From: an uncultured Campylobacter sp.
Lineage (GTDB): Bacteria; Campylobacterota; Campylobacteria; Campylobacterales; Campylobacteraceae
NCBI GenBank assembly: GCA_963530525.1
Contig: CAUSEA010000005.1
Span: 4,269 to 68,268, forward strand
Length of the DNA stretch: 64,000 bases
Reading direction: 5' to 3'
Shown: piece by piece, positions 1-64,000 of the stretch
Layout of the letters: each line of letters starts with the position of its first letter
Position numbering within the stretch: position 1 is the stretch's first letter
The notes under the pieces: generated by a model
Databases searched by the model: none
The model's input: only the letters and a program-made list of their open reading frames with translations
Told to the model about the DNA's origin: nothing
Translations under genes and position numbers: made by a program

Positions 1-317
1 TCGCTTTTCGCAAAAACGTCGTAAATTACGAACAGACGCTCTCTAACGCTACGAATGAGGTGCTAAATTTATATAGAATTTACCAGATCAATCTGGCTAG
101 CCTTAAAAATTTAAGTGCCGCTTATGACGAAAAGGCGCGTATTGCCGATCTTTACGCTGCGAAATACGAAGCTGGCTCAAGCGAGCTAAAGGATATGCTA
201 GAAGCCCGTACCGACGCCGTAAACGCTAAGATAAACGAGCTAAATCAAAGATATTTGACGCTTCAAAATGAGGCGGCGATCTATCGCGCGATGGCAGGTA
301 AATTTAAACGCAAATGA
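1..317 (+). CDS. TolC/outer-membrane efflux family protein, 3' partial
   Basis: Frame is open from the window start (AFRKNVVNYEQTLSNATNEV...). KYEAGSSELKDMLEA...IYRAMAG resembles an OEP C-terminus. Confidence 0.7.
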   Translation, partial: AFRKNVVNYEQTLSNATNEVLNLYRIYQINLASLKNLSAAYDEKARIADLYAAKYEAGSSELKDMLEARTDAVNAKINELNQRYLTLQNEAAIYRAMAGKFKRK

Positions 318-667
318 AAAAGGCTTTGATATTTTGGTTGCTTTGCGGTGCGATATTTGCTGATTGTACGGCACTAAGAGCGCAAGATGACTCAGTAAGC
401 TTTGGTGCCAGCGCTTACGTTGCGAACGATAAACAATCAGAATTTGAGAAAAACCATAGTGAAATTCTGCTAAATCGTCAAAAAAATGAATTAGATAGGC
501 AAAGCTTGCAAAATAATTTGCAACGTGAATCAAAAGGTGTAGGCGACCACGATGATTTTTCGATGAAAAAACAGCCAATGCAAGATATCAAGGAGCGAAA
601 CAATAAAAATGAGCAAGACTTAAAACTGCGCCGTAAAAAGCTGCAAGGCGACGTTTATCGGCGCTAG
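314..667 (+). CDS. hypothetical exported protein
   Basis: Signal-peptide-like N-terminus; overlaps the upstream stop (ATGA). Confidence 0.5.
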   Translation: MKKALIFWLLCGAIFADCTALRAQDDSVSFGASAYVANDKQSEFEKNHSEILLNRQKNELDRQSLQNNLQRESKGVGDHDDFSMKKQPMQDIKERNNKNEQDLKLRRKKLQGDVYRR

Positions 668-742
668 GGCTGCTTTTGTTTATCGGTTTTTAAGTAAAGT
701 TTCTATAAAATCTCTGCTTTACATTTTCTTAAAGGAACAGTT

Positions 743-877
743 ATGAAAAGAACGTACCAACCTCACAATACCCCTAAAAAGCGCACTCACGGCTTTCGCG
801 TCCGCATGAAAACAAAAAACGGCCGCAGAGTTTTAAGTGCAAGACGTGCTAAAGGCAGAAGAAGATTGGCTGCGTAG
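743..877 (+). CDS. rpmH: 50S ribosomal protein L34
   Basis: Translated by hand: [52 protein letters not shown]; canonical position before rnpA. Confidence 0.97.
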
Positions 878-1200
878 GCGAATTCGCTGCGATAAGCGAC
901 AGTAGAGTTTTTTCGGATGTTTATAAAAACGGGGCGAAGTGGCATTGCGAATGCGCCGTCGTCTATTTTTTGGCTAGCGAGCAGCGTAAATTTAGCGCGG
1001 TCGCCAGTAAAAAAATAGGCAACTCGGTCACGCGAAACCGCGCCAAAAGACGTTTGCGCGCCGCGTTTTATAATCAGCAGAATTCCATCGATAGCGGCAT
1101 TTTTATACTGATCGCGAAAAAACAGATGATTGATATGAGTTTTAGCGAGCTGGAACGAAATTTAAAATGGGCGTTTAAAAAGATCGGCGCAGTAAAATGA
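865..1200 (+). CDS. rnpA: ribonuclease P protein component (start uncertain)
   Basis: [21 protein letters not shown] motif. The frame extends upstream of the ORF-track start through [12 protein letters not shown]. Confidence 0.9.
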
Positions 1201-1550
1201 AGAGATTTTTTATAGCCGTGATCGGGTTTTATCGAAAATTTATTTCGCCTTTGCTGCCACGCTGTTGCCGTTATTATCCGAGCTGTTCGGAATACGCGCT
1301 TTATGAGTTTAAGTTTAACGGCGTCTTTGGCGCGCTCTGTGCTGTAACGGCTAGAATTTTAAGGTGCAATCCGCTCTTTAGCGGTGGCATAGATTATCCG
1401 ATAATCGCGCGAAATTTCAAATTTTGCGTATTTTCAAAAGTCTGCGAAGGCGGCTTTAACGCGCGCGCGCAGAAATTTAAGCTTTGGTTTATACCATATA
1501 AAAAAAATAGATATTACGTCATACGACTAGGAGAAAATAGTGCTAGATAA
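1197..1550 (+). CDS. yidD: membrane protein insertion efficiency factor
   Basis: YRKFISPLLPRCCRYYPSCSEYA...RILRCNP...GGID motif; synteny. Confidence 0.93.
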   Translation: MKRFFIAVIGFYRKFISPLLPRCCRYYPSCSEYALYEFKFNGVFGALCAVTARILRCNPLFSGGIDYPIIARNFKFCVFSKVCEGGFNARAQKFKLWFIPYKKNRYYVIRLGENSAR

Positions 1551-3126
1551 ACTTCCTCAATCAAAGCGCCTTGCTATCGCAATAGCAACTGCGCTCATAT
1601 TTTTTGTAGCTTACGATCATTTTTATTTATCAAAAATTCGCGCCGCAATGGAGGCAAACGCAACCGCGGCGCAAATCGCTCAAAAAAATGCTGCCAAGTC
1701 CGCTCCGCAAACTTCCGCCGATGGCGTGAGCGCGCAGGGAGCAAATTTAAATACCGCGAATTCCATCTCTGCACCGTTAGTGCGCGTGGTTGGCAAAGAG
1801 GCAAATTTTACGATCGACGGACTTGGTCGCATAAGCTCGTATATACTAAATGATGCTAAATTCCGTGACGAAAACGGCGATGCGATAAATTTGATCGATC
1901 CTAAATCGCATTCCAAGCCGCTTGAGATACGCTTCGAGGATGCGGCGCTAAAGGCTAAAGCCTTTTCTACCCCTTATAGGGCCTCTGCCGCGACGCTAGA
2001 TCTTAGTAGCGGCGAAAAGAGCGTCGTTTTGACGCAGGATTTAGGCGAACTTACGATAAGTAAAAATTTGGCCTTCTATCCGAACGGCAGCTACAAGCTG
2101 GACGTGAAACTGAGCAAAAACGCAGCTTATTTCATAACCCCCGGCTCGCGACCGAACGTAGTCGCCGATAGCAACACCATCCACGGCGTCGTGGTTATGA
2201 AAGACGACGAGAAGTTGGAAATTTTTGAAGACGGCGACGTTAAAGATAATAAAAAAATCGCGAAGGCACTCTTTGCGGCGGCTTCGGATAGGTATTACAC
2301 GACGCTGTTTTACGGGCGGGGGCTGGATACCACCGTGACCGATAGCGATAAAATTTCACAGGTTCTTATCAGATCAAACGGCGAGTTTAGCGCGGCAGGA
2401 TACATCGGACCGAAGGATTATAAAATTTTAAATTCTATCGATCCTAAACTTACTAAAGTGATCGAATACGGCCGGTTTACCTTCATCGCCCGCCCGATGT
2501 TTAATTTCCTAAACTGGCTGCACGGCTATATCGGCAACTGGGGCTGGTCGATCGTCGTGCTTACGCTCATCATCCGCCTAATCCTATTCCCGCTAAGCTA
2601 CAAGGGAATGCTATCTATGAACAAGCTAAAGGATCTGGCGCCTAAGATGAAGGAGCTTCAGGAGAAATATAAGGACGATAAGCAAAAGCTGCAGATGCAT
2701 ATGATGGATCTGTATAAGAAAAACGGCGCCAACCCGATGGGCGGCTGCTTGCCGATCCTACTTCAGATCCCGGTATTTTTCGCGATCTACCGCGTGCTGC
2801 TTAACGCGATCGAGCTAAAGGGCGCGGAATGGGCGCTATGGATCCACGATCTGTCGCTTAAAGATCCATACTATATCCTGCCGATTACGATGGGAATTTT
2901 GATGTTTTTGCAGCAAAAGATTACGCCGACTACATTTACCGATCCGATGCAAGAGAAGATGATGAAATTCTTGCCGCTCATTTTTACGGTATTTTTCGTA
3001 ATGTTCCCTGCGGGTCTTACGCTATATTGGACGGTCAATAACTTCTGCTCCATTATCCAGCAATATGTCATTAATAAAGCCTTTGCTAGGCATAAACAAG
3101 CTCAAATAGCGGAGAAAAAATCATGA
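1540..3126 (+). CDS. yidC: membrane protein insertase
   Basis: GNWGWSIVVLT, NPMGGCLPILLQIPVFFA and PAGLTLYW motifs. Confidence 0.97.
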   Translation: MLDKLPQSKRLAIAIATALIFFVAYDHFYLSKIRAAMEANATAAQIAQKNAAKSAPQTSADGVSAQGANLNTANSISAPLVRVVGKEANFTIDGLGRISSYILNDAKFRDENGDAINLIDPKSHSKPLEIRFEDAALKAKAFSTPYRASAATLDLSSGEKSVVLTQDLGELTISKNLAFYPNGSYKLDVKLSKNAAYFITPGSRPNVVADSNTIHGVVVMKDDEKLEIFEDGDVKDNKKIAKALFAAASDRYYTTLFYGRGLDTTVTDSDKISQVLIRSNGEFSAAGYIGPKDYKILNSIDPKLTKVIEYGRFTFIARPMFNFLNWLHGYIGNWGWSIVVLTLIIRLILFPLSYKGMLSMNKLKDLAPKMKELQEKYKDDKQKLQMHMMDLYKKNGANPMGGCLPILLQIPVFFAIYRVLLNAIELKGAEWALWIHDLSLKDPYYILPITMGILMFLQQKITPTTFTDPMQEKMMKFLPLIFTVFFVMFPAGLTLYWTVNNFCSIIQQYVINKAFARHKQAQIAEKKS

Positions 3127-3878
3127 TAATTGAAGCAGAAAATTTAAAAGACGCATATAATAAAGCAGCAGCTGAGCTAGGATGCTCGGTAACGCAGCTT
3201 AACGTGCGCGTGCTGCAGCATCCAAGCGGTGGATTTTTGGGCTTTTTTAAAAAAAATGCTATTATAGAAGCGGTTTTGGAAGGGGAGAAATTTAGCGAAA
3301 ATCTGGAATTTATCGCCCCGCAAAATAAAGCCGGCAAAGCAGAGAAAAAGCAGGGCGACAAATCAGAGCCGCAAAATCCGCGCGCTACGCATTCTAAACA
3401 TCGCAAAGAAAAGCAAAAGGGCGTTGTGACGGATGAAATTCTATCCGATATCAAAGAGAAACTATCTGCGCTTTTTAGATCAAGCGAGTTTAATATCGAA
3501 GTTAGCGATGTTAGCAAAATCGACGAAAATACCGTCTATATCAAGCTGCAAGGCGAGGATAGCGCGCTTTTGATAGGCAAAGAAGGACACCGCTACAAGG
3601 CACTTTCGTATATGATTTATAACTGGATCAGCATTAGATATGATCTTGCTGTGGTTTTTGAAATCGCGGAATTTTTACAAAATCAAGAACGATTTATCGA
3701 TTCTTATGTAAATGCGCTCGTGGAGCGCTCTGGAAATGAGCGTATCGTCACGAAGGCTTTTGATGGCGCATTTATCAAAATTGTAGCCGATAAGCTAAAA
3801 CAAGCATATCCGGATCGTTTCGTGGGTATCAAATCCACGCGTAGCGGCAAAATCGTCATCGTAGACGAAAAAAGCTAA
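3123..3878 (+). CDS. jag: Jag/KhpB RNA-binding protein
   Basis: Jag_N ([10 protein letters not shown]) and KH-like LLIGKEG; synteny. Confidence 0.85.
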
Positions 3879-3880
3879 TC

Positions 3881-5629
3881 GTGAGCGAGACTATCGCCGC
3901 TATCGCTACGGCTCACGGCATCGGCGGAATTTGCATAGTTAGAATTTCAGGCGAGGAAGCGCTATCTATCGCTCTAAGCCTTTCACATCGCAGCTGTTTG
4001 CGACTTCGCTATGCCACGCTTGTGAATCTTTTTGACGAGAGTGGCGAAGCGTTCGGCGAGGCGATTTTGATATATTTCAAGGCTCCGCATAGCTTTACCG
4101 GCGAGGATGTCGTAGAAGTGCAGACCCACGGCGGCTTTACGGCTTCGTCCTTGGCATTAGATGCCGTGCTGGCTCTGGGCGCGCGCATAGCAAATCCGGG
4201 CGAGTTTAGTAAGCGAGCGTTTTTAAACGGCAAAATGGATCTTAGTAAAGCCGAAGCCATAAGCGATCTTATAAATTCGCGCTCGCAAAGTGCGGCTAAA
4301 ATTTTAGCTAGAAACCTGCGCGGCGAGCTAGCAGACTTCGTCGCAAATCTGCGCGTGGCTCTGGTTAAGACGCTAGCTTTTGTCGAGGTTTGCATCGATT
4401 ACGCGGAGGACGATCTGCCTTCTGACGTGCTGCAAAACTCGCAAGAAATGCTTAGTCAAAATATCGCTTCGCTAGAAAAAATCACTCGCATTAGCCGCAG
4501 CCGCAAGGGGTTGATCGAGGGCTTTAAAGTAGCGATTGTGGGTAAGCCCAATGTCGGTAAATCAAGCATTTTAAATTCCATGTTGAGCTTTAGTCGCGCT
4601 ATCGTGAGCGACGAAGCAGGCACTACGCGCGATCTCATCGAAGAAAGCTTGCAAATAGGCACTCATCTAATCCGTATAGTCGATACTGCAGGTATCAGAC
4701 ACGGCGGCTCAAAGCTCGAAAGTATCGGCATTTCATATTCGCTTCGCGCTGCAAGCGAGGCAGACGTGATTTTGGCGGTGTTTGACGCAAGCCGCGAATG
4801 GGATGCCGAGGACGCGCAGATCCTAAAAATATTGCGCGAACAAAAAGGCAAAAAAATCATCTACGTTTTAAATAAATGTGACTTGCCGCGTAAATTTCAT
4901 CCTAGCGTGGAGGATATTGGCGATGATTTAGAGGCTTTTTCTGCAAAAAATTTCGCAGCCGGAAATCCCATATTAGAGAATTTCGCAGCCGAAAATTTAA
5001 AACAAAGTCAGACCTGCGACGCTTCTTTAAATTCCTGCGCGCAGAATTTAAAAGCTAAAAATTTAAAGTGTGACTTAAGCGCGCAAAATTCTACTTCCAC
5101 AAATTCCGCGCCTACAAGCCAAACAGCTCTTGCGAATTTTATAAATCTGATGGAGCAGAATTCCGCCGCAAAAGCGGGGCTAGCGTCGCCCAATACCGAG
5201 CGCGCTACTGCAAGCTGTGCTGCGGAGAATTTTACGAAAGATGATTCCAAACAAAATTCTGCAAATTCCATCGCGCCTAGTAGCTCTGCAATAAATTCCG
5301 CTGGGCAAAATACCCAGGCAAATTCCATTTTTACGCCACTTGAAATTTCTGCAAACGAGGGCGTGGATCAAATTTTAACCGCGCTGCAAAGCTACTTAAA
5401 TTCTCAAAATTTCGATGGTCTTATGCTAAGCAATGAGCGGCAAATTCTATCTTGCGAGAGCGCGCTTGCGGCTCTTAAAAATGCGAGCGAGCGTCTAGCT
5501 TGCGGCGAGCTTGAGCTTTTTGCATTTGAGATAAATCGCGCGATTGAGGCGATTGCACGTATTTCGCGTCCATTTGAGCGAGATGAAATTTTAGACGAAA
5601 TGTTTAGCAATTTTTGCCTCGGCAAATAG
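3881..5629 (+). CDS. mnmE: tRNA modification GTPase with an internal low-complexity insertion
   Basis: [29 protein letters not shown] and C-terminal FCLGK. Confidence 0.96.
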
Positions 5630-5688
5630 CGTTTTAGCTACTAATTAGCCAAAATTCAATATAATCTCGCATTTAAAACGAGGTCTTT

Positions 5689-6570
5689 ATGAAGGAAAAA
5701 ATCCAATATTTTTTGGCGCTGGGTCTGATAAAATTTGCAAAATTCGCGCCGAAAAGCTTCATATTCGCATTTTTCGACAAGCTCGCACTTTTTGCATCGT
5801 GGAAGCTTAGCAGGCGCGTTAAAGTCGCGCAGGATAACCTTCGCGCCGCCTATCCGCAAAAAAGCGAAAGTGAGCTTCACGCTCTTGCGATCGAGAATTT
5901 TCGCAGTATCGCTAGGACGCTTACCGATACGCTTTTATTTTACAATGGCAGACTAAAATTTGATGATCTGATTTCAAACGGCGAGCAGGCGCTAGAGCGC
6001 GTCCGAAAGCTAAAAGGTGATAATCCGCACGGGATTTTATTTTTTACAGCGCATTTTGGAAATTGGGAAATTTTAGCCAATTTTTTCGGCGCCAACGGCT
6101 TTCCCGTCTCGGTAGTCGGGCGTCGCAGCGATAATGAGTTGATCGAAGAGCGGCTAGTGGCGCCGTTTCGTGAGCGCTACGGCAACGACCTCATTTACAA
6201 GGACGATGCGATGCGCAGGCTCGTGCAGGCGCTAAAGCAGGGGCGCAACGTAGGCATTCTGCCCGATCAAAAGCCGGGCCCTAAAAACAGCCTGATTACG
6301 ACTTTTTTTGGACGGCAGTGCTACACCACAAAGACCATCGCGTCGCTTTATTTGAAATTTCATCCCGTGCTGATCCCGATCTTTGCGCGGCGCGGCGCGG
6401 ATGATCGCTACGAGATTGTGATCAAGGATTTTCCGCCGCTACCTGAAGGGCTAAATAAGGACGAAGCCGAGCTGTTTATCACGCAAAAGTGCAACGACAT
6501 TTTCGAAGAGGTCGTGCGAACCGCGCCGCAGCAGTGGTTTTGGATACACAAACGATGGAAGATGGACTGA
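5689..6570 (+). CDS. lipid A lauroyl/late acyltransferase (LpxL/HtrB family)
   Basis: AHFGNWE, LPDQ and PQQWFWIHKRWK motifs. Confidence 0.9.
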   Translation: MKEKIQYFLALGLIKFAKFAPKSFIFAFFDKLALFASWKLSRRVKVAQDNLRAAYPQKSESELHALAIENFRSIARTLTDTLLFYNGRLKFDDLISNGEQALERVRKLKGDNPHGILFFTAHFGNWEILANFFGANGFPVSVVGRRSDNELIEERLVAPFRERYGNDLIYKDDAMRRLVQALKQGRNVGILPDQKPGPKNSLITTFFGRQCYTTKTIASLYLKFHPVLIPIFARRGADDRYEIVIKDFPPLPEGLNKDEAELFITQKCNDIFEEVVRTAPQQWFWIHKRWKMD

Positions 6571-7976
6571 TGGCGCGGCAAATTCTAAGAGGCGAGAGCA
6601 GAAACAGCGTCACGAGGAATTTATCCGCGCCGCAGAGCTCGCGCCTCTTTGCAAAAGAGCAAAGCGTCGTGAATTTAGGCGCCGTCGCGCGAGAAGGTAA
6701 AATTTTAAATCGCGAAAATTTTGTAGCGATCGCTGTCGTCGCGCGAGCAGGCAAAAATTTAGACCTCAAAAATTTCATATCGGTTTGCGGCAGCCCCTCT
6801 TGCGCTTTGCGGCGCGAAAATTTTAGAGGTAAAAATTTAAGATCCGACGCCTCAGATTGCGCGTGGCACGCAAGCACAGGATCGCTAAATTTTAATAGCG
6901 AAAGCTCCGCTGCAAATCCGCCCACCGCTAAAAATCCGTATCGAAAAGCACTCATCTTAAGCGACGGTCGCAAGGGGCACGAGAACCAAAGCATCGCATT
7001 TTGCGAGCTAAGAGGTCTTGAGTTTTGCATTTGCAAGATCGCTTACGCTAACAAGCTTCTTAAGCTTTGCTCCTACGCGCTTGATTTTTTCGGGCTTTAT
7101 TTCAAAATTTTTAAGTGCGACCTCGGCGAGAGTGGCATGGCGGCGGACCGCAAAAATGGATCGAATTTAAGTAGTTCCGCTCTAAACAGCTCCGTCGCGT
7201 CAGATAGTGCAAATTTAGATGCCGCGCCGAATGGCAGAAATTTAGACGCCTCGGCAGATCGCAATTTAAATTTCGCAGATTTCGATCTGTTCGTAGGCGC
7301 GGGCTCTACGACCTATTACGCGCTAAAATTTTACGCGCGCAGATACGCTAAGCCGAGTATAGCGCTAATGTATCCGAAGGGCTACCGCAAGGATTTTAGC
7401 GTCATCATCGCAGGCGCGCACGATCGCCCAAAGCCGCGCGCAAATCTTAAAATTTCGCCAGTCTCGCTTAGCTTTTCGCGCCCGCAGGGGCTGTACCGGC
7501 CGCAGCGCAAGGCGGTAGGATTTATCATCGGCGGGCCGAATTCCTGCTTTGAGATGGGGGATGAAATTTTAAAGCAGATCGAGGGCGTAAGAGCGCAGTT
7601 TGCGGACTGGGAGTTTGCGCTAACGACCTCTCCGCGCACGCCGAGGGCTACCGAGAGTGCGCTAGAAAAGCTCAGCTGGGATTACAGCGTGATTTATAGC
7701 CGCGAGCCCGTAAATCCGATCGGCGATTTTTTGGCGCAGTGCGAGTGGGTCTTTATCAGCGAGGACAGCGTCTCGATGATAAGCGAGGCCGTATCTAACG
7801 GGAGTGCGAGCGTAGCCATTTTGAGTTTAAAACGCAAAGTCGCTCATAATAAATTTAACGATTTTATAAGCGCTCTCGTTTCTACTGGGCATGCTAGGCG
7901 CTACAGCGAGGGCGTGAAGCCAAAAAAGACTGCGAAGTACAATCTTAAGGCGTTTGTGAGGGAGATAAAAATATGA
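6570..7976 (+). CDS. ELM1/GtrOC1-family putative glycosyltransferase (start uncertain; repeat-derived N-terminal extension)
   Basis: ILSDGRKGHENQS, IIGG, TTSPRTP and EDSVSMISEA motifs. Confidence 0.8.
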   Translation: MARQILRGESRNSVTRNLSAPQSSRLFAKEQSVVNLGAVAREGKILNRENFVAIAVVARAGKNLDLKNFISVCGSPSCALRRENFRGKNLRSDASDCAWHASTGSLNFNSESSAANPPTAKNPYRKALILSDGRKGHENQSIAFCELRGLEFCICKIAYANKLLKLCSYALDFFGLYFKIFKCDLGESGMAADRKNGSNLSSSALNSSVASDSANLDAAPNGRNLDASADRNLNFADFDLFVGAGSTTYYALKFYARRYAKPSIALMYPKGYRKDFSVIIAGAHDRPKPRANLKISPVSLSFSRPQGLYRPQRKAVGFIIGGPNSCFEMGDEILKQIEGVRAQFADWEFALTTSPRTPRATESALEKLSWDYSVIYSREPVNPIGDFLAQCEWVFISEDSVSMISEAVSNGSASVAILSLKRKVAHNKFNDFISALVSTGHARRYSEGVKPKKTAKYNLKAFVREIKI

Positions 7977-9049
7977 GGGTCGTGCAAATCCTGCCCGAGC
8001 TGAACGAAGGCGGCGTCGAGCGCGGCGTAGTCGAGCTAAATAGGGAGTTTGCACGGCGCGGCATCGAAAATTTCGTCATCAGTAACGGCGGCAAATTGGC
8101 GCCCGAGATAGAAAACGAGGGCGGCGTGCACGTACAGCTCGACGTTTGCTCCAAAAATATCCTAAGCGTTGCGGCGCGCGTTTTAAAGCTGCGTAAAATT
8201 TTAAGCGAAATTTCTCCCGACATAGTGCATGTCCGCTCCCGCGTGCCGGCGTGGCTGGTTAAATTTGCCCGCCCGCGTGCAAAGATCGTAAGCACCGTGC
8301 ACGGGATAAATTCCGTAAATTTCTACAGCAAAATCATGACGGATGCGGACGCGATCATCTGCCCAAGCGGCTATACGCGCGATCACGTGGTGCGAAGCTA
8401 CGGCGCGGATGCGGCCAAGATCACGATTATTCCGCGCGGCATCGATCTAGAAAAATTTAATCCCAAAAATTTAGACGAGCGCTTCATCGCGGAATTTCGG
8501 CAGAATTTTAACCTCGCGCAAGATGATTTCATCGTCTCCGGCGTTGGGCGCATCACGCAGATTAAGGATTACAAAACCCTAATCCGCGCCGCGGCTTTAG
8601 CAAGCGAACAAAAGCTTAAAATTTTGATCGTAGGCGGCGTGGGGGCGGGTCGCGACGAGTATTTTTCGGAGCTAAAATCGCTCGTAGAGGGGCTTGGTCT
8701 CTGCGAGCGCGTAATTTTTGCAGGCTCGCAGAGCAAGGTGGCCGAGATTTACTCGCTCTCGTCGGTCACGGTAAGCGCTTCAAGCAAGCCCGAGAGCTTC
8801 GGGCGCTCGATGGCCGAGGCGATAGCGCTAAATTGCCCGGTGATCGCGACCCGCCACGGCGGCGCGCTGGATATTGTAAGAGAGGGCGAAAACGGTTATT
8901 TTTTTGACGTGGGCGACGCACAGGCGCTGGCGGGGCTGTTTGCCTCCGCGCGCGAGCTGAAATTTGACGGCTACGGCTACGTTTCGCAAAACTTCAGCCT
9001 AAAGCAGATGGTAGAAAAAACGATAAAGGTTTATGAGAGTTTAATATGA
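7973..9049 (+). CDS. GT4 glycosyltransferase
   Basis: GGVERG, VGRITQIKD and PESFGRSMAEA motifs. Confidence 0.9.
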   Translation: MRVVQILPELNEGGVERGVVELNREFARRGIENFVISNGGKLAPEIENEGGVHVQLDVCSKNILSVAARVLKLRKILSEISPDIVHVRSRVPAWLVKFARPRAKIVSTVHGINSVNFYSKIMTDADAIICPSGYTRDHVVRSYGADAAKITIIPRGIDLEKFNPKNLDERFIAEFRQNFNLAQDDFIVSGVGRITQIKDYKTLIRAAALASEQKLKILIVGGVGAGRDEYFSELKSLVEGLGLCERVIFAGSQSKVAEIYSLSSVTVSASSKPESFGRSMAEAIALNCPVIATRHGGALDIVREGENGYFFDVGDAQALAGLFASARELKFDGYGYVSQNFSLKQMVEKTIKVYESLI

Positions 9050-10233
9050 AAAAATTTTTTTATGAAAACGGCGCGCTTAGCGGCTGGAGGATCACATTTT
9101 TAACGCTGCTACTTCTTTGGTGCGCGTCGCTGTTTTTTAAAAACGCGGTCTATCAGATCTCATTTGCGGCGCTAAATTTACTCTTTTTGGTTCATCTGAT
9201 ATATTTTAAAAACTACGCAATTCTAAGCGAAATTTTGAAAAAAACGAGATTTGTCGCGATTTGCTTCGTCTGTTTAGTGGCGACGCTAGCGATCTCAAAC
9301 CTCCTAAACGAGGCGGTTATCTCAAAAAAGGCATGGCAGAGCACGCTATTTTTCGTGCTTCGATACGGCGCGATATTTTTAGTACTTTGTTATTTTTACA
9401 AGCTCAAATTTTTTGATCAAAACGCCGTTTTTGCCTTTTTGTTCGTGGGGCTTGGAATTTTATCGGCAAGCGTGATCTATCAGCTTGTAAGCAGCACCGA
9501 TGCGATCGTCTTTTCAAGCGACTCTGTTCGCGGAGGTCTTAGCGGAGCGCTTTCGAACCGCAATATTTTAGGGCTTTTTATGGGCTTTGGGCTCTGCCTT
9601 AGCGCGGTGGCGATACGGTGGCCTTTGGCGCTCAAATTTGCGGCTCTATTTTTATTTGCATTTTTTATGATCTTTTCATTTTCTAGGGCGGCGTGGGTCG
9701 GCGCGTTTTGTGCGCTTGCGTTTTACGGCGCGCTAAATTTAAAGAGCCTAAACAAAAAATACCTGCTTTTCACGGTGGGTTTCATCGCTCTTTTTGCCGT
9801 TTTACTTGCGCTTTCGCCGTCGTTTGAGCAAAGGCTAGCCGCGCTATTTAGCGGCAACTCCTCAGGCAGAACCGTGATTTGGAGCTATATTTTAGAGATG
9901 GCGCAGCAAAAGCCTATCTTGGGCTATGGGCTGGGCTCATATATAAATTTGCCAAACTCCCCCGTACTTGAGCACCCCGAATACAACGCGCCGCATAATT
10001 TATTTTTAGAAATTTTACTTTATAGCGGCGTGCTCGGCCTTATCTTTTACGGCGCGATCCTATTTAGCGTTTTTAAGGAGTGCATTCAAAGCAGGCAGTT
10101 TGGGGTTCTCACGCTTCTGATCTATCTTTTGATAGATTGCCAGTTCGATCACGGCGCGTATCTGTCGAAAGAGGCGCTAAGTCTGGCTACGATACTAAGC
10201 TTTTTGGCATATCGCGTAAGGATCGAGCGATGA
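9046..10233 (+). CDS. O-antigen ligase/Wzy_C family membrane protein
   Basis: Multi-TM protein; SFSRAAW, SGRTVIW, PILGYG and PHNLFLE motifs. Confidence 0.85.
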   Translation: MKKFFYENGALSGWRITFLTLLLLWCASLFFKNAVYQISFAALNLLFLVHLIYFKNYAILSEILKKTRFVAICFVCLVATLAISNLLNEAVISKKAWQSTLFFVLRYGAIFLVLCYFYKLKFFDQNAVFAFLFVGLGILSASVIYQLVSSTDAIVFSSDSVRGGLSGALSNRNILGLFMGFGLCLSAVAIRWPLALKFAALFLFAFFMIFSFSRAAWVGAFCALAFYGALNLKSLNKKYLLFTVGFIALFAVLLALSPSFEQRLAALFSGNSSGRTVIWSYILEMAQQKPILGYGLGSYINLPNSPVLEHPEYNAPHNLFLEILLYSGVLGLIFYGAILFSVFKECIQSRQFGVLTLLIYLLIDCQFDHGAYLSKEALSLATILSFLAYRVRIER

Positions 10234-11048
10234 TCTACGCGGCGGTTTTGGCTTTTGCGGCAGCGACGCTTTTTGCGTGGTTCTGTCTGCGTTTTGCATG
10301 GTGGGCGAAGGACCAACCTTACGAGTATCCGCGCGTGCTGATGTATCATATGATCCGCGAGCATCTGCCGAAGCGTGTCTCTAAATTTAACCGTCTGCGC
10401 GTGACACCCGCCGCGTTTGAAAAACAGCTTGCGTGGCTGAAGCGAAACGGCTTTACGAGCTACACTCTAAGTGAGCTTGCAAGCTTGGATAAAAAGCCTG
10501 CAAAGGCGGTTTGCATTACCTTCGACGATGGGTATCGCGATAATCTCACGGGCGCTCTGCCGATACTTCAAAAATACGGCTTTAAGGCGACGATTTTCAT
10601 CGTGAACCGGCGTTTTGAGGGGAATTGGGCGACCGATAAAGATCTGAAAAAATCAAGCGATGAGCTAAATCGCGAGGAGATGCTAAGCGACGAGGAGGTT
10701 CGCAAGCTTTTACAAAGCGGGCTTATCGAGATCGGCTCGCATACGCTCGATCACGCAAACTTGCCTAGCTTGGATCCGCAAGAGCAGCTGCGCCAGATGA
10801 GCGAATCAAAGCGCGAAATAGAGGCGAAATTTGATATTTCTTGCAGCGCTTTTGCCTATCCGTTCGGCTTTTACGACGAGATTAGCGTGCGCTGCGCGCG
10901 CGAGGCGGGCTTTAGCTGCGCCGTTACGACGCAAAACGACGTGTTGCGCCCGCACTACTCAAACTTTGAAATTCCGCGCATCATGGTTAGCGGCAGGCAG
11001 GGGCTTTTTAGCTTCATTTTGAAGATGAAAAAGGGCAGAAATAGATGA
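10230..11048 (+). CDS. polysaccharide deacetylase (CE4/NodB)
   Basis: VLMYH, ITFDDGY, IGSHTLDH and FAYPFG motifs. Confidence 0.92.
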   Translation: MIYAAVLAFAAATLFAWFCLRFAWWAKDQPYEYPRVLMYHMIREHLPKRVSKFNRLRVTPAAFEKQLAWLKRNGFTSYTLSELASLDKKPAKAVCITFDDGYRDNLTGALPILQKYGFKATIFIVNRRFEGNWATDKDLKKSSDELNREEMLSDEEVRKLLQSGLIEIGSHTLDHANLPSLDPQEQLRQMSESKREIEAKFDISCSAFAYPFGFYDEISVRCAREAGFSCAVTTQNDVLRPHYSNFEIPRIMVSGRQGLFSFILKMKKGRNR

Positions 11049-12277
11049 AAATCGCCTATCTTTGCTGCTCCAGATTTTACGGCGGCGTCGAAAAGATCGT
11101 GATCGACTCGCTAAATGAGCTTTGCAAAAGCGAGCAGGCGGCGCTAATTGTGCCCGATAGATGCGAGTTTTTACAGCGTCTGGATGCGCGCGTGCAAATT
11201 TATGAGTACAAAAGCCGCGACAAGCGCTACAATCCGTTTTTGTTCGTTGAAATTTATCGGTTTTTACGCTCGGGCGGATTTGAAATTTTACATTCGCACG
11301 GCGCCAAAGCCGCACAGATCGGCTTCGTGGTCGAAAAATTTTTAAGCCTTAAGCTTGTCGCGACCAAACACAACGACCGCAAGGCGCCCGTTTTTGATCG
11401 CGTGCGAAACGTCATCGCAGCCTCGCGCAAGGTCGCAACCACGATAAATCACACCGCGAAGGTGATATATTTTGGCATAGAGCCGCGGCAGGAGTTTGCA
11501 AATCATGAAATTCTCGCGCGCTGCAAGGACCCGGAGGGCGCCGCAAATAGGGCGCTTGAGGGGGAAAAAGATGCGCGCGGCGACTCGGCTGGCGGCACGT
11601 TCGCGTCGCAAAACATGGCTGGCGCTGTATTTGCGTCGCAAGATACGCTTAGCGGGGCGCATATGTCGCAGGATAGGGCTTTCGATGCGGACGCATCGCA
11701 AAATAAGACTAGTAGCGTATTCGTATCGCAACAGGGTGCAAGCGCGGCGGCGGAAAATTTTAAATTTAACATCGTCGCGGTCGGCAGGCTCGATAAGATC
11801 AAGGGTTTTGATCTTTTGATCCGCGCCGCAAGCGAGCTGAAATTCGATTTCGAGCTTAAAATTTACGGTCAGGGCGGCGAGAGGCAAAATTTGCAAAATT
11901 TAATCGATTCGCTAAATTTACGGGACCACGTGCGGCTGTGCGGCTTTTGCGACGACGTCGCGGCGGCTCTGAGCGCGTCGCACCTGCACGTGATCAGCTC
12001 GCGCAAGGAGGGCTTTCCGGTGATTTTGATCGAAGGTATTTTTTATTCGCCCGTGCTGATATCTACCCGTGTGGGCGGAATTTCGGAAATTTTAAGCGAG
12101 GAGTTTTTATGCGAGGCGGCGAATTTGAGCGCCAAAATCGATGAAATTTACCGCACTTACGGCAAATACGCACGGGCTTTTGCGCAAAAACACGCCGGTT
12201 TTAAGCAAACTTTGACGCTGCAAAATTATATTAACTCGCTTAAAAATTACTACGAGGAGCTGTTATGCGAAGCCTAA
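11045..12277 (+). CDS. GT4 glycosyltransferase with an internal repeat insertion
   Basis: GGVEK, VGRLDKIKGFD and SRKEGFPVILIE motifs. Confidence 0.88.
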   Translation: MKIAYLCCSRFYGGVEKIVIDSLNELCKSEQAALIVPDRCEFLQRLDARVQIYEYKSRDKRYNPFLFVEIYRFLRSGGFEILHSHGAKAAQIGFVVEKFLSLKLVATKHNDRKAPVFDRVRNVIAASRKVATTINHTAKVIYFGIEPRQEFANHEILARCKDPEGAANRALEGEKDARGDSAGGTFASQNMAGAVFASQDTLSGAHMSQDRAFDADASQNKTSSVFVSQQGASAAAENFKFNIVAVGRLDKIKGFDLLIRAASELKFDFELKIYGQGGERQNLQNLIDSLNLRDHVRLCGFCDDVAAALSASHLHVISSRKEGFPVILIEGIFYSPVLISTRVGGISEILSEEFLCEAANLSAKIDEIYRTYGKYARAFAQKHAGFKQTLTLQNYINSLKNYYEELLCEA

Positions 12278-13431
12278 AGATCGTGCATTGCGGCATTTTC
12301 AACGAATACGACGACGGCAGTTTTTTCTATGGCATGGAGCGTAAGATCAGCCACGGGCTCATCCGCGGCGGGCACTTCGTCTATGATTTCAGCTACCGCG
12401 ATTGGGAGCGGAGCCTACGCTTTTGCGGGCTGAAAAACAGCGGGCTAGAGAAAATGAACGCCAAACTCGTGCGTATCTGCGAAAACATCGGCGCCGATCT
12501 GCTTTTAATCGGCAAAGGCGAAAAGATCGGTCTTAGCACGCTGCGAGCAATAAAATCGGCGCTTCCTAAGATTAAAATCGCGATCTGGTACGTCGATCAT
12601 CTTCAAGAAAAACGGGAATTTTTCGAAAAATTAAGCTTCATCGACGTGTTTTTTTGGGCGAATGCACTGAAGCTGCGCGATCTTTCGGCGAGATACGGCG
12701 CGAAATTCACCTTTTTCCCAAACATCTCCGATGCGGCATTTGATAGATGCCTAGACGCCGCTAAAACGACCGATGTGATCTACATAGCGCGCGATTATCA
12801 AGAGGACGTGAGGTATAAATTTGCGCTTTTGTTGCGCGATTTTTGCGAAAAAGAAGGGCTTAGGCTTAAAATTTTTGCGAGCCTCGGCGCGCCTGCCGTA
12901 TTCGGCGATAAATTTCATCGCGAGATCGCGGCTGCGAAGATTGCGATAAATTTTAATCGCGACGACGAGCTTGAGTGCGCGCACGCTCATAAATTGCTCG
13001 GCGCGAGCGACCGCATGGCGCAGTTTTTGGGCTGTGGCGTCTGCACTTTTAGCCCCAAGATCGCGGGGTTTGAGCGGCTTTACGAGGACGGCTCGGAGAT
13101 AGTTTATTTTGACAGTCCTGCGGATTGCTTTTCAAAGATCAAATGCCTTCTTTCTAGCGGCGAATACGCGCGCATCGCGCGGCGCGGCAGAGCCAAGACG
13201 CTAAGGATCGCAAACGCCGCCCGAGTGGCAAAATTTATGCTTGAGACGATCTTTGAAGAGAGCTTTGGCGCAGATGCCTGCGGTGAAATTTCTGATGAAA
13301 AATGCAGCGAGAGCGGCGGCGAACGTCGCGGCGCACTAAGCGGAAAAGATAAAAACGAGCGGAGCGATTTTTACAGCGAGTCTTACGAATGGCGCGAGTT
13401 CGTCTATAAAAACGGAGAGAAATTCAGATGA
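12265..13431 (+). CDS. glycosyltransferase (CgeB/Glyco_trans_1_2-like)
   Basis: KIAINF...SDRMAQFLGCG...EIVYF...IARRGR pattern; lies in the LOS cluster. Confidence 0.75.
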   Translation: MRSLKIVHCGIFNEYDDGSFFYGMERKISHGLIRGGHFVYDFSYRDWERSLRFCGLKNSGLEKMNAKLVRICENIGADLLLIGKGEKIGLSTLRAIKSALPKIKIAIWYVDHLQEKREFFEKLSFIDVFFWANALKLRDLSARYGAKFTFFPNISDAAFDRCLDAAKTTDVIYIARDYQEDVRYKFALLLRDFCEKEGLRLKIFASLGAPAVFGDKFHREIAAAKIAINFNRDDELECAHAHKLLGASDRMAQFLGCGVCTFSPKIAGFERLYEDGSEIVYFDSPADCFSKIKCLLSSGEYARIARRGRAKTLRIANAARVAKFMLETIFEESFGADACGEISDEKCSESGGERRGALSGKDKNERSDFYSESYEWREFVYKNGEKFR

Positions 13432-14219
13432 TTTATTTTGTAGCCTTTCTGATCTTTGCTGCTGCGGTGGGCATTTCGCTGCGTTATAACTGGTGGCGGA
13501 TCCCGCAGGGCTGGCATAAGGCGCGGGTGCTGATGTATCATAGCGTAGAGGAGCACAAGGGCGATAAATTCGACAAATGGCGGCTAAGACCCGCGGATTT
13601 TGAGAGGCAGATCGCGTGGCTTGCAAAAAACGGCTTTAAAAGCTTTAAGCTTAGCGAGCTTATCGCGCTAGAGCGGCTGCCTAAAAAGGCGGTTTGCATC
13701 ACATTCGACGACGGGTTTGAAAATAATTTTACCAGCGCATTTGAAATTTTGAAAAAATACGATTTTAAAGCGAGCATATTTTTGGTGCCGGACGCCGTGC
13801 AAAACGACTGGGAGCGCGCCAACACCGCTCATCTTGCGCGAATGTTAAGCGAGGAGCAAATTTTAAAAATGCAAGCAAGCGGGCTAGTGGAGTTCGGTGC
13901 GCATACGATGCACCACGTAAATTTAGACCTTACCTACGCGAGCGATCCGAAGCTCGCCGCAGACGAGATAATCGCGTCCAAGGCTCGTGTAGCAGGTATT
14001 TGCGCTCAGCCGTGCGAGGTGTTTGCCTATCCCTACGGTAAATTTAACGACGAAATTTTAAATATCGCCAGATCAAATTTTAAAGGCGCGGTGGTCGTCA
14101 AGCGCGGGCTTTACGAAGCGGGCGACGACAAATACGCCGTAAAGCGTATCGGCATTTTGGGCACGGAGGGGTTTTTTGATTTTTGGCTTAAATTTACGAG
14201 GATAAGGAACAAACTATGA
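13428..14219 (+). CDS. polysaccharide deacetylase (second paralog)
   Basis: VLMYH, ITFDDGF, FGAHTMHH and FAYPYG motifs. Confidence 0.92.
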   Translation: MIYFVAFLIFAAAVGISLRYNWWRIPQGWHKARVLMYHSVEEHKGDKFDKWRLRPADFERQIAWLAKNGFKSFKLSELIALERLPKKAVCITFDDGFENNFTSAFEILKKYDFKASIFLVPDAVQNDWERANTAHLARMLSEEQILKMQASGLVEFGAHTMHHVNLDLTYASDPKLAADEIIASKARVAGICAQPCEVFAYPYGKFNDEILNIARSNFKGAVVVKRGLYEAGDDKYAVKRIGILGTEGFFDFWLKFTRIRNKL

Positions 14220-14971
14220 TTAAAGCATCCGTTTATGCGATAGTGATGAATGAGGAGCGCCACATCGAGCGTATGCTGCGTAGCGTGGCGGATTTTGCCG
14301 AGATCATAATCGTCGATAGCGGCAGCACCGATGCCACGCTACAAATCGCGCGTAAATTTACCGATAAAATTTACCACCACGACTGGCAGGGCGAGGGGGT
14401 ACAGAAAAACTACGCGTTTTCGCTATGTAGCAACGAATGGGTGCTAAATCTCGACGGCGACGAGGAGGTAAGTCCTGAGCTAAAGGGCGAGATAGAGGAG
14501 TTTATGGACCAGAGCGATTACTCGGCGCTGGATATTAAATTTCATGAATACTCGCTGGGGCGCAAATGCTCCGATCTCGTGCGCAAAAACACCCATATCC
14601 GCTTCTTTCGTAAGGAGTGCGGCGAGTATAAAAATATGGGGGTGCACGCGCAAATTTCGATCGTAAAGGGTGCGGTGAAAAAGAGCAAATTTTGCATTAA
14701 TCACTTTAGCGAAAAGCCGATCGCCGAGCTCGTTATGAAAAACAACAACTACTCCACGCTGCGCGCGCAGGGGGATTTTGAAAAGGGCAAGAAGCCCAGT
14801 CTTGCGAAGCTTTTGCTAATCTATCCGTTTGCGTTTTTTAAATCATACATTTTGCGCAGATCGCTTTTTGACGGGCGCAAGGGATTTATCACGGCAAACA
14901 TTAACGCATTTTACGCGTTTTTAAAAGAGGCGAAGCTTTGCGAGAAGTATCTTAAAAAGGGCAAAGATTAA
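14216..14971 (+). CDS. GT2 glycosyltransferase (WaaE/KdtX-like)
   Basis: NEERHI, VDSGSTD and WVLNLDGDE motifs. Confidence 0.9.
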   Translation: MIKASVYAIVMNEERHIERMLRSVADFAEIIIVDSGSTDATLQIARKFTDKIYHHDWQGEGVQKNYAFSLCSNEWVLNLDGDEEVSPELKGEIEEFMDQSDYSALDIKFHEYSLGRKCSDLVRKNTHIRFFRKECGEYKNMGVHAQISIVKGAVKKSKFCINHFSEKPIAELVMKNNNYSTLRAQGDFEKGKKPSLAKLLLIYPFAFFKSYILRRSLFDGRKGFITANINAFYAFLKEAKLCEKYLKKGKD

Positions 14972-15035
14972 TCGAAATGATAGAAAATTTTAGCTATCAT
15001 TGGGATCTAAATTTAACGGCGAAAAGGGCGAAAAA

Positions 15036-17231
15036 ATGGACAAAAAAGTAGTAGCGGCACATAAAATTTCAGACGAAGAATATGAAAAAATTTTAAAAAT
15101 TTTAGGTCGCGAGCCGAATCTGCTCGAGCTTGGGATTTTTAGCGCGATGTGGAGCGAGCACTGCAGCTACAAATCGAGCAAAAAATACTTAAGCGGTTTC
15201 CCGACCAAGGCGCCTTGGGTTATCCAGGGCCCGGGCGAAAATGCAGGCGTCATCGACATCGGCGGCGGTATGGCTGCGGTTTTTAAGATGGAAAGCCACA
15301 ACCACCCTAGCTTCATAGAGCCTTTTCAGGGGGCTGCGACCGGCGTGGGCGGGATACTGCGCGATATCTTTACGATGGGCGCGCGCGTCGAGGCCAATAT
15401 GAACTCGCTTCGTTTCGGTGAGGTGCGAGGAAGAAGCGAAAACGCCAGGAAGCAGCGATATCTGCTAAAAGGCGCGGTCGCGGGCATCGCTCACTACGGC
15501 AATTGCATGGGGATCCCTACGATCGGCGGCGAGACGAGCTTCGATAAGAGCTTTGACGGCAATATTTTGGTTAATGCCTTTGCTTTGGGTATCGTTAAAA
15601 AGGATGAAATTTTCTACGGCAGGGCCGAAGGCGTGGGCAACAGCGTAATCTACGTGGGCTCTAAGACGGGTCGCGACGGGCTCGGAGGAGCCGTGATGGC
15701 GAGCGATAGCTTTAACGACGCGAACAAATCCCTGCGCCCGACCGTGCAGGTGGGCGATCCGTTCGCCGAAAAGCTGCTGATGGAGGCGTGCTTGGAGCTT
15801 TTTAAGACCGACTACGTCGTGGGTATCCAGGATATGGGCGCGGCGGGGCTTACTTCAAGCAGCTTTGAGATGGCGGGGCGCAGCGGCAGCGGCATGAGGT
15901 TAAATTTGGATCGCGTACCGATGCGCGAAGAGGGGATGAGCCCGTATGAGCTGATGCTAAGCGAGAGCCAGGAGCGCATGCTGATCTGCGCCAAAAAGGG
16001 CTGCGAGGAGAAAATCAAAGAAATTTTTGCCAAATGGGATCTCGATGCCGCCGTCATCGGCGAGGTGACGGATAGCGGCAAGATGGAGCTTTTTTGGCAC
16101 GGCGAGCTGGCGGGCGTTATCCCGATCGAGCCGCTTAGCGAGGCGGCGCCCGTGCTGGATCGCCCGATAAAAGAGCCTGCATATATGGCGCAGATCGCGC
16201 GGCAAAATTTATGCGGCTGCGGCGCGAGCGAGCGCGAGCTAGACGCGGCGTTTGATAAAATTTTTGAGGACCCCGAAGTGCTAAATAAATCCTACATCTA
16301 CGATCAATACGACGCCAACGTAGGGTTAAATTCCGCCAAGCGTCCAGGCATGCTGGGTGCTGCGGTGATGCGAGTTAAGCAAAACGGCGTAAAACTCGCG
16401 ATGGCTGCGGACTGTAACACGCGGATGAATTACGTCCATCCTCGCATAGGCGCGGCGCTAGCGGTAGCGTCAGCGGGACGAAAAATCGCTATGAGCGGCG
16501 CGACGCCTCTAGCCATCACCGATTGCCTAAACTACGGCAATCCGCAAAATCCCGAGGTTATGTGGCAGTTCGCGCAGGGCTGCGAGGGGATCAAGCAGGC
16601 TTGCGCAGCGCTAAATACTCCCGTTGTAAGCGGCAACGTAAGCCTATATAACGAAACGGGCGGCGTTAGTATCCAGCCCGCTCCCGCGATCGTGTGCGTG
16701 GGCACAAACGAGGGCGAGATCATCCCTAGCGATTTTTGCGCTAGCGGCGTGAGCGTCTATCTGGCGGGTGACACAAAGGGCGTTTTTGCGGGATCGCTTT
16801 ATATGAAAGCGGTGGAAAATCGCGTCGCAGGCAGCCTGCCTGAGTTAAATTTAAAAGCTGAGCGCGCTCTGTGGGACTTCGCGATCGAGGCGGGCAGGAG
16901 CGGAGTTTTGGAATTTGCAAACTCCGTAGGCATCGGCGGCGTGGCGATCACGCTAGCTAAAATGGCGTGCGTAGGCGGCGTAGGCGGCGAGTTTGAGATG
17001 AGCTGCGACGATAGCAGAGATATTTTCGACGAGAGCTTTTCGCGCGCGATTTTCGGCGTACGCGACGAGGCTAAATTTAAAGAGCTGGCCGCAAAATACG
17101 GGCTAAGCTTAATGCGCCTAGGCATCAGCGGCGGTGAAGCGTTTCGCATAAATTCCGTCCGTAAAAATCTAAACGCGCTAAAAGAAATTTACTTCGGCGA
17201 GTTTGCCAAGATCGTAAAGAGCGAAGACTAG
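15036..17231 (+). CDS. purL: phosphoribosylformylglycinamidine synthase subunit PurL
   Basis: [26 protein letters not shown] and LSESQERM motifs. Confidence 0.98.
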
Positions 17232-17234
17232 CGC

Positions 17235-18227
17235 GTGCTCGGCATTGTATTTCTTTTAATCGCGCTTTATATTTTTGCTCAGATCGGCGGAGTTTTCGGT
17301 AACTCCGGCTATCGCGGCAAGGCGCGAATGCAGCTAGGAGAGGCTAAAATTTTAGTAGCGCTTCTAGCCAAGGTCGCCAAAAGCGACGGGCACGTAAGCG
17401 AGTCCGAAGCCGCGATGATAAGCGAAATTTTAGACGATTTGGTGCGCCAAATGGGCGCCGGCGAGCGCGAGCGAGAGGCGCTGAAACTCGTTTATAAGCT
17501 CGAGAAAGAAAGCCTTGCAAACGTGCGCGAGCTCGCCGAGAAGTATAACCAAACCTACCGCCCGAGCCCGAGCCGCAAAACGGGGCTAATCTATTTCTTT
17601 TTAAATTTAGCCTACGTCGATCGCGGTTTTAGCGCGGCGGAGCGGCGCACGATCTCGCAGATTTGCGACGGATTGGGCTTGCCCGAGCATATCCAAAGTC
17701 AGATGTTTGCGACCTTTGAGCGCAGCTTTTACGGCACATATTACGAAAACGGCGGTGCGCAAAGCGATACGGCTTACGACGAATACGACGGCTATAGCAC
17801 AAGAAGCGGCGGATATTGGGACAAATACGGCGGCAGAAGCACCGGCGGTTACGGCAGCAGCAGTTACGGCGGCGGCACGGGCTACGGCTATGGCGGCTCG
17901 GCCGGTTCGAGCTACGGAGGCTCGCAAAGTTCGGGCGGTTCATACGGCGGCGGATATTTTGGTGGGTATGGTAGCGGCTATTCGGGCGGCTCGCAAGGCT
18001 ACGGATCGACCAAAAGCAAAAGGGATCCGTATGAAATTTTGGGGCTTTCTAAGGACGCTACGTTTAACGAGATCAAGAAAAAATATCGCGAGCTCGTGAA
18101 AAAATACCATCCCGACATCCTGATGGGCAAGGGCGCGGACGAGGAGATCATCCAGGAGGGCACGAAGAAGCTTCAGGAGATCAACGAGGCGTATAAAATT
18201 TTAAAGGAGCGCTTCGGCGAGAAGTAG
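17235..18227 (+). CDS. DjlA-like co-chaperone (TM, TerB domain, Gly/Tyr/Ser linker, J domain)
   Basis: AKVAKSDG TerB-like region; C-terminal DPYEILG...KYHPD J domain. Confidence 0.88.
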
Positions 18228-18334
18228 GGCGAGCAAATTTTAAAATTTGAGGGCGCAAAACGCCTTGAAATTTTAAGGTGGATCGCGATACGGTGATAAG
18301 GTGCAGCGAAGGATTAGAATTTAAGGAGCGATGA

Positions 18335-18976
18335 ATGAAAAATTTTATAGTTTTTGCTGTTTTGGCGGCACTACTTGGAGGATGCGCGGGCAAAAAAGAT
18401 CAAAACGGAATTGCCGACTCGGAAGATATCGTAATGTTAAGCTTTGACAAAAATATTTCCACCAGATACCGAGCCCATAACGGAAAACTCTATAAAAATG
18501 GCAAAGTGTTAGGCAAATATCTTACGGTACCGGGACTTAGTACGCACATTTATACTGATGAAATGGGAAATGGTTATATAGATCCTAGCGCGATAAAGGA
18601 ACATAATTCTAAAAAAATTACGGAGATAATATTCGTTCCGAACGAATTTCTTAAAGTAATCTCTTTTAGCCATAATAACGGCGTTTGTAAAGCATTGTCC
18701 GCAGGAAAATATGTACATATAAAGGAGTATATCACTATATATTCACGAGGTGAGCCGATCGTGGCATATAGTTATGATGTTTTGATGTCAAGAAAAGGAA
18801 TGGGGAAAATTTCATCCAGGTATGATTTCGTTAATGAAAAGTTATCTTATGTGGATAAAAAAATTTTAGAAAAACTAAATTCGACAGTAGCAGATCATGT
18901 GAAAAAATCCGTCGTGCTTAGCGGTGCTACGCTTCTTGGTCTGCTTTGCAGAGAAAAGTCTAAAAGGTTGGATTAA
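18335..18976 (+). CDS. lipoprotein, paralog 1
   Basis: Lipobox LLGGC; AAGGAG RBS. Confidence 0.75.
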   Translation: MKNFIVFAVLAALLGGCAGKKDQNGIADSEDIVMLSFDKNISTRYRAHNGKLYKNGKVLGKYLTVPGLSTHIYTDEMGNGYIDPSAIKEHNSKKITEIIFVPNEFLKVISFSHNNGVCKALSAGKYVHIKEYITIYSRGEPIVAYSYDVLMSRKGMGKISSRYDFVNEKLSYVDKKILEKLNSTVADHVKKSVVLSGATLLGLLCREKSKRLD

Positions 18977-18992
18977 ATTTGAGGAGTGATAA

Positions 18993-19604
18993 ATGAAAAA
19001 TTTTATAATTTTTGCCGTTTTGGCGGCACTACTTGGAGGATGCGGGATATTGCGCCCGGCCAAGAGCGATAAGGAGTTTAAATTTTACGACGGCAACAAA
19101 ACCGTGATCTATAAATTTGCGGGCGAGGATCTGTATGAAAACGGCAAAAATTTAGGCGTGTATTCTATAGATAGAAACGAGTTTAGGATGCTTGTGCTTG
19201 ATGAAGCGGGCAAGTCTTACGGCAATAACTATAAGTCCGCACTGAATGCCAAGCGGATGAAATTTTATCTTTTTAACGACGAAAGGGCAATGGTATTTAG
19301 CATTTGGCACAAAGATGGGATTTGCAGCGTCTATAATGCAGGCAGATACGTAAATTTCGACTATACTTCAAATATGTTCAAAGATGGCGATTGGCTTTAT
19401 GCGGACGGCAAAATTTCAAAAAGCGAGAGCTCGGTGCAAAATATGAGCTCGAAAGGACTAAGCGCATATAAAAATATGAATTTTGAAAAAGCGGTCGATC
19501 GCAAAGATACGAAATATATTGCGGAGGAGTTGGCTGTGGCTGGATTTTTCAAAAAGGCGACCGAGGGTCTTAAAACCATGATCTTAGACGATTTTTGCAG
19601 ATAA
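18993..19604 (+). CDS. lipoprotein, paralog 2
   Basis: Lipobox LLGGC; 5' DNA nearly identical to paralog 1. Confidence 0.75.
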   Translation: MKNFIIFAVLAALLGGCGILRPAKSDKEFKFYDGNKTVIYKFAGEDLYENGKNLGVYSIDRNEFRMLVLDEAGKSYGNNYKSALNAKRMKFYLFNDERAMVFSIWHKDGICSVYNAGRYVNFDYTSNMFKDGDWLYADGKISKSESSVQNMSSKGLSAYKNMNFEKAVDRKDTKYIAEELAVAGFFKKATEGLKTMILDDFCR

Positions 19605-19618
19605 ACTTCGAGGGAGTT

Positions 19619-20242
19619 ATGGATAAAATTAAAATTTTAGCGCTGCTTGCGGCGGTCGCGCTGCTCGCAGGCTGTATGAAGGTAAAGTATTCGCAAACCG
19701 AGCTGCATCCGGAAAATTCCGTGATGATGAGCTACGACGGGCAGACCGTTACTGAATATAAAATTTCAGGCGGCGTGCTTTTTAAAGATGACGCGATCTT
19801 AGGAAAATACGAAGAGGCGGGCTCCAATCTCTATCTATTTACGGACGAAAGAGGGATGAACGTGGCTATGGATCAAATTTTGCAAAGAGCTCTAAATAAA
19901 TTTACGATCTACGTTTTTACACCCAATAAAGAGCTGCGAATCGCCGAGTATTCCGCGAGTGGCGGCGTTTGCAAGGCCTTTGCGGAGGGCAAATTCGTAA
20001 GCCTAAAAGAGCACTTTAGCGGCTACGCTTCCTCCGCACCGCTTTATTCATACTCGTTTTCGGCTTCGGTGTCGCAAAGCTCCAGCGCAAACGTGATCTC
20101 ACGCTATGAATACGTGGGCTCAAGACTAAAAAATAGTAGGGCATTTTTGCAAAGCCCGCATACGGCTCTAGGCAATACGGTTAAAGAGAGCATCGAGTGG
20201 CACCAAGACAAATTGCGCGATATTTGTAAGTTAAAATTTTAA
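19619..20242 (+). CDS. lipoprotein, paralog 3
   Basis: Lipobox LLAGC; shared GVC...G.FV motif. Confidence 0.75.
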   Translation: MDKIKILALLAAVALLAGCMKVKYSQTELHPENSVMMSYDGQTVTEYKISGGVLFKDDAILGKYEEAGSNLYLFTDERGMNVAMDQILQRALNKFTIYVFTPNKELRIAEYSASGGVCKAFAEGKFVSLKEHFSGYASSAPLYSYSFSASVSQSSSANVISRYEYVGSRLKNSRAFLQSPHTALGNTVKESIEWHQDKLRDICKLKF

Positions 20243-20268
20243 AACCAAACCAACACGAAAGGAAAAAC

Positions 20269-21300
20269 ATGGGATTTTTATCCAAAGACGAAGAGCCGCA
20301 GAAGCAGGGCGCTAAAAAGGCGGCGAAGCAACCGCCAATCTTGATGAAGCAAACGCAAGAGGTGATCACCAATATCGAGAAATATCTGGGCGCGCCGCTG
20401 CTTACCTACTTCAATTCGGGCGCGGGCAGCGTCTGCGGCAACGACGCAATCAGTATCAACGACCATCTTAAAGGCAAGCATTTCGAAAAGCTCTACCTTT
20501 ACATCAAATCTGACGGCGGCAGCGGCATCGCATCGCTCAAGATCGTCTCTATCCTGCGTAACCACTGCGACGAGCTGATCGCGCTGGTGCCGGCAAATTG
20601 CGCTTCGGCGGCTACGATGATGGCGCTTGGGGCGAATAAAATTTTAATGGGGCCGCTAGGCTATCTCACGTCGGTCGATACCTCGCTGCGCCACGAGCTT
20701 TCGCCGGTTACGAACACCAACGATCAAGCCAACGTTTCGATGGACGAGCTAAGTCGCGTGGTGAAGCTTTGGAAAAATAACGAGCGCCCGAACGATGAGA
20801 ACCCGTACAAGGAGCTTTATAAATATATCCATCCGCTCGTTTTCGGCGCCGTCGATCGCGCAAGCAGTCTATCGCTTAAAATTTGCCGCGAAATTCTGCG
20901 CTATCATTTCGAAGATGAGCAAAAGATCGCCTTTATCAGCGACAAGCTAAACAGCGGCTATCCGTCGCACGATTATCCGATCTTATTCAGAGAGGCTAAC
21001 GAGCTTGGGCTTCAGGTCGAGAAGATGGATACGCGCCTAAGCGAGATGCTTCAAATTTTAAACGAGCTCTACGCCGAGATGGGGCAGCGCACCTTCACCG
21101 ACTTCGACGAGAACAACTACCACGACAACAACATCGCCAATATCATCGAAATTTCGGGATGTCAGATCTACTATCAGATCGACAAGGATTGGTTTTATCG
21201 CGAGGAGGAGAAGCGCTGGATCGTGCTAAACGACGAGAGCTCGTGGCGCAAAAACGAGATCGACGGCAAAAATATCAAAAACAGCATCTATTATATCTAG
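20269..21300 (+). CDS. SDH-family Clp-fold serine protease
   Basis: SDGG...ALVP..CASAATMMALGANKILMG...VD...HDYPI pattern. Confidence 0.8.
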   Translation: MGFLSKDEEPQKQGAKKAAKQPPILMKQTQEVITNIEKYLGAPLLTYFNSGAGSVCGNDAISINDHLKGKHFEKLYLYIKSDGGSGIASLKIVSILRNHCDELIALVPANCASAATMMALGANKILMGPLGYLTSVDTSLRHELSPVTNTNDQANVSMDELSRVVKLWKNNERPNDENPYKELYKYIHPLVFGAVDRASSLSLKICREILRYHFEDEQKIAFISDKLNSGYPSHDYPILFREANELGLQVEKMDTRLSEMLQILNELYAEMGQRTFTDFDENNYHDNNIANIIEISGCQIYYQIDKDWFYREEEKRWIVLNDESSWRKNEIDGKNIKNSIYYI

Positions 21301-21362
21301 TGCTGTTTGGATTTCGCGTCGCTTTAAATTTGCGGCTTGTAAAAATTTAAAGCGGCGCGTAA

Positions 21363-21449
21363 AATTTAAACGAGCAGCAGCGGCAAGGTGCGATTGATGA
21401 TGACATAGCCGCGCTTATGGACGAGCTGGAAAACAAAATGTGCAGGTAA
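21363..21449 (+). pseudogene. orphan C-terminal fragment of a lipoprotein paralog
   Basis: NLNEQQRQGAIDDDIAALMDELENKMCR* resembles the paralog C-termini (LDDFCR*, FKKLCE*). Confidence 0.4.
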
Positions 21450-21781
21450 ATTTAAAATTTTAAAAAGCGGCAAAAGCAAGCGCAACCTAGCTTGGCGATA
21501 AAAGCTGCGCCGTGAAATTTTAAATTTAGCCGATTTGCGCAGGTCCTTGCGGCTAAATTTGCGCTGCGGTTTAAATTTACGTTTTGCGCGCGGCTTTTAA
21601 ATTTAGCCTTTGCAAGCGGCGCAAAATTTTAAAATTTACGTCCGCGCGAGCAAAGCGGCGGCATTTGAAAAGTAAATTTAAAATTTGCGCGCGGTAAATG
21701 CGGTAAATTTAGAAAATTTTGCTTTGCCGATTTCCGCTTCATAAATTTGGCAAAATTTTAAAATTTAAAGGATTTTTTGCG

Positions 21782-22372
21782 ATGAAATTTTTTACCTCGT
21801 CTCTGTTTTTGGCTCTGTCGCTGCTCGGCTGCGCGGGCAAAAACTCGCCCGCAAGCGATAAAACCTACGTTCTTTCGGACGAGCTTAGGGGTACGAAATA
21901 CGCTTTTTACGGCGGAAATCTCTACGAAAATGGCACGATTTTAGGTCCTTACGAAACGCGCGGCGATGCGAAGCTTGCGATTTTAGGCGGTAGCGGCGCA
22001 AATTTAGACAAAAACGCAAAGCTCATAAAACTATATTTTTTCGAGCGCAGATACGGCGCGATCTATACCGCAAGCCACAAAAACGGGGTCTGCGCCGAGT
22101 ATAATAAGGGAAATTTCGTAGATTTTCAAATTTTATTTAATATTTTTCAAAGCAAAGAGTGGTTTAATTATAGCGGCGGTATTTCTCCGATCAGCGAGAG
22201 GCTAAAAGAGCTGAGTTCGGCGCGTATGGCGAAATTTAACGGCTCAAAGCTCGGCGCAGCAGATGAAAAGACGAGGCGCGAGTATCAAAAGGCTCGCCAC
22301 GAGGCGATTTTGTATTTTCAGCTTAATGCAAACGACATGCGCGAGCTGATTTTTAAAAAACTATGCGAATAA
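21782..22372 (+). CDS. lipoprotein, paralog 4
   Basis: Lipobox LLGC; LYENG..LG.Y and HKNGVC...GNFV motifs. Confidence 0.75.
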
Positions 22373-22388
22373 ATTAAAAGGAGAAAAG

Positions 22389-23927
22389 ATGAGAGCGTTA
22401 ATTAGCGTAAGCGATAAAGAGGGCGTCGTAGAGTTTGCTCGCGGGCTACAGAGGCTTGGATTTGAAATTTTAAGCACGGGCGGTACGTTTAAGCTTCTGC
22501 GCGAAAACGGCGTAAAGGCCGCCGAAGTGAGCGAATACACGGGCTCGCCCGAGATGTTTGAGGGACGGGTTAAGACCCTACATCCAAAGATCCACGGCGG
22601 AATTTTGTATAAGCGAAACGACGCAAATCACGTAAGCCAAGCCGCGCAGCACGACATCAGTGGCATTGATCTAGTGTGCGTAAATTTATATCCTTTTAAA
22701 GCGACCGTAGCTCGCACCGACGATTTTTCAGAGATCATCGAAAATATCGACATCGGCGGCCCTGCGATGGTGCGCTCGGCAGCTAAGAATTTCGCAAGCG
22801 TCTATGTCGTTACTAGCCCGCTTGATTACGACGCGGTTTTGCAAAATTTAGCGAGCCCTGACGAGAGCGAGAAGCTGAAATTTAGGCAAAATTTGATGAT
22901 TAAAGCTTATGAGCACACCGCAGCCTACGACGCGATGATCGCAAACTATATGAACGAGCGCTTTAACGGCGGCTTCGGTGCGAAAAAATTTATCACGGGC
23001 AGCAAGGTCTTCGATACTCGCTACGGCGAAAATCCGCATCAAAAGGGCGCGCTGTACGAGTTCGAGGACTTTTTTAGCAAGCACTTTAAGAGCCTAAAGG
23101 GCGAGGCGAGCTTTAACAATATGACCGATATGCACGGCGCGCTGATGCTCGCTAGTAGCTTCGGGGAGGCGCCTGCGGTAGCGATCTGCAAGCACGCCAA
23201 TCCATGCGGTTTCGCCGTGAAATCTAGCCTGCTTAAGAGCTATGTAGAGGCGCTAAAATGCGACCCCGTAAGCGCATATGGCGGCGTCGTGGCGATAAAC
23301 GGTATTTTGGACGAGGAGCTGGCGCATAAAATCAATGAAATTTTTGTCGAAGTTATCCTTGCCGCCCGCGTCACGCCCGCTGCGCTTGCGGTATTTGAAA
23401 AGAAGAAGCGCATTAAAATTTTTGAGCAGGGCGGGGAGTTTTTAATTCGCGAAAACGACAAGTATGATTTTAAATTCATTGACGGCGGCTTCGTATATCA
23501 GCAGCGCGACTACGTGGGCGCGGACGAGGTCGCAGACGCCCGCTGCGTCACCAAGCGCGCGGCTAGCGATAGTGAACTGGATGATCTAAAAATCGCGTGG
23601 CAGATCGCCGCACTTACGAAGAGCAACTGCGTGGTTTACGTCAAAAATCGCGCGATGGTTGCGATCGGCATGGGTATGACGAGCCGCGTGGACGCCGCAC
23701 GTGCGGCTGTGGCGAAGGCTCGCGACGTGGGCGTCGATCTGCACGGCTGCGCGCTTGCAAGCGAGGCGTTTTTCCCGTTTAAAGATAGCATCGAGATCGC
23801 ACATGCTGCGGGCGTCGCGGCAGTGGTGCAGCCAGGCGGCAGCATCCGCGACGATGAGGTGATCGCAAGCGCCGACAAGTTTGGCATGGCGATGTATTTT
23901 ACGGGAGTGCGCCACTTTTTGCACTAA
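22389..23927 (+). CDS. purH: bifunctional AICAR formyltransferase/IMP cyclohydrolase
   Basis: [30 protein letters not shown] and RHFLH motifs. Confidence 0.98.
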
Positions 23928-24819
23928 ATTTTGCTCGCCTGCGACGGGGGCGGATTTATTGCGCTAGCTTCATAACTTTTTATGCCGTTGTAAACTTTAA
24001 AACCGCGCCGGAGCGTATCTCGTAGCGCTAGCTTCATTGCGCGCGGCGAGGGTCTAATGCATGGCGCTTTGTTACGCGCCAGCGCGTAGCGGACCCGGCT
24101 ACTTCCGCTACGCAGCCGTGCGGCGTCGGTTTGACTGCGTGGCATACCGCTCGTATCTGTGCGGCGCAATCTAAATTAAATCATTCGCCGCCCCTGAATG
24201 GTCGCTAAAATTTTATCTTGCGGCCGCGGCGCGTAAATTTTAAATTTAATCGCGCACGCAACGGATGGGTTCGCGCCTCGCCGTCGTATAGCGGCGTACA
24301 AATTTTATCTCGCGGCGCGAAAATTTCATGGCGCCTATTTTGCGTTGAAATTTCGGCGCCGTTTCGCAGCAGATACGGAGCGGAGTATAAATTTTTAAGG
24401 CGGTGCCTCGTCGCGATCGGTGCGCCGTATATACAAATTTTAATCGCGCAGCGGAGTGGATGGGTGCCGTGCCGCAACCTAAGCGGTGCGTAGATAAAAT
24501 TTTAAATGCGGCAAAGCAGCGGGCGCACTGTATAGCCCGTCCCGCGAGCAGTCCGTGCCCTCGCAAAGCGCGCGCGGTAGAATTCGGCCGCGTCGTAAAA
24601 CTCGCAAAGGCGCTAAATCAGGCTCAGATTACGTTTGCGCGGCGGTAAAATTTTAATTATCGCGACGGTAACAAAATCTAGCCGCGAGGCGCGACGATAA
24701 AATTTCGCACCGCAATAGGGCGTATCAAAATCTCTAAAATCCCTACGTAAGCCGCGATGAATGGATAATTTCATACGAGCCGTAGCGCAGGCGAATGGAC
24801 GGCGCAAGGGTCTTGCTCG

Positions 24820-25230
24820 TAAAAGGGTTAGAATTTCATCGTAGCGCAGGGGCGATAAAATTCCAACCCTGCAGCGGTAGCGAAATTTTAATTCTTGCCG
24901 CGGCGATCAAATCCAACCGCTCGCCGCGCTAGCGAAATCCGCTCCCCGCTGAAGCAGTAAAATTTTAATCTTGGCGGCGGCGGTAAAATTTCAACCCTCG
25001 TTATAGCATAGAATTTTAACCGCTTGCGAGGAGGTAAAATTCCGATGCTGCAGCGCGCCGCAAGGATAAGATAAAATTTTGATCTTGCGCCGCCGCGGTA
25101 AGATAAAATTTTTGATCCCGCCTTGCCGCCGCGGTAAAATTCTAATTCTGCGGCGACGGCGAGCCGAAAGCCCCGATCCTGCGGCGATAAAATTTGGGTA
25201 GCGATCTGCCGTAAGCGATAAAATTTCTCT
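24820..25230. repeat. degenerate tandem repeats with a GCGGTAAAATTTTAATC-like core
   Basis: About a dozen RAATTY-centred units, often roughly 30 bp apart, separated by GC-rich spacers. Confidence 0.65.
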
Positions 25231-25293
25231 CTTTCACTCTCGCTTCATTTAGAGATTGTAAAATTGCGCAAAATTCAAAACGAAAGGATCAAA

Positions 25294-26361
25294 ATGAAAA
25301 TTTCTAAAGTTTTAATCTGCCTCTTTGCTTTGGCGGCGGGTTATTTAGTCGCGCTCAATGCCGCAGGCGGCGGTAGCTCGGCGGACGCAAATTTTAAAGT
25401 TAAAGGAGGCGGCGTGAACGCAAACGTAAAAGAAATTTATCTAGCAGGCGGCTGCTTTTGGGGCATGGAGGCGTATTTTAAGCAGCTTGACGGCATAGTC
25501 GCGACGCAGGTAGGCTACGCCAACGGCAAGAGCGATCAGGCAAGCTACGAAGGGCTGCACAGCAGCGATCATGCCGAGACGCTACACTTAAAATACGACG
25601 CAAACGTCATCAGCGAGCCTGAAATTTTGGCGCATTATTTCCGCATCATCGATCCGTTCTCGATCGACAAGCAAGGTAACGACCGCGGTCGCCAGTATCG
25701 CACGGGCATCTACTACACCGACGAGGCGAGCGGCGAGACGGCGCGTAAATTCGTAGCCTTTAAGCAGAGCAAATATGATGAAAAGATAGCGGTCGAGGTT
25801 ATGCCGCTTAAAAACTACGTCAAGGCGGAGGATTATCACCAAGACTATCTAGACAAAAACCCGGGCGGCTACTGCCATATCGATCTGCGCCTCGCTAAAA
25901 AGCCGCTTTACGATGACAAAGCCTTCAAAGCGCAGAGCAAAGAGGAGCTTAAAAGAACTCTGAGCGACCTGCAATACAGCGTCACGCAGGAAAAAGATAC
26001 CGAGCGACCGTTTTCGAGCGAATACGACAAGCACTATAAAAAGGGCATCTACGTCGACATCGTGTCGAAAAAGCCGCTCTTTTCCTCTACCGACAAATAC
26101 AACTCCGGCACCGGCTGGCCGAGCTTTTCAAAGCCGATAACGACCGATGCGATCGCCTATGCGCGAGACGACAGCCACGGTATGCAGCGCGTCGAGGTCT
26201 CCAGCCGCGTAGGAGGCAGCCATTTAGGACACGTCTTTGAGGACGGACCGAGAGATAAGGGCGGTATGAGATACTGCATCAACGGCGCTAGCTTGGAATT
26301 TATACCGCTTGAGGAGATGGACGCGCGCGGCTACGGCGAGTATAAAATTTACGTAGAGTAA
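25294..26361 (+). CDS. msrAB: exported peptide methionine sulfoxide reductase MsrA/MsrB fusion
   Basis: [29 protein letters not shown] and RYCING motifs; signal peptide. Confidence 0.96.
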
Positions 26362-27357
26362 CGCGGGCTAGGGCTTTGGCTCGGCGATCGGTTCGGCGGT
26401 CAGTCGGTTAGTTTTATACGGCTCGGCTGCCGATCGGTTTGGCTGGCGGTTAGTTTAGTTTGCGGTCGAGCGGAAGCTTGACGATCGGCTTGGCGGTTTG
26501 ATGATTTATCGGCGGATAAATTTGCTTGGCGGCTACGGATGGAATTTTAAAATTCCAAAAACGATAAAAATTTAGTGGTAGTGGAATTTTAAAAATTTAT
26601 CGATATGGAATTTCATGCGGCGCAAGCCGCTAAATAAAAATGCGCGGACGCAGTCCGCCCTGCTAGCGTCGTCGGAGATTAGGTGGGGTTCGCGGGCAAG
26701 CAAGCAATGCGGTGCTGCGGAGGCGGCGCCCGCGAGAAATGTGACCTCGCAATTCAAGCCCCTTTCCCGCCCCGATAGAAACGGAAATCACGGCATAAAA
26801 TTCATAAGTTGTGGATTCGGCGATAAAATTTTGAAATTTTATCTCTTAAAATATAATAAGCGTAGCGTGCTTAGCAAGCGGCGCAGTATAAAATTTTGAA
26901 GTTCTGCAACGAAAACGGCGTCTATGCAATGCCCGCTCTGCATCCGCGTCGCAAATTTTAAATTTAGGATAAAATTTTAATGGCTAGCCCCGCGCAAAAT
27001 AGAAAAATCCCCGCATAGATCACTAAAAATGGCGCGATTATCGCATAATGGATGATGAGCTCGAAGAAATTGTAGATTATGTGCTTGCTTTTGGGCTCTT
27101 TAAATTTTAATTCTAGCGGCTCGTTCGAATTAAACGGCGTGTTGGAGCGCAAAATGTACCTCGGTCCAGCGCATCAAGTCTATTTTATTGCGCTGCATAT
27201 AGTCTTTGCCGATCCCGCATACGCCGTTTATATAACATGCAAAGGCCGCTGAAAAACAAAATGAGCCCGATGTCGATCAGCTTATCCGCCATAGCGATCT
27301 TTCCCTTGCTATTTAAATTTAGAAATTTAGCCCGCCGTATTTGCTCTCGACGTTTGC

Positions 27358-27982
27358 TTATTGAAATTCTAATTTTGCGGGATTGCACTCTTTGTCGGCT
27401 TTGCAATCTTGCAATTTTTTGATGATTTTATTGAAATGCTCCTTATCATACGCTAGATCTCGCGTCATCGTTGCGTATTTGATTACTTCGTCAATATCGA
27501 ATGAATAATTCAGATATGTTAGAGCGCAAAGAAAACAAGAATTTATAATCTGACCGACTTCGCAGCCTCTTACTAGTCGCTCTAAACCCAATGGAATTCT
27601 ACTTGTTTTAATTAGAATTTCGCCCGCCAAATCACAAGCTTCAAAATTTTCTCTGCCATTTTTTTTCAAAGCATTTCGTATTTAAAGTTTCTAATAATTT
27701 TTCACAAGTACTGTATTTTCCATTGCCAAAATCGCGCTCCTTTATAAATTGCGAAATTTTTGGAGAATAAATTTTATCGCAACCTATGTAATAATACGAA
27801 GCATCGCAACTAACTTTCGCTCTGCCGTATTCTTCGGCGGACATTTTATAAAACCCGTCGCTTAAAATTTTAACTTCCGCGGAATTTTGCTCTTGTGCCT
27901 CGCTCGGCTCCGTATCTTGCATCGCAAAAGCAGCCCCGCTAAAACCGAGCCACAGCGCAAACGCTAAAAATACCTTTTTCAT
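27358..27982 (-). pseudogene. secreted Cys-rich protein frameshifted at an A8 tract
   Basis: Two overlapping ORFs join if T8 at 27659-27666 is read as T7. Confidence 0.6.
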
Positions 27983-28363
27983 TTTCTCTCCTTCGTTCAT
28001 TATTATTCGCTTATGATACCTAAAAAGCGATAAATTTTATTTATTTTGCATGGGATTCGGGCTGTAAGGTCGTAAGATTTTTAAGACATTTTAAATTTGC
28101 CTCGCGGAATTTTAAGTAGGATAAATTTTAAATTCCAAAATGCAATCCTTAAATAAGTTAAATTTAGGCGCGACACAAGGTAAATTTGAGTAGGCTAAAA
28201 TTCTTGCACGTTGGAATTTAAACGAAAAACTGGGCGTCGCGATCGGGCAAACGCAAAAATTGCGAAAAATGCGAAGCTGAAATTTATCGCATGTCGAAAT
28301 TTAAACCGCCTTTTTGGCTAAATTTAAGCTAAAAACGCTATAATCCCGTTTCTTTTATTTCGT

Positions 28364-28440
28364 GCGCTCGTAGCTCAGCTGGATAGAGCATTTGATTGCG
28401 GTTCAAAAGGTCGGGGATTCGAATTCCTCCGGGCGCACCA
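28364..28440 (+). tRNA. tRNA-Arg (anticodon GCG)
   Basis: Acceptor stem GCGCTCG/CGGGCGC, anticodon arm TTTGA-TTGCGGT-TCAAA, TTCGAAT T-loop, encoded CCA; TATAAT at 28339-28344. Confidence 0.96.
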
Positions 28441-28575
28441 CTTTAGATTTTCTTAGATTTTCTTTTTAATTCTTTTCTTTTCACAAATAGCGTTCTCGTC
28501 GGGCCTTGTTTGGATTTTTGATTTTCTTTTTATTTCTTTGGTTTTCTTTGATTTTCTTTTATTTTAAGGGATTTT

Positions 28576-28624
28576 TACGGATAATTATACGGACAAAACC
28601 TTATCCGTAAAAGTTATGTCCGTA
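28576..28624. promoter_or_regulatory. putative integrase arm-type sites
   Basis: TACGGATA 28576, TACGGACA 28588, then inverted TATCCGTA 28602 and TGTCCGTA 28617, between att and int. Confidence 0.65.
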
Positions 28625-28675
28625 AAAAATCTTTGCTTGATTTTTAGGGGTTTTGCGGGTGGTTAAGGAGAGCGT

Positions 28676-29878
28676 ATGCCGAAAATTAATCCTCCATTAA
28701 GCGATGCCGCCATTAAGGCCCTCAAGCCTAAAGATAAAATTTATAAAAAATCTGATGGGCAAAATTTATTTATATTTATTGAGCCCGCGGGTCGTAAATT
28801 TTTTGCGCTTGAGTATAAGAGCCCGCTCACATTAAAGATGCGCCGCATGGCCTTGGGAAATTATCCGCTTTTAACCTTGGCTAAAGCAAGGGAGTTAAAA
28901 ACAGAGCTTTTGTGTTTGGTAAAAGACGGCATTGATCCAATAGTCGCTAAAAATGGTGATGCGAGCCGAAATTTTGAACGGCTTGCGATGGAGTGGATAG
29001 ATAAGAAAAGTAAAATCATCAAAGAAGTGACTACTCAAATTCAAATAAGAAACGCGCAGAAATATCTTTTTCCGTATCTTGGTAAAAGAGATATTTCGGG
29101 CATTTGTGCCACAGAGATAATTGAAATTTTGCGAAAAGTAGAGGATGGCGGCCGCCTAAGCGTCGTTAAAAAGCTGTTCCAGTTTTGCGCGCAGCTATGG
29201 AGATATGCGGTGGCTAACGGCAAGGCTCCACACAATATCATGTCTGACATCGATTTCAAATATACTTTCAAGGCTGAAAAGAAGCAAAATTACCCAAGCT
29301 TGACGAAGGATAGTGATCTGCGCGCATTAATGCTTGCCGTAAGCGAATATAGTGGAGAGTATAAAACTAAAGTAGCGCTGAAGCTCGGTCTTTATACTGC
29401 GGCAAGATCGTTTAATATCCGCGCGGCGCAGTGGAGCGAGTTTGATTTCGATAAGGGGCTTTGGAGCATAGACGCTAGTAAGATGAAACAGGAGCGCGAA
29501 AGTTTTAAACTTCCGATCTCTAGGCAGGTCAAGGCGTTGCTACTGGAATACCGCAAATTTGCACCAGCTAGCGACTATCTGTTTTTTAATAATTTCAGCA
29601 AAACTAAATATATGAGCGAAAATACTCTAAACGTTGCGCTTAGGCGTATGGGCTATACTAAAGACGAGATAGTTTTTCACGGATTTCGCTCAAGCTTTAG
29701 CACGGCTTCCAACGAGAACACACATATCCACGGCTACTCCGAGGCCATAATAGAAAAGTGTCTCGCACACAAAGACGCAAACTCGGTGCGTGCTGCATAT
29801 AATAGGGCGGAAAATTTATCACAAATGCGAGGGCTTATGCAGTGGTGGGCGGATTATTTGGACGGCTTAATAGATTAA
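28676..29878 (+). CDS. int: tyrosine integrase (P4-like, with arm-binding domain)
   Basis: Arm-DNA-binding N-terminus; R...K...HGFR...LAH...AY catalytic residues. Confidence 0.96.
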   Translation: MPKINPPLSDAAIKALKPKDKIYKKSDGQNLFIFIEPAGRKFFALEYKSPLTLKMRRMALGNYPLLTLAKARELKTELLCLVKDGIDPIVAKNGDASRNFERLAMEWIDKKSKIIKEVTTQIQIRNAQKYLFPYLGKRDISGICATEIIEILRKVEDGGRLSVVKKLFQFCAQLWRYAVANGKAPHNIMSDIDFKYTFKAEKKQNYPSLTKDSDLRALMLAVSEYSGEYKTKVALKLGLYTAARSFNIRAAQWSEFDFDKGLWSIDASKMKQERESFKLPISRQVKALLLEYRKFAPASDYLFFNNFSKTKYMSENTLNVALRRMGYTKDEIVFHGFRSSFSTASNENTHIHGYSEAIIEKCLAHKDANSVRAAYNRAENLSQMRGLMQWWADYLDGLID

Positions 29879-30075
29879 GCCGTCCGTGCAGGCGCGGTTT
29901 TTACCGCGTTTTGGATAAATTTTTCTATACTGGCTCTCGTATATACTACTGTTTTTTTACCTAGTTTAAATTTTTCTATATAACCCTCTTTTACGTAACG
30001 CCAAAGAGTCGCATCACAGACTCCGCCTAAAAGCTCTTTTGCTTGCCTGGTTGTTAGATATTCTTGTCCTATCAT
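29875..30075 (-). CDS. excisionase/AlpA-like HTH protein
   Basis: YLTTRQAKELLG...TLWRYVKEG; convergent with int. Confidence 0.85.
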   Translation of the reverse strand: MIGQEYLTTRQAKELLGGVCDATLWRYVKEGYIEKFKLGKKTVVYTRASIEKFIQNAVKTAPARTA

Positions 30076-30236
30076 TTTTCGATCCTTTTTAAAATTTTCC
30101 TCAACTGCTTTAAATTTAGTTCAAGCAACCTTTTGTGGATTTGTTCTGCGAGCGCGCCTTTTTTATTATGCTTCTGCGCGAAATCGTCGATTTTGGCTAG
30201 CATCTCGCGCTCCTTTTCACGATCGGGGCTACTCAT
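30072..30236 (-). CDS. small phage hypothetical protein (54 aa)
   Basis: ORF overlapping both neighbours, with an AAGGA RBS: MSSPDREKEREMLAKIDDFAQ... Confidence 0.55.
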   Translation of the reverse strand: MSSPDREKEREMLAKIDDFAQKHNKKGALAEQIHKRLLELNLKQLRKILKRIEK

Positions 30237-30466
30237 TTTAATTCCTTGCAATTACACGTAATGGGTTTGCCGTCTGCACCAAAAAGTTGAGTTATGCCGC
30301 CGCCTTGCCCGGCTCCGATAGAAGATACGAATTTAAACCCTTCTATGCAAAATATTCTTATGCCCCATCCAGTAGTTCCTCCAACCCTGCAAGCTTCAAT
30401 TTTTGGCTCATCTGCTCCCTCGCACCCCGCCAATAAAAAAGCGAACAAAATAAGCAATATTTTCAT
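30233..30466 (-). CDS. small phage lipoprotein
   Basis: Lipobox LLAGC; GGGITQ motif. Confidence 0.65.
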   Translation of the reverse strand: MKILLILFAFLLAGCEGADEPKIEACRVGGTTGWGIRIFCIEGFKFVSSIGAGQGGGITQLFGADGKPITCNCKELK

Positions 30467-30708
30467 CGTCTTTTCTCCAGTCTCACTTCTATCTTGTCGG
30501 CGTCAAATCCGTAGTATGCCATTGATAGAAAGATTGCGACCCCTAAGAGAAAGGCAAAATAAGGCGTGAATATGGCTATCACCATAGGTAGTAGTTTGTT
30601 CTCGCGCTTTTTTTGAAGCCCGTTTGGGAACAGAGCCCTCACTATAAGAACAAGTATCGTAAACGCATAACAGTTGAGCGTTACGCCCCAAAATATGAAA
30701 TTTAGCAT
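30463..30708 (-). CDS. small two-TM phage protein
   Basis: GGGAG RBS; two hydrophobic segments. Confidence 0.55.
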   Translation of the reverse strand: MLNFIFWGVTLNCYAFTILVLIVRALFPNGLQKKRENKLLPMVIAIFTPYFAFLLGVAIFLSMAYYGFDADKIEVRLEKRR

Positions 30709-30709
30709 T

Positions 30710-30946
30710 CTATTCTCCCATCTGCTCATAAATCGGCATATTTCGTTCATCAAATTCACCCGTCCATATGCGTATCTTGTAGTTTTCCATCGGCATCGGT
30801 AAAGATAGCTTCGGGTCGCACGCCTCGCCATAGCCCAATAATATCGTGATGGTTTTCTGGGCGAAATTTATTTCCCAAGGTTCTACCTTTTCGCCGGTTT
30901 GCTTATCAACGATTATCATCTCTTTCGGTTTTATTGCGGGGTTCAT
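30710..30946 (-). CDS. YopX-like fragment/hypothetical
   Basis: WTGEFDERNMPIYE resembles the YopX TG..D..G..IYE motif. Confidence 0.5.
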   Translation of the reverse strand: MNPAIKPKEMIIVDKQTGEKVEPWEINFAQKTITILLGYGEACDPKLSLPMPMENYKIRIWTGEFDERNMPIYEQMGE

Positions 30947-31398
30947 TCCTCATCCTTTTCTCGCGGCAATCTAAATCCGAGCGCGTAAAGAGGTATAGCC
31001 GTTTCTCTTTCATTGGGACCGAGCACTTCCTTGCTAAGGTCGCTTTTTGTGTATCTAGTGTTTGTCATTTTCCACTCGCCATCTACGTCTTGGTATTCCC
31101 AATACCAAAGGACGTCGTTGGCATTGATGAAATCATCTGGGTCTATCCCCTCTATCATAGGGGATCCGACGCACCAAACCTCGGGATTGGCGATATCTCG
31201 TGAGCTTTTACACACTATCTCATCGCCTGTTTTAAATTTAGGCTTTTTGGGTTTAATGCGGTATTCGAATTTCTCCCAATTCCAAACCGGCAATCCTGCA
31301 AATGCCCATTCATCTTCTTCGCAATTAGCCGAACGCCTCTCGATCTCCTCACCCCTCGTATAGGCTTGCATAACCCCTATCTTTTCTCTTGTCGTCAT
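30943..31398 (-). CDS. phage hypothetical protein
   Basis: PVWNWEKFEYRIKP motif common in phage proteins; coupled to neighbours. Confidence 0.65.
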   Translation of the reverse strand: MTTREKIGVMQAYTRGEEIERRSANCEEDEWAFAGLPVWNWEKFEYRIKPKKPKFKTGDEIVCKSSRDIANPEVWCVGSPMIEGIDPDDFINANDVLWYWEYQDVDGEWKMTNTRYTKSDLSKEVLGPNERETAIPLYALGFRLPREKDEE

Positions 31399-31868
31399 TT
31401 TATATCCTTTAAAATTTCTGGGTTTTCACGGGCATTGCTTTCTATGTGATCTAGCGCCCATAAGTGGTCGTATATAGTTTCTGCGACTTTAAAAAAAGAC
31501 GTTTCCTCGGCGGAAACTTCAAATAGATCGTCAGGGGACCACCAATCAAAGCCAAGACGCGCGCCATAATTCACTCCTTTATCCCATAGGCGAGTAATTA
31601 CAAACCTGCCGTCTTCTAGTTTTATTCTGCCCAATTTTTTGACCCCGCCGCGGAAATACTCAACTAAAAAGTCGGTATAAATTTCCTGTCCGCCGGTGTC
31701 GTTTATTCCTGTATATTGCATAAGTGTAATTTCATCAAAATCCGTCTCAAAATTTACAGCCGTTTCTTTATCCCAAAGCGTCACTTCTTTATTTAAAAAG
31801 TCAATGCTTAGCACTTCGTAAATTTGTCCATCAACTTTAAAACGCGCTTTAAATTTAATCTCTCTCAT
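31395..31868 (-). CDS. YopX family protein
   Basis: MREIKFKA...LMQYTGIND..GQEIY..D...ENPEIL pattern. Confidence 0.85.
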   Translation of the reverse strand: MREIKFKARFKVDGQIYEVLSIDFLNKEVTLWDKETAVNFETDFDEITLMQYTGINDTGGQEIYTDFLVEYFRGGVKKLGRIKLEDGRFVITRLWDKGVNYGARLGFDWWSPDDLFEVSAEETSFFKVAETIYDHLWALDHIESNARENPEILKDIK

Positions 31869-32193
31869 CGCTCTCTCCTTCATGTAATTTTTCTATGATT
31901 TGCTTTGCCTTTTCGACCTTTTCGGTTTGTCCCTTTTCGTGATAAAGCCGAAAGGTAATATTGTCTAAAAACAAAAGATCGTATGTGATTGTCTTGGAGC
32001 ACTTAAATTTTCCGTTTGTTGAGAAAGAAAACACCATAGTTTCAAAAGAGTTTTCTTGTGTAAGGCAGAAAGGAAAGTCCTCCTGTATCTGCTCTCCGGC
32101 AATTTTAAAAAACGCCTTTTGCGTTTGTTTTTTCTTATCCTTGATCTTCGCAAGTTCCCTTTGAAGCTCTTGCAACTCTATTTTATAGCTCAT
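31855..32193 (-). CDS. phage hypothetical protein
   Basis: AAGGAG RBS; coupled within the early operon. Confidence 0.55.
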   Translation of the reverse strand: MSYKIELQELQRELAKIKDKKKQTQKAFFKIAGEQIQEDFPFCLTQENSFETMVFSFSTNGKFKCSKTITYDLLFLDNITFRLYHEKGQTEKVEKAKQIIEKLHEGESDERD

Positions 32194-32657
32194 TGTTTTA
32201 CTCCTTTGAAAAATACCAGCCAATGCGTTTCCGCCACCGTCTTTTGCCCCAACAGCGGAGCTACGGAAAAACACTTTAGCACCTCGTTTAGCTTGATTTG
32301 ATTTTCATTCCATTTGAAAATTAACGTTCCGCCCGGCTTTAAAACTCGCATGCATTCGTCAAAACCTTTTGCTAAATCTCCGCGCCAGCTCTCGTCAAGC
32401 TTGCCATATTTTTTTGCCATCCAAGAGTTTTGGCCGAGCCTAAAAAGGTGCGGCGGATCAAACACTACGAGATAAAAGCTCTCGTCCCCAAAAGGCAAAT
32501 TTCTAAAGTCTGCTACAGTGTTTGGGTTTACTTCGAAATTTCGTCCGTCGCAAAGGGTGTAGCTTTCTTTGCGGATGTCGCAAAAATGCACGTTTTCGTT
32601 TTGCTTATCAAAATAAAACATCCTGCCGCCGCAGCAGACATCAAGTATTGTTTTCAT
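32190..32657 (-). CDS. class I SAM-dependent (DNA amino-) methyltransferase
   Basis: ILDVCCGGRMF, VVFDPPH and RVLKPGGTLIFKW motifs. Confidence 0.85.
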   Translation of the reverse strand: MKTILDVCCGGRMFYFDKQNENVHFCDIRKESYTLCDGRNFEVNPNTVADFRNLPFGDESFYLVVFDPPHLFRLGQNSWMAKKYGKLDESWRGDLAKGFDECMRVLKPGGTLIFKWNENQIKLNEVLKCFSVAPLLGQKTVAETHWLVFFKGVKQ

Positions 32658-33058
32658 TCCGCGCCTTTTAAATTTTGATGAAATTTTTCCCTGCGCAAGG
32701 ACTCATAGTTGTGTATTTTATATCCTCTCGCGGTCGCGTATTCGATCTCTAGCCCTATGCCTTTTGAGCCGGCTATCAAAGATAGATCGCAGGTTTTGGC
32801 GCTAGGGATAAAAATCTCTCCGCACGTGTCGATCTGCATAAAGCAAATTTTCATAATCTCGTCGTAGCTTCTATCTGCATACTGCACCGAGTTTGCGAGC
32901 ACGGGCGAAAAGAGTTCTACGGCTAGCCCCTTGCCGTCAAAAAACTCGTCGGCTTCCTCTAGCGCCCTGATCGCTATGCGTCTTGCTTCGCGCCTGCTAG
33001 CCACAGCCGTATATGGCGAGCAAATATAAATACGCGGTATATATCTGTAACTACTCAT
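32654..33058 (-). CDS. nucleoside deoxyribosyltransferase-like/DUF4406-like protein
   Basis: IYICSPY...FSPV...SKGIGLEIEYA pattern. Confidence 0.65.
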   Translation of the reverse strand: MSSYRYIPRIYICSPYTAVASRREARRIAIRALEEADEFFDGKGLAVELFSPVLANSVQYADRSYDEIMKICFMQIDTCGEIFIPSAKTCDLSLIAGSKGIGLEIEYATARGYKIHNYESLRREKFHQNLKGAE

Positions 33059-33293
33059 ATTTTGTATCCTTAAGAACGCACCTTATAGCCTCAATCTCGT
33101 TTTGAAATTCGTCCAAATTTCTTATCTTTACGCAATCTCGTTCTAAGATATGTTTTGGCATTGCCGTGGTAATTCCGTTTGACATACAGATACTATATGT
33201 GTCGCTATCTTTTTCAAAAATCTTAGCGACGACTTTTTTTTCTTCAAAAGTTTTTTTGTTGCAAACATAGTCTCCTACCTCAAATTTATTCAT
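33051..33293 (-). CDS. phage hypothetical protein
   Basis: KFEVGDYV SH3-like start; RBS present. Confidence 0.55.
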   Translation of the reverse strand: MNKFEVGDYVCNKKTFEEKKVVAKIFEKDSDTYSICMSNGITTAMPKHILERDCVKIRNLDEFQNEIEAIRCVLKDTKYE

Positions 33294-33458
33294 GGCTTTT
33301 CTCCCTCAAAAATAACGCTGCGATGCCGGCGGTCGCCGTAAGGACGCCTCCTAAAATTACGATAATCCACAATGCAATTTCTATTTGCATATCTCTCTCC
33401 TTAAAGTAAATTTTGCGTTAATGCGTATATGGCGATCATCAAGGCCGCAAAGCCTGCG

Positions 33459-34037
33459 CTAATCGCCGCTTGCTTCAGATGGCTCAATATCGATCGCGTC
33501 ATCTTCCACCTCCAACGAGATCGCGCTAAATCGCGATAAAATTTCATCCGCGCTCACGGCGTCGCGCGGCATAAGTGCCATACGATCCAGCATCTTATCC
33601 TTGCGGGTGGTGCTAAGCGTAGCTATAAATTTCATCGTCTCTCTCTCCTCTCTTGAAATGATCTCTCCATTTCGTTTTTTCTCTAAAATTTCCCGCGCCT
33701 CGCTCTCAAAAAATTGATATGAGCTAGCCATAAGCACGTCGTTTCTTTCAATATCCACTTTGGTGTTTTCCACGACCGCCTTAAGGCTTGAATTACGAAG
33801 CATATCTCTTACGGGTTTATCCTCGCTCATAGCCAAAGTAACTTTGTTTTGCAGGGACTGCGCCCAGCCGAATTTCTTTTTCCATCTGCCTATCGCGCTC
33901 ATAGAGCTTTTCAATCCCATATCGTGAAGCTTTTTGGCTAAAGCCCGCTCCGATATAGGGGTAAAGTCATTCTCTAAACTCGCGCTTTGGATATAGATAT
34001 CAAAGGCTTTTTGCTGAATTTCATTCATAACGTCCAT
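33459..34037 (-). CDS. HTH protein, terminase small subunit-like
   Basis: KAFDIY...LAKKL...AIGRWKKKFGW N-terminal HTH; acidic tail. Confidence 0.55.
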   Translation of the reverse strand: MDVMNEIQQKAFDIYIQSASLENDFTPISERALAKKLHDMGLKSSMSAIGRWKKKFGWAQSLQNKVTLAMSEDKPVRDMLRNSSLKAVVENTKVDIERNDVLMASSYQFFESEAREILEKKRNGEIISREERETMKFIATLSTTRKDKMLDRMALMPRDAVSADEILSRFSAISLEVEDDAIDIEPSEASGD

Positions 34038-34059
34038 TATCGAGCCCTCTTTTTTATTT

Positions 34060-34436
34060 CTGTCCCAGCTGTCCCACTATCGCCGAAAAATGCTGTCCCG
34101 CTCAAAATCCCGTATAGTGGACGTTCGCGGTGTTTCCGTCCCTTTAAGATTGCAAATCGTGGGACAAGGGTTAATAACCTAAAAAACGTTGTTTGCTTCT
34201 TTAAGGTTTCTTTCTGTCCCATCATTTTCCCTATATAATCGGTAGAAAAAAATTCAAAAATCAAAGACAAGTTAAGTTTAAATTCAGTAATAAAAATATA
34301 TGAATATATAAGCGAAAATAGCGGGACGCTGGGACAACGAGCCCCTAGAGCCGATTTTAGCGCTGCTTTGCCGTCCCAGCATCGGATCAAAATAGTGGGA
34401 CGATAGCGGGACAAAAGTCCGCATCGCGGGACAAAA
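34060..34436. promoter_or_regulatory. putative phage replication origin (YGTCCC iterons around an AT-rich core)
   Basis: 12 YGTCCC/GGGACR copies; AT-rich core at 34240-34320; directly downstream of the primase-helicase. Confidence 0.75.
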
Positions 34437-37364
34437 TTATTCTTCTTCATCGCTTCTTGCTCCCCCGATTTGATATTCGCTTAGGGCGCCGATTTCTATA
34501 AAGCTGCCGTCCACGTTGATTTTGTTGAAATCCAAATTTTCATTTGCCCGGATTCCGAATACGCAATGAGGCCTATCGCCGCTTAGCCCCGCCAAAGGAT
34601 AGGGCATCCGTCTTCTTCCGCGGGTAACCTTGATATTATTTATCGTGCACTCGTCGATAAAATTTGCATAAAAATTCTTCTCTTTCTGTGGGGTGCCGCC
34701 CTTGTCCTCGATGTATGTCTTGTAGAGGATATAGAGGTATTTATTAGGAATGAAGTAATTTTCATCGGGGATGACGGCATCTCTTACAAAAGCTCTCATA
34801 GGATTTACGTCGTCCCTATATTCCTCAAGTTCGCTCAGCATTCGCTTGGAGCGGGTAAATTTGCCCTGCTTTACGAGGCGCATAAGCCCGGAAAGAGCAA
34901 GGTTGAAAATCCCCGCCATCTCGTCGTTAAAGCGGTCGCTAAGCCCTCTAATCTTTTGCCCGTCTTTGATCTCCTTGTCGAAGCTAATAAGCACCATTCT
35001 GCGAAGCGTTGCGTTATCCACGCCCTGCTTAGGCTTGGCGTTTCCCGAAAAGGCGAGTTTGGGCTTTTCATTCGGCAAGAGATTAAAAGGCTTCTCATTT
35101 TTTGGATTTATCATAATACTGTCCTTCGTAGACACAAGAGCCTTTAGATTTGCAAGCTGACCCTTGTCGGTGCCATTCTTGTCGATCTCGGTTCCAATAT
35201 TAATGAGTTTGTTTGAAAGTCCGTAAAGTTGGTGTCCCTCAAACTGCTGAAGCTGGAGACTTGAGACGTTATCTTCACCGAAAAAGTTGCGAATAGTATC
35301 CAAAATAACGCTCTTGCCGTTGGCGCCGCTTTTGCCATATAAAAATAGAAAGCTTTCGAATTCGTGGCTCGGCAGAAAGCAGTATCCGATAAACTCCATC
35401 AAGGTCTTGATGTCGTCCTTGTCCGCTAAAATTTGGCGTAGAAACCTATTCCACTTCGGGCAAGCGGCGTTTTTGTCGTATGCAAAATCTAAGATATTAA
35501 GCGCGCCGTCGCCCTTTTCGTGGCGCGATTTAAAGGTTATGTTTCCGTATTTGGAAATAAAGATCGTGCCGTTGGTTAAATTTATAACCCGCCTCTGTTC
35601 GTCGCGCTTGAGCGTATCGAGCGGGTGGGCTTTGTTAAGCAAATTTTCAATGATCTTTGTGGAGTTATCCACGCTCTTTTTCTTCACGTCCACGCAAGCC
35701 CTCGGCATCCAATACTCTTGTAGGAAGTGATTTAGCACGCGCAGATCGACCCTAGCGTAATGCGTTTTCGTCCAAAAATACAGCTCGCCCTTGTATTGCG
35801 CGAAAGGATACCCGAGCTTCTCTACGGAAGCAAGGAAGCTTTCCACCATATCCACGATGTGGGTTTGGTGGTAATTCGTAAGGACGGTCTTGTTTATCTG
35901 AAGTAGCTTGTCAAACGTCGCGCTATACTTATCCCAATCTTTTTGGGCGATCTCGCCTATGAGCGCGCCGTCGAAAAAAGCCTTTTTGATCCTTTCGTAG
36001 GTATCGCCGTCCGATTTCTTGAGCGCCTTTGCATTTTTAAGAATATTGTTTATAAAAGGTTCGTCAAGCTCGCCTCTAACGGTGAATATATTGACGCAGT
36101 TGCCGTTCTTGTCGGTTAGCAGAAACTCGTCAAAAATTTCATCGAAATAATGCACGATTTTTCCGCGTCGGAAAGGCGCCAGCTTCTCGCGCAAATTCGG
36201 AAAGTAATCGCAAATCTCATCGATCACGATATTGGTAGGCTCGAAGCAGCTAAACGCCAGCAGATCAAACATATTGTCGTTTGTGATCTTTGAGGTATGG
36301 TTATAGAGCCAATCGCTGATGTCATATTTTTTGTTCAGGTCCTTTTCGAGCATATAAAACAGCACAATATGGGTATTCCGCGCTACGGGTTTAATTTCAT
36401 AATATCTTTTGATCGCGTTTTCATATCCCGCCTCGTCGTGGTCGAACCAGATATAAACGTCCTTGCCGCGCAGCAATTCCAGATACTCGTCCCATCTACT
36501 CCCCGCGCCGCCCAAGGTTAGGGCGTTTACGTTGAAGCTCATCAAATTTAGGGCGTCTTTTTCGCCCTCGCAGATGATGACGCGATCGTCCGGGTTGTCT
36601 AAAAAATATCTAATCGGAAACGGCGCAGCGCCCGCTCCGCTCTCGCCTATCCATTTGCCGCTCATACGCTCGGAGCTTACGGCGCGAGCCTTACTATCCC
36701 AAGCAAATTTTTCTCTATATTTGATGTTTAGCGGCATGCCTCGCTCGTCGCGAATGATGATCGCTATGCTTTGATGTTCGTGCGAATATCCTATCGCGTC
36801 CTTGGAGTAGGTCAGAAAGGTAGGGGCTTCGTAGTTTACGAAAATCCCGCGCAGCCCGTTTTCTATGAGCGTCGGTCTTATGGCCTCAAAATTTGAGATA
36901 AGCTCCGGCGCGATGGACGCAATACGAGCTCGCATCCTTTTTTCGGCGACGGCTCTCTTAGCGGCGTCCGCTTTTGCGCGAGCTTCGTTTTGCTCCTGCA
37001 AAAGCTTTGCTCTAGCTTCGATCTGCGCCTTTTGCTCCTCGCTGAGCTCGCCTTTTTTGATATTATGCGGGATGCCGAAGTATTCGCATACCGCAGCGGC
37101 GGCATCAAGCGGGGACGCGCCCTCTTTCATCTCCGTAAATCTTACGATATCGCCGCTAGCCCCGCAGGCGAAGCAGTGGAAGAAAGCTCCGCCACTTTTG
37201 CCGTTTGCGATGCCGAGGCTCGGCGTGTCGTGGTCGTGATCGTGAAAAGGGCAGAAGCCGTTAGCCGTGCGGCCCTTAAACTCTATGCCATATTTCGAGC
37301 TTACATAATCCCTAAACTGCTCTTTGTCGATCGTCTCTCTTATCGTCTGAAATATATTGTCCAT
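34437..37364 (-). CDS. P4-family primase-helicase (CHC2 zinc finger, TOPRIM, D5/SF3 helicase)
   Basis: CPFHD...CFACG, ICEGEKD, WFDHDEAG and GKSGANGKS motifs. Confidence 0.92.
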   Translation of the reverse strand: MDNIFQTIRETIDKEQFRDYVSSKYGIEFKGRTANGFCPFHDHDHDTPSLGIANGKSGGAFFHCFACGASGDIVRFTEMKEGASPLDAAAAVCEYFGIPHNIKKGELSEEQKAQIEARAKLLQEQNEARAKADAAKRAVAEKRMRARIASIAPELISNFEAIRPTLIENGLRGIFVNYEAPTFLTYSKDAIGYSHEHQSIAIIIRDERGMPLNIKYREKFAWDSKARAVSSERMSGKWIGESGAGAAPFPIRYFLDNPDDRVIICEGEKDALNLMSFNVNALTLGGAGSRWDEYLELLRGKDVYIWFDHDEAGYENAIKRYYEIKPVARNTHIVLFYMLEKDLNKKYDISDWLYNHTSKITNDNMFDLLAFSCFEPTNIVIDEICDYFPNLREKLAPFRRGKIVHYFDEIFDEFLLTDKNGNCVNIFTVRGELDEPFINNILKNAKALKKSDGDTYERIKKAFFDGALIGEIAQKDWDKYSATFDKLLQINKTVLTNYHQTHIVDMVESFLASVEKLGYPFAQYKGELYFWTKTHYARVDLRVLNHFLQEYWMPRACVDVKKKSVDNSTKIIENLLNKAHPLDTLKRDEQRRVINLTNGTIFISKYGNITFKSRHEKGDGALNILDFAYDKNAACPKWNRFLRQILADKDDIKTLMEFIGYCFLPSHEFESFLFLYGKSGANGKSVILDTIRNFFGEDNVSSLQLQQFEGHQLYGLSNKLINIGTEIDKNGTDKGQLANLKALVSTKDSIMINPKNEKPFNLLPNEKPKLAFSGNAKPKQGVDNATLRRMVLISFDKEIKDGQKIRGLSDRFNDEMAGIFNLALSGLMRLVKQGKFTRSKRMLSELEEYRDDVNPMRAFVRDAVIPDENYFIPNKYLYILYKTYIEDKGGTPQKEKNFYANFIDECTINNIKVTRGRRRMPYPLAGLSGDRPHCVFGIRANENLDFNKINVDGSFIEIGALSEYQIGGARSDEEE

Positions 37365-37365
37365 T

Positions 37366-37749
37366 TTAATATCCCACTTCCGCGAATAGATTGTTTTGCC
37401 GTATAAAAATCCCCAGAAGCTTTGCCACGATACGGGCGAAATCCGGGTTCTTAAATTTGAAATTTCTAAAATAAAAATAAACCGCATTGATGTTTTTGCC
37501 GGTGCGGCGCGAGATAAATTTGGCTATCTCTTTTTCGCTATCGGCGCACTCCAAGGCTCTGTAATATAACTCTGCGATGTCGTCAAAGTGGGGACATTTG
37601 TAGTTTTGCCTAACGTAGAGATGCCCGTCTTGTCTATAAAATCTATCGTCGCGCCCGGTCCTTCGGTCGAAATAGGATAGGTTTTGCAGGGCCTTGCGCG
37701 GGGTTTCGTAGGTAGCGCAAGCGGACTCTAGGGACATAAACTCTCTCAT
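37366..37749 (-). CDS. phage hypothetical DNA-binding protein
   Basis: ORF in the early operon with an HTH-like segment EIAKFISRRTGKNINAVY. Confidence 0.55.
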   Translation of the reverse strand: MREFMSLESACATYETPRKALQNLSYFDRRTGRDDRFYRQDGHLYVRQNYKCPHFDDIAELYYRALECADSEKEIAKFISRRTGKNINAVYFYFRNFKFKNPDFARIVAKLLGIFIRQNNLFAEVGY

Positions 37750-37868
37750 AGCCCGCCGCCCTGCTTGTAAAGCGCGTATCCGATAAGCTCTAAAAGGGCA
37801 AGGCAAAGCAGGGCTACCGCCCAATCTACAAAGCCCATTTCAAAAAAAGCCTCTAACATATCCGCCCC

Positions 37869-38144
37869 CTATAAAATTTTCATATCCTCGGTAAATTCGA
37901 TCTCATAGATCGGACCGACGCCGCTTTTGAGCCAATCGATATTGACGTGCAAATTTTCTTTGAGCGCATACGCCCATTCGAGCAAGAAGGGGTATTGCCC
38001 ATCTTTCGCCCGGTTGTAGAGGTGGCGCGAGGTGTGAAGCAGCTCGCAAAACTCGCCGAGCTTGAGGGAGTTATCAAGCCGCACGGCCTCGGCTCTTTGC
38101 GCCGGGGTGCTAAGGGTGCTAAGCAGAACGTAATGTTTTGACAT
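37869..38144 (-). CDS. Cro-like HTH protein
   Basis: EFCELLHTSRHLY...VNIDWLKSGVG XRE-like pattern; divergent from CI. Confidence 0.65.
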   Translation of the reverse strand: MSKHYVLLSTLSTPAQRAEAVRLDNSLKLGEFCELLHTSRHLYNRAKDGQYPFLLEWAYALKENLHVNIDWLKSGVGPIYEIEFTEDMKIL

Positions 38145-38153
38145 TAGATGCTC

Positions 38154-38441
38154 CTATGAAAGCTTAAGGACTCGCCCGATTAGGCCGGAGGGGTTTTGAT
38201 GATTTGCGGCCGCCGCAGCAACCATCGCAATACGCCTTTTTAAACGCAACGTTTCTTTTTTATCGGCTGTTGGAGCCGGTATATCGCTAAAGATATCCGT
38301 ATTTTTTGTTTCTATTTCTAGAAGACCATTAGGGAGTTTTTCTATCGCGACCCAGCCCGATATAAATTTTGTAGAAAATTGTAAATTTGCGCAAAGCCTT
38401 AAATACTCATAGAGAAGGTCTTCTCTCATAATTCCTTTCAT
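38154..38441 (-). CDS. phage hypothetical protein
   Basis: First ORF of the leftward operon; GAGG RBS. Confidence 0.5.
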   Translation of the reverse strand: MKGIMREDLLYEYLRLCANLQFSTKFISGWVAIEKLPNGLLEIETKNTDIFSDIPAPTADKKETLRLKRRIAMVAAAAANHQNPSGLIGRVLKLS

Positions 38442-38459
38442 ATTCCGCCTCTATACTTT

Positions 38460-38596
38460 TTAATGACTTTTAAAAATTATGGTATAATTTTAAAGTCGTT
38501 AAATTCTTTTGACTATGCAATTATATATTAATTTGAATATATTGTCAATAGATTTGACTATAAATTTTTGGGATAACGCGTCATTATATATTCAAA
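38460..38596. promoter_or_regulatory. divergent immunity promoters/operators
   Basis: Imperfect inverted repeat at 38460-38502; TTTGAATATAT 38532 with ATATATTCAAA 38586; repeated TTTGACTAT. Confidence 0.6.
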
Positions 38597-38605
38597 GGAG
38601 TAGAT

Positions 38606-39301
38606 ATGGGGGATTCTGAAAAAGAATTAATCGATCAAATGAAAAAATTTTTTAATGTCAGTAGCCTTGAGGACGTTGCCGAAAATCTTGGGTATAGTCG
38701 AGCGTCTGCAAACAATTGGAGAAACAGGGGCGTTTCAGATGCCGCAAAAATGAAATTTATACTCGCTCAAAATAAAAATTTCGATGCCGATCTATTAAGG
38801 CAGAGCCGAAAAGATAAGGAACAGGGCGCACTTAAATTTGATATAGACCTACTTAGAGAGCAAGAAGGACCAATACCGCTAAGATATTTTGAAAACGTTA
38901 CCGCTAGCGCGGGATACGGTAGCCAAAATAGCGACGAAAGCTTTGAGCCGCTAAGCGTTAGCGCCGAATTTTTAAAGGCGGTATTCGGTATCACGGCAGC
39001 CAAATATGGATACGATATGATAAGGATATTCGGCGATAGCATGGAGCCTTTCGTTAAAAACGGCGATATTATATTCGTCGATAGGCAAAAGGAGATAATG
39101 AGCGGAGATGTCGTTATAGCGGAGGTCGGTGAGGATACTTTTATAAAAAAGTTTCTGCGCGATAGCGTGCACAAGAGCATCAAACTTACTTCGCTTAGCG
39201 ATTTTTATCAAGACATCGTGTTAAAAGATGATGAGATCGAGAATTTGAAGCTACTGGGAAAGATCGTCTGCAAATTCTCTATAAATATAAAGGTGTTTTA
39301 A
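38606..39301 (+). CDS. CI-like repressor (HTH plus S24 peptidase)
   Basis: ASAGYG cleavage site, GDSMEP and FIKK motifs. Confidence 0.92.
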   Translation: MGDSEKELIDQMKKFFNVSSLEDVAENLGYSRASANNWRNRGVSDAAKMKFILAQNKNFDADLLRQSRKDKEQGALKFDIDLLREQEGPIPLRYFENVTASAGYGSQNSDESFEPLSVSAEFLKAVFGITAAKYGYDMIRIFGDSMEPFVKNGDIIFVDRQKEIMSGDVVIAEVGEDTFIKKFLRDSVHKSIKLTSLSDFYQDIVLKDDEIENLKLLGKIVCKFSINIKVF

Positions 39302-39302
39302 A

Positions 39303-39776
39303 ATGAAAAAGATCGCTTTAATTTTATGCGCGATGCTAAATTTCGTCTTTGCAGAATGTAAGCTATACGAGAGCGTAGATGAGATGACCGATAAAAAAAT
39401 TTATTGGACGAAATGTGGAGACGAGACTTTTAATATAGGCGTTTTTCATATGAGTAAAGAAATACGTCCGCTAAAGCCCAATATGTATATCATAATGTCC
39501 GATAATATAGATGGATTTTTCGCCGAGTATAAAAAGGGAAATTTTGAATATCAAAAAATAAGTATAAGAATAGATAAAAATAAATTTTTTAATGTAAATG
39601 CCGAAATTTCGTCTGGATACTATGGAAAAAACACGAATGCGTCTTTTTTTATAAGCCCAGCTCAACAAAAGCAACTAATAGAGGGCAAAAAAATATTAGT
39701 TCGATATATTACGGGACAAAATAAAGTGAATACTGAAAGCATCGATATTTCAACTATAAAAATTCCAAAGGAATAA
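39303..39776 (+). CDS. exported hypothetical protein (low GC)
   Basis: Signal peptide; DEMTD motif; follows CI. Confidence 0.6.
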   Translation: MKKIALILCAMLNFVFAECKLYESVDEMTDKKIYWTKCGDETFNIGVFHMSKEIRPLKPNMYIIMSDNIDGFFAEYKKGNFEYQKISIRIDKNKFFNVNAEISSGYYGKNTNASFFISPAQQKQLIEGKKILVRYITGQNKVNTESIDISTIKIPKE

Positions 39777-39779
39777 GTT

Positions 39780-40175
39780 ATGCCCGATTACGACGGTTTT
39801 GACGAAAGTTCCTACATAAGCCCGTGGTATTATATAGGAAGCTTTGCGGTCGTCCTCGTAGTTTCTCTTGTAATTTTGGCGTTACTGGACGTAATAGGCA
39901 AGAAGCTTGATATAAAATTTATCAAATTTCTATCGCAAGCCGCCTTTGAAAGCGGCAAAAAATCGGGGGCGATATTTTTATTTCTGATCTCAATGTTTTT
40001 GGCTAGAGGCGACTGGCTGCTGCTTACCTATATCCTAACGCTTGGGTGCTTATTCTGGGGTCTTGAGACGTGGAGGATGATCGAGCTGGACGAGGGCAAC
40101 GAAAGGCATATTAGCTACGGCGCGATCGCGATTTGTGGTATAATAGGACTATTATTTATCTCTTTTGCAAGGTGA
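39780..40175 (+). CDS. four-TM membrane protein
   Basis: Hydrophobic segments; in the CI operon. Confidence 0.6.
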   Translation: MPDYDGFDESSYISPWYYIGSFAVVLVVSLVILALLDVIGKKLDIKFIKFLSQAAFESGKKSGAIFLFLISMFLARGDWLLLTYILTLGCLFWGLETWRMIELDEGNERHISYGAIAICGIIGLLFISFAR

Positions 40176-40180
40176 TAGGG

Positions 40181-40528
40181 ATGAGAGCTTTCATCATATT
40201 TTGCGCTGCTGCGGCGGCGTGTTTGGCATGGGACGGCTACGACTGGGACAGCGGAAGCTACGTCGAGATCGGCAAGGGAAATCTAGTCCGCTCCGGGCGC
40301 GACATAGAGATATTCGACTACGGCGACGGAAGATATAAAGACGTAGAGGTTCAGAGCATCAGAAAGACATACAGCGGCAAAGTCGAAGTCGAGGTTTATG
40401 ATCCGCAAAGGGGAGAAACCCGCACGCTAGAGATGGATAGCTATCAAGAGCGCAAGGAAAAAGCGCGCGGATATAGCTACGGCGCTATGGATGATGACGA
40501 TGACGACGACGGCTACGAGGGCAGATAA
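40181..40528 (+). CDS. DUF5334-like exported protein
   Basis: WDGYDWDSGSYVEIGKGNLVRSGRDIEIFDY after a signal peptide. Confidence 0.65.
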   Translation: MRAFIIFCAAAAACLAWDGYDWDSGSYVEIGKGNLVRSGRDIEIFDYGDGRYKDVEVQSIRKTYSGKVEVEVYDPQRGETRTLEMDSYQERKEKARGYSYGAMDDDDDDDGYEGR

Positions 40529-40551
40529 GCCCGCTTGCCCGCCCCATAAAT

Positions 40552-40830
40552 TTAAACGATAGATAGGCTTAGTTTCTTACCTAGCGCACTTACCGCAGAG
40601 CTTAAGGTGCTTAGGGTAAGAGAGCCGTTTTTCGGGTTCAAAAGCCTAGATACGACGGCTCTGCTGGTATTCATACGCTGCGCGAGCTCGGTCTGCGTAA
40701 TGTTTTGAGCCCTCATCTCTTCTTCAATCTGATAAGCTATAACGCGCTTTATCGCCACAGCTTTCGTCTGCTCGTAAAGCCCATCCTCTTTCAAAAAATC
40801 ATCAAGCGAACTTAAATTTTCCACTTTCAT
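40552..40830 (-). CDS. XRE HTH antitoxin (HigA-like)
   Basis: ITQTELAQRMNTSRAVVSRLL; downstream of the RelE-like gene. Confidence 0.88.
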   Translation of the reverse strand: MKVENLSSLDDFLKEDGLYEQTKAVAIKRVIAYQIEEEMRAQNITQTELAQRMNTSRAVVSRLLNPKNGSLTLSTLSSAVSALGKKLSLSIV

Positions 40831-40866
40831 ACTTACTCTTCCTTTTTTTTGTTGCTAACCTTGCTT

Positions 40867-41202
40867 TTACCTTAATTCCCTTGCGCGCTTGCTCGCCAGA
40901 TCGATATCCTGTTTCGGCGTCTTTTGCGTTTTCTTTATGAAGCCGTGAAGCAGCACCATATACCCGCGCTTCACGATAAAAATCACTCTTGCGATCTTTC
41001 CGTCCGAAATATCGCTGCGCACCTCATAAAGTCCATTTCCTAAATTTCTACACACGGGCATCCCGATCGGGTAGCCGAACTCCACCGTCGCAATATCCTC
41101 TCCTATGATCCTGCGATCCTCTCTATCCAAACCCAACAACCACTCCCGCACGGGCTCATTGCCGCTTCCGCTTTCATAAAAAACAGCCTTAACTCTTTTC
41201 AT
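40867..41202 (-). CDS. RelE/HigB (Gp49-like) toxin
   Basis: GNEPVREWL, GLYEVR and LLHGFIKKTQKTP motifs. Confidence 0.9.
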   Translation of the reverse strand: MKRVKAVFYESGSGNEPVREWLLGLDREDRRIIGEDIATVEFGYPIGMPVCRNLGNGLYEVRSDISDGKIARVIFIVKRGYMVLLHGFIKKTQKTPKQDIDLASKRARELR

Positions 41203-41243
41203 AGCAGTAATTGTATCAAAAAAGATACAAAAAAGCAAATCGC

Positions 41244-41277
41244 AGTATAGAAAAATTAGGACGCAGGGGAATAAGCT
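41244..41277 (+). promoter_or_regulatory. phage late promoter motif, copy 1 (portal)
   Basis: AGTATAGAAAAATTAGGA-N10-TAAGCT. Confidence 0.65.
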
Positions 41278-41331
41278 ATCCAAAAAATAGGGTCAAATCT
41301 TTGCAGGATGCGCCCTTTTGCGGAGTAGAAA

Positions 41332-43032
41332 ATGCCAAACGACGAAGATTATTCGCTGATTACGCGTGCTTTTAGCGACCTTGAGGAGCAGGAGGAGAGA
41401 TTTCTGCGTTGTGAGCGAGCGTATCGCGCGATCTACAAAGAGGATAACCGCACGAGCAAGCGCAAGAGCGCGGAGCGAAGCCGCTCAAAGCTTTACATCC
41501 CGCTTGTAAAAACTACCGTAAATATCATCCACAGCGTATTCAAAACCAGCTTTATGAGCGATCGCTGCCCGATCGAAGTAAAAAGGGTAGGGCTGCGAAG
41601 CGAGCATGATCTAATCCTGCAAAACGCGCTTACCGCGGTGCTAAAAAATTATTGGAAAAAAAAGGAGCACCGCGTAGGGCTATCCAAAGCCGTGCTTAGC
41701 GCGCTGTATCTGCCGCTAGGCATAGTAAATCTTTTCTACGACAAGACTGCCGCGCAGATCCGCACGAAATTTATCCCGATCACCGATCTAGCGTTTGATC
41801 GCCACGCAAGCGACATCAACGACATCGAATACGTAGCCTACAAATACAACCAATCGGCAAGAGAGATCAGAGAGAAGCTGGAGCGTAAATTTTACAAAGC
41901 GAAAGACGACAGAAACGTGATCGCGCAGACCACGGCAGGCAGCGAGCGCATAGCAATGCGCGATCTGTATATCAAAAGCCGCGAGCAGGGGCGCTCCGTG
42001 TGGAAACTCAAAACCTACGCAAACGACACGCTAGTGCGCGAAGCCACATTCTCCCGCCTGCCGTTTCACTACGGATACTGCATCGAAACCACTCCGAGCA
42101 TAAACGAGGACGAGCGCGAGGATGAGATAGCGATATACGGCTCATGCATCCCCGAGATCGTTTGGGAGCTGCAAGAGGAATACAACATCAAGCGAAACCA
42201 AAAGATCGACATCACCGAAAATCAGATCGATCCGCCTTACGCTATCGATAAGGATTCGGGCAGCGTAGCGATCAGCGATATCGCCGCTAGGAAAAAATTT
42301 ATCCGCATCGTTCCCGGAGCCAATAAGACCATAAAAGACGTCATCACCGTAATGAGCGAGCCCGGCACCTATGGGCTAAGCGAAGAGATCGCGATGCTAA
42401 AGAACGAATACGAGATCGCAACGGGCGTAAACAGCGTAATGACGGGGCAAACGAGCCCGAGCGATCGCAGAGCTACGAGCGCGCTTCAGGCGGTCAATTC
42501 GGCTTCCGGCACGAGGATAGAGAGCATGCTCCAGACCCTGCTCGATACGATGCTGCAAAGCTACGCCGAACATTTTGTTTGGCTCATATACAAATTCACG
42601 AGCGACGAGGAATTCGTGCGGATTACGGAGGATCCGCAGATCATCGAAAAGATAGGCGATCGCAGCGCGCCGCTTGATTTCGATGTCAATGTAAATTTCG
42701 GCACCACCATCGCAAACGAAGTCAAGATCGGACAGCTCAACTCGCTGATGCAGGTCTTGGCGCAGGCAAATATGGCAACCCCGGCTATCTCAGGGGGGAT
42801 CATCAAAGAAATTTTAACCCTAATTCTCGGCGAAAACGCGCCTATCGAGGCGATCGACGAGGCTATGGCGCAGATGCAAGCGCTCCAGCAAGCCCAACTT
42901 CAGGCGGCACAGCAGGCGCAGGACGCAGCCGATGATGAGGGCGGCGAGGCGCCGGACGTTTCGGATAGGGACGAACACCCTCCGAGCGACGACGAGCTGG
43001 ATCGCGCGGCGCTGCTAAACGGCGGGATTTGA
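41332..43032 (+). CDS. portal protein
   Basis: 566 aa, first gene of the head module; podoviral portal-like LQEEYN..RNQ.ID and TATxxxA-like segments. Confidence 0.8.
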   Translation: MPNDEDYSLITRAFSDLEEQEERFLRCERAYRAIYKEDNRTSKRKSAERSRSKLYIPLVKTTVNIIHSVFKTSFMSDRCPIEVKRVGLRSEHDLILQNALTAVLKNYWKKKEHRVGLSKAVLSALYLPLGIVNLFYDKTAAQIRTKFIPITDLAFDRHASDINDIEYVAYKYNQSAREIREKLERKFYKAKDDRNVIAQTTAGSERIAMRDLYIKSREQGRSVWKLKTYANDTLVREATFSRLPFHYGYCIETTPSINEDEREDEIAIYGSCIPEIVWELQEEYNIKRNQKIDITENQIDPPYAIDKDSGSVAISDIAARKKFIRIVPGANKTIKDVITVMSEPGTYGLSEEIAMLKNEYEIATGVNSVMTGQTSPSDRRATSALQAVNSASGTRIESMLQTLLDTMLQSYAEHFVWLIYKFTSDEEFVRITEDPQIIEKIGDRSAPLDFDVNVNFGTTIANEVKIGQLNSLMQVLAQANMATPAISGGIIKEILTLILGENAPIEAIDEAMAQMQALQQAQLQAAQQAQDAADDEGGEAPDVSDRDEHPPSDDELDRAALLNGGI

Positions 43033-43043
43033 GATGAAAATCG

Positions 43044-43077
43044 AGTTTAAAAAAATTAGGACGCGCAGAAATAGAAT
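43044..43077 (+). promoter_or_regulatory. phage late promoter motif, copy 2 (capsid operon)
   Basis: AGTTTAAAAAAATTAGGA-N10-TAGAAT. Confidence 0.7.
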
Positions 43078-43104
43078 CATTAAAAATTTTCAAAGGAGAA
43101 AGCT

Positions 43105-43404
43105 ATGAAAAAAAGCGATTTCAAGGTGTTGGGCACGATCACCCATATGGCAACCAACGGGCTAATGGTGTTTTCAAACGGCAAGAGCACGGGGCAGATC
43201 TCGGACGGAAAGATCGGTGACGTAGTCGTCAGACACAAGGACGAGACGGGGCTGGAGGTGCAAATTTTCAGCGCCGAGGAGTGGGCTGCTATGGGGGCCG
43301 AGGAGAAGAAGTCCGGCAAGGACGAGGACGGGAAAAAGGACGACGCGAAAGCGAACGAGGATCTTTCAAATTTGGGCGGTAAAGCAAGCAAGGAAGGAGA
43401 GTAG
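43105..43404 (+). CDS. phage hypothetical protein
   Basis: AAGGAG RBS; in the head module. Confidence 0.6.
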   Translation: MKKSDFKVLGTITHMATNGLMVFSNGKSTGQISDGKIGDVVVRHKDETGLEVQIFSAEEWAAMGAEEKKSGKDEDGKKDDAKANEDLSNLGGKASKEGE

Positions 43405-43406
43405 AG

Positions 43407-43964
43407 ATGGCTGAGGATATCTATGACGACGATTTGGACGAGGGCGTAGCGGATCCCGCCGCCGCGGCTGTCGCAGACGGCAAGGGGGAGCCCGCCAAGG
43501 ATGCGGGGGGCGAGCCTAAAAAATCCGCCGCGCCTCGCGACGACAAATCTGCAAAAGACGAGCCGAGCAAGGGCGCGGAGCCCGGCAAGAAAGAGGGCGC
43601 CGGAGGCAAGGTGCTAAGCGACGAGGAGTATCAAAGCTTCCGCGCGATGGAGCAAGAAAGGCAGCTCAAAGAGCTCGAAACGGATTTCAAAAAGGAATAC
43701 GGGGACTTCAATATGCAAAAAGTCCTCGACAAGATGTTTGAGCTCGATGAGAAGGACAAGGGGTATTTGGAGAAAAATTTCAACCCTACGGGAATTGAAA
43801 ACGTCTATCTCAAATACTTCAAAGGGGCACCGCAGGACGACGAATACGACGTAGTCCACGGCAAGGGCGGCAGTGCTATCGACAGAGGAGAGATGGCGCG
43901 CCGAATCAACAAGGGCGAGATAAGCCAAGAGGAGAAGCTCGCCTATCTCAGCAAGATTTATTAA
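43407..43964 (+). CDS. putative capsid scaffolding protein
   Basis: Acidic disordered N-terminus; directly upstream of the capsid gene. Confidence 0.6.
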   Translation: MAEDIYDDDLDEGVADPAAAAVADGKGEPAKDAGGEPKKSAAPRDDKSAKDEPSKGAEPGKKEGAGGKVLSDEEYQSFRAMEQERQLKELETDFKKEYGDFNMQKVLDKMFELDEKDKGYLEKNFNPTGIENVYLKYFKGAPQDDEYDVVHGKGGSAIDRGEMARRINKGEISQEEKLAYLSKIY

Positions 43965-43976
43965 AAGGAGAAAGAG

Positions 43977-44906
43977 ATGCCAACTATCAGAGATGGGCTA
44001 ATTACCTCCGAGGAAGCTTTCGGCAAGTCGGGGGTTGAGTTTTGGAATACGATCAAAGAGATCGGATGGAAGAGCACGCCGTTTCTTACGGCGATCGGAA
44101 TGGGTGCGCCGAGAGACAGGAGCTCCAACGCGGCGTTAGGTCATACTTGGATGTATGACGAGACGCCCGACGGTGATCTAAACAACGCTCACATGGAGGG
44201 CGGCGCTCCGGCTGCGCTGAAATACGTGATCGGCGGCAAGCTAAGCAACCACTACCAAATTGTGAAAGACACCTACGGCGTCAGCGGCACCGAGGAGGAC
44301 GGCAAAAGAGTGGACGGCTCAATGGTGCTCGCTCGTGCGGGCGATCTTGCGGGCATTCGCCACAAGCAGACGATCGAGAAGATTTTGCTTAGCGATCAGG
44401 CGGCTCTTGCGCGCGTCAATACTGGCGCATCAAAGGCCGCGGGAAAGTGCGGTGGATTGAAAAGCTTTGCCACCGTAACGAACACGATCGATGCGAAAAA
44501 CGCCACGCTAAGCATGCAAACGCTTAGAGACGTGCTCAAAGTAGGGCACAAGAAAAGCCGCCCGTATGATTTTATCCTAGTAAACGATAAGCAGCTCGAT
44601 AAGATCATGGATCTCATCGACAAGATCAAACAGGTAAACAATACGGTGGAATATCTCCATGACAAAGTCCAAGCGATCGACTCGCAATACGGCGAGAGCG
44701 TAAAAATCTTGCTAAGCCCCGAGCTTGCGGATACCGAGCTGATCGCATTTCGCAGCGACGACATCTATAAGGTGGACTGGAGAAATACCAGAAGAAGAGA
44801 GCTTCCGAGCGAGAACGACGAGATCAAAAGGGAAATTTTGACCGAATTCACGCTTCGAGTCTGCACGCCGGTGGCCTTTGCTTGGGTAAAAAACTTGGCA
44901 GCCTAA
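43977..44906 (+). CDS. major capsid protein (SU10/DUF5309-like)
   Basis: TPFL..IG...HTW..D, N..QI....VSGT, GGLKSF and EFTLRV pattern. Confidence 0.8.
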   Translation: MPTIRDGLITSEEAFGKSGVEFWNTIKEIGWKSTPFLTAIGMGAPRDRSSNAALGHTWMYDETPDGDLNNAHMEGGAPAALKYVIGGKLSNHYQIVKDTYGVSGTEEDGKRVDGSMVLARAGDLAGIRHKQTIEKILLSDQAALARVNTGASKAAGKCGGLKSFATVTNTIDAKNATLSMQTLRDVLKVGHKKSRPYDFILVNDKQLDKIMDLIDKIKQVNNTVEYLHDKVQAIDSQYGESVKILLSPELADTELIAFRSDDIYKVDWRNTRRRELPSENDEIKREILTEFTLRVCTPVAFAWVKNLAA

Positions 44907-44946
44907 AGCGCGGGGCAGGTAAGCCTGCCCCAAACAAGGAGAAGAG

Positions 44947-45585
44947 ATGACCTTTTTAAATTTCAAAGAAAGACTGCAAATCGCGACTCGCCCGGACGTC
45001 TTGGCTCCGAGCGGCGAGGAGATCAAGACGCTGATGGGCGAAGCGGCGCTGGAGATTTGCAAGGCTATCACTCCGCTTGAGATGATCGAGATAGATCATC
45101 GCAGCTTCGAGGTGGCGTATCACTTAGAGGGCGACTACTTCGTGAGAAAATTTAAGCTTCCCGCAAAGGATAGCGACGAGATCGATTTCAAAGACGATAG
45201 CTTGATAAGCGCTCTGCTTTATGGAATCGCCGCGAAACGCGGACGAGAAGATTTTTATCAAAAATACAGGAGCTTTTATCAAAGATCGCTCTGCGAATAC
45301 GAGCTAAATAATTTCGATGAAAACACGCCTGATCTGCCTATCGCGCTGGCAAGAAGCGGATATCTAAAACCGTATAGCGTCAAGTATGCCCTGGATGAAA
45401 AATATACATTTGAAGAAAGTTTTATAAACAAGCTCGACTTCTGGCTAGCCAATGTCGCTCTGACGAGAAATCTTTCGTGGCGAAATTTCATTTATGATTT
45501 TATTGCTTTTCAAAATGGTAAAAAAGAAGGAAGGGCTGATCTTGCGGCGCTGGATAAATTTATGAAAGAGAGGATAAAGCCATAA
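44947..45585 (+). CDS. putative head-tail adaptor
   Basis: Position after the capsid gene; helical composition. Confidence 0.45.
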   Translation: MTFLNFKERLQIATRPDVLAPSGEEIKTLMGEAALEICKAITPLEMIEIDHRSFEVAYHLEGDYFVRKFKLPAKDSDEIDFKDDSLISALLYGIAAKRGREDFYQKYRSFYQRSLCEYELNNFDENTPDLPIALARSGYLKPYSVKYALDEKYTFEESFINKLDFWLANVALTRNLSWRNFIYDFIAFQNGKKEGRADLAALDKFMKERIKP

Positions 45586-46829
45586 TGCAAGATAAAGAAT
45601 TTACGCAGATCTGTAGGGAAATTTTGGCTGCCTCGGAAAAAATATCGCCGCTTGCCGAGCAGGCGGGGAAGCTCCTAGAGCAGATAGAGCAGCAGAAGTT
45701 GGAGCTGCAAGCCTCCGTAGCTTCCGCGAACGAAGCGGCGAGAAAGGCTCTGCAAGGCGCAAACGAGCAGGCAGCGCAGACCCTTTCGGCGGCGCAGAGC
45801 CAAGCCGAACAGACCGCAAAGCTTGCCAAAGAGGCGACCAAGCAAAACGCCGCGAGCGCAAAAAATGCGCAACAAAAAGCGGCGGAGATCCTCGCATCCA
45901 TAGAAAAGCTTCAGGAGCAGATCAAAGCCACCGCGGACAAAGTAGAAAACGCGGGCGCGCTTATTACGGAGTTGAACTCGCTTAAGGAGCAGATTAAAAC
46001 CCTGCTTCAAAACGGAATCATCAATGACGCGGCTCAAAGCGCCACTCAAACTTATAGCTCAAATTTGATTGAGCGGAAGCTAGAGACCAAAGAGAGCGTG
46101 GGGTATGGCTACTCAAAGATTGAGGCGAATGCGAAATTTGAGACCCTCGCACAGGGTATAACCACCGCAATGGGCGCCGCCGCAGCAGCTCAAAGCAGCG
46201 CGGATAGTAAGCTCGGCAAAGACGATCAAGCCGCAGATAGCGCAAAACTGGGAGGAAGCCCCGCAAGCGATTATGCATCAAAGACCGAAATAAACACGCT
46301 AAAAACAAACCTCGCAAACAAACTAGGAAAAAAAGAGCAGGCGGCAGATAGCGAAAAACTCGGCGGGCTTGCCGCCGATAAATATGCCAAAAAAGATGAT
46401 ATTCCTGCGGCCCCGAAAGCCGCTACCGAAACAAAGGCAGGCATTGTAAAACTCAAAAATTCCATCACGGGGAATTTGAGCGACACGGCGGTATCTGAAA
46501 AAGCAGCGAAAGAATACATGGACAAAAACGCTAGCATCGGTATAGGCCAAAGCTGGCAGGACGTCACGGCGCAAAGGCAGATCGGCGTAACCTACACCAA
46601 CACCACGGGTAGGCCGATAGCCCTATCTGTTACGCTACAGGCTGCCAGCTTTGGCGGCGCGGTCGATATAAAACTTTCGGTAAACGGCGAAATCGTCAGC
46701 CAACAGTATTTAAGCGGGGCGAATTCCACGCCTGCATTAAGCACGTTTTGGATATTGCGGGAGGGAGATACGTATTCGCTTACCGCGCAAAGCTCGGGCA
46801 ATCTAATCAAATGGCTAGAGCTACGATAA
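45585..46829 (+). CDS. tail fibre protein
   Basis: Coiled coil, two AADS.KLGG repeats, ATETKAGIVKL fibre repeat, and a GIGQSWQDVT..R..GVTYTNTTGRPI C-terminal domain. Confidence 0.85.
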   Translation: MQDKEFTQICREILAASEKISPLAEQAGKLLEQIEQQKLELQASVASANEAARKALQGANEQAAQTLSAAQSQAEQTAKLAKEATKQNAASAKNAQQKAAEILASIEKLQEQIKATADKVENAGALITELNSLKEQIKTLLQNGIINDAAQSATQTYSSNLIERKLETKESVGYGYSKIEANAKFETLAQGITTAMGAAAAAQSSADSKLGKDDQAADSAKLGGSPASDYASKTEINTLKTNLANKLGKKEQAADSEKLGGLAADKYAKKDDIPAAPKAATETKAGIVKLKNSITGNLSDTAVSEKAAKEYMDKNASIGIGQSWQDVTAQRQIGVTYTNTTGRPIALSVTLQAASFGGAVDIKLSVNGEIVSQQYLSGANSTPALSTFWILREGDTYSLTAQSSGNLIKWLELR

Positions 46830-46835
46830 GGATAA

Positions 46836-47330
46836 ATGATGAAATACTACAAAAATTCACAAAACCAAATCTACGCTTACGATGATGACGTGAGTGCGGA
46901 GCAGATCGCAAAAGGGCTAACTGAAATTTCAGAAGCGCAGGCTCAAAAGATGCGTGAGCCCTCAATCGAGCAGCTCCGCGAAACAAAGACAGCAGAGCTT
47001 GCAAGATGGACCCATTCAATGGGCGATAGTTGCAAAATCAATCTTAAAGACTTTGGCGTCATTAACGGTGGGTATCGCTACCTGCTTAACGTCGAGGTTA
47101 TGATTGATATATTCGACAGCCTCGAAATACGGGCGTTTCGCATGTATGACAATACGATGAAAAAAATCAATGGACAAGAGGAGCTAAAGCGCATAAAAAA
47201 GGCTATTCAGCTCGGAGGGCAAAAACTCCACACCCTAAAATGGCAGTATGAACTCAAAATTTCAAAAGCCAAAAGCAAAAAAGAGCTTGATGCCATAGTG
47301 TTTACGGATACGATCGAGGTGGCGCTATGA
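46836..47330 (+). CDS. tail fibre assembly/DUF4376-like protein
   Basis: KYYKNSQNQIYAY start; follows the fibre gene. Confidence 0.65.
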   Translation: MMKYYKNSQNQIYAYDDDVSAEQIAKGLTEISEAQAQKMREPSIEQLRETKTAELARWTHSMGDSCKINLKDFGVINGGYRYLLNVEVMIDIFDSLEIRAFRMYDNTMKKINGQEELKRIKKAIQLGGQKLHTLKWQYELKISKAKSKKELDAIVFTDTIEVAL

Positions 47331-47494
47331 GTTATATTTTGATTTTTCTCTCGGCATTCATACTTGGAATTCTCGCCTGCCCGATAGTGATTTTCCTGCG
47401 TGCTAGAAAGTGCGACCAATGGGACCGCTCCAATATGATGAATATCCTTAGGGTGTTCGCGCACCTTGCGACGCACCCTTTCAAGGAGAGGTGA
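47327..47494 (+). CDS. small membrane protein (55 aa)
   Basis: ATGA/GTGATG-coupled ORF with an N-terminal TM segment. Confidence 0.5.
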   Translation: MSYILIFLSAFILGILACPIVIFLRARKCDQWDRSNMMNILRVFAHLATHPFKER

Positions 47495-48024
47495 TGTTTT
47501 GGATATTCAATAGACTTCGAGGACGATACGGCTTTTTTGCAAAAGTGAATTCTTTAGTAGTGGCACTTTTGATATTTGCCTTTTTTAGGAATTTTTACCT
47601 TGCGATCATCTGTGGGCTAGGCTATCTTGCAGGCGAAAGCAAGGGCTGGGGCGTATGGGTCGGCGCTTTGACAAGCCACGGGGGCGATAGAGACGAGAGT
47701 GAAAGCCGCGGCATAGAATGGCTTGCGGGGCTTTTCGTATCTCGCGCGCACTGGATTGCGTTTTGCAGGGTGTGCCTATTTATACGCGGGCTTATTTGGT
47801 GGCTACCCGTATTTTTGCCGCTAGTTTTTATCGGCGTTTATATCGCGCCGCTTCTGGCCGCAGCTCTTGCGGTAGGTTTTCCGCTTGCTTGCGAGCTAGG
47901 TTATCGCACGAATTTCAAATTTAGGCTCAAGAAGCTTGAGATTGAAAGTGCGTGGGCTAGGCAGGAGCTCTTTTACGGGGCTATGCAGGATGCGGCGTTT
48001 ATAATTTTATGGGTGATGATATGA
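47491..48024 (+). CDS. multi-TM phage protein
   Basis: Hydrophobic; AAGGAG RBS. Confidence 0.6.
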   Translation: MMFWIFNRLRGRYGFFAKVNSLVVALLIFAFFRNFYLAIICGLGYLAGESKGWGVWVGALTSHGGDRDESESRGIEWLAGLFVSRAHWIAFCRVCLFIRGLIWWLPVFLPLVFIGVYIAPLLAAALAVGFPLACELGYRTNFKFRLKKLEIESAWARQELFYGAMQDAAFIILWVMI

Positions 48025-48359
48025 GTTTTAAAATTTACCTTGGAATTATCGCGGCGCTTCTTCTTGCCTGCCTTGCGCTGGCTGGGTGGAACCATAGCCT
48101 CAAAGGCAAGATCGAGCAGTTAAATAAAGACATCGTTTTCGCCAAAACGCAAGAGCTCATAAGCTCCTCGAATTTGGACGCTTGCAACGCAAAGATCGAT
48201 CTGCAAAATGAGCGGATAAAAAATATGGAAGTAAAAAATATCAAAGAGGTAGAACAAAAGGTGGTGACTAAATTTGAAAAGATTAAGGAGCCTATCAACG
48301 GCGAGTGTCAGAACAAAGTGAAATTTTATGAGGAGCTGATAAATGAAATGGCTCGTTAG
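48021..48359 (+). CDS. putative i-spanin (Rz-like)
   Basis: N-terminal TM plus coiled coil; overlaps the lipoprotein gene. Confidence 0.65.
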   Translation: MSFKIYLGIIAALLLACLALAGWNHSLKGKIEQLNKDIVFAKTQELISSSNLDACNAKIDLQNERIKNMEVKNIKEVEQKVVTKFEKIKEPINGECQNKVKFYEELINEMAR

Positions 48360-48576
48360 CATTTTTGCTTTGTTTTTGATCGGATGTAGCAAGCCCAACA
48401 TCATAACTAGGACGGAGTATAAAAAAGTTTATATCCCCGTAAAATGTATCAAGGCGATGCCGAAAAAACCGAGCTATGATTTTACGCCCGCAGCAGCAAA
48501 AGCGCTAATGCGCTACTACAAGACCTGCGAGGAACTACTAAGGGAGTGCAGCGATGGAAATGATCCTAAGAGCTAA
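48343..48576 (+). CDS. putative o-spanin lipoprotein (Rz1-like)
   Basis: Lipobox LIGC; Pro-containing; follows Rz. Confidence 0.65.
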   Translation: MKWLVSIFALFLIGCSKPNIITRTEYKKVYIPVKCIKAMPKKPSYDFTPAAAKALMRYYKTCEELLRECSDGNDPKS

Positions 48577-48663
48577 GAAGTTTTGGCTTAGCAAAAGAGC
48601 AATCATAGAGATCGTTATTTCGATTTTGCTGATGCTTTTATTTACGATGTAAAAGAAGTGGCA

Positions 48664-49005
48664 ATGGAACTATTAGACAAGGTGGGGTTTTATTTTTGGG
48701 TCATTTTAGTGGGCTTTATCGGCGGCATACTTGATTATATCGACAGCGGTAGCAAGAAAAAGGCTACGAGCGTCATTGTGGGGATTGCAACGTCGATGTT
48801 TTTGGGCTGGATAGGCTTTGAGATGGCGAATTTCTTTATAAAAGATACGAGGGCATCACTCGCAATATGTGGATTTCTTGCTTGGCGCGGAACCGAATGG
48901 ATCAAAGAGACCGTGGACCGGGCAATCAATAGTAAGCTTAATAGGCACGATGAATATTTTGATAAATTTGAGGAAAGAGACGACTATGAAGATAAAGATA
49001 AATAG
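48664..49005 (+). CDS. holin
   Basis: Three TM segments and a charged C-terminus; precedes the lysins. Confidence 0.7.
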   Translation: MELLDKVGFYFWVILVGFIGGILDYIDSGSKKKATSVIVGIATSMFLGWIGFEMANFFIKDTRASLAICGFLAWRGTEWIKETVDRAINSKLNRHDEYFDKFEERDDYEDKDK

Positions 49006-49405
49006 ATTTAAAAATATCCACGACGGAACGATTGGAAAACTAACGATCACGGACGACGGAAAAAAGCTTTTTGAATGCTTCACCCTTGAGCCAGCAGGCG
49101 CAGATACTACCGAGCGCGGCAAGGATAGACGGATTCCGGCAGGGCGTTATAAAATGGAGTGGCACAATAGCTCAAGACAAAAACGGATGTGTCCGCTTCT
49201 ATACAACGAGCTGGTGCCAAAAGATAGATACATTCTGATCCATACGGGCAACATCCCGCAAGAAACATCTGGATGTATCCTCGTAGGCGACGGACACAAC
49301 GCCGCGGGGGTTACAAACTCCGTTCGGACATACAATTCGTTTTTTGAAATTTGCATAGGCAAACACATAGAATTCATAGAGATTTCAAACGAGGAGGGGA
49401 TATGA
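48986..49405 (+). CDS. DUF5675 family protein (L,D-peptidase-like)
   Basis: TIGKL, FTLEP, RIPAGRY and ILIHTGN...TSGCILVG motifs. Confidence 0.8.
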   Translation: MKIKINRFKNIHDGTIGKLTITDDGKKLFECFTLEPAGADTTERGKDRRIPAGRYKMEWHNSSRQKRMCPLLYNELVPKDRYILIHTGNIPQETSGCILVGDGHNAAGVTNSVRTYNSFFEICIGKHIEFIEISNEEGI

Positions 49406-49842
49406 GCCTGCTAGAAAACATCAAAGCTCACGAGGGATTTAGAGATAAAATTTACAAAGACAGCCTCGGAAAGGCTACGATAGGATACGGCTTTTTGGTA
49501 GCCGCTCTTAGCCCTGACGAACTCAAACTCAACGGCGGCAAGGCGGAGCCGATAAGTAAAGAGGTAGCAGAAAAAATCTTAAATTTGAAAGTTGCGAAGC
49601 TTCAAAAGCGGGTTTTTCAGTGCCTGCCGTGGCTGCAGAGCAAGCCGCAAAATGTGCAAGATACCCTAATCGAAATGGCGTATCAGCTAGGGCTTGCAGG
49701 ACTTATGGGTTTTCATCACACCCTAAGCTGCATCGAAGCAAGCGATTACGCGCAAGCGGCAAGAAATTTAAAAGCAAGCTTACTTTACCGCCAGAGCCCA
49801 AAAAGGGTTGAAGGCTACATTAAAGGACTGAAAAATGGCTGA
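49402..49842 (+). CDS. T4-like lysozyme (GH24) endolysin
   Basis: E-x8-D-x5-T triad in HEGFRDKIYKDSLGKATIGYG; MAYQLG motif. Confidence 0.88.
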   Translation: MSLLENIKAHEGFRDKIYKDSLGKATIGYGFLVAALSPDELKLNGGKAEPISKEVAEKILNLKVAKLQKRVFQCLPWLQSKPQNVQDTLIEMAYQLGLAGLMGFHHTLSCIEASDYAQAARNLKASLLYRQSPKRVEGYIKGLKNG

Positions 49843-50416
49843 TTACAAAGAAAGATATAGTGAGCTTTACAAGCGCGTGCTCGGCGATACTATGGCGGAG
49901 GATACGCCGTATCAAAAATTTACCGCTAAGATCGATGAGTACATGCAGCTTTACGGACTGCATAACGATAAGAAATTTGAGATGCTTTGCAACACCCTCG
50001 TTTCGATGACGCAAAGCGTAACGACGAGCAGTCAAGAGATCGCCCTGCGACTTCTTAGCGAAAGCGAGGAGTTGCCTTTGCGGGCAAAGCTTTTAGATTT
50101 TCAAGCAAAAACTGCTGAGGCCGATGTTAAACTCAAAAATCGCGAACTTGATCTGATAGAGAAAAAGCTAAATTTGGCAGATCGAGAGGCGGCATTTAAC
50201 GAGGCGCGCACGGCACTAATAAAAGAGCAGACCAATAGCGAAAAGAAGCGCGGACAAGCGATAGACAGAGAAATCAAAAGCTACGATGATAAACTAAGAA
50301 TCCAAGAGGCAAGCTTGCTAAAAGATAGCGTATTTGGCTACTCTGTTGGGGGACTAAATCCGCCTACAGAGATGACAACTAAAATGTTTAATGCAATCGA
50401 TAGGATTACTCCGTAA
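49835..50416 (+). CDS. coiled-coil phage protein
   Basis: Coupled ORF with heptad-rich sequence. Confidence 0.6.
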   Translation: MADYKERYSELYKRVLGDTMAEDTPYQKFTAKIDEYMQLYGLHNDKKFEMLCNTLVSMTQSVTTSSQEIALRLLSESEELPLRAKLLDFQAKTAEADVKLKNRELDLIEKKLNLADREAAFNEARTALIKEQTNSEKKRGQAIDREIKSYDDKLRIQEASLLKDSVFGYSVGGLNPPTEMTTKMFNAIDRITP

Positions 50417-51981
50417 TGCGTAGCGAGGCCGCGGCTTTTTATCGTAACCCATCGGGCGATGTGGTAGCCGATGCTACCAATGGAATGATATGGAGCGCGG
50501 TCGCTATAAACAAACAGATAGAATTTTTGCATAAACAGCTTATTCGCAAAGGGAGAGCTCGCCAGTTTTTTATTGATACTCAAAAATGGGGGCGAGTGTA
50601 TTACATCCCAGATGCCCTTTATACCGAAGGCAGTAGTATTCTCATCGATGGTGGATATAATATTTCAACTGGAGGGGTTCAGCCATATACTAGAGAGGGT
50701 AGAGATAATCTTGGATTATCTCAATTATTTAATAAACAAAAACCTAGCGAGCCATATAGGGGTCCAGATGATGGGCAAATAACTGACAGCTTCTGGATTG
50801 GAAAAACCGATTTTTATCGCTTTCGTATTTCGGCTGGAAAAAGTATTGGGAACATAATAGGACAAACTGGGTTATATCCATCAGTAGATACTTTCGCCTC
50901 CGCCGTTGGGGCCATGCACTATGAGCAGACAACCTCCTATGTTTCGACATATCACACTTTAAATGGGTGGCAAACATCTAGTGCATATATAGCCTTTGCC
51001 GATACGGACAGAGGACTTTTATATTTAGGATATCCGTTTAGGGGAGGAAAAACAGACCCTGATGAATTTTCTGCGTATGCAGCTCCTTTATTTTATGCGG
51101 ATAGCAATAGCCCTATCATGGGGACACGAGAATTTTTAAAGACATGGAACTCCTATCACACCATACTCTATAAAAGCAAAACAAAAATTAATCACTGGAA
51201 AACGCTTCTTTCTGCCGCGCTGATAATAGCGAGTTTTGTTGTTTCTTTTATGGCGATCGCCACATATGCTCCATTAGCAACTGCAACTATAGGCGGAAGC
51301 TCTGCGTTAGGCTTGTCAGGAATTGCTGCTATTGTAGCGACCATAGGCGGAGTCGGTGGATTTATCGCTACAATAGGCTCTCTTTCGGGTAAAAAAAGCT
51401 TAGCTAAATTCGGACGCGTGATGGGTTTTATAGGCGCAATAGGCTCGATCTATCTCTCCGTAAAATCTCTTTTTACCCAATCCGTCGCCGCTCAAAACGC
51501 GAGCACTGCGACAAATCAAGCCGTAGCCGGAGCCAGTGGAGCCAATCAAACCTGCCAGCTCTACAACGGCGTGAGCGTAAGCTCTTGGGCGGGCACAAAC
51601 GCGGGCGCGAGCTCTGCGGTAAATGCGGTACAAGGGGCATCCATCGGTGGATTTGCCGCCGCAGGAGCTACTAGCACGTCACAGCTTTACCTCACTACCG
51701 CACTGAAAGTAGTAGGTATCGGCAGCAAGGCTTTTGCTTTGGTGCAAGATATACGCTCGGAATTTCGCAAACACGGCGACACGCAAGATACCGATATGCA
51801 AGAGCAAAGCGACGACGAAAAAGTAATCAGCGTCAGCGGTGACGCGCAGCAAGATGATGGCGACGTAACGCGTAGATTTTATGAGCGCGACGTAGAATAC
51901 GACATCGGGCTAGAGGGCGGCACGCTAATATCGATCGACGATAGCATATTGGATGAGCCGAATAGCGCAATGAGTTTATAA
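50416..51981 (+). CDS. putative virion/ejection protein with Gly/Ala-rich TM helices
   Basis: Hydrophobic Gly/Ala helices; located before the internal-protein genes. Confidence 0.5.
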   Translation: MRSEAAAFYRNPSGDVVADATNGMIWSAVAINKQIEFLHKQLIRKGRARQFFIDTQKWGRVYYIPDALYTEGSSILIDGGYNISTGGVQPYTREGRDNLGLSQLFNKQKPSEPYRGPDDGQITDSFWIGKTDFYRFRISAGKSIGNIIGQTGLYPSVDTFASAVGAMHYEQTTSYVSTYHTLNGWQTSSAYIAFADTDRGLLYLGYPFRGGKTDPDEFSAYAAPLFYADSNSPIMGTREFLKTWNSYHTILYKSKTKINHWKTLLSAALIIASFVVSFMAIATYAPLATATIGGSSALGLSGIAAIVATIGGVGGFIATIGSLSGKKSLAKFGRVMGFIGAIGSIYLSVKSLFTQSVAAQNASTATNQAVAGASGANQTCQLYNGVSVSSWAGTNAGASSAVNAVQGASIGGFAAAGATSTSQLYLTTALKVVGIGSKAFALVQDIRSEFRKHGDTQDTDMQEQSDDEKVISVSGDAQQDDGDVTRRFYERDVEYDIGLEGGTLISIDDSILDEPNSAMSL

Positions 51982-52006
51982 AAAATAGGAAAGCGGAAGC
52001 TAAATT
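51973..52006 (+). promoter_or_regulatory. phage late promoter motif, copy 3
   Basis: AGTTTATAAAAAATAGGA-N10-TAAATT. Confidence 0.6.
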
Positions 52007-52040
52007 TGAACAAAAAACTATATTAATGAAAGGATTGAAA

Positions 52041-52274
52041 ATGTGGGATTGGCTAAAATCGGCGGGCGGATTTTTTAAAAATAATTCGGATTTACTAAGC
52101 GGGTTAGGGACAATCGCAAGCGGCGTCGGGAATGCATATAGCGCGTACTCCGCGAATAAGCTTGCGAAAAAAACCTATGATTTGAATGCCGATATTCTAA
52201 GGGAAGAGCAAAAGCGTAGAAGACAACAACAGGAAAATTTAGATCGCGGTTGGGCGAATTCGACAATGGCGTAA
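52041..52274 (+). CDS. small ejection/internal virion protein
   Basis: Gly/Ala-rich helix plus Gln-rich coil; AAGGA RBS. Confidence 0.55.
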   Translation: MWDWLKSAGGFFKNNSDLLSGLGTIASGVGNAYSAYSANKLAKKTYDLNADILREEQKRRRQQQENLDRGWANSTMA

Positions 52275-52293
52275 CGCACAAAAGGAGAAAGCG

Positions 52294-53169
52294 ATGGGAA
52301 GTTGGTTTGACATAAGATATTTAAGAGAACCGCGTGGCGATACGGCCTCTGGAGTGGGGCAGGGGGTCGCCGCGATCGGCGATAGCCTAAGCAAGCTCGG
52401 CGAGCTAGGACGCGCCAGAGAGAAGTTCGATTCAGACCTTGCGCGTCAAGCGCGAGAGGAAAAGATGGACGCGGATAAATTCAACTACCAAAGATTTAAA
52501 GACGAGCGAGGCTACGAGCTTGATAGAAAGAAGCTCGATCACGCGATCCTCAACGACGATCGAGATTTTGATCTGAGTCGGAGGAAATTTGACAGAAGCG
52601 TCTTTGAAAACGATCGCACTTACGGACTTGCCGCCGCTCGTTTCAACGCAGAGCTCACCGAACAGGGGCAAAAGCGCGCCGAGAAGCGAGCCGAAGCCGC
52701 GGCAAAGGCGCAGCAGACGGCAGACAATGTAGCGTATCTACGCAAGCTATACCCGAAAGAAAGCGCGGGCTATACCGACGAGGAACTCGCAAAATGGGGA
52801 AATAATCTCGAGAAAAACTTTAAAGAGGACAAGGTAGATATTTTCAAGAAAAATATCCCGGTGGATTCCAAATTCGTCGAGCAATACGGCGACAGCGGGC
52901 ACGTAACTTGGGATGACAAAGGAAACTATTATACAGATCCTTGGCTGATGGAAAAGGTAAATATCGATAAGCAGCGCGAGGCTCGCCAAATGGATGAGCT
53001 CGGCGATCCGCAAAACCGCCGCGACAATATCAAGGCGCTGATGAATCAAGGGGTAACCCTTACAGACGCAAAGGCGAAAGTGGACGGCGCGATCGAGTGG
53101 AAAAAGAAAAATCCGAACGCTAAATTTAGCTCAGCGCTTGATAGCGATTTGGACGACGGAGCGAACTGA
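52294..53169 (+). CDS. putative ejection protein
   Basis: Charged helical repeats (DRDFDL.R.KFD); precedes the giant gene. Confidence 0.55.
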   Translation: MGSWFDIRYLREPRGDTASGVGQGVAAIGDSLSKLGELGRAREKFDSDLARQAREEKMDADKFNYQRFKDERGYELDRKKLDHAILNDDRDFDLSRRKFDRSVFENDRTYGLAAARFNAELTEQGQKRAEKRAEAAAKAQQTADNVAYLRKLYPKESAGYTDEELAKWGNNLEKNFKEDKVDIFKKNIPVDSKFVEQYGDSGHVTWDDKGNYYTDPWLMEKVNIDKQREARQMDELGDPQNRRDNIKALMNQGVTLTDAKAKVDGAIEWKKKNPNAKFSSALDSDLDDGAN

Positions 53170-56100
53170 TGACTGCAAGAGATTTTTTGGGCAACGAGCG
53201 GATCGCCGAGCTTGAAAGCAAGGGCTACAGCCCCGAATATATCAAAGCTCTTGCAAAGGAACAATACGAGGCGAAAAAGAAAGAGCTTGCGGACAGCGGA
53301 GTGAGAGAGGACATCGCAAAGATGGCGATCGCCCAGAAGCTCGACGCGGATAATGCCAAAAAGCTCAACGACGAGGCAACGGCGAGCGCGTCGGATAGGT
53401 TTTTTAGAAACGCTTTTGATACCAGCGCCGACGAAAAAGCGGTAGATGATGCGGATCAGAGGTGGCGAGAACTCAACCCCGATAAGATCGACATCGCAAG
53501 CCGCGCCGGACGGTTAGTAAACAGGCTCAACCCCCTAACTCTAGGCCCTAAAATCATGGATAAAGCGGCGGATATAAAGCAAAACGGACTTGCCGCCGAC
53601 AGCCTTGACAAGGACTTTGCGTTTTTCGCGGGAGCCGGCAAGCTCCCAAATCAATTCGGCCGCGCCGTAAATACCGCGGGCGAATGGGTGTCGGACAAGG
53701 TGGGAGCCGAGGGTGCGAAGCAGTTTTTTGGGGAAAACCGCAAATTTTTCGACGATAACGTAAAGGAGCTTGATAAGATCATCGCCGAAAACAACAAAGA
53801 GTGGGGAATGCTCGGCGAAGCGCTGATTGATCCTTTAAACGTCGCGCCGGCGGGGATATTCACCAAGGGCGCCAAGATCGCAAATATCGCAAAAAGCGCG
53901 GGCACGGGCTTCGCCCTGGGCGTAGGAATGAACGAGCTAAGAAACGCGGGGGATGATCGCCCACTAGAACAGCACGTCAAAGACGATTTACTCGGCGGTC
54001 TGGTGATGGGCGGAGCGAACGCGCTTTTTAGCGCCCTTTCGCGCGGCAAAGTAAATAACGTCTCAAACCTCGCGGAGGATCTGCGCGGCACGTCAAAAGC
54101 CGCAGACGCAGGGCAAAGAGCCGCAGACGGCGCGGAGAGTGCCGCAAAAGCGGCGGATGACGCAGCGGCGCTCGATGACGCTCTGGACGGGCTGGGAGGC
54201 ACGCAAAAAGAGGGCGTAGGCTCCGCCCCGCAAGGTGCAAAAGCAAGCGATGCAGCGCAAGGTGCCCAAGAAGCAAAAGTAGGCGAGCTCGCGAAAACGA
54301 ATGCGAGCGACGCGGCAGGGGGCGAGCAGAGCGCGGCTCGTGCGGCGGATGATGCGGCGGCGCAGACAAACGCGGCTTCCGCCCCGCAGGGCGCGCAGGA
54401 GATCAAAGTCGCAGACGGGACGCAGGAGATCAAATCGTCCCCGTCCCTTGCGGCGCAGGGCGCGCAGAATGCCGAAGCCGCGAGCGGGGCGCAATCAAAT
54501 CTTGAGCCTCGCGAGCAACTAAAGCAGTATCTCAAAACCCAAAACGTCGCGGATGATGCCGCAGATAAAATTTTGGGCGAGCTTGACCGCGGTGCGAGCC
54601 GCTCGGCGCATTTGAGCGAGGATGTATTCAAAAAGGTGGATGAGCTTTATGAGCGCGCAAACCGCCTTGGGTGGGCTAGAGAGTATCAAAGACACGTCGC
54701 CGATCGCGTGAGCGAGCTAGCTCAGATGAGGGCGGACGGCATAGAGCGCTTTGCGGCTATGCAAAGAGAAGCGGAAAGGATAGCAAAGGAAAATCCTACC
54801 CTTTCAGCTCTTGCACAAAGAGAACTTCTAAACTCGCGCATAAAACCTACGGAGGCGGAGCTTCGATATACCCGCGCCTATAACGACGGCGCGGACGTCG
54901 ATCCGATCTACGCCGGGCAAAATTTCATTTGGCGGGTGGAAAACGACATCAAAGCTCACCCCTACACCACCGAGCAATACGGCGCGCGCTTGGCGAGCAA
55001 AGGCTTTGCTCCCGACGTGCAGGCTGCGGCGATGCAGGCATACGACGACGGAAACATAAAATTTCTAAAAGATTATATCGACGCTAAAGTCGCAAAAGCC
55101 GAATACGACGACATCGTAAACAATCAAATGAAAGATTGGATCATTAAAGATGGCAAGATAAGGAGAGCACAAAATGGCAAAGCAAACGCAGGAGGCGCGG
55201 TGGAGCGCGGAGCCGACGCAAACGGCGCAGGCGCTGGCGGAAAAAATGAGCGAGTATCAAAGGGCGTTTCTGATCTCGGCGATACTCCAAGCCGAGCGGA
55301 GCGGGGACCGGGAGGCGATGCGCAAGTATCATCGCAGCGCGGATCTGCTGCTATACTCGGCGGCGAGGATGCAAAAAATGCCGCGGGCGATGAGCTCGTG
55401 GGACGATACGGGGCCGCTTCAGGCGATAGCGCAGCTGATGCCGCAGCTTCAAAGCAGCGAGTGGTTTCAGCACAAGATGCGGCAGATCAAAGCGGCGCAG
55501 CGCTAAAAAGCGAGGCGCGCAGCGGCGATCTTGCGGCAAAAGAGGGTGCAGGCTCCGCCAAGCAAGGCGCAAAGCTTGACGAGGATATGAAAAAGGGCTT
55601 CGTAAACGTCAATCTTACCTCTCATCTTGCGGGAGGGCTTAGCGGCGGCATGCTTAACGCTACCGACGAGGAGGGTAAATTTAGCCCCGAGAGATTTGCA
55701 GCGGGCTTCATCGGCGGCTTAGGCGGCGTCGCGGTGATCCGAAAGGGCTTTCGCGCAAGTATGAAAGCCTACGCCGCAAAGCAGGCAAAAGCCTATCCAA
55801 CGCTTGCAAACGATCGAGCTGATCTTTTCGCGCAGGCTCTAGGCGACGAGATCAAATCTCGCGCCAAAACGACGCTTTTTAATGCCGCAGAATTTGCTAA
55901 GACCAAAGTCGCAAACAAGACGGGGCTTGATTTCGAGCCTCAAATTTTCGCGGGAGAGAAAGCCTACGCCGAGCTGAAATATGCCCCCGTGCGGGCGGAT
56001 AAGCTAAGCAAAGCGCAGGCTATGGCGAAAGAGGGAAAAAATGAGTTAGAAATATGGCGAGATACGGGCTGGTTTCGGGACAAAGACGGCGCTTGGAAAT

Positions 56101-59100
56101 TTGAGATCGGCGACGCCGACGCGAAACTAAATCCTAAATTTCAAAGCGGCGGCAAGCTCGGGGATCTGCTAAAGCACGATGAGCTGTTTAAGGCTTATCC
56201 CGAGTTAAAGGACGTAAAGGTCGTAAAGATGCAAAGCGACGCTCCGTCCAGCGCGATGCTTGCAAAGGATGCGGGGCAAAAAGAAAAGCGCGGCATCTAT
56301 AACGTGACCTACAATAATAAAATAGCAACCTACGTAAAGCAAGACTTAGATCAAATAGAGGGAGCTTTAAGATATGCGAGGGGCGATAGAAGCGAAGGGG
56401 CAAAGCATATAAAAATAAGACACCTTAACAATGAGGGCAGCGAAGGATATGTAAGCAAAAAAGAGCTTTTAGATTTAGGCGAGAGTATGCGTAAGTATTT
56501 AGCAAAATATAAAGAGCCCTTTATAAACGAACGCAATGCTAGAGTTTATGAATGGCAAGATGACAAAGGGGTGAGATTTAGGCTTGTAGCAAGTAACAAG
56601 TCCGCAGGGACGCCTTACACGGCCGAATTACCTCGACCTGCGGACTTTGAGGACATTATAACCTTTTACTCTGACAGAAACCTTAAAAAGCCCATGGAAT
56701 TTGAAAACCCAAAGGTCAGATATGACGCAAATTTGCAAAATTGGCACGAGCACAGCGCGCCTATCACCAAGAACGCGGACGGAAGCCCGAAAGTGTTTTA
56801 TCACGGCAGCTCTGCAAAGGATATTACGGAGTTTAAAGGCGAGTTTGATAAGAGCGGATATGGGTTTTGGTTTTCGCAGGAAAAAGAGATCGCGAATGAA
56901 TTTAAAGAACACGGCAAAATTTATAAAGTCTATCTAAAATCAAGCAATCCTATCGATCTATCTTTTCCATACAGCGCAAAAGCGCAAAAGCTTCTGGACG
57001 AAGCCGAAGCCAAAGGGATAAACACCGAGCTCTACCCCGATAAACAAAGCGACGGCTTTAAAAAATTTTTGAAGTCGAAAGGCTATGACGGCATAGTTAT
57101 GCAAGACATCGACGGAGTGGATGCGAAGCCGTATCTTATCGTCTTTGACAGCAATCAGATCAAGCATGTCAAAAATAGCGGCGATTTTAGCGCAAGCCCG
57201 AATATCTATCAAAGCGGCGAGGCGGGGTATTTCGATCCCCAGAGTAACACGATCGCCCTTAAAAATTTAAAAGACAGATCCACGCTGATGCACGAGATCC
57301 AACACTGGGTGCAGAGCAAAGAGGGCTTTGCAACGGGCGGCACGGGCGGCGATGCGAACTACGCGAAGCTGCACGGCGAAGCGGAGGCTAGAAACGTGCA
57401 GACGCGCCTAGGCTTGGACGATGCCGCAAGAGCACAAAAAGACCCGCTAAGCACCTTTGACGTTAGCCCGGACGATACGATCGTTTTGCGAGACGGCGGC
57501 GTGAATGCAAACGAGGAGCCGCTTAAGTTCAAAGCAAGCGAGATCGAAAATATAGGAGGCGAGATCAAAAAGCGCCGCCCAAACATCGAGCAGGAGGTAG
57601 AGCAGAGCGTAGAGCAAATTTACAAGGACAGCTACAAAAATCACGACACCGCAGGCGAGGTTCTCGAAGCCATAAGGACGGGCAATTTCGACGCGCTCTC
57701 GCAAGGGGTGCAAACGAACCTTTCCGAAAGCCAACTCGCGCGGCTCAAAAAGGACATCGCGGGTGCTAAGCTAACCCACATCAGCCGCGACGGCTTCACA
57801 TTCAAAAAGCGCGGCAAAAACGGCGACGAGCAGATGATATTCATCGATATGGACGAGAGCGGCAAGGCGCGCATTAACGCGTATTCAAAGGCTCATATTG
57901 ATGAGAGTATCCGCGCAAATGAAACGATGTTCGATCACCTCTTCGGCGGCGATGAGGCGCTGAAAAATTATAGCTTTGAGACCAAGGCTAAATTTCTGAA
58001 CGAAAAAGACCCGATCAAGGCGGAGCAGATTCTTAAAAAAGCCGATCAAAGGCGCTTTGCGGCGCAGATCGCTAACAAAAGCAAGCAGGAGCAGGAAAAG
58101 CTTCAGGCGGAGTATGCTCGCGCGGCGCGGCAAGCCGATCCTTTCAACCCCGATATGCCTACGATGAACGATCTGCTGGGTAAGACGGACGCGCTTTTGG
58201 GACCATACGGCGGCGCGGACGGCAAGTGGGCGCAGTTTGTCGATACCCTTTGGCGCAAGGGGATCAACAAGTATGAAAACGCGGTAGATCGCATCTTCGA
58301 GGGCGAAAATACCCCCGCTTGGGTGAAAAAGGGGATGGGCGTCCTCGATCTGCGAAACGCGGCAAAGCGGCAGATAGACGGAGCGATCGAGAGCTTTTTC
58401 CGCGAGAGCGCGGCTATTAATGCGCAGGCTCGCACTGCGGCGAAGTATCTCGACAAATTTGACGCCGCTCAAAGTGAGCAGCTATTTAACGCTCTGGATG
58501 GAAAGATAGCTAAAGCTGATCTGCCGCAGGAGCTGCAAGCGACCTATCAAAAGCTGCGCGACGCGATCGATCATAACGCAAACGAGCTCATCAAGGCAGG
58601 CGCGCTGAAGCAGGAGAACAAGCTAACTGATTACATCGGACACTACTACGACGAGTATATGCAAAAAGAGCGAGGCAAAATAAGCAGGACGTTTGATAAA
58701 TTTTTCGCCCGTAAAGACCTGAGCGAGGCGCAAAAAAGAGCTCTAGGGCTTCGCACGGACATCAGCTTCGTAGTCGCAAATACTCTCGCAAAGCAGCGCA
58801 CGCAGCTTCTCAAAGCCCGCGCGCTTGAGGGTATAGCAAACCGCTTCGGGCTCGATGAGATCCCTGCCGCCGCAAAGCAGGGACAATACGTGCGGATCAG
58901 CGACGAAACCGTCGGAGGAGGCATAAAGAAATTCGGCGCGCTCGGGGGCAAATATGTCCCAAAAGAGGTGGCGGAAGCTCTGAAAAGCACGCAGGCTCTG
59001 GGCGGACAGCTCGGCGCGCTTGAGAAATACTGGCAGCCTCTGATCGATCATATAAAGGTGAACGTGACGGTCAAGAACCCGTTTACGCACGTTTATAACG

Positions 59101-60527
59101 TCGCGAGCAATGCCGTGCTGGCGTTTTTGCACGGCGACGAAAAGGCTCTTGCGAGCTGGGCGCTTTTAGGACGGCAGCAGCGGCAGGAGTATTGGAAGCT
59201 CGCGCGCCGCTTGGGACTGGATAGCGCTATGGACGATCTGGAGGGAGCGATCAAGGGGCTAAAGCCTAAAAATGATAGCGAGGCTTTCGGCATCGTCGGC
59301 AAGGCTATGGACTTTCTAAGCACCGCGGGCAAAAATATCTACATGAGCGAGGGTTCGGCGCTGGGTAGGGCGGCCAGAAAAGCCTACGCTTGGGAGGATG
59401 AAATTTTTAAGATCGCGCGATTTAAGAAAAATCTTGATGCGATCGCCGCAAAACGCGGATATGCTGCGGGGGACCTCTCTAAATTTAGCGAAAAGGAGCT
59501 TGCAGCGGCGATGAGCGACGCGCAGTATCACTACGTCGATTATAGCACCCATTTCAACGGCTTTTTGCGGAAGAGCGACAAGTGGGGACTGATGCCGTTT
59601 TTGCACTACTCCGTCAAATCGACGCCGATGGTGATCAAGGCGATACTCAAAAACCCGCATCGTTTCGCGATGATGCAGGCGGCCTTTATCGCCGCGGACG
59701 CCGCGGGGCTGTCGCTAAGCTCGATTATCGCAGATACAGAAAAGGAAAATCTAACCAAGCCGAAATGGGCGCAAAGCTCGAAATTCCCTAACGTTTTCGG
59801 ACTCAAAGCGTGGGCGAGGATAGGGGATAGCGATACATATTTCAACGCGGGACGTGCCGCGCCCGGCTTTCGTTTCGACGACGTTTTTGAGGGCGGCTGG
59901 GGCTTCGTGGGCGGGCTAGTCAATATCGCAAGCGGCAAATCGACGCTGGGCTACAACATCACCTCCGAGGACGATCCAAAGGCCGTGAAAGTCGCCAAAA
60001 GCGTCAAAGAAGCCGCGAAAAACTACCTACCTACGCTTACGATCGGCAGATACGGGCAGCAGCTCGGCGAGCAGGCTCTTTCAGATATCACGGGCGATAA
60101 AGATTTCGCGCCTAAAGACTACAACAAAGACGAGCTCGGATACGCGGGCATCCTGAAGCGAGGCGTGGGCGCGCGCCGCTTCAATCAGCAAAAGGAGCTC
60201 AACGCCGAACTCGGCAAGCTACGTAAGCAGCGCGAGGAGCTCGAATATGTTAAGGTGCCCGATAGCAAGGACGCCGACAAGGTAGAAAAGGCGGTCAAGC
60301 ACAATGAAAAACTCGAAAAGATGAGTGCTTCGGAGAAAGCCGAAAAGCAGAAGCAGATCGATCACAAGCTTGAAATTTTCAAAGAGGTGGCGGACGCTGA
60401 GGGGTTTGCTTTCGACGTGCAGAGCCTCAAGCGGCTACGCGACGAGAAAAAGCAGCGCAAATTCGCGCCCAAGAAATTCGATCCCGCGCTAATCTCCCGC
60501 CCGCAGATCGGGAAGTTTTCGCAATAG
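53169..60527 (+). CDS. large polyvalent (injected) protein: LPD23-like, BECR nuclease-like, ART-like and zincin HExxH domains
   Basis: IWRDTGWFRDKDGAWKFEI, GAKHIKIRH...IITFYSDRN, DGSPKVFYHGS...GYDGI..FDSNQIK and TLMHEIQHWVQ motifs. Confidence 0.8.
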   Translation: MTARDFLGNERIAELESKGYSPEYIKALAKEQYEAKKKELADSGVREDIAKMAIAQKLDADNAKKLNDEATASASDRFFRNAFDTSADEKAVDDADQRWRELNPDKIDIASRAGRLVNRLNPLTLGPKIMDKAADIKQNGLAADSLDKDFAFFAGAGKLPNQFGRAVNTAGEWVSDKVGAEGAKQFFGENRKFFDDNVKELDKIIAENNKEWGMLGEALIDPLNVAPAGIFTKGAKIANIAKSAGTGFALGVGMNELRNAGDDRPLEQHVKDDLLGGLVMGGANALFSALSRGKVNNVSNLAEDLRGTSKAADAGQRAADGAESAAKAADDAAALDDALDGLGGTQKEGVGSAPQGAKASDAAQGAQEAKVGELAKTNASDAAGGEQSAARAADDAAAQTNAASAPQGAQEIKVADGTQEIKSSPSLAAQGAQNAEAASGAQSNLEPREQLKQYLKTQNVADDAADKILGELDRGASRSAHLSEDVFKKVDELYERANRLGWAREYQRHVADRVSELAQMRADGIERFAAMQREAERIAKENPTLSALAQRELLNSRIKPTEAELRYTRAYNDGADVDPIYAGQNFIWRVENDIKAHPYTTEQYGARLASKGFAPDVQAAAMQAYDDGNIKFLKDYIDAKVAKAEYDDIVNNQMKDWIIKDGKIRRAQNGKANAGGAVERGADANGAGAGGKNERVSKGVSDLGDTPSRAERGPGGDAQVSSQRGSAAILGGEDAKNAAGDELVGRYGAASGDSAADAAASKQRVVSAQDAADQSGAALKSEARSGDLAAKEGAGSAKQGAKLDEDMKKGFVNVNLTSHLAGGLSGGMLNATDEEGKFSPERFAAGFIGGLGGVAVIRKGFRASMKAYAAKQAKAYPTLANDRADLFAQALGDEIKSRAKTTLFNAAEFAKTKVANKTGLDFEPQIFAGEKAYAELKYAPVRADKLSKAQAMAKEGKNELEIWRDTGWFRDKDGAWKFEIGDADAKLNPKFQSGGKLGDLLKHDELFKAYPELKDVKVVKMQSDAPSSAMLAKDAGQKEKRGIYNVTYNNKIATYVKQDLDQIEGALRYARGDRSEGAKHIKIRHLNNEGSEGYVSKKELLDLGESMRKYLAKYKEPFINERNARVYEWQDDKGVRFRLVASNKSAGTPYTAELPRPADFEDIITFYSDRNLKKPMEFENPKVRYDANLQNWHEHSAPITKNADGSPKVFYHGSSAKDITEFKGEFDKSGYGFWFSQEKEIANEFKEHGKIYKVYLKSSNPIDLSFPYSAKAQKLLDEAEAKGINTELYPDKQSDGFKKFLKSKGYDGIVMQDIDGVDAKPYLIVFDSNQIKHVKNSGDFSASPNIYQSGEAGYFDPQSNTIALKNLKDRSTLMHEIQHWVQSKEGFATGGTGGDANYAKLHGEAEARNVQTRLGLDDAARAQKDPLSTFDVSPDDTIVLRDGGVNANEEPLKFKASEIENIGGEIKKRRPNIEQEVEQSVEQIYKDSYKNHDTAGEVLEAIRTGNFDALSQGVQTNLSESQLARLKKDIAGAKLTHISRDGFTFKKRGKNGDEQMIFIDMDESGKARINAYSKAHIDESIRANETMFDHLFGGDEALKNYSFETKAKFLNEKDPIKAEQILKKADQRRFAAQIANKSKQEQEKLQAEYARAARQADPFNPDMPTMNDLLGKTDALLGPYGGADGKWAQFVDTLWRKGINKYENAVDRIFEGENTPAWVKKGMGVLDLRNAAKRQIDGAIESFFRESAAINAQARTAAKYLDKFDAAQSEQLFNALDGKIAKADLPQELQATYQKLRDAIDHNANELIKAGALKQENKLTDYIGHYYDEYMQKERGKISRTFDKFFARKDLSEAQKRALGLRTDISFVVANTLAKQRTQLLKARALEGIANRFGLDEIPAAAKQGQYVRISDETVGGGIKKFGALGGKYVPKEVAEALKSTQALGGQLGALEKYWQPLIDHIKVNVTVKNPFTHVYNVASNAVLAFLHGDEKALASWALLGRQQRQEYWKLARRLGLDSAMDDLEGAIKGLKPKNDSEAFGIVGKAMDFLSTAGKNIYMSEGSALGRAARKAYAWEDEIFKIARFKKNLDAIAAKRGYAAGDLSKFSEKELAAAMSDAQYHYVDYSTHFNGFLRKSDKWGLMPFLHYSVKSTPMVIKAILKNPHRFAMMQAAFIAADAAGLSLSSIIADTEKENLTKPKWAQSSKFPNVFGLKAWARIGDSDTYFNAGRAAPGFRFDDVFEGGWGFVGGLVNIASGKSTLGYNITSEDDPKAVKVAKSVKEAAKNYLPTLTIGRYGQQLGEQALSDITGDKDFAPKDYNKDELGYAGILKRGVGARRFNQQKELNAELGKLRKQREELEYVKVPDSKDADKVEKAVKHNEKLEKMSASEKAEKQKQIDHKLEIFKEVADAEGFAFDVQSLKRLRDEKKQRKFAPKKFDPALISRPQIGKFSQ
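55174..55506 (+). CDS. candidate nested +1-frame gene (110 aa) inside the polyvalent gene
   Basis: AAGGAG 8 nt before the ATG; protein-like helical composition while the host frame is disordered. Confidence 0.6.
   Translation: MAKQTQEARWSAEPTQTAQALAEKMSEYQRAFLISAILQAERSGDREAMRKYHRSADLLLYSAARMQKMPRAMSSWDDTGPLQAIAQLMPQLQSSEWFQHKMRQIKAAQR
56596..56648 (-). ncRNA. candidate antisense small RNA inside the BECR-like domain
   Basis: Minus-strand GTTATAAT at 56662-56655; perfect 11-bp stem 56598-56608/56637-56647. Confidence 0.5.
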
Positions 60528-60669
60528 TAGCCCGCTACGGCGAGTTTGCGGCGGCACAAAATTGCGGGTAGTCTCAGACGAGATCAGGCAAGCGACGCGA
60601 TTTTACGGCAATGCGCTTGGCTGCGGGCTCGCTATGGCGAGAGCTTGCGACCGATCCCGCAACGCGGCG

Positions 60670-60703
60670 AGTTTATAAAATTTAGGACGCACCGAAATAT
60701 AAT
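60670..60703 (+). promoter_or_regulatory. phage late promoter motif, copy 4
   Basis: AGTTTATAAAATTTAGGA-N10-TATAAT. Confidence 0.7.
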
Positions 60704-60818
60704 CACCGCGCTCAAGGGGTCCTCTCTCCTCCTTGGGCGCTATAAAACGCAAATCTACGATTTATCCAAACTACGCAAAACAAGCATACGCAGAGTTCAA
60801 ATTAACTTATTATTTTAA

Positions 60819-60847
60819 TTGACCCCTAAGCCCTTGATAACTATAAT
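60819..60847 (+). promoter_or_regulatory. sigma70 promoter
   Basis: TTGACC-17 bp-TATAAT. Confidence 0.7.
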
Positions 60848-60933
60848 TCTGCCGCAAACGGCGAGCGTCGTTATGTTTTTGAGAACCGCGTAAGACGGCG
60901 CCGCGAGGTGAAATTTGCGTAAAGGAGAAAGCA

Positions 60934-61446
60934 ATGGAAGGGATAGGATTTACGGCGTCAAATATAGCAGCTTTTATAGGATTTGCAGCATCAGTTATAG
61001 TAGCTTTTGTAGGCGGATATTATCTATCTAAGGTAGAATCGACAAAAAGCAGACTAAAAAAGACAGAGATGCTTTTTGAGTTAAGGATGGCTGCGGCAAG
61101 AGAATTCAACGAGATATGTCAAAAATACGACCCCTTAAACCTAGGAGAGATTTATAATGGCGATATTCGTGGACCGAAAAGATGGAAAGAGATAAGAAAG
61201 AGTATATCCGAATATCGAGCGCAGTATGGTTATGTTTTTGAGGGCGATAAAATCAATGCTACATTAGAAAAAATACTATCGTCATTGGACTATAGCGCAA
61301 ACTCGAGATATATATTCCACGCGGCGAGCGGCGATTGCGCGGAGGCAGATGCGTATGAAGAAAACTATTATAAAGACACTTTGATACTTATGTCCGAAGC
61401 CAACGATATGATGAGGAAGTATCTGTTTGAGGAAGCAAAGAGGTAA
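60934..61446 (+). CDS. low-GC moron protein with an N-terminal TM segment
   Basis: AAGGAG RBS; own promoter; AT-rich codon usage. Confidence 0.7.
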   Translation: MEGIGFTASNIAAFIGFAASVIVAFVGGYYLSKVESTKSRLKKTEMLFELRMAAAREFNEICQKYDPLNLGEIYNGDIRGPKRWKEIRKSISEYRAQYGYVFEGDKINATLEKILSSLDYSANSRYIFHAASGDCAEADAYEENYYKDTLILMSEANDMMRKYLFEEAKR

Positions 61447-61477
61447 ATCAGCGCCACGGCTTAAATTTAGAAGCGTA

Positions 61478-61509
61478 AATAAAAACGGCGCGATCCTAAG
61501 ACCGCGCCG
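61478..61509 (-). terminator. intrinsic terminator
   Basis: Minus strand reads CGGCGCGGTC-TTAG-GATCGCGCCG-TTTTTATTT. Confidence 0.75.
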
Positions 61510-62110
61510 CGAGCAAGCGCCCTCTACATAGACTTGTTAAGACGTCTAGGCGCTCCGGGCTGTGCTCGTGAGCGGTATATAGCGCTTGGCACGCCGCTTT
61601 GATCGAGCCGAAGCCCTCTAGCGACCGCAAGCGCGTCGCGCCGGGTAAGCGCCAACGCCGCCTACTTACGTATGCACCTTGGCACGAGAACCAGCGCACG
61701 AAGCTTCGCAGAGCAGATAGTAGGAAATACCGACGGGGGAGGGGCGGCAAGCGGGTTTTTCGGGGGTGCACCGCTCCGTTTTTGGGATAAAGCGCGGATT
61801 TTTGGCGCTGAAGCTTGGACGACTTGAGGCGAATTCGGCTTAAGGTTCGGGGCGGGGACTGCGGTCAAATTTTGTGAAAATACATATTTTTGAAAAGAAT
61901 TATTTTCAATAGTTAATTTTATAAAACGCCCTAAAATAGGCATTTGAAAGAGCCGTGAAAATTAAGCTTAAGTTTCAAGCGGCAAAAACGATGCGAATTT
62001 GTCCGTTTTCGCTTAAGGAAAGTGTGAAAATTTAGGCGCGAGCCGTTTAAGTTTCGCGCGCAATTTCGGCTCGGTCTTGATAACTATTTGCTTAAATCCT
62101 ATGCTCCTGC
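61478..62110 (-). ncRNA. candidate roughly 630-nt structured non-coding RNA
   Basis: TGATATAAT at 62125-62117, multiple helices, terminator at 61478-61509, no credible ORF. Confidence 0.4.
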
Positions 62111-62409
62111 CCTGTGATTATATCATAAACTATTGCAGGCGCGCTGCTGTGGGTCTTTGATGGCGCCCGCTTACTCTCTTGACGGGGGGCTATGACCCCA
62201 CTCGGAATTTTCCGCCCAATACTGACGGTGTAGAGAAAAATTTCAAAATTTAGGCTTTTTGTCCCGCGAAAGATACGAGCACATTTTATTATCGGCTTAA
62301 AATTTAAGCCCGCATTTTTTTGTCCCACGATCTGCGAAACGAGCGTAAGCATTAGGGCTTTGCGCTTGCGGAGGCGGTGGCCTCCTGCATTTGTCCTGCC
62401 GGTGCAAAT

Positions 62410-63966
62410 TCACGCCCAGGCTTCGGCGCCCTCGTAGTCCTCGTCCTCGTAGTCCGGCTCGTCAAATTCTCGCCCTACGATATATTGTTGTAAATACGCG
62501 AGCGCATCCATAAGGTCGTCCTCTTTGCTCTCGACTTCGCTATCGAAGCTAAGGAGTTGCGCCTCTAGCTCAGTGCTTGAGTCTATGCTTGCGTTGTGAT
62601 AAATTTGCCCCGTGCGATAATATGGCTCTAGGTTTGATATGCGGGTATTTTTTGCCTTTCCGCCGTGGCTAAGTTGATCAATGGGTAGGTGCACTCCCGT
62701 CATTTTTTGTATGATGTCAATCGTATAGAAAAAATCGTTTTGCATTCCGGCTTTTTCGATTCCTATCCTGGTGCAGCCGAATATTTGAAAAATCCGTATG
62801 ATCTCGACGCTCTTTTCAAACGGCGTCCAGTGCCCGGCGCTGATGTCTATTATGAATATGCGATTTCTGTTATCGACAGCCGAAGTTATCATTGCTGTTT
62901 GGTCGCGACCATTCGCGCTTGCCAGGTCGATTGTTGTAAAAATTTGACATTTTGCAAGCTCTATTTTTTCGCCGCCTAGCGTTAAATTTATGGCCTTTCT
63001 AATTTGCAGCGTTCGTATATTTACGCCGTCTGTAATATTTAGGGCTTCCGGTTCTGCGCTGATGTCGTATTCTACGCGCTCGAAGTAGCGGAAATACTCG
63101 CGTTTGAAAATCGCTCTTTGTGGATCGATCGCCGCGCACATATATTCCTGGTAAAATTCATTTGCAAGCCCTTTTGAAACGAGTTGATTTTGTATTGCTT
63201 TTATGCGCGATAAAGGGAAACGAGACGGCCAGGCGCTCGCGCCGTTTTCTATGATAGGAATTTTTATATGTTGCCATCCCTGCTTGTTGGCTTCTTCTAT
63301 ATTCTCATTGTTCACGATATTGTTTAAGATGCTGTCCTCGTGCAGGATTGTGCCTAACACTACCACTTTGCCGCGAGTTGGGTGCACGGCGGGCAGTAGA
63401 TCCGCATAAAACCAGCCTCGAAGTTTTTGGCGGCTAGCCTTATTTCCAACCGGGAATTGCCCGTCTTTGCTCTCTAAATCATCGACGATGATAAGCGTCG
63501 GACGCATATTATCGATATTAGCGCCGCGCGGATCCTGCCCAGAGCTGAGCGATACTACGTGACAGGTTCGCTCCATATCGTTTCCGTTTCGGTCTTTTTT
63601 GCCGCGATTAACGACGACCTCTATACGGTCTTTGTTCCAAATCTTACCGCGCTCTATCGCGTAACCCTTGGCGACTGCTTTATCAATCGAATTTTTGATT
63701 GCTTCGACAAATAGCTTTGCTTTCGTATCGTTTGCAGAAGCTATCATAATGAAAGGCTCTGCATAAAAATACAGCCTGCTGACGACGTAAATTTTATTGA
63801 GTAGCGTAGTTTTTGCGCTACCGCGAAATATAACTACGGCTTTGTGTTGATCCTCGCCGTCGATAAATTTCAAAACGTCCAGGTGAAATTTGGGCGTTTT
63901 ATTCTCAAAGATTTCCGGTTCTATATCTTTTGCAAATTTTAAATAAAGCTCTGGAGGAATTTTCAC
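62410..63966 (-). CDS. terL: terminase large subunit
   Basis: FRGSAKTT Walker A, IIVDDLE Walker B, QEYMC, and TIDLA/DDLMDAL RNase H-like nuclease motifs. Confidence 0.9.
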   Translation of the reverse strand: MKIPPELYLKFAKDIEPEIFENKTPKFHLDVLKFIDGEDQHKAVVIFRGSAKTTLLNKIYVVSRLYFYAEPFIMIASANDTKAKLFVEAIKNSIDKAVAKGYAIERGKIWNKDRIEVVVNRGKKDRNGNDMERTCHVVSLSSGQDPRGANIDNMRPTLIIVDDLESKDGQFPVGNKASRQKLRGWFYADLLPAVHPTRGKVVVLGTILHEDSILNNIVNNENIEEANKQGWQHIKIPIIENGASAWPSRFPLSRIKAIQNQLVSKGLANEFYQEYMCAAIDPQRAIFKREYFRYFERVEYDISAEPEALNITDGVNIRTLQIRKAINLTLGGEKIELAKCQIFTTIDLASANGRDQTAMITSAVDNRNRIFIIDISAGHWTPFEKSVEIIRIFQIFGCTRIGIEKAGMQNDFFYTIDIIQKMTGVHLPIDQLSHGGKAKNTRISNLEPYYRTGQIYHNASIDSSTELEAQLLSFDSEVESKEDDLMDALAYLQQYIVGREFDEPDYEDEDYEGAEAWA

Positions 63967-64000
63967 TAGCTATCCTTTCTTCTGATTTCGTATATTTTCG

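Follow-up and report, generated by a model that had tools for sequence, protein, structure and literature searches.

A dual-coded antisense promoter-like box and structured RNA at a predicted RNase domain of a Campylobacter prophage, with a possible role as RNA antitoxin

How the producers of PBECR domains survive them is, to our knowledge, unexplained. Up to 26% of polyvalent proteins contain one of these predicted RNase domains (PMC5512222). A prophage of an uncultured Campylobacter sp. gives the question a particular form, as the codons of a BECR-like domain also hold, on the opposite strand, a promoter-like box followed by the sequence of a foldable RNA. What would such an RNA do inside the gene of a predicted nuclease? 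The features that bear on the answer are the following, numbered within the window, i.e., the whole stretch of 64,000 nucleotides of contig CAUSEA010000005.1 that was analysed.

53169..60527, plus strand: polyvalent protein gene of a temperate prophage, 2452 aa, 7.36 kb, with LPD23 at aa 926-988 and ART-PolyVal at aa 1203-1337
56280..56714, plus strand: BECR-like predicted RNase domain, with conserved His43 (56406-56408), His48 (56421-56423), and Ser131 (56670-56672)
56682..56686, minus strand: TTAAG element, 21 nt upstream of the -10 box; the Leu135 codon is CTT in 17 of 19 divergent alleles
56655..56663, minus strand: predicted sigma-70 -10 box GGT-TATAAT, written in Ile-Ile-Thr codons
56598..56648, minus strand: predicted RNA unit of ~50 nt, with +1 at 56648 (A after C)
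56637..56647, minus strand: 5' arm of stem P1 (inverted repeat, covariation)
56626..56636, minus strand: conserved, probably unpaired internal-loop strand, ending in an RGUAAUU motif at 56626-56632
56612..56623, minus strand: P2 hairpin, a covarying 3-bp stem with a variable loop
56598..56608, minus strand: 3' arm of stem P1 (inverted repeat, covariation)

The prophage neighbours of the polyvalent gene include an integrase (28676), a CI-like repressor (38606), a portal (41332), a major head protein (43977), and a terminase (62410-63966). The place of the gene behind the structural genes suggests that its 2452-aa product is carried in the virion. Two further observations concern the surroundings: (i) the gene of the terminase large subunit (62410-63966) is read from the minus strand, so that it faces the structural genes of the plus strand, and is distant from the portal, and (ii) a 110-codon ORF in another plus-strand frame (55174-55506) overlaps the polyvalent gene in a low-complexity stretch.

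The domain at 56280-56714 is probably an RNase, as suggested by its active-site pattern together with a weak fold likeness. H48 and S131 are invariant and H43 is kept in at least 90% of the domain relatives in alignment A1, a pattern that agrees with the PBECR active site, namely a His in a helix and a Ser/Thr in the last strand (PMC5512222). An AlphaFold model from 54 relatives (pLDDT 88) places helices at residues 40-49 and 66-77 and strands at 88-93, 99-105, and 124-131, and contains the BECR feature "helix, then meander sheet"; the RNA-bearing loop is poorly ordered in it, with a pLDDT of 53 for block 111-120. Fold searches with the domain gave weak matches in Foldseek (best E 0.046) and VIA (best Z 5.3, rmsd 4.4, 95 residues aligned), the top 30 of the latter being mostly BECR RNases (CdiA-CT, BrnT, RelE/ParE, and colicin D/E5 chains). 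At the level of sequence, a Pfam search of the window's domain returned no matches, PBECR1-5 included, and a PDB sequence search with alignment A1 returned EF-hand-type chance matches only (best E 0.011). Six of the 54 relatives match DUF3519 (best 2e-11), which overlaps PBECR1 in protein P0054.

Relatives of the domain, some within mosaic proteins and others as solo genes, are present in 44 of the family's 201 genomes, in 19 of 301 from the order, in 61 phage records, and in 22 plasmid records. In NC_022355.1, the solo domain gene fills the virB11-virD4 gap and there is no space for an immunity gene. A solo RNase-plus-RNA gene between virB11 and virD4 of conjugative Campylobacter plasmids (L081:3995-4798) is a candidate addiction module or T4SS passenger.

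Within the domain, an earlier note on this DNA had read the Ile-Ile codons ATT ATA (56655-56660) as TATAAT on the minus strand, which is correct, with GGT before the TATAAT. Promoters of C. jejuni have an extended -10 element (TGxTATAAT) and, where a -35 box would stand, a periodic A/T pattern (PMC3656092), and the window's box has GG where that consensus has TG. A scan with a generic sigma-70 consensus found neither a promoter (no TTGACA) nor a terminator at the unit. The TTAAG farther upstream is presumably a promoter element as well, to go by the Helicobacter/Campylobacter consensus.

The relatives fix the codons of the box. Rows were grouped by a protein signature that is independent of the DNA (39 of 54 rows) and thinned to below 65% identity. 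Counted among kin, hence non-independent and not to be read as p-values, I126 is ATT in 38 of 39 rows and I127 is ATA in 38 of 38 (21 of 22 and 21 of 21, respectively, after thinning), while the control isoleucine I44 uses all three codons among divergent alleles (10 ATA, 5 ATT, and 4 ATC). A further 121 loci have ATTATA in 114 of 117 instances of the motif, five loci being without the motif. Codon use is also nearly fixed at F100, F141, S131, and L135, possibly in part through codon bias and in part through the promoter. Downstream of the box, a pyrimidine-purine step stands at -1/+1 in 38 of 46 units, at a fixed spacing to TATAAT.

The perfect 11-bp stem that had been reported at 56598-56608/56637-56647 is present; of the 10 inverted repeats that a search of the 7.36-kb gene reported, it alone is at 100%. 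A 59-nt unit folds with -26.7 kcal/mol (z -4.6), and the site, with a score of 14.5, ranks at the top of the 102 loose -10-plus-stem sites in the window. Genome-wide, however, 96 of 3920 such sites score 14 or more, so that the single copy is not decisive alone and the homologues decide.

In the relatives, the stem begins 6-9 nt past the box and varies widely in sequence, yet covaries, within a loop of 16-43 codons whose peptide is unalignable. Against synonymous recodings, 34 of 46 distinct loops have z below -2, compared with 0 of 46 control segments, and the antisense strand is the more stable one in 37 of the 46. When 28 divergent units are compared, a unit's own arms pair at nine of nine positions in 18 of 28 cases and swapped arms do so in 79 of 756. 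Seven close relatives have P1 paired at 98%, with two-sided changes in four of its nine pairs, and P2 paired at 100%, with two-sided changes in all three. A model-fitted alignment of 24 distinct rows, which is biased by the fitting, is 79% paired with two-sided changes in 12 of 14 pairs. The motif RGUAAU occurs 12 times in 11 of the 28 units, spread 8/3/1 over the reading frames, and is absent from the other 17. The consensus fold is thus P1, an asymmetric internal loop with an unpaired GGUYGARGUAAUU-like strand, and a variable P2.

This fold differs from the three-way junction with two hairpins that had been proposed, in which TCGG and GCC overlap by one G. Hairpin 1 pairs in 58% of cells among 12 homologues, a level that 111 of 500 shuffles also reach; among the seven close relatives it has no two-sided change, and its inner pair is broken in five. 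The junction is rejected on this ground. The earlier note had looked to homologues for two signs, ATTATA being kept and a stem covarying while the loop peptide diverges, and both are found; its dual-coded antisense promoter and structured RNA within an RNase-like domain are therefore upheld by the homologues, apart from the three-way fold and its non-covarying hairpin 1. An antisense peptide was also considered and rejected, as an SD-led antisense ORF is missing from 18 of 20 units and present in two only. Rfam contains no match to the window region at E ≤ 10 or to 11 loci at E ≤ 1.

The element is real and conserved across relatives, with selection at the nucleotide level on the promoter-like box as well as on the fold. 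A selfish or DNA-level hairpin insert (e.g., a recombination or single-strand signal) that lies beside a chance -10 box and makes no functional RNA has some appeal, given that in-frame inserts are cheap in a disordered loop (pLDDT 53), the stems fold on both strands, and units duplicate in tandem. Such an insert would leave the fixed spacing to TATAAT and the pyrimidine-purine step, the antisense-biased stability, the synonymous codon fixation, and the strand-specific reads at a relative (see below) without a cause, and we regard it as highly improbable.

The units travel with BECR-like domains and move between two gene positions. In a short-loop sister clade (support 99/94 in a tree of 49 of the 54 rows with the loop removed), the strand holds ATTATA in 0 of 12 cases, and a stem-plus-promoter unit instead stands directly behind the domain in 10 of 16, the misses being one truncated locus, L024, L039, and L041-43. 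A covariance model of 12 units has 27 matches in 84 sources and recovers downstream units outside its training set (L036, L253, L251, and, weakly, L034), of which the L251 unit lies beyond the stop codon. In 21 long proteins, with one domain at a protein end dropped, the peptide footprint of an antisense -10 box is found behind 13 of 26 PBECR/LPD3 domains and behind none of 22 others, against a background of 89 in 850 windows; it goes with the BECR-like domains and is missing behind ART, LPD23, and helicase domains encoded on the same mRNAs. The type of unit does not follow the protein tree: the nearest domain, L001 (75%), bears different units, and L008/L009 (60%) bear the window's type, which speaks against tight cognate pairs. 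At L023:1893-2050, the C-terminal strand of the domain is duplicated, and each copy has its own ATTATA and a different RNA unit.

Box and fold outlive loss of the enzyme, as orphans and as multi-allele arrays. At L255 and L250, units are kept at a deleted or frameshifted domain. The covariance model matches 13 of 150 genomes, of which G078, G083, and G143 have four in-frame units under one promoter in a protein without the RNase. The array units are identical at 47 of 49, 34 of 36, and 115 of 117 positions to units of three alleles, the proteins of which are 56-68% alike. The last strand of the array has decayed from FYSDRN to LSSDKN, with ATTATA and CTTAA retained, and the profile found no intact domain in these three genomes, matching one stop-ridden fragment only. 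The four-unit array from three RNase alleles, in a polyvalent protein without the RNase, is located at L271:1470-1730 (also L269 and L270), and the array protein has further promoter-plus-stem units behind its two other BECR-like domains. In genus g59, which is Helicobacter-type by gene content, related units stand behind other PBECR-like domains. Units of this kind are present in 41 of 60 genomes, and one of them is an orphan on the chromosome whose reading frame has decayed.

The exchange of RNA types across the protein tree would also suit a different partner, the unit being either a cofactor or guide that is bound and needed by the domain, or a decoy for nucleases that have no relation to the cis domain, whether anti-phage enzymes of the host or those of competitors. 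The P2 loops vary, several resemble tRNA loops by eye, and orphans would be useful without a cis enzyme. A general decoy, however, need not sit at every BECR-like domain, and arrays from which the enzyme has been lost would have no use for a cofactor or guide. The longest words shared with tRNA, 16S, and 23S equal those of shuffles (8.3 vs 8.0, 7.9 vs 7.9, and 8.7 vs 8.4, respectively), and a substrate-decoy shape is thereby without support. A partner of either kind seems improbable to us. As a lead only for a possible target, the post-hoc 8-mer GAGGUAAU of the window's unit occurs once in 16S (L280, position ~255, in a hairpin).

Expression was followed in relatives, in a set that comprises three runs of one study and one partial match, from strains 90-99% alike and with another PBECR family. 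The run search addressed a Helicobacter-type locus, and its contig-only, small-share rows did not enter the evidence. The distant orphan copy L126 is transcribed on the predicted strand. In run X21, antisense depth on L126 climbs from 153 upstream to 656 in the start bin (1500), then to 2194 and ~2700, with the rise falling within ~20 nt of the predicted start, while sense depth is ~3 over most of the locus; the strand was set from the mate orientation of the neighbouring gene, and the depth stems in part from a second paralogous copy. Runs X22 and X23 of the same study have the same depth shape, and X24, the partial match from a second study, has an antisense depth of ~150. The signal fades over 1650-1735, giving a transcript of 150-235 nt that extends well past the stem, in a library that would miss a species of ~75 nt. 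At the intact-gene copy L097, 99% of the pile consists of partly fitting reads from paralogous copies, and X24 has no pile there; expression of an in-gene unit is suggested, at a locus that these reads do not pin down. The L126 orphan itself (L126:1488-1760) lies behind a flagellar rod-type gene and beside a restriction-modification locus, is kept in many g59 genomes, and is highly transcribed; it is a candidate domesticated anti-phage RNA.

With a transcript that runs past the stem and no clear terminator at the window's unit, the RNAs may reach the domain-coding sequence and pair with the mRNA. Base-pairing antisense RNA could, on one hand, limit leaky expression of the toxin in the lysogen by pairing with its mRNA, in the manner of type I systems, and could, on the other, let arrays and orphans destroy the late mRNA of related elements that enter the cell, a form of superinfection exclusion like the one proposed for STnc6030. 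Complementarity is automatic, the array units are 94-98% identical to the sequences of other alleles, the expressed orphan transcript is 150-235 nt long, cis-antisense type I systems are used by H. pylori (PMC8322730), and STnc6030 offers a precedent (PMC7067206). Yet the site is remote from the ribosome-binding site, at ~3.4 kb inside the ORF, covarying stems tie up most of the RNA, and the conserved unpaired motif is independent of frame and unneeded for pairing in cis. In addition, the L251 unit is outside the ORF, and the units go with BECR-like domains, not with the ART, LPD23, and helicase domains that the same mRNAs encode. The arrays are complementary to their own host genes, so silencing would strike those genes for no gain. 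Base pairing is the main rival reading and, on these points, rather unlikely.

On balance, we think it probable that the antisense-strand unit is an RNA antitoxin that binds and blocks the predicted nuclease. An antitoxin or decoy is favoured over a cofactor or a cis silencer because arrays and orphans outlive the RNase. Binding to the protein is favoured on four counts: base pairing would not call for an unpaired motif to be conserved, an array that acted by pairing would shut down the gene it lies in, the prophage has to produce large amounts of the protein once induced, and in the plasmid case there is no evident gene for an immunity protein. On the other side stand the weak fold match of the domain, unit types that cut across the protein tree, the absence of RGUAAU from 17 of 28 units, an orphan transcript longer than its stem, and a likeness to tRNA and rRNA no greater than that of shuffles.

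An antitoxin of this kind might work as follows. The housekeeping polymerase of the host would make the RNA constantly in lysogens and plasmid carriers, and the RNA would occupy the RNA-binding cleft of the domain. The producer cell would be spared during protein synthesis and would resist the same domain when delivered by a related phage or plasmid, while a naive cell would receive the protein without the RNA. With the antidote in the domain's own codons, the pair could be shuffled as one piece among mosaic polyvalent proteins, and the arrays would correspond, at the level of RNA, to orphan immunity genes.

Of the known systems, type III toxin-antitoxin pairs (ToxIN, AbiQ) come closest in mode of action, as a structured small RNA would here check a predicted endoribonuclease, and tandem units occur in both. 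The type III antitoxin is upstream of its toxin, co-transcribed on the same strand with a terminator in between, and made of near-identical 36-nt repeats that the toxin cuts (PMC8167048). In contrast, the present unit is antisense, has a -10 box to itself, and lies within the toxin-coding sequence or immediately behind it; the window has one unit, and arrays are composed of unlike units. The enzyme, moreover, is one BECR-like domain among the several of a phage protein. The element would therefore work like a type III antitoxin but lacks two defining features of that family. With type I systems, the antitoxins of which are complementary to the toxin mRNA, it has only its position in common; the opposite strand provides the complementarity, except at the L251 unit as far as the ORF goes.

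Closer in protein content are the PBECR polyvalent domains themselves, which are predicted phage RNases with His and Ser/Thr, mosaic in Helicobacter jhp1044-type proteins and with solo copies in T4SS elements (PMC5512222); the main text of that paper does not contain the word "antisense", and its PBECR section proposes no immunity partner. STnc6030 of the Salmonella prophage BTP1 is an antisense RNA over a DNA-injection gene that is expressed in the lysogen and excludes superinfection (PMC7067206). It is about 500-790 nt long, and the injection protein has neither a PBECR match nor likeness to the present domain, so that homology is ruled out and STnc6030 is an analogue. In phage BTP1 (L285:4500-4615), a GGAGG site and a 23-codon hydrophobic ORF stand behind an antisense GGTTATAAT box, so that STnc6030 may, besides being an antisense RNA, encode a small exclusion peptide.

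In polymorphic toxin systems (CDI, T6SS, and MuF), orphan immunity-gene arrays collect antidotes for several alleles and are kept without the toxin. All such arrays that we know of encode proteins, whereas here RNA units are strung in frame inside a protein gene. The same units may be at work in H. pylori, where we take hp0488 to be a member of the HP1116/jhp1044 mosaic family. Four antisense RNAs of H. pylori are validated by Northern blot, namely HPnc2240 and HPnc2250 (hp0488) and HPnc5970 and HPnc6000 (hp1116), and the review that tabulates them (PMC8322730) lists no function or structure. They run antisense in genes of this mosaic family, the relatives of which bear promoter-plus-hairpin units with UGUAAU behind BECR-like domains, and the four RNAs may be these units; the supplements of PMC6123526 and PMC5385501 did not contain their coordinates.

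The RNA family has apparently not been described before. The literature searched, a body in which most subscription papers and bioRxiv supplements were out of reach, held no description of the element, and the available portion of a BECR preprint (10.64898/2026.08.28.747851) uses "antisense" 0 times. More broadly, and as a tentative proposal that may well prove too wide, PBECR/LPD3-type RNase effectors of phages and conjugative plasmids could form a polymorphic toxin system with immunity RNAs in the effector's codons, in which phages string allele-specific units into in-frame arrays and hosts such as Helicobacter domesticate orphans as abundant anti-phage RNAs. A dual-coded RNA antidote, if true, would answer how PBECR producers survive, would account for the low-complexity "linkers" behind these domains, and would give a function to unexplained antisense RNAs of H. 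pylori. It would also bring immunity arrays made of RNA into the conflicts among phages and between phages and their hosts, which would be categorically new if the reading of the arrays as immunity arrays is true.
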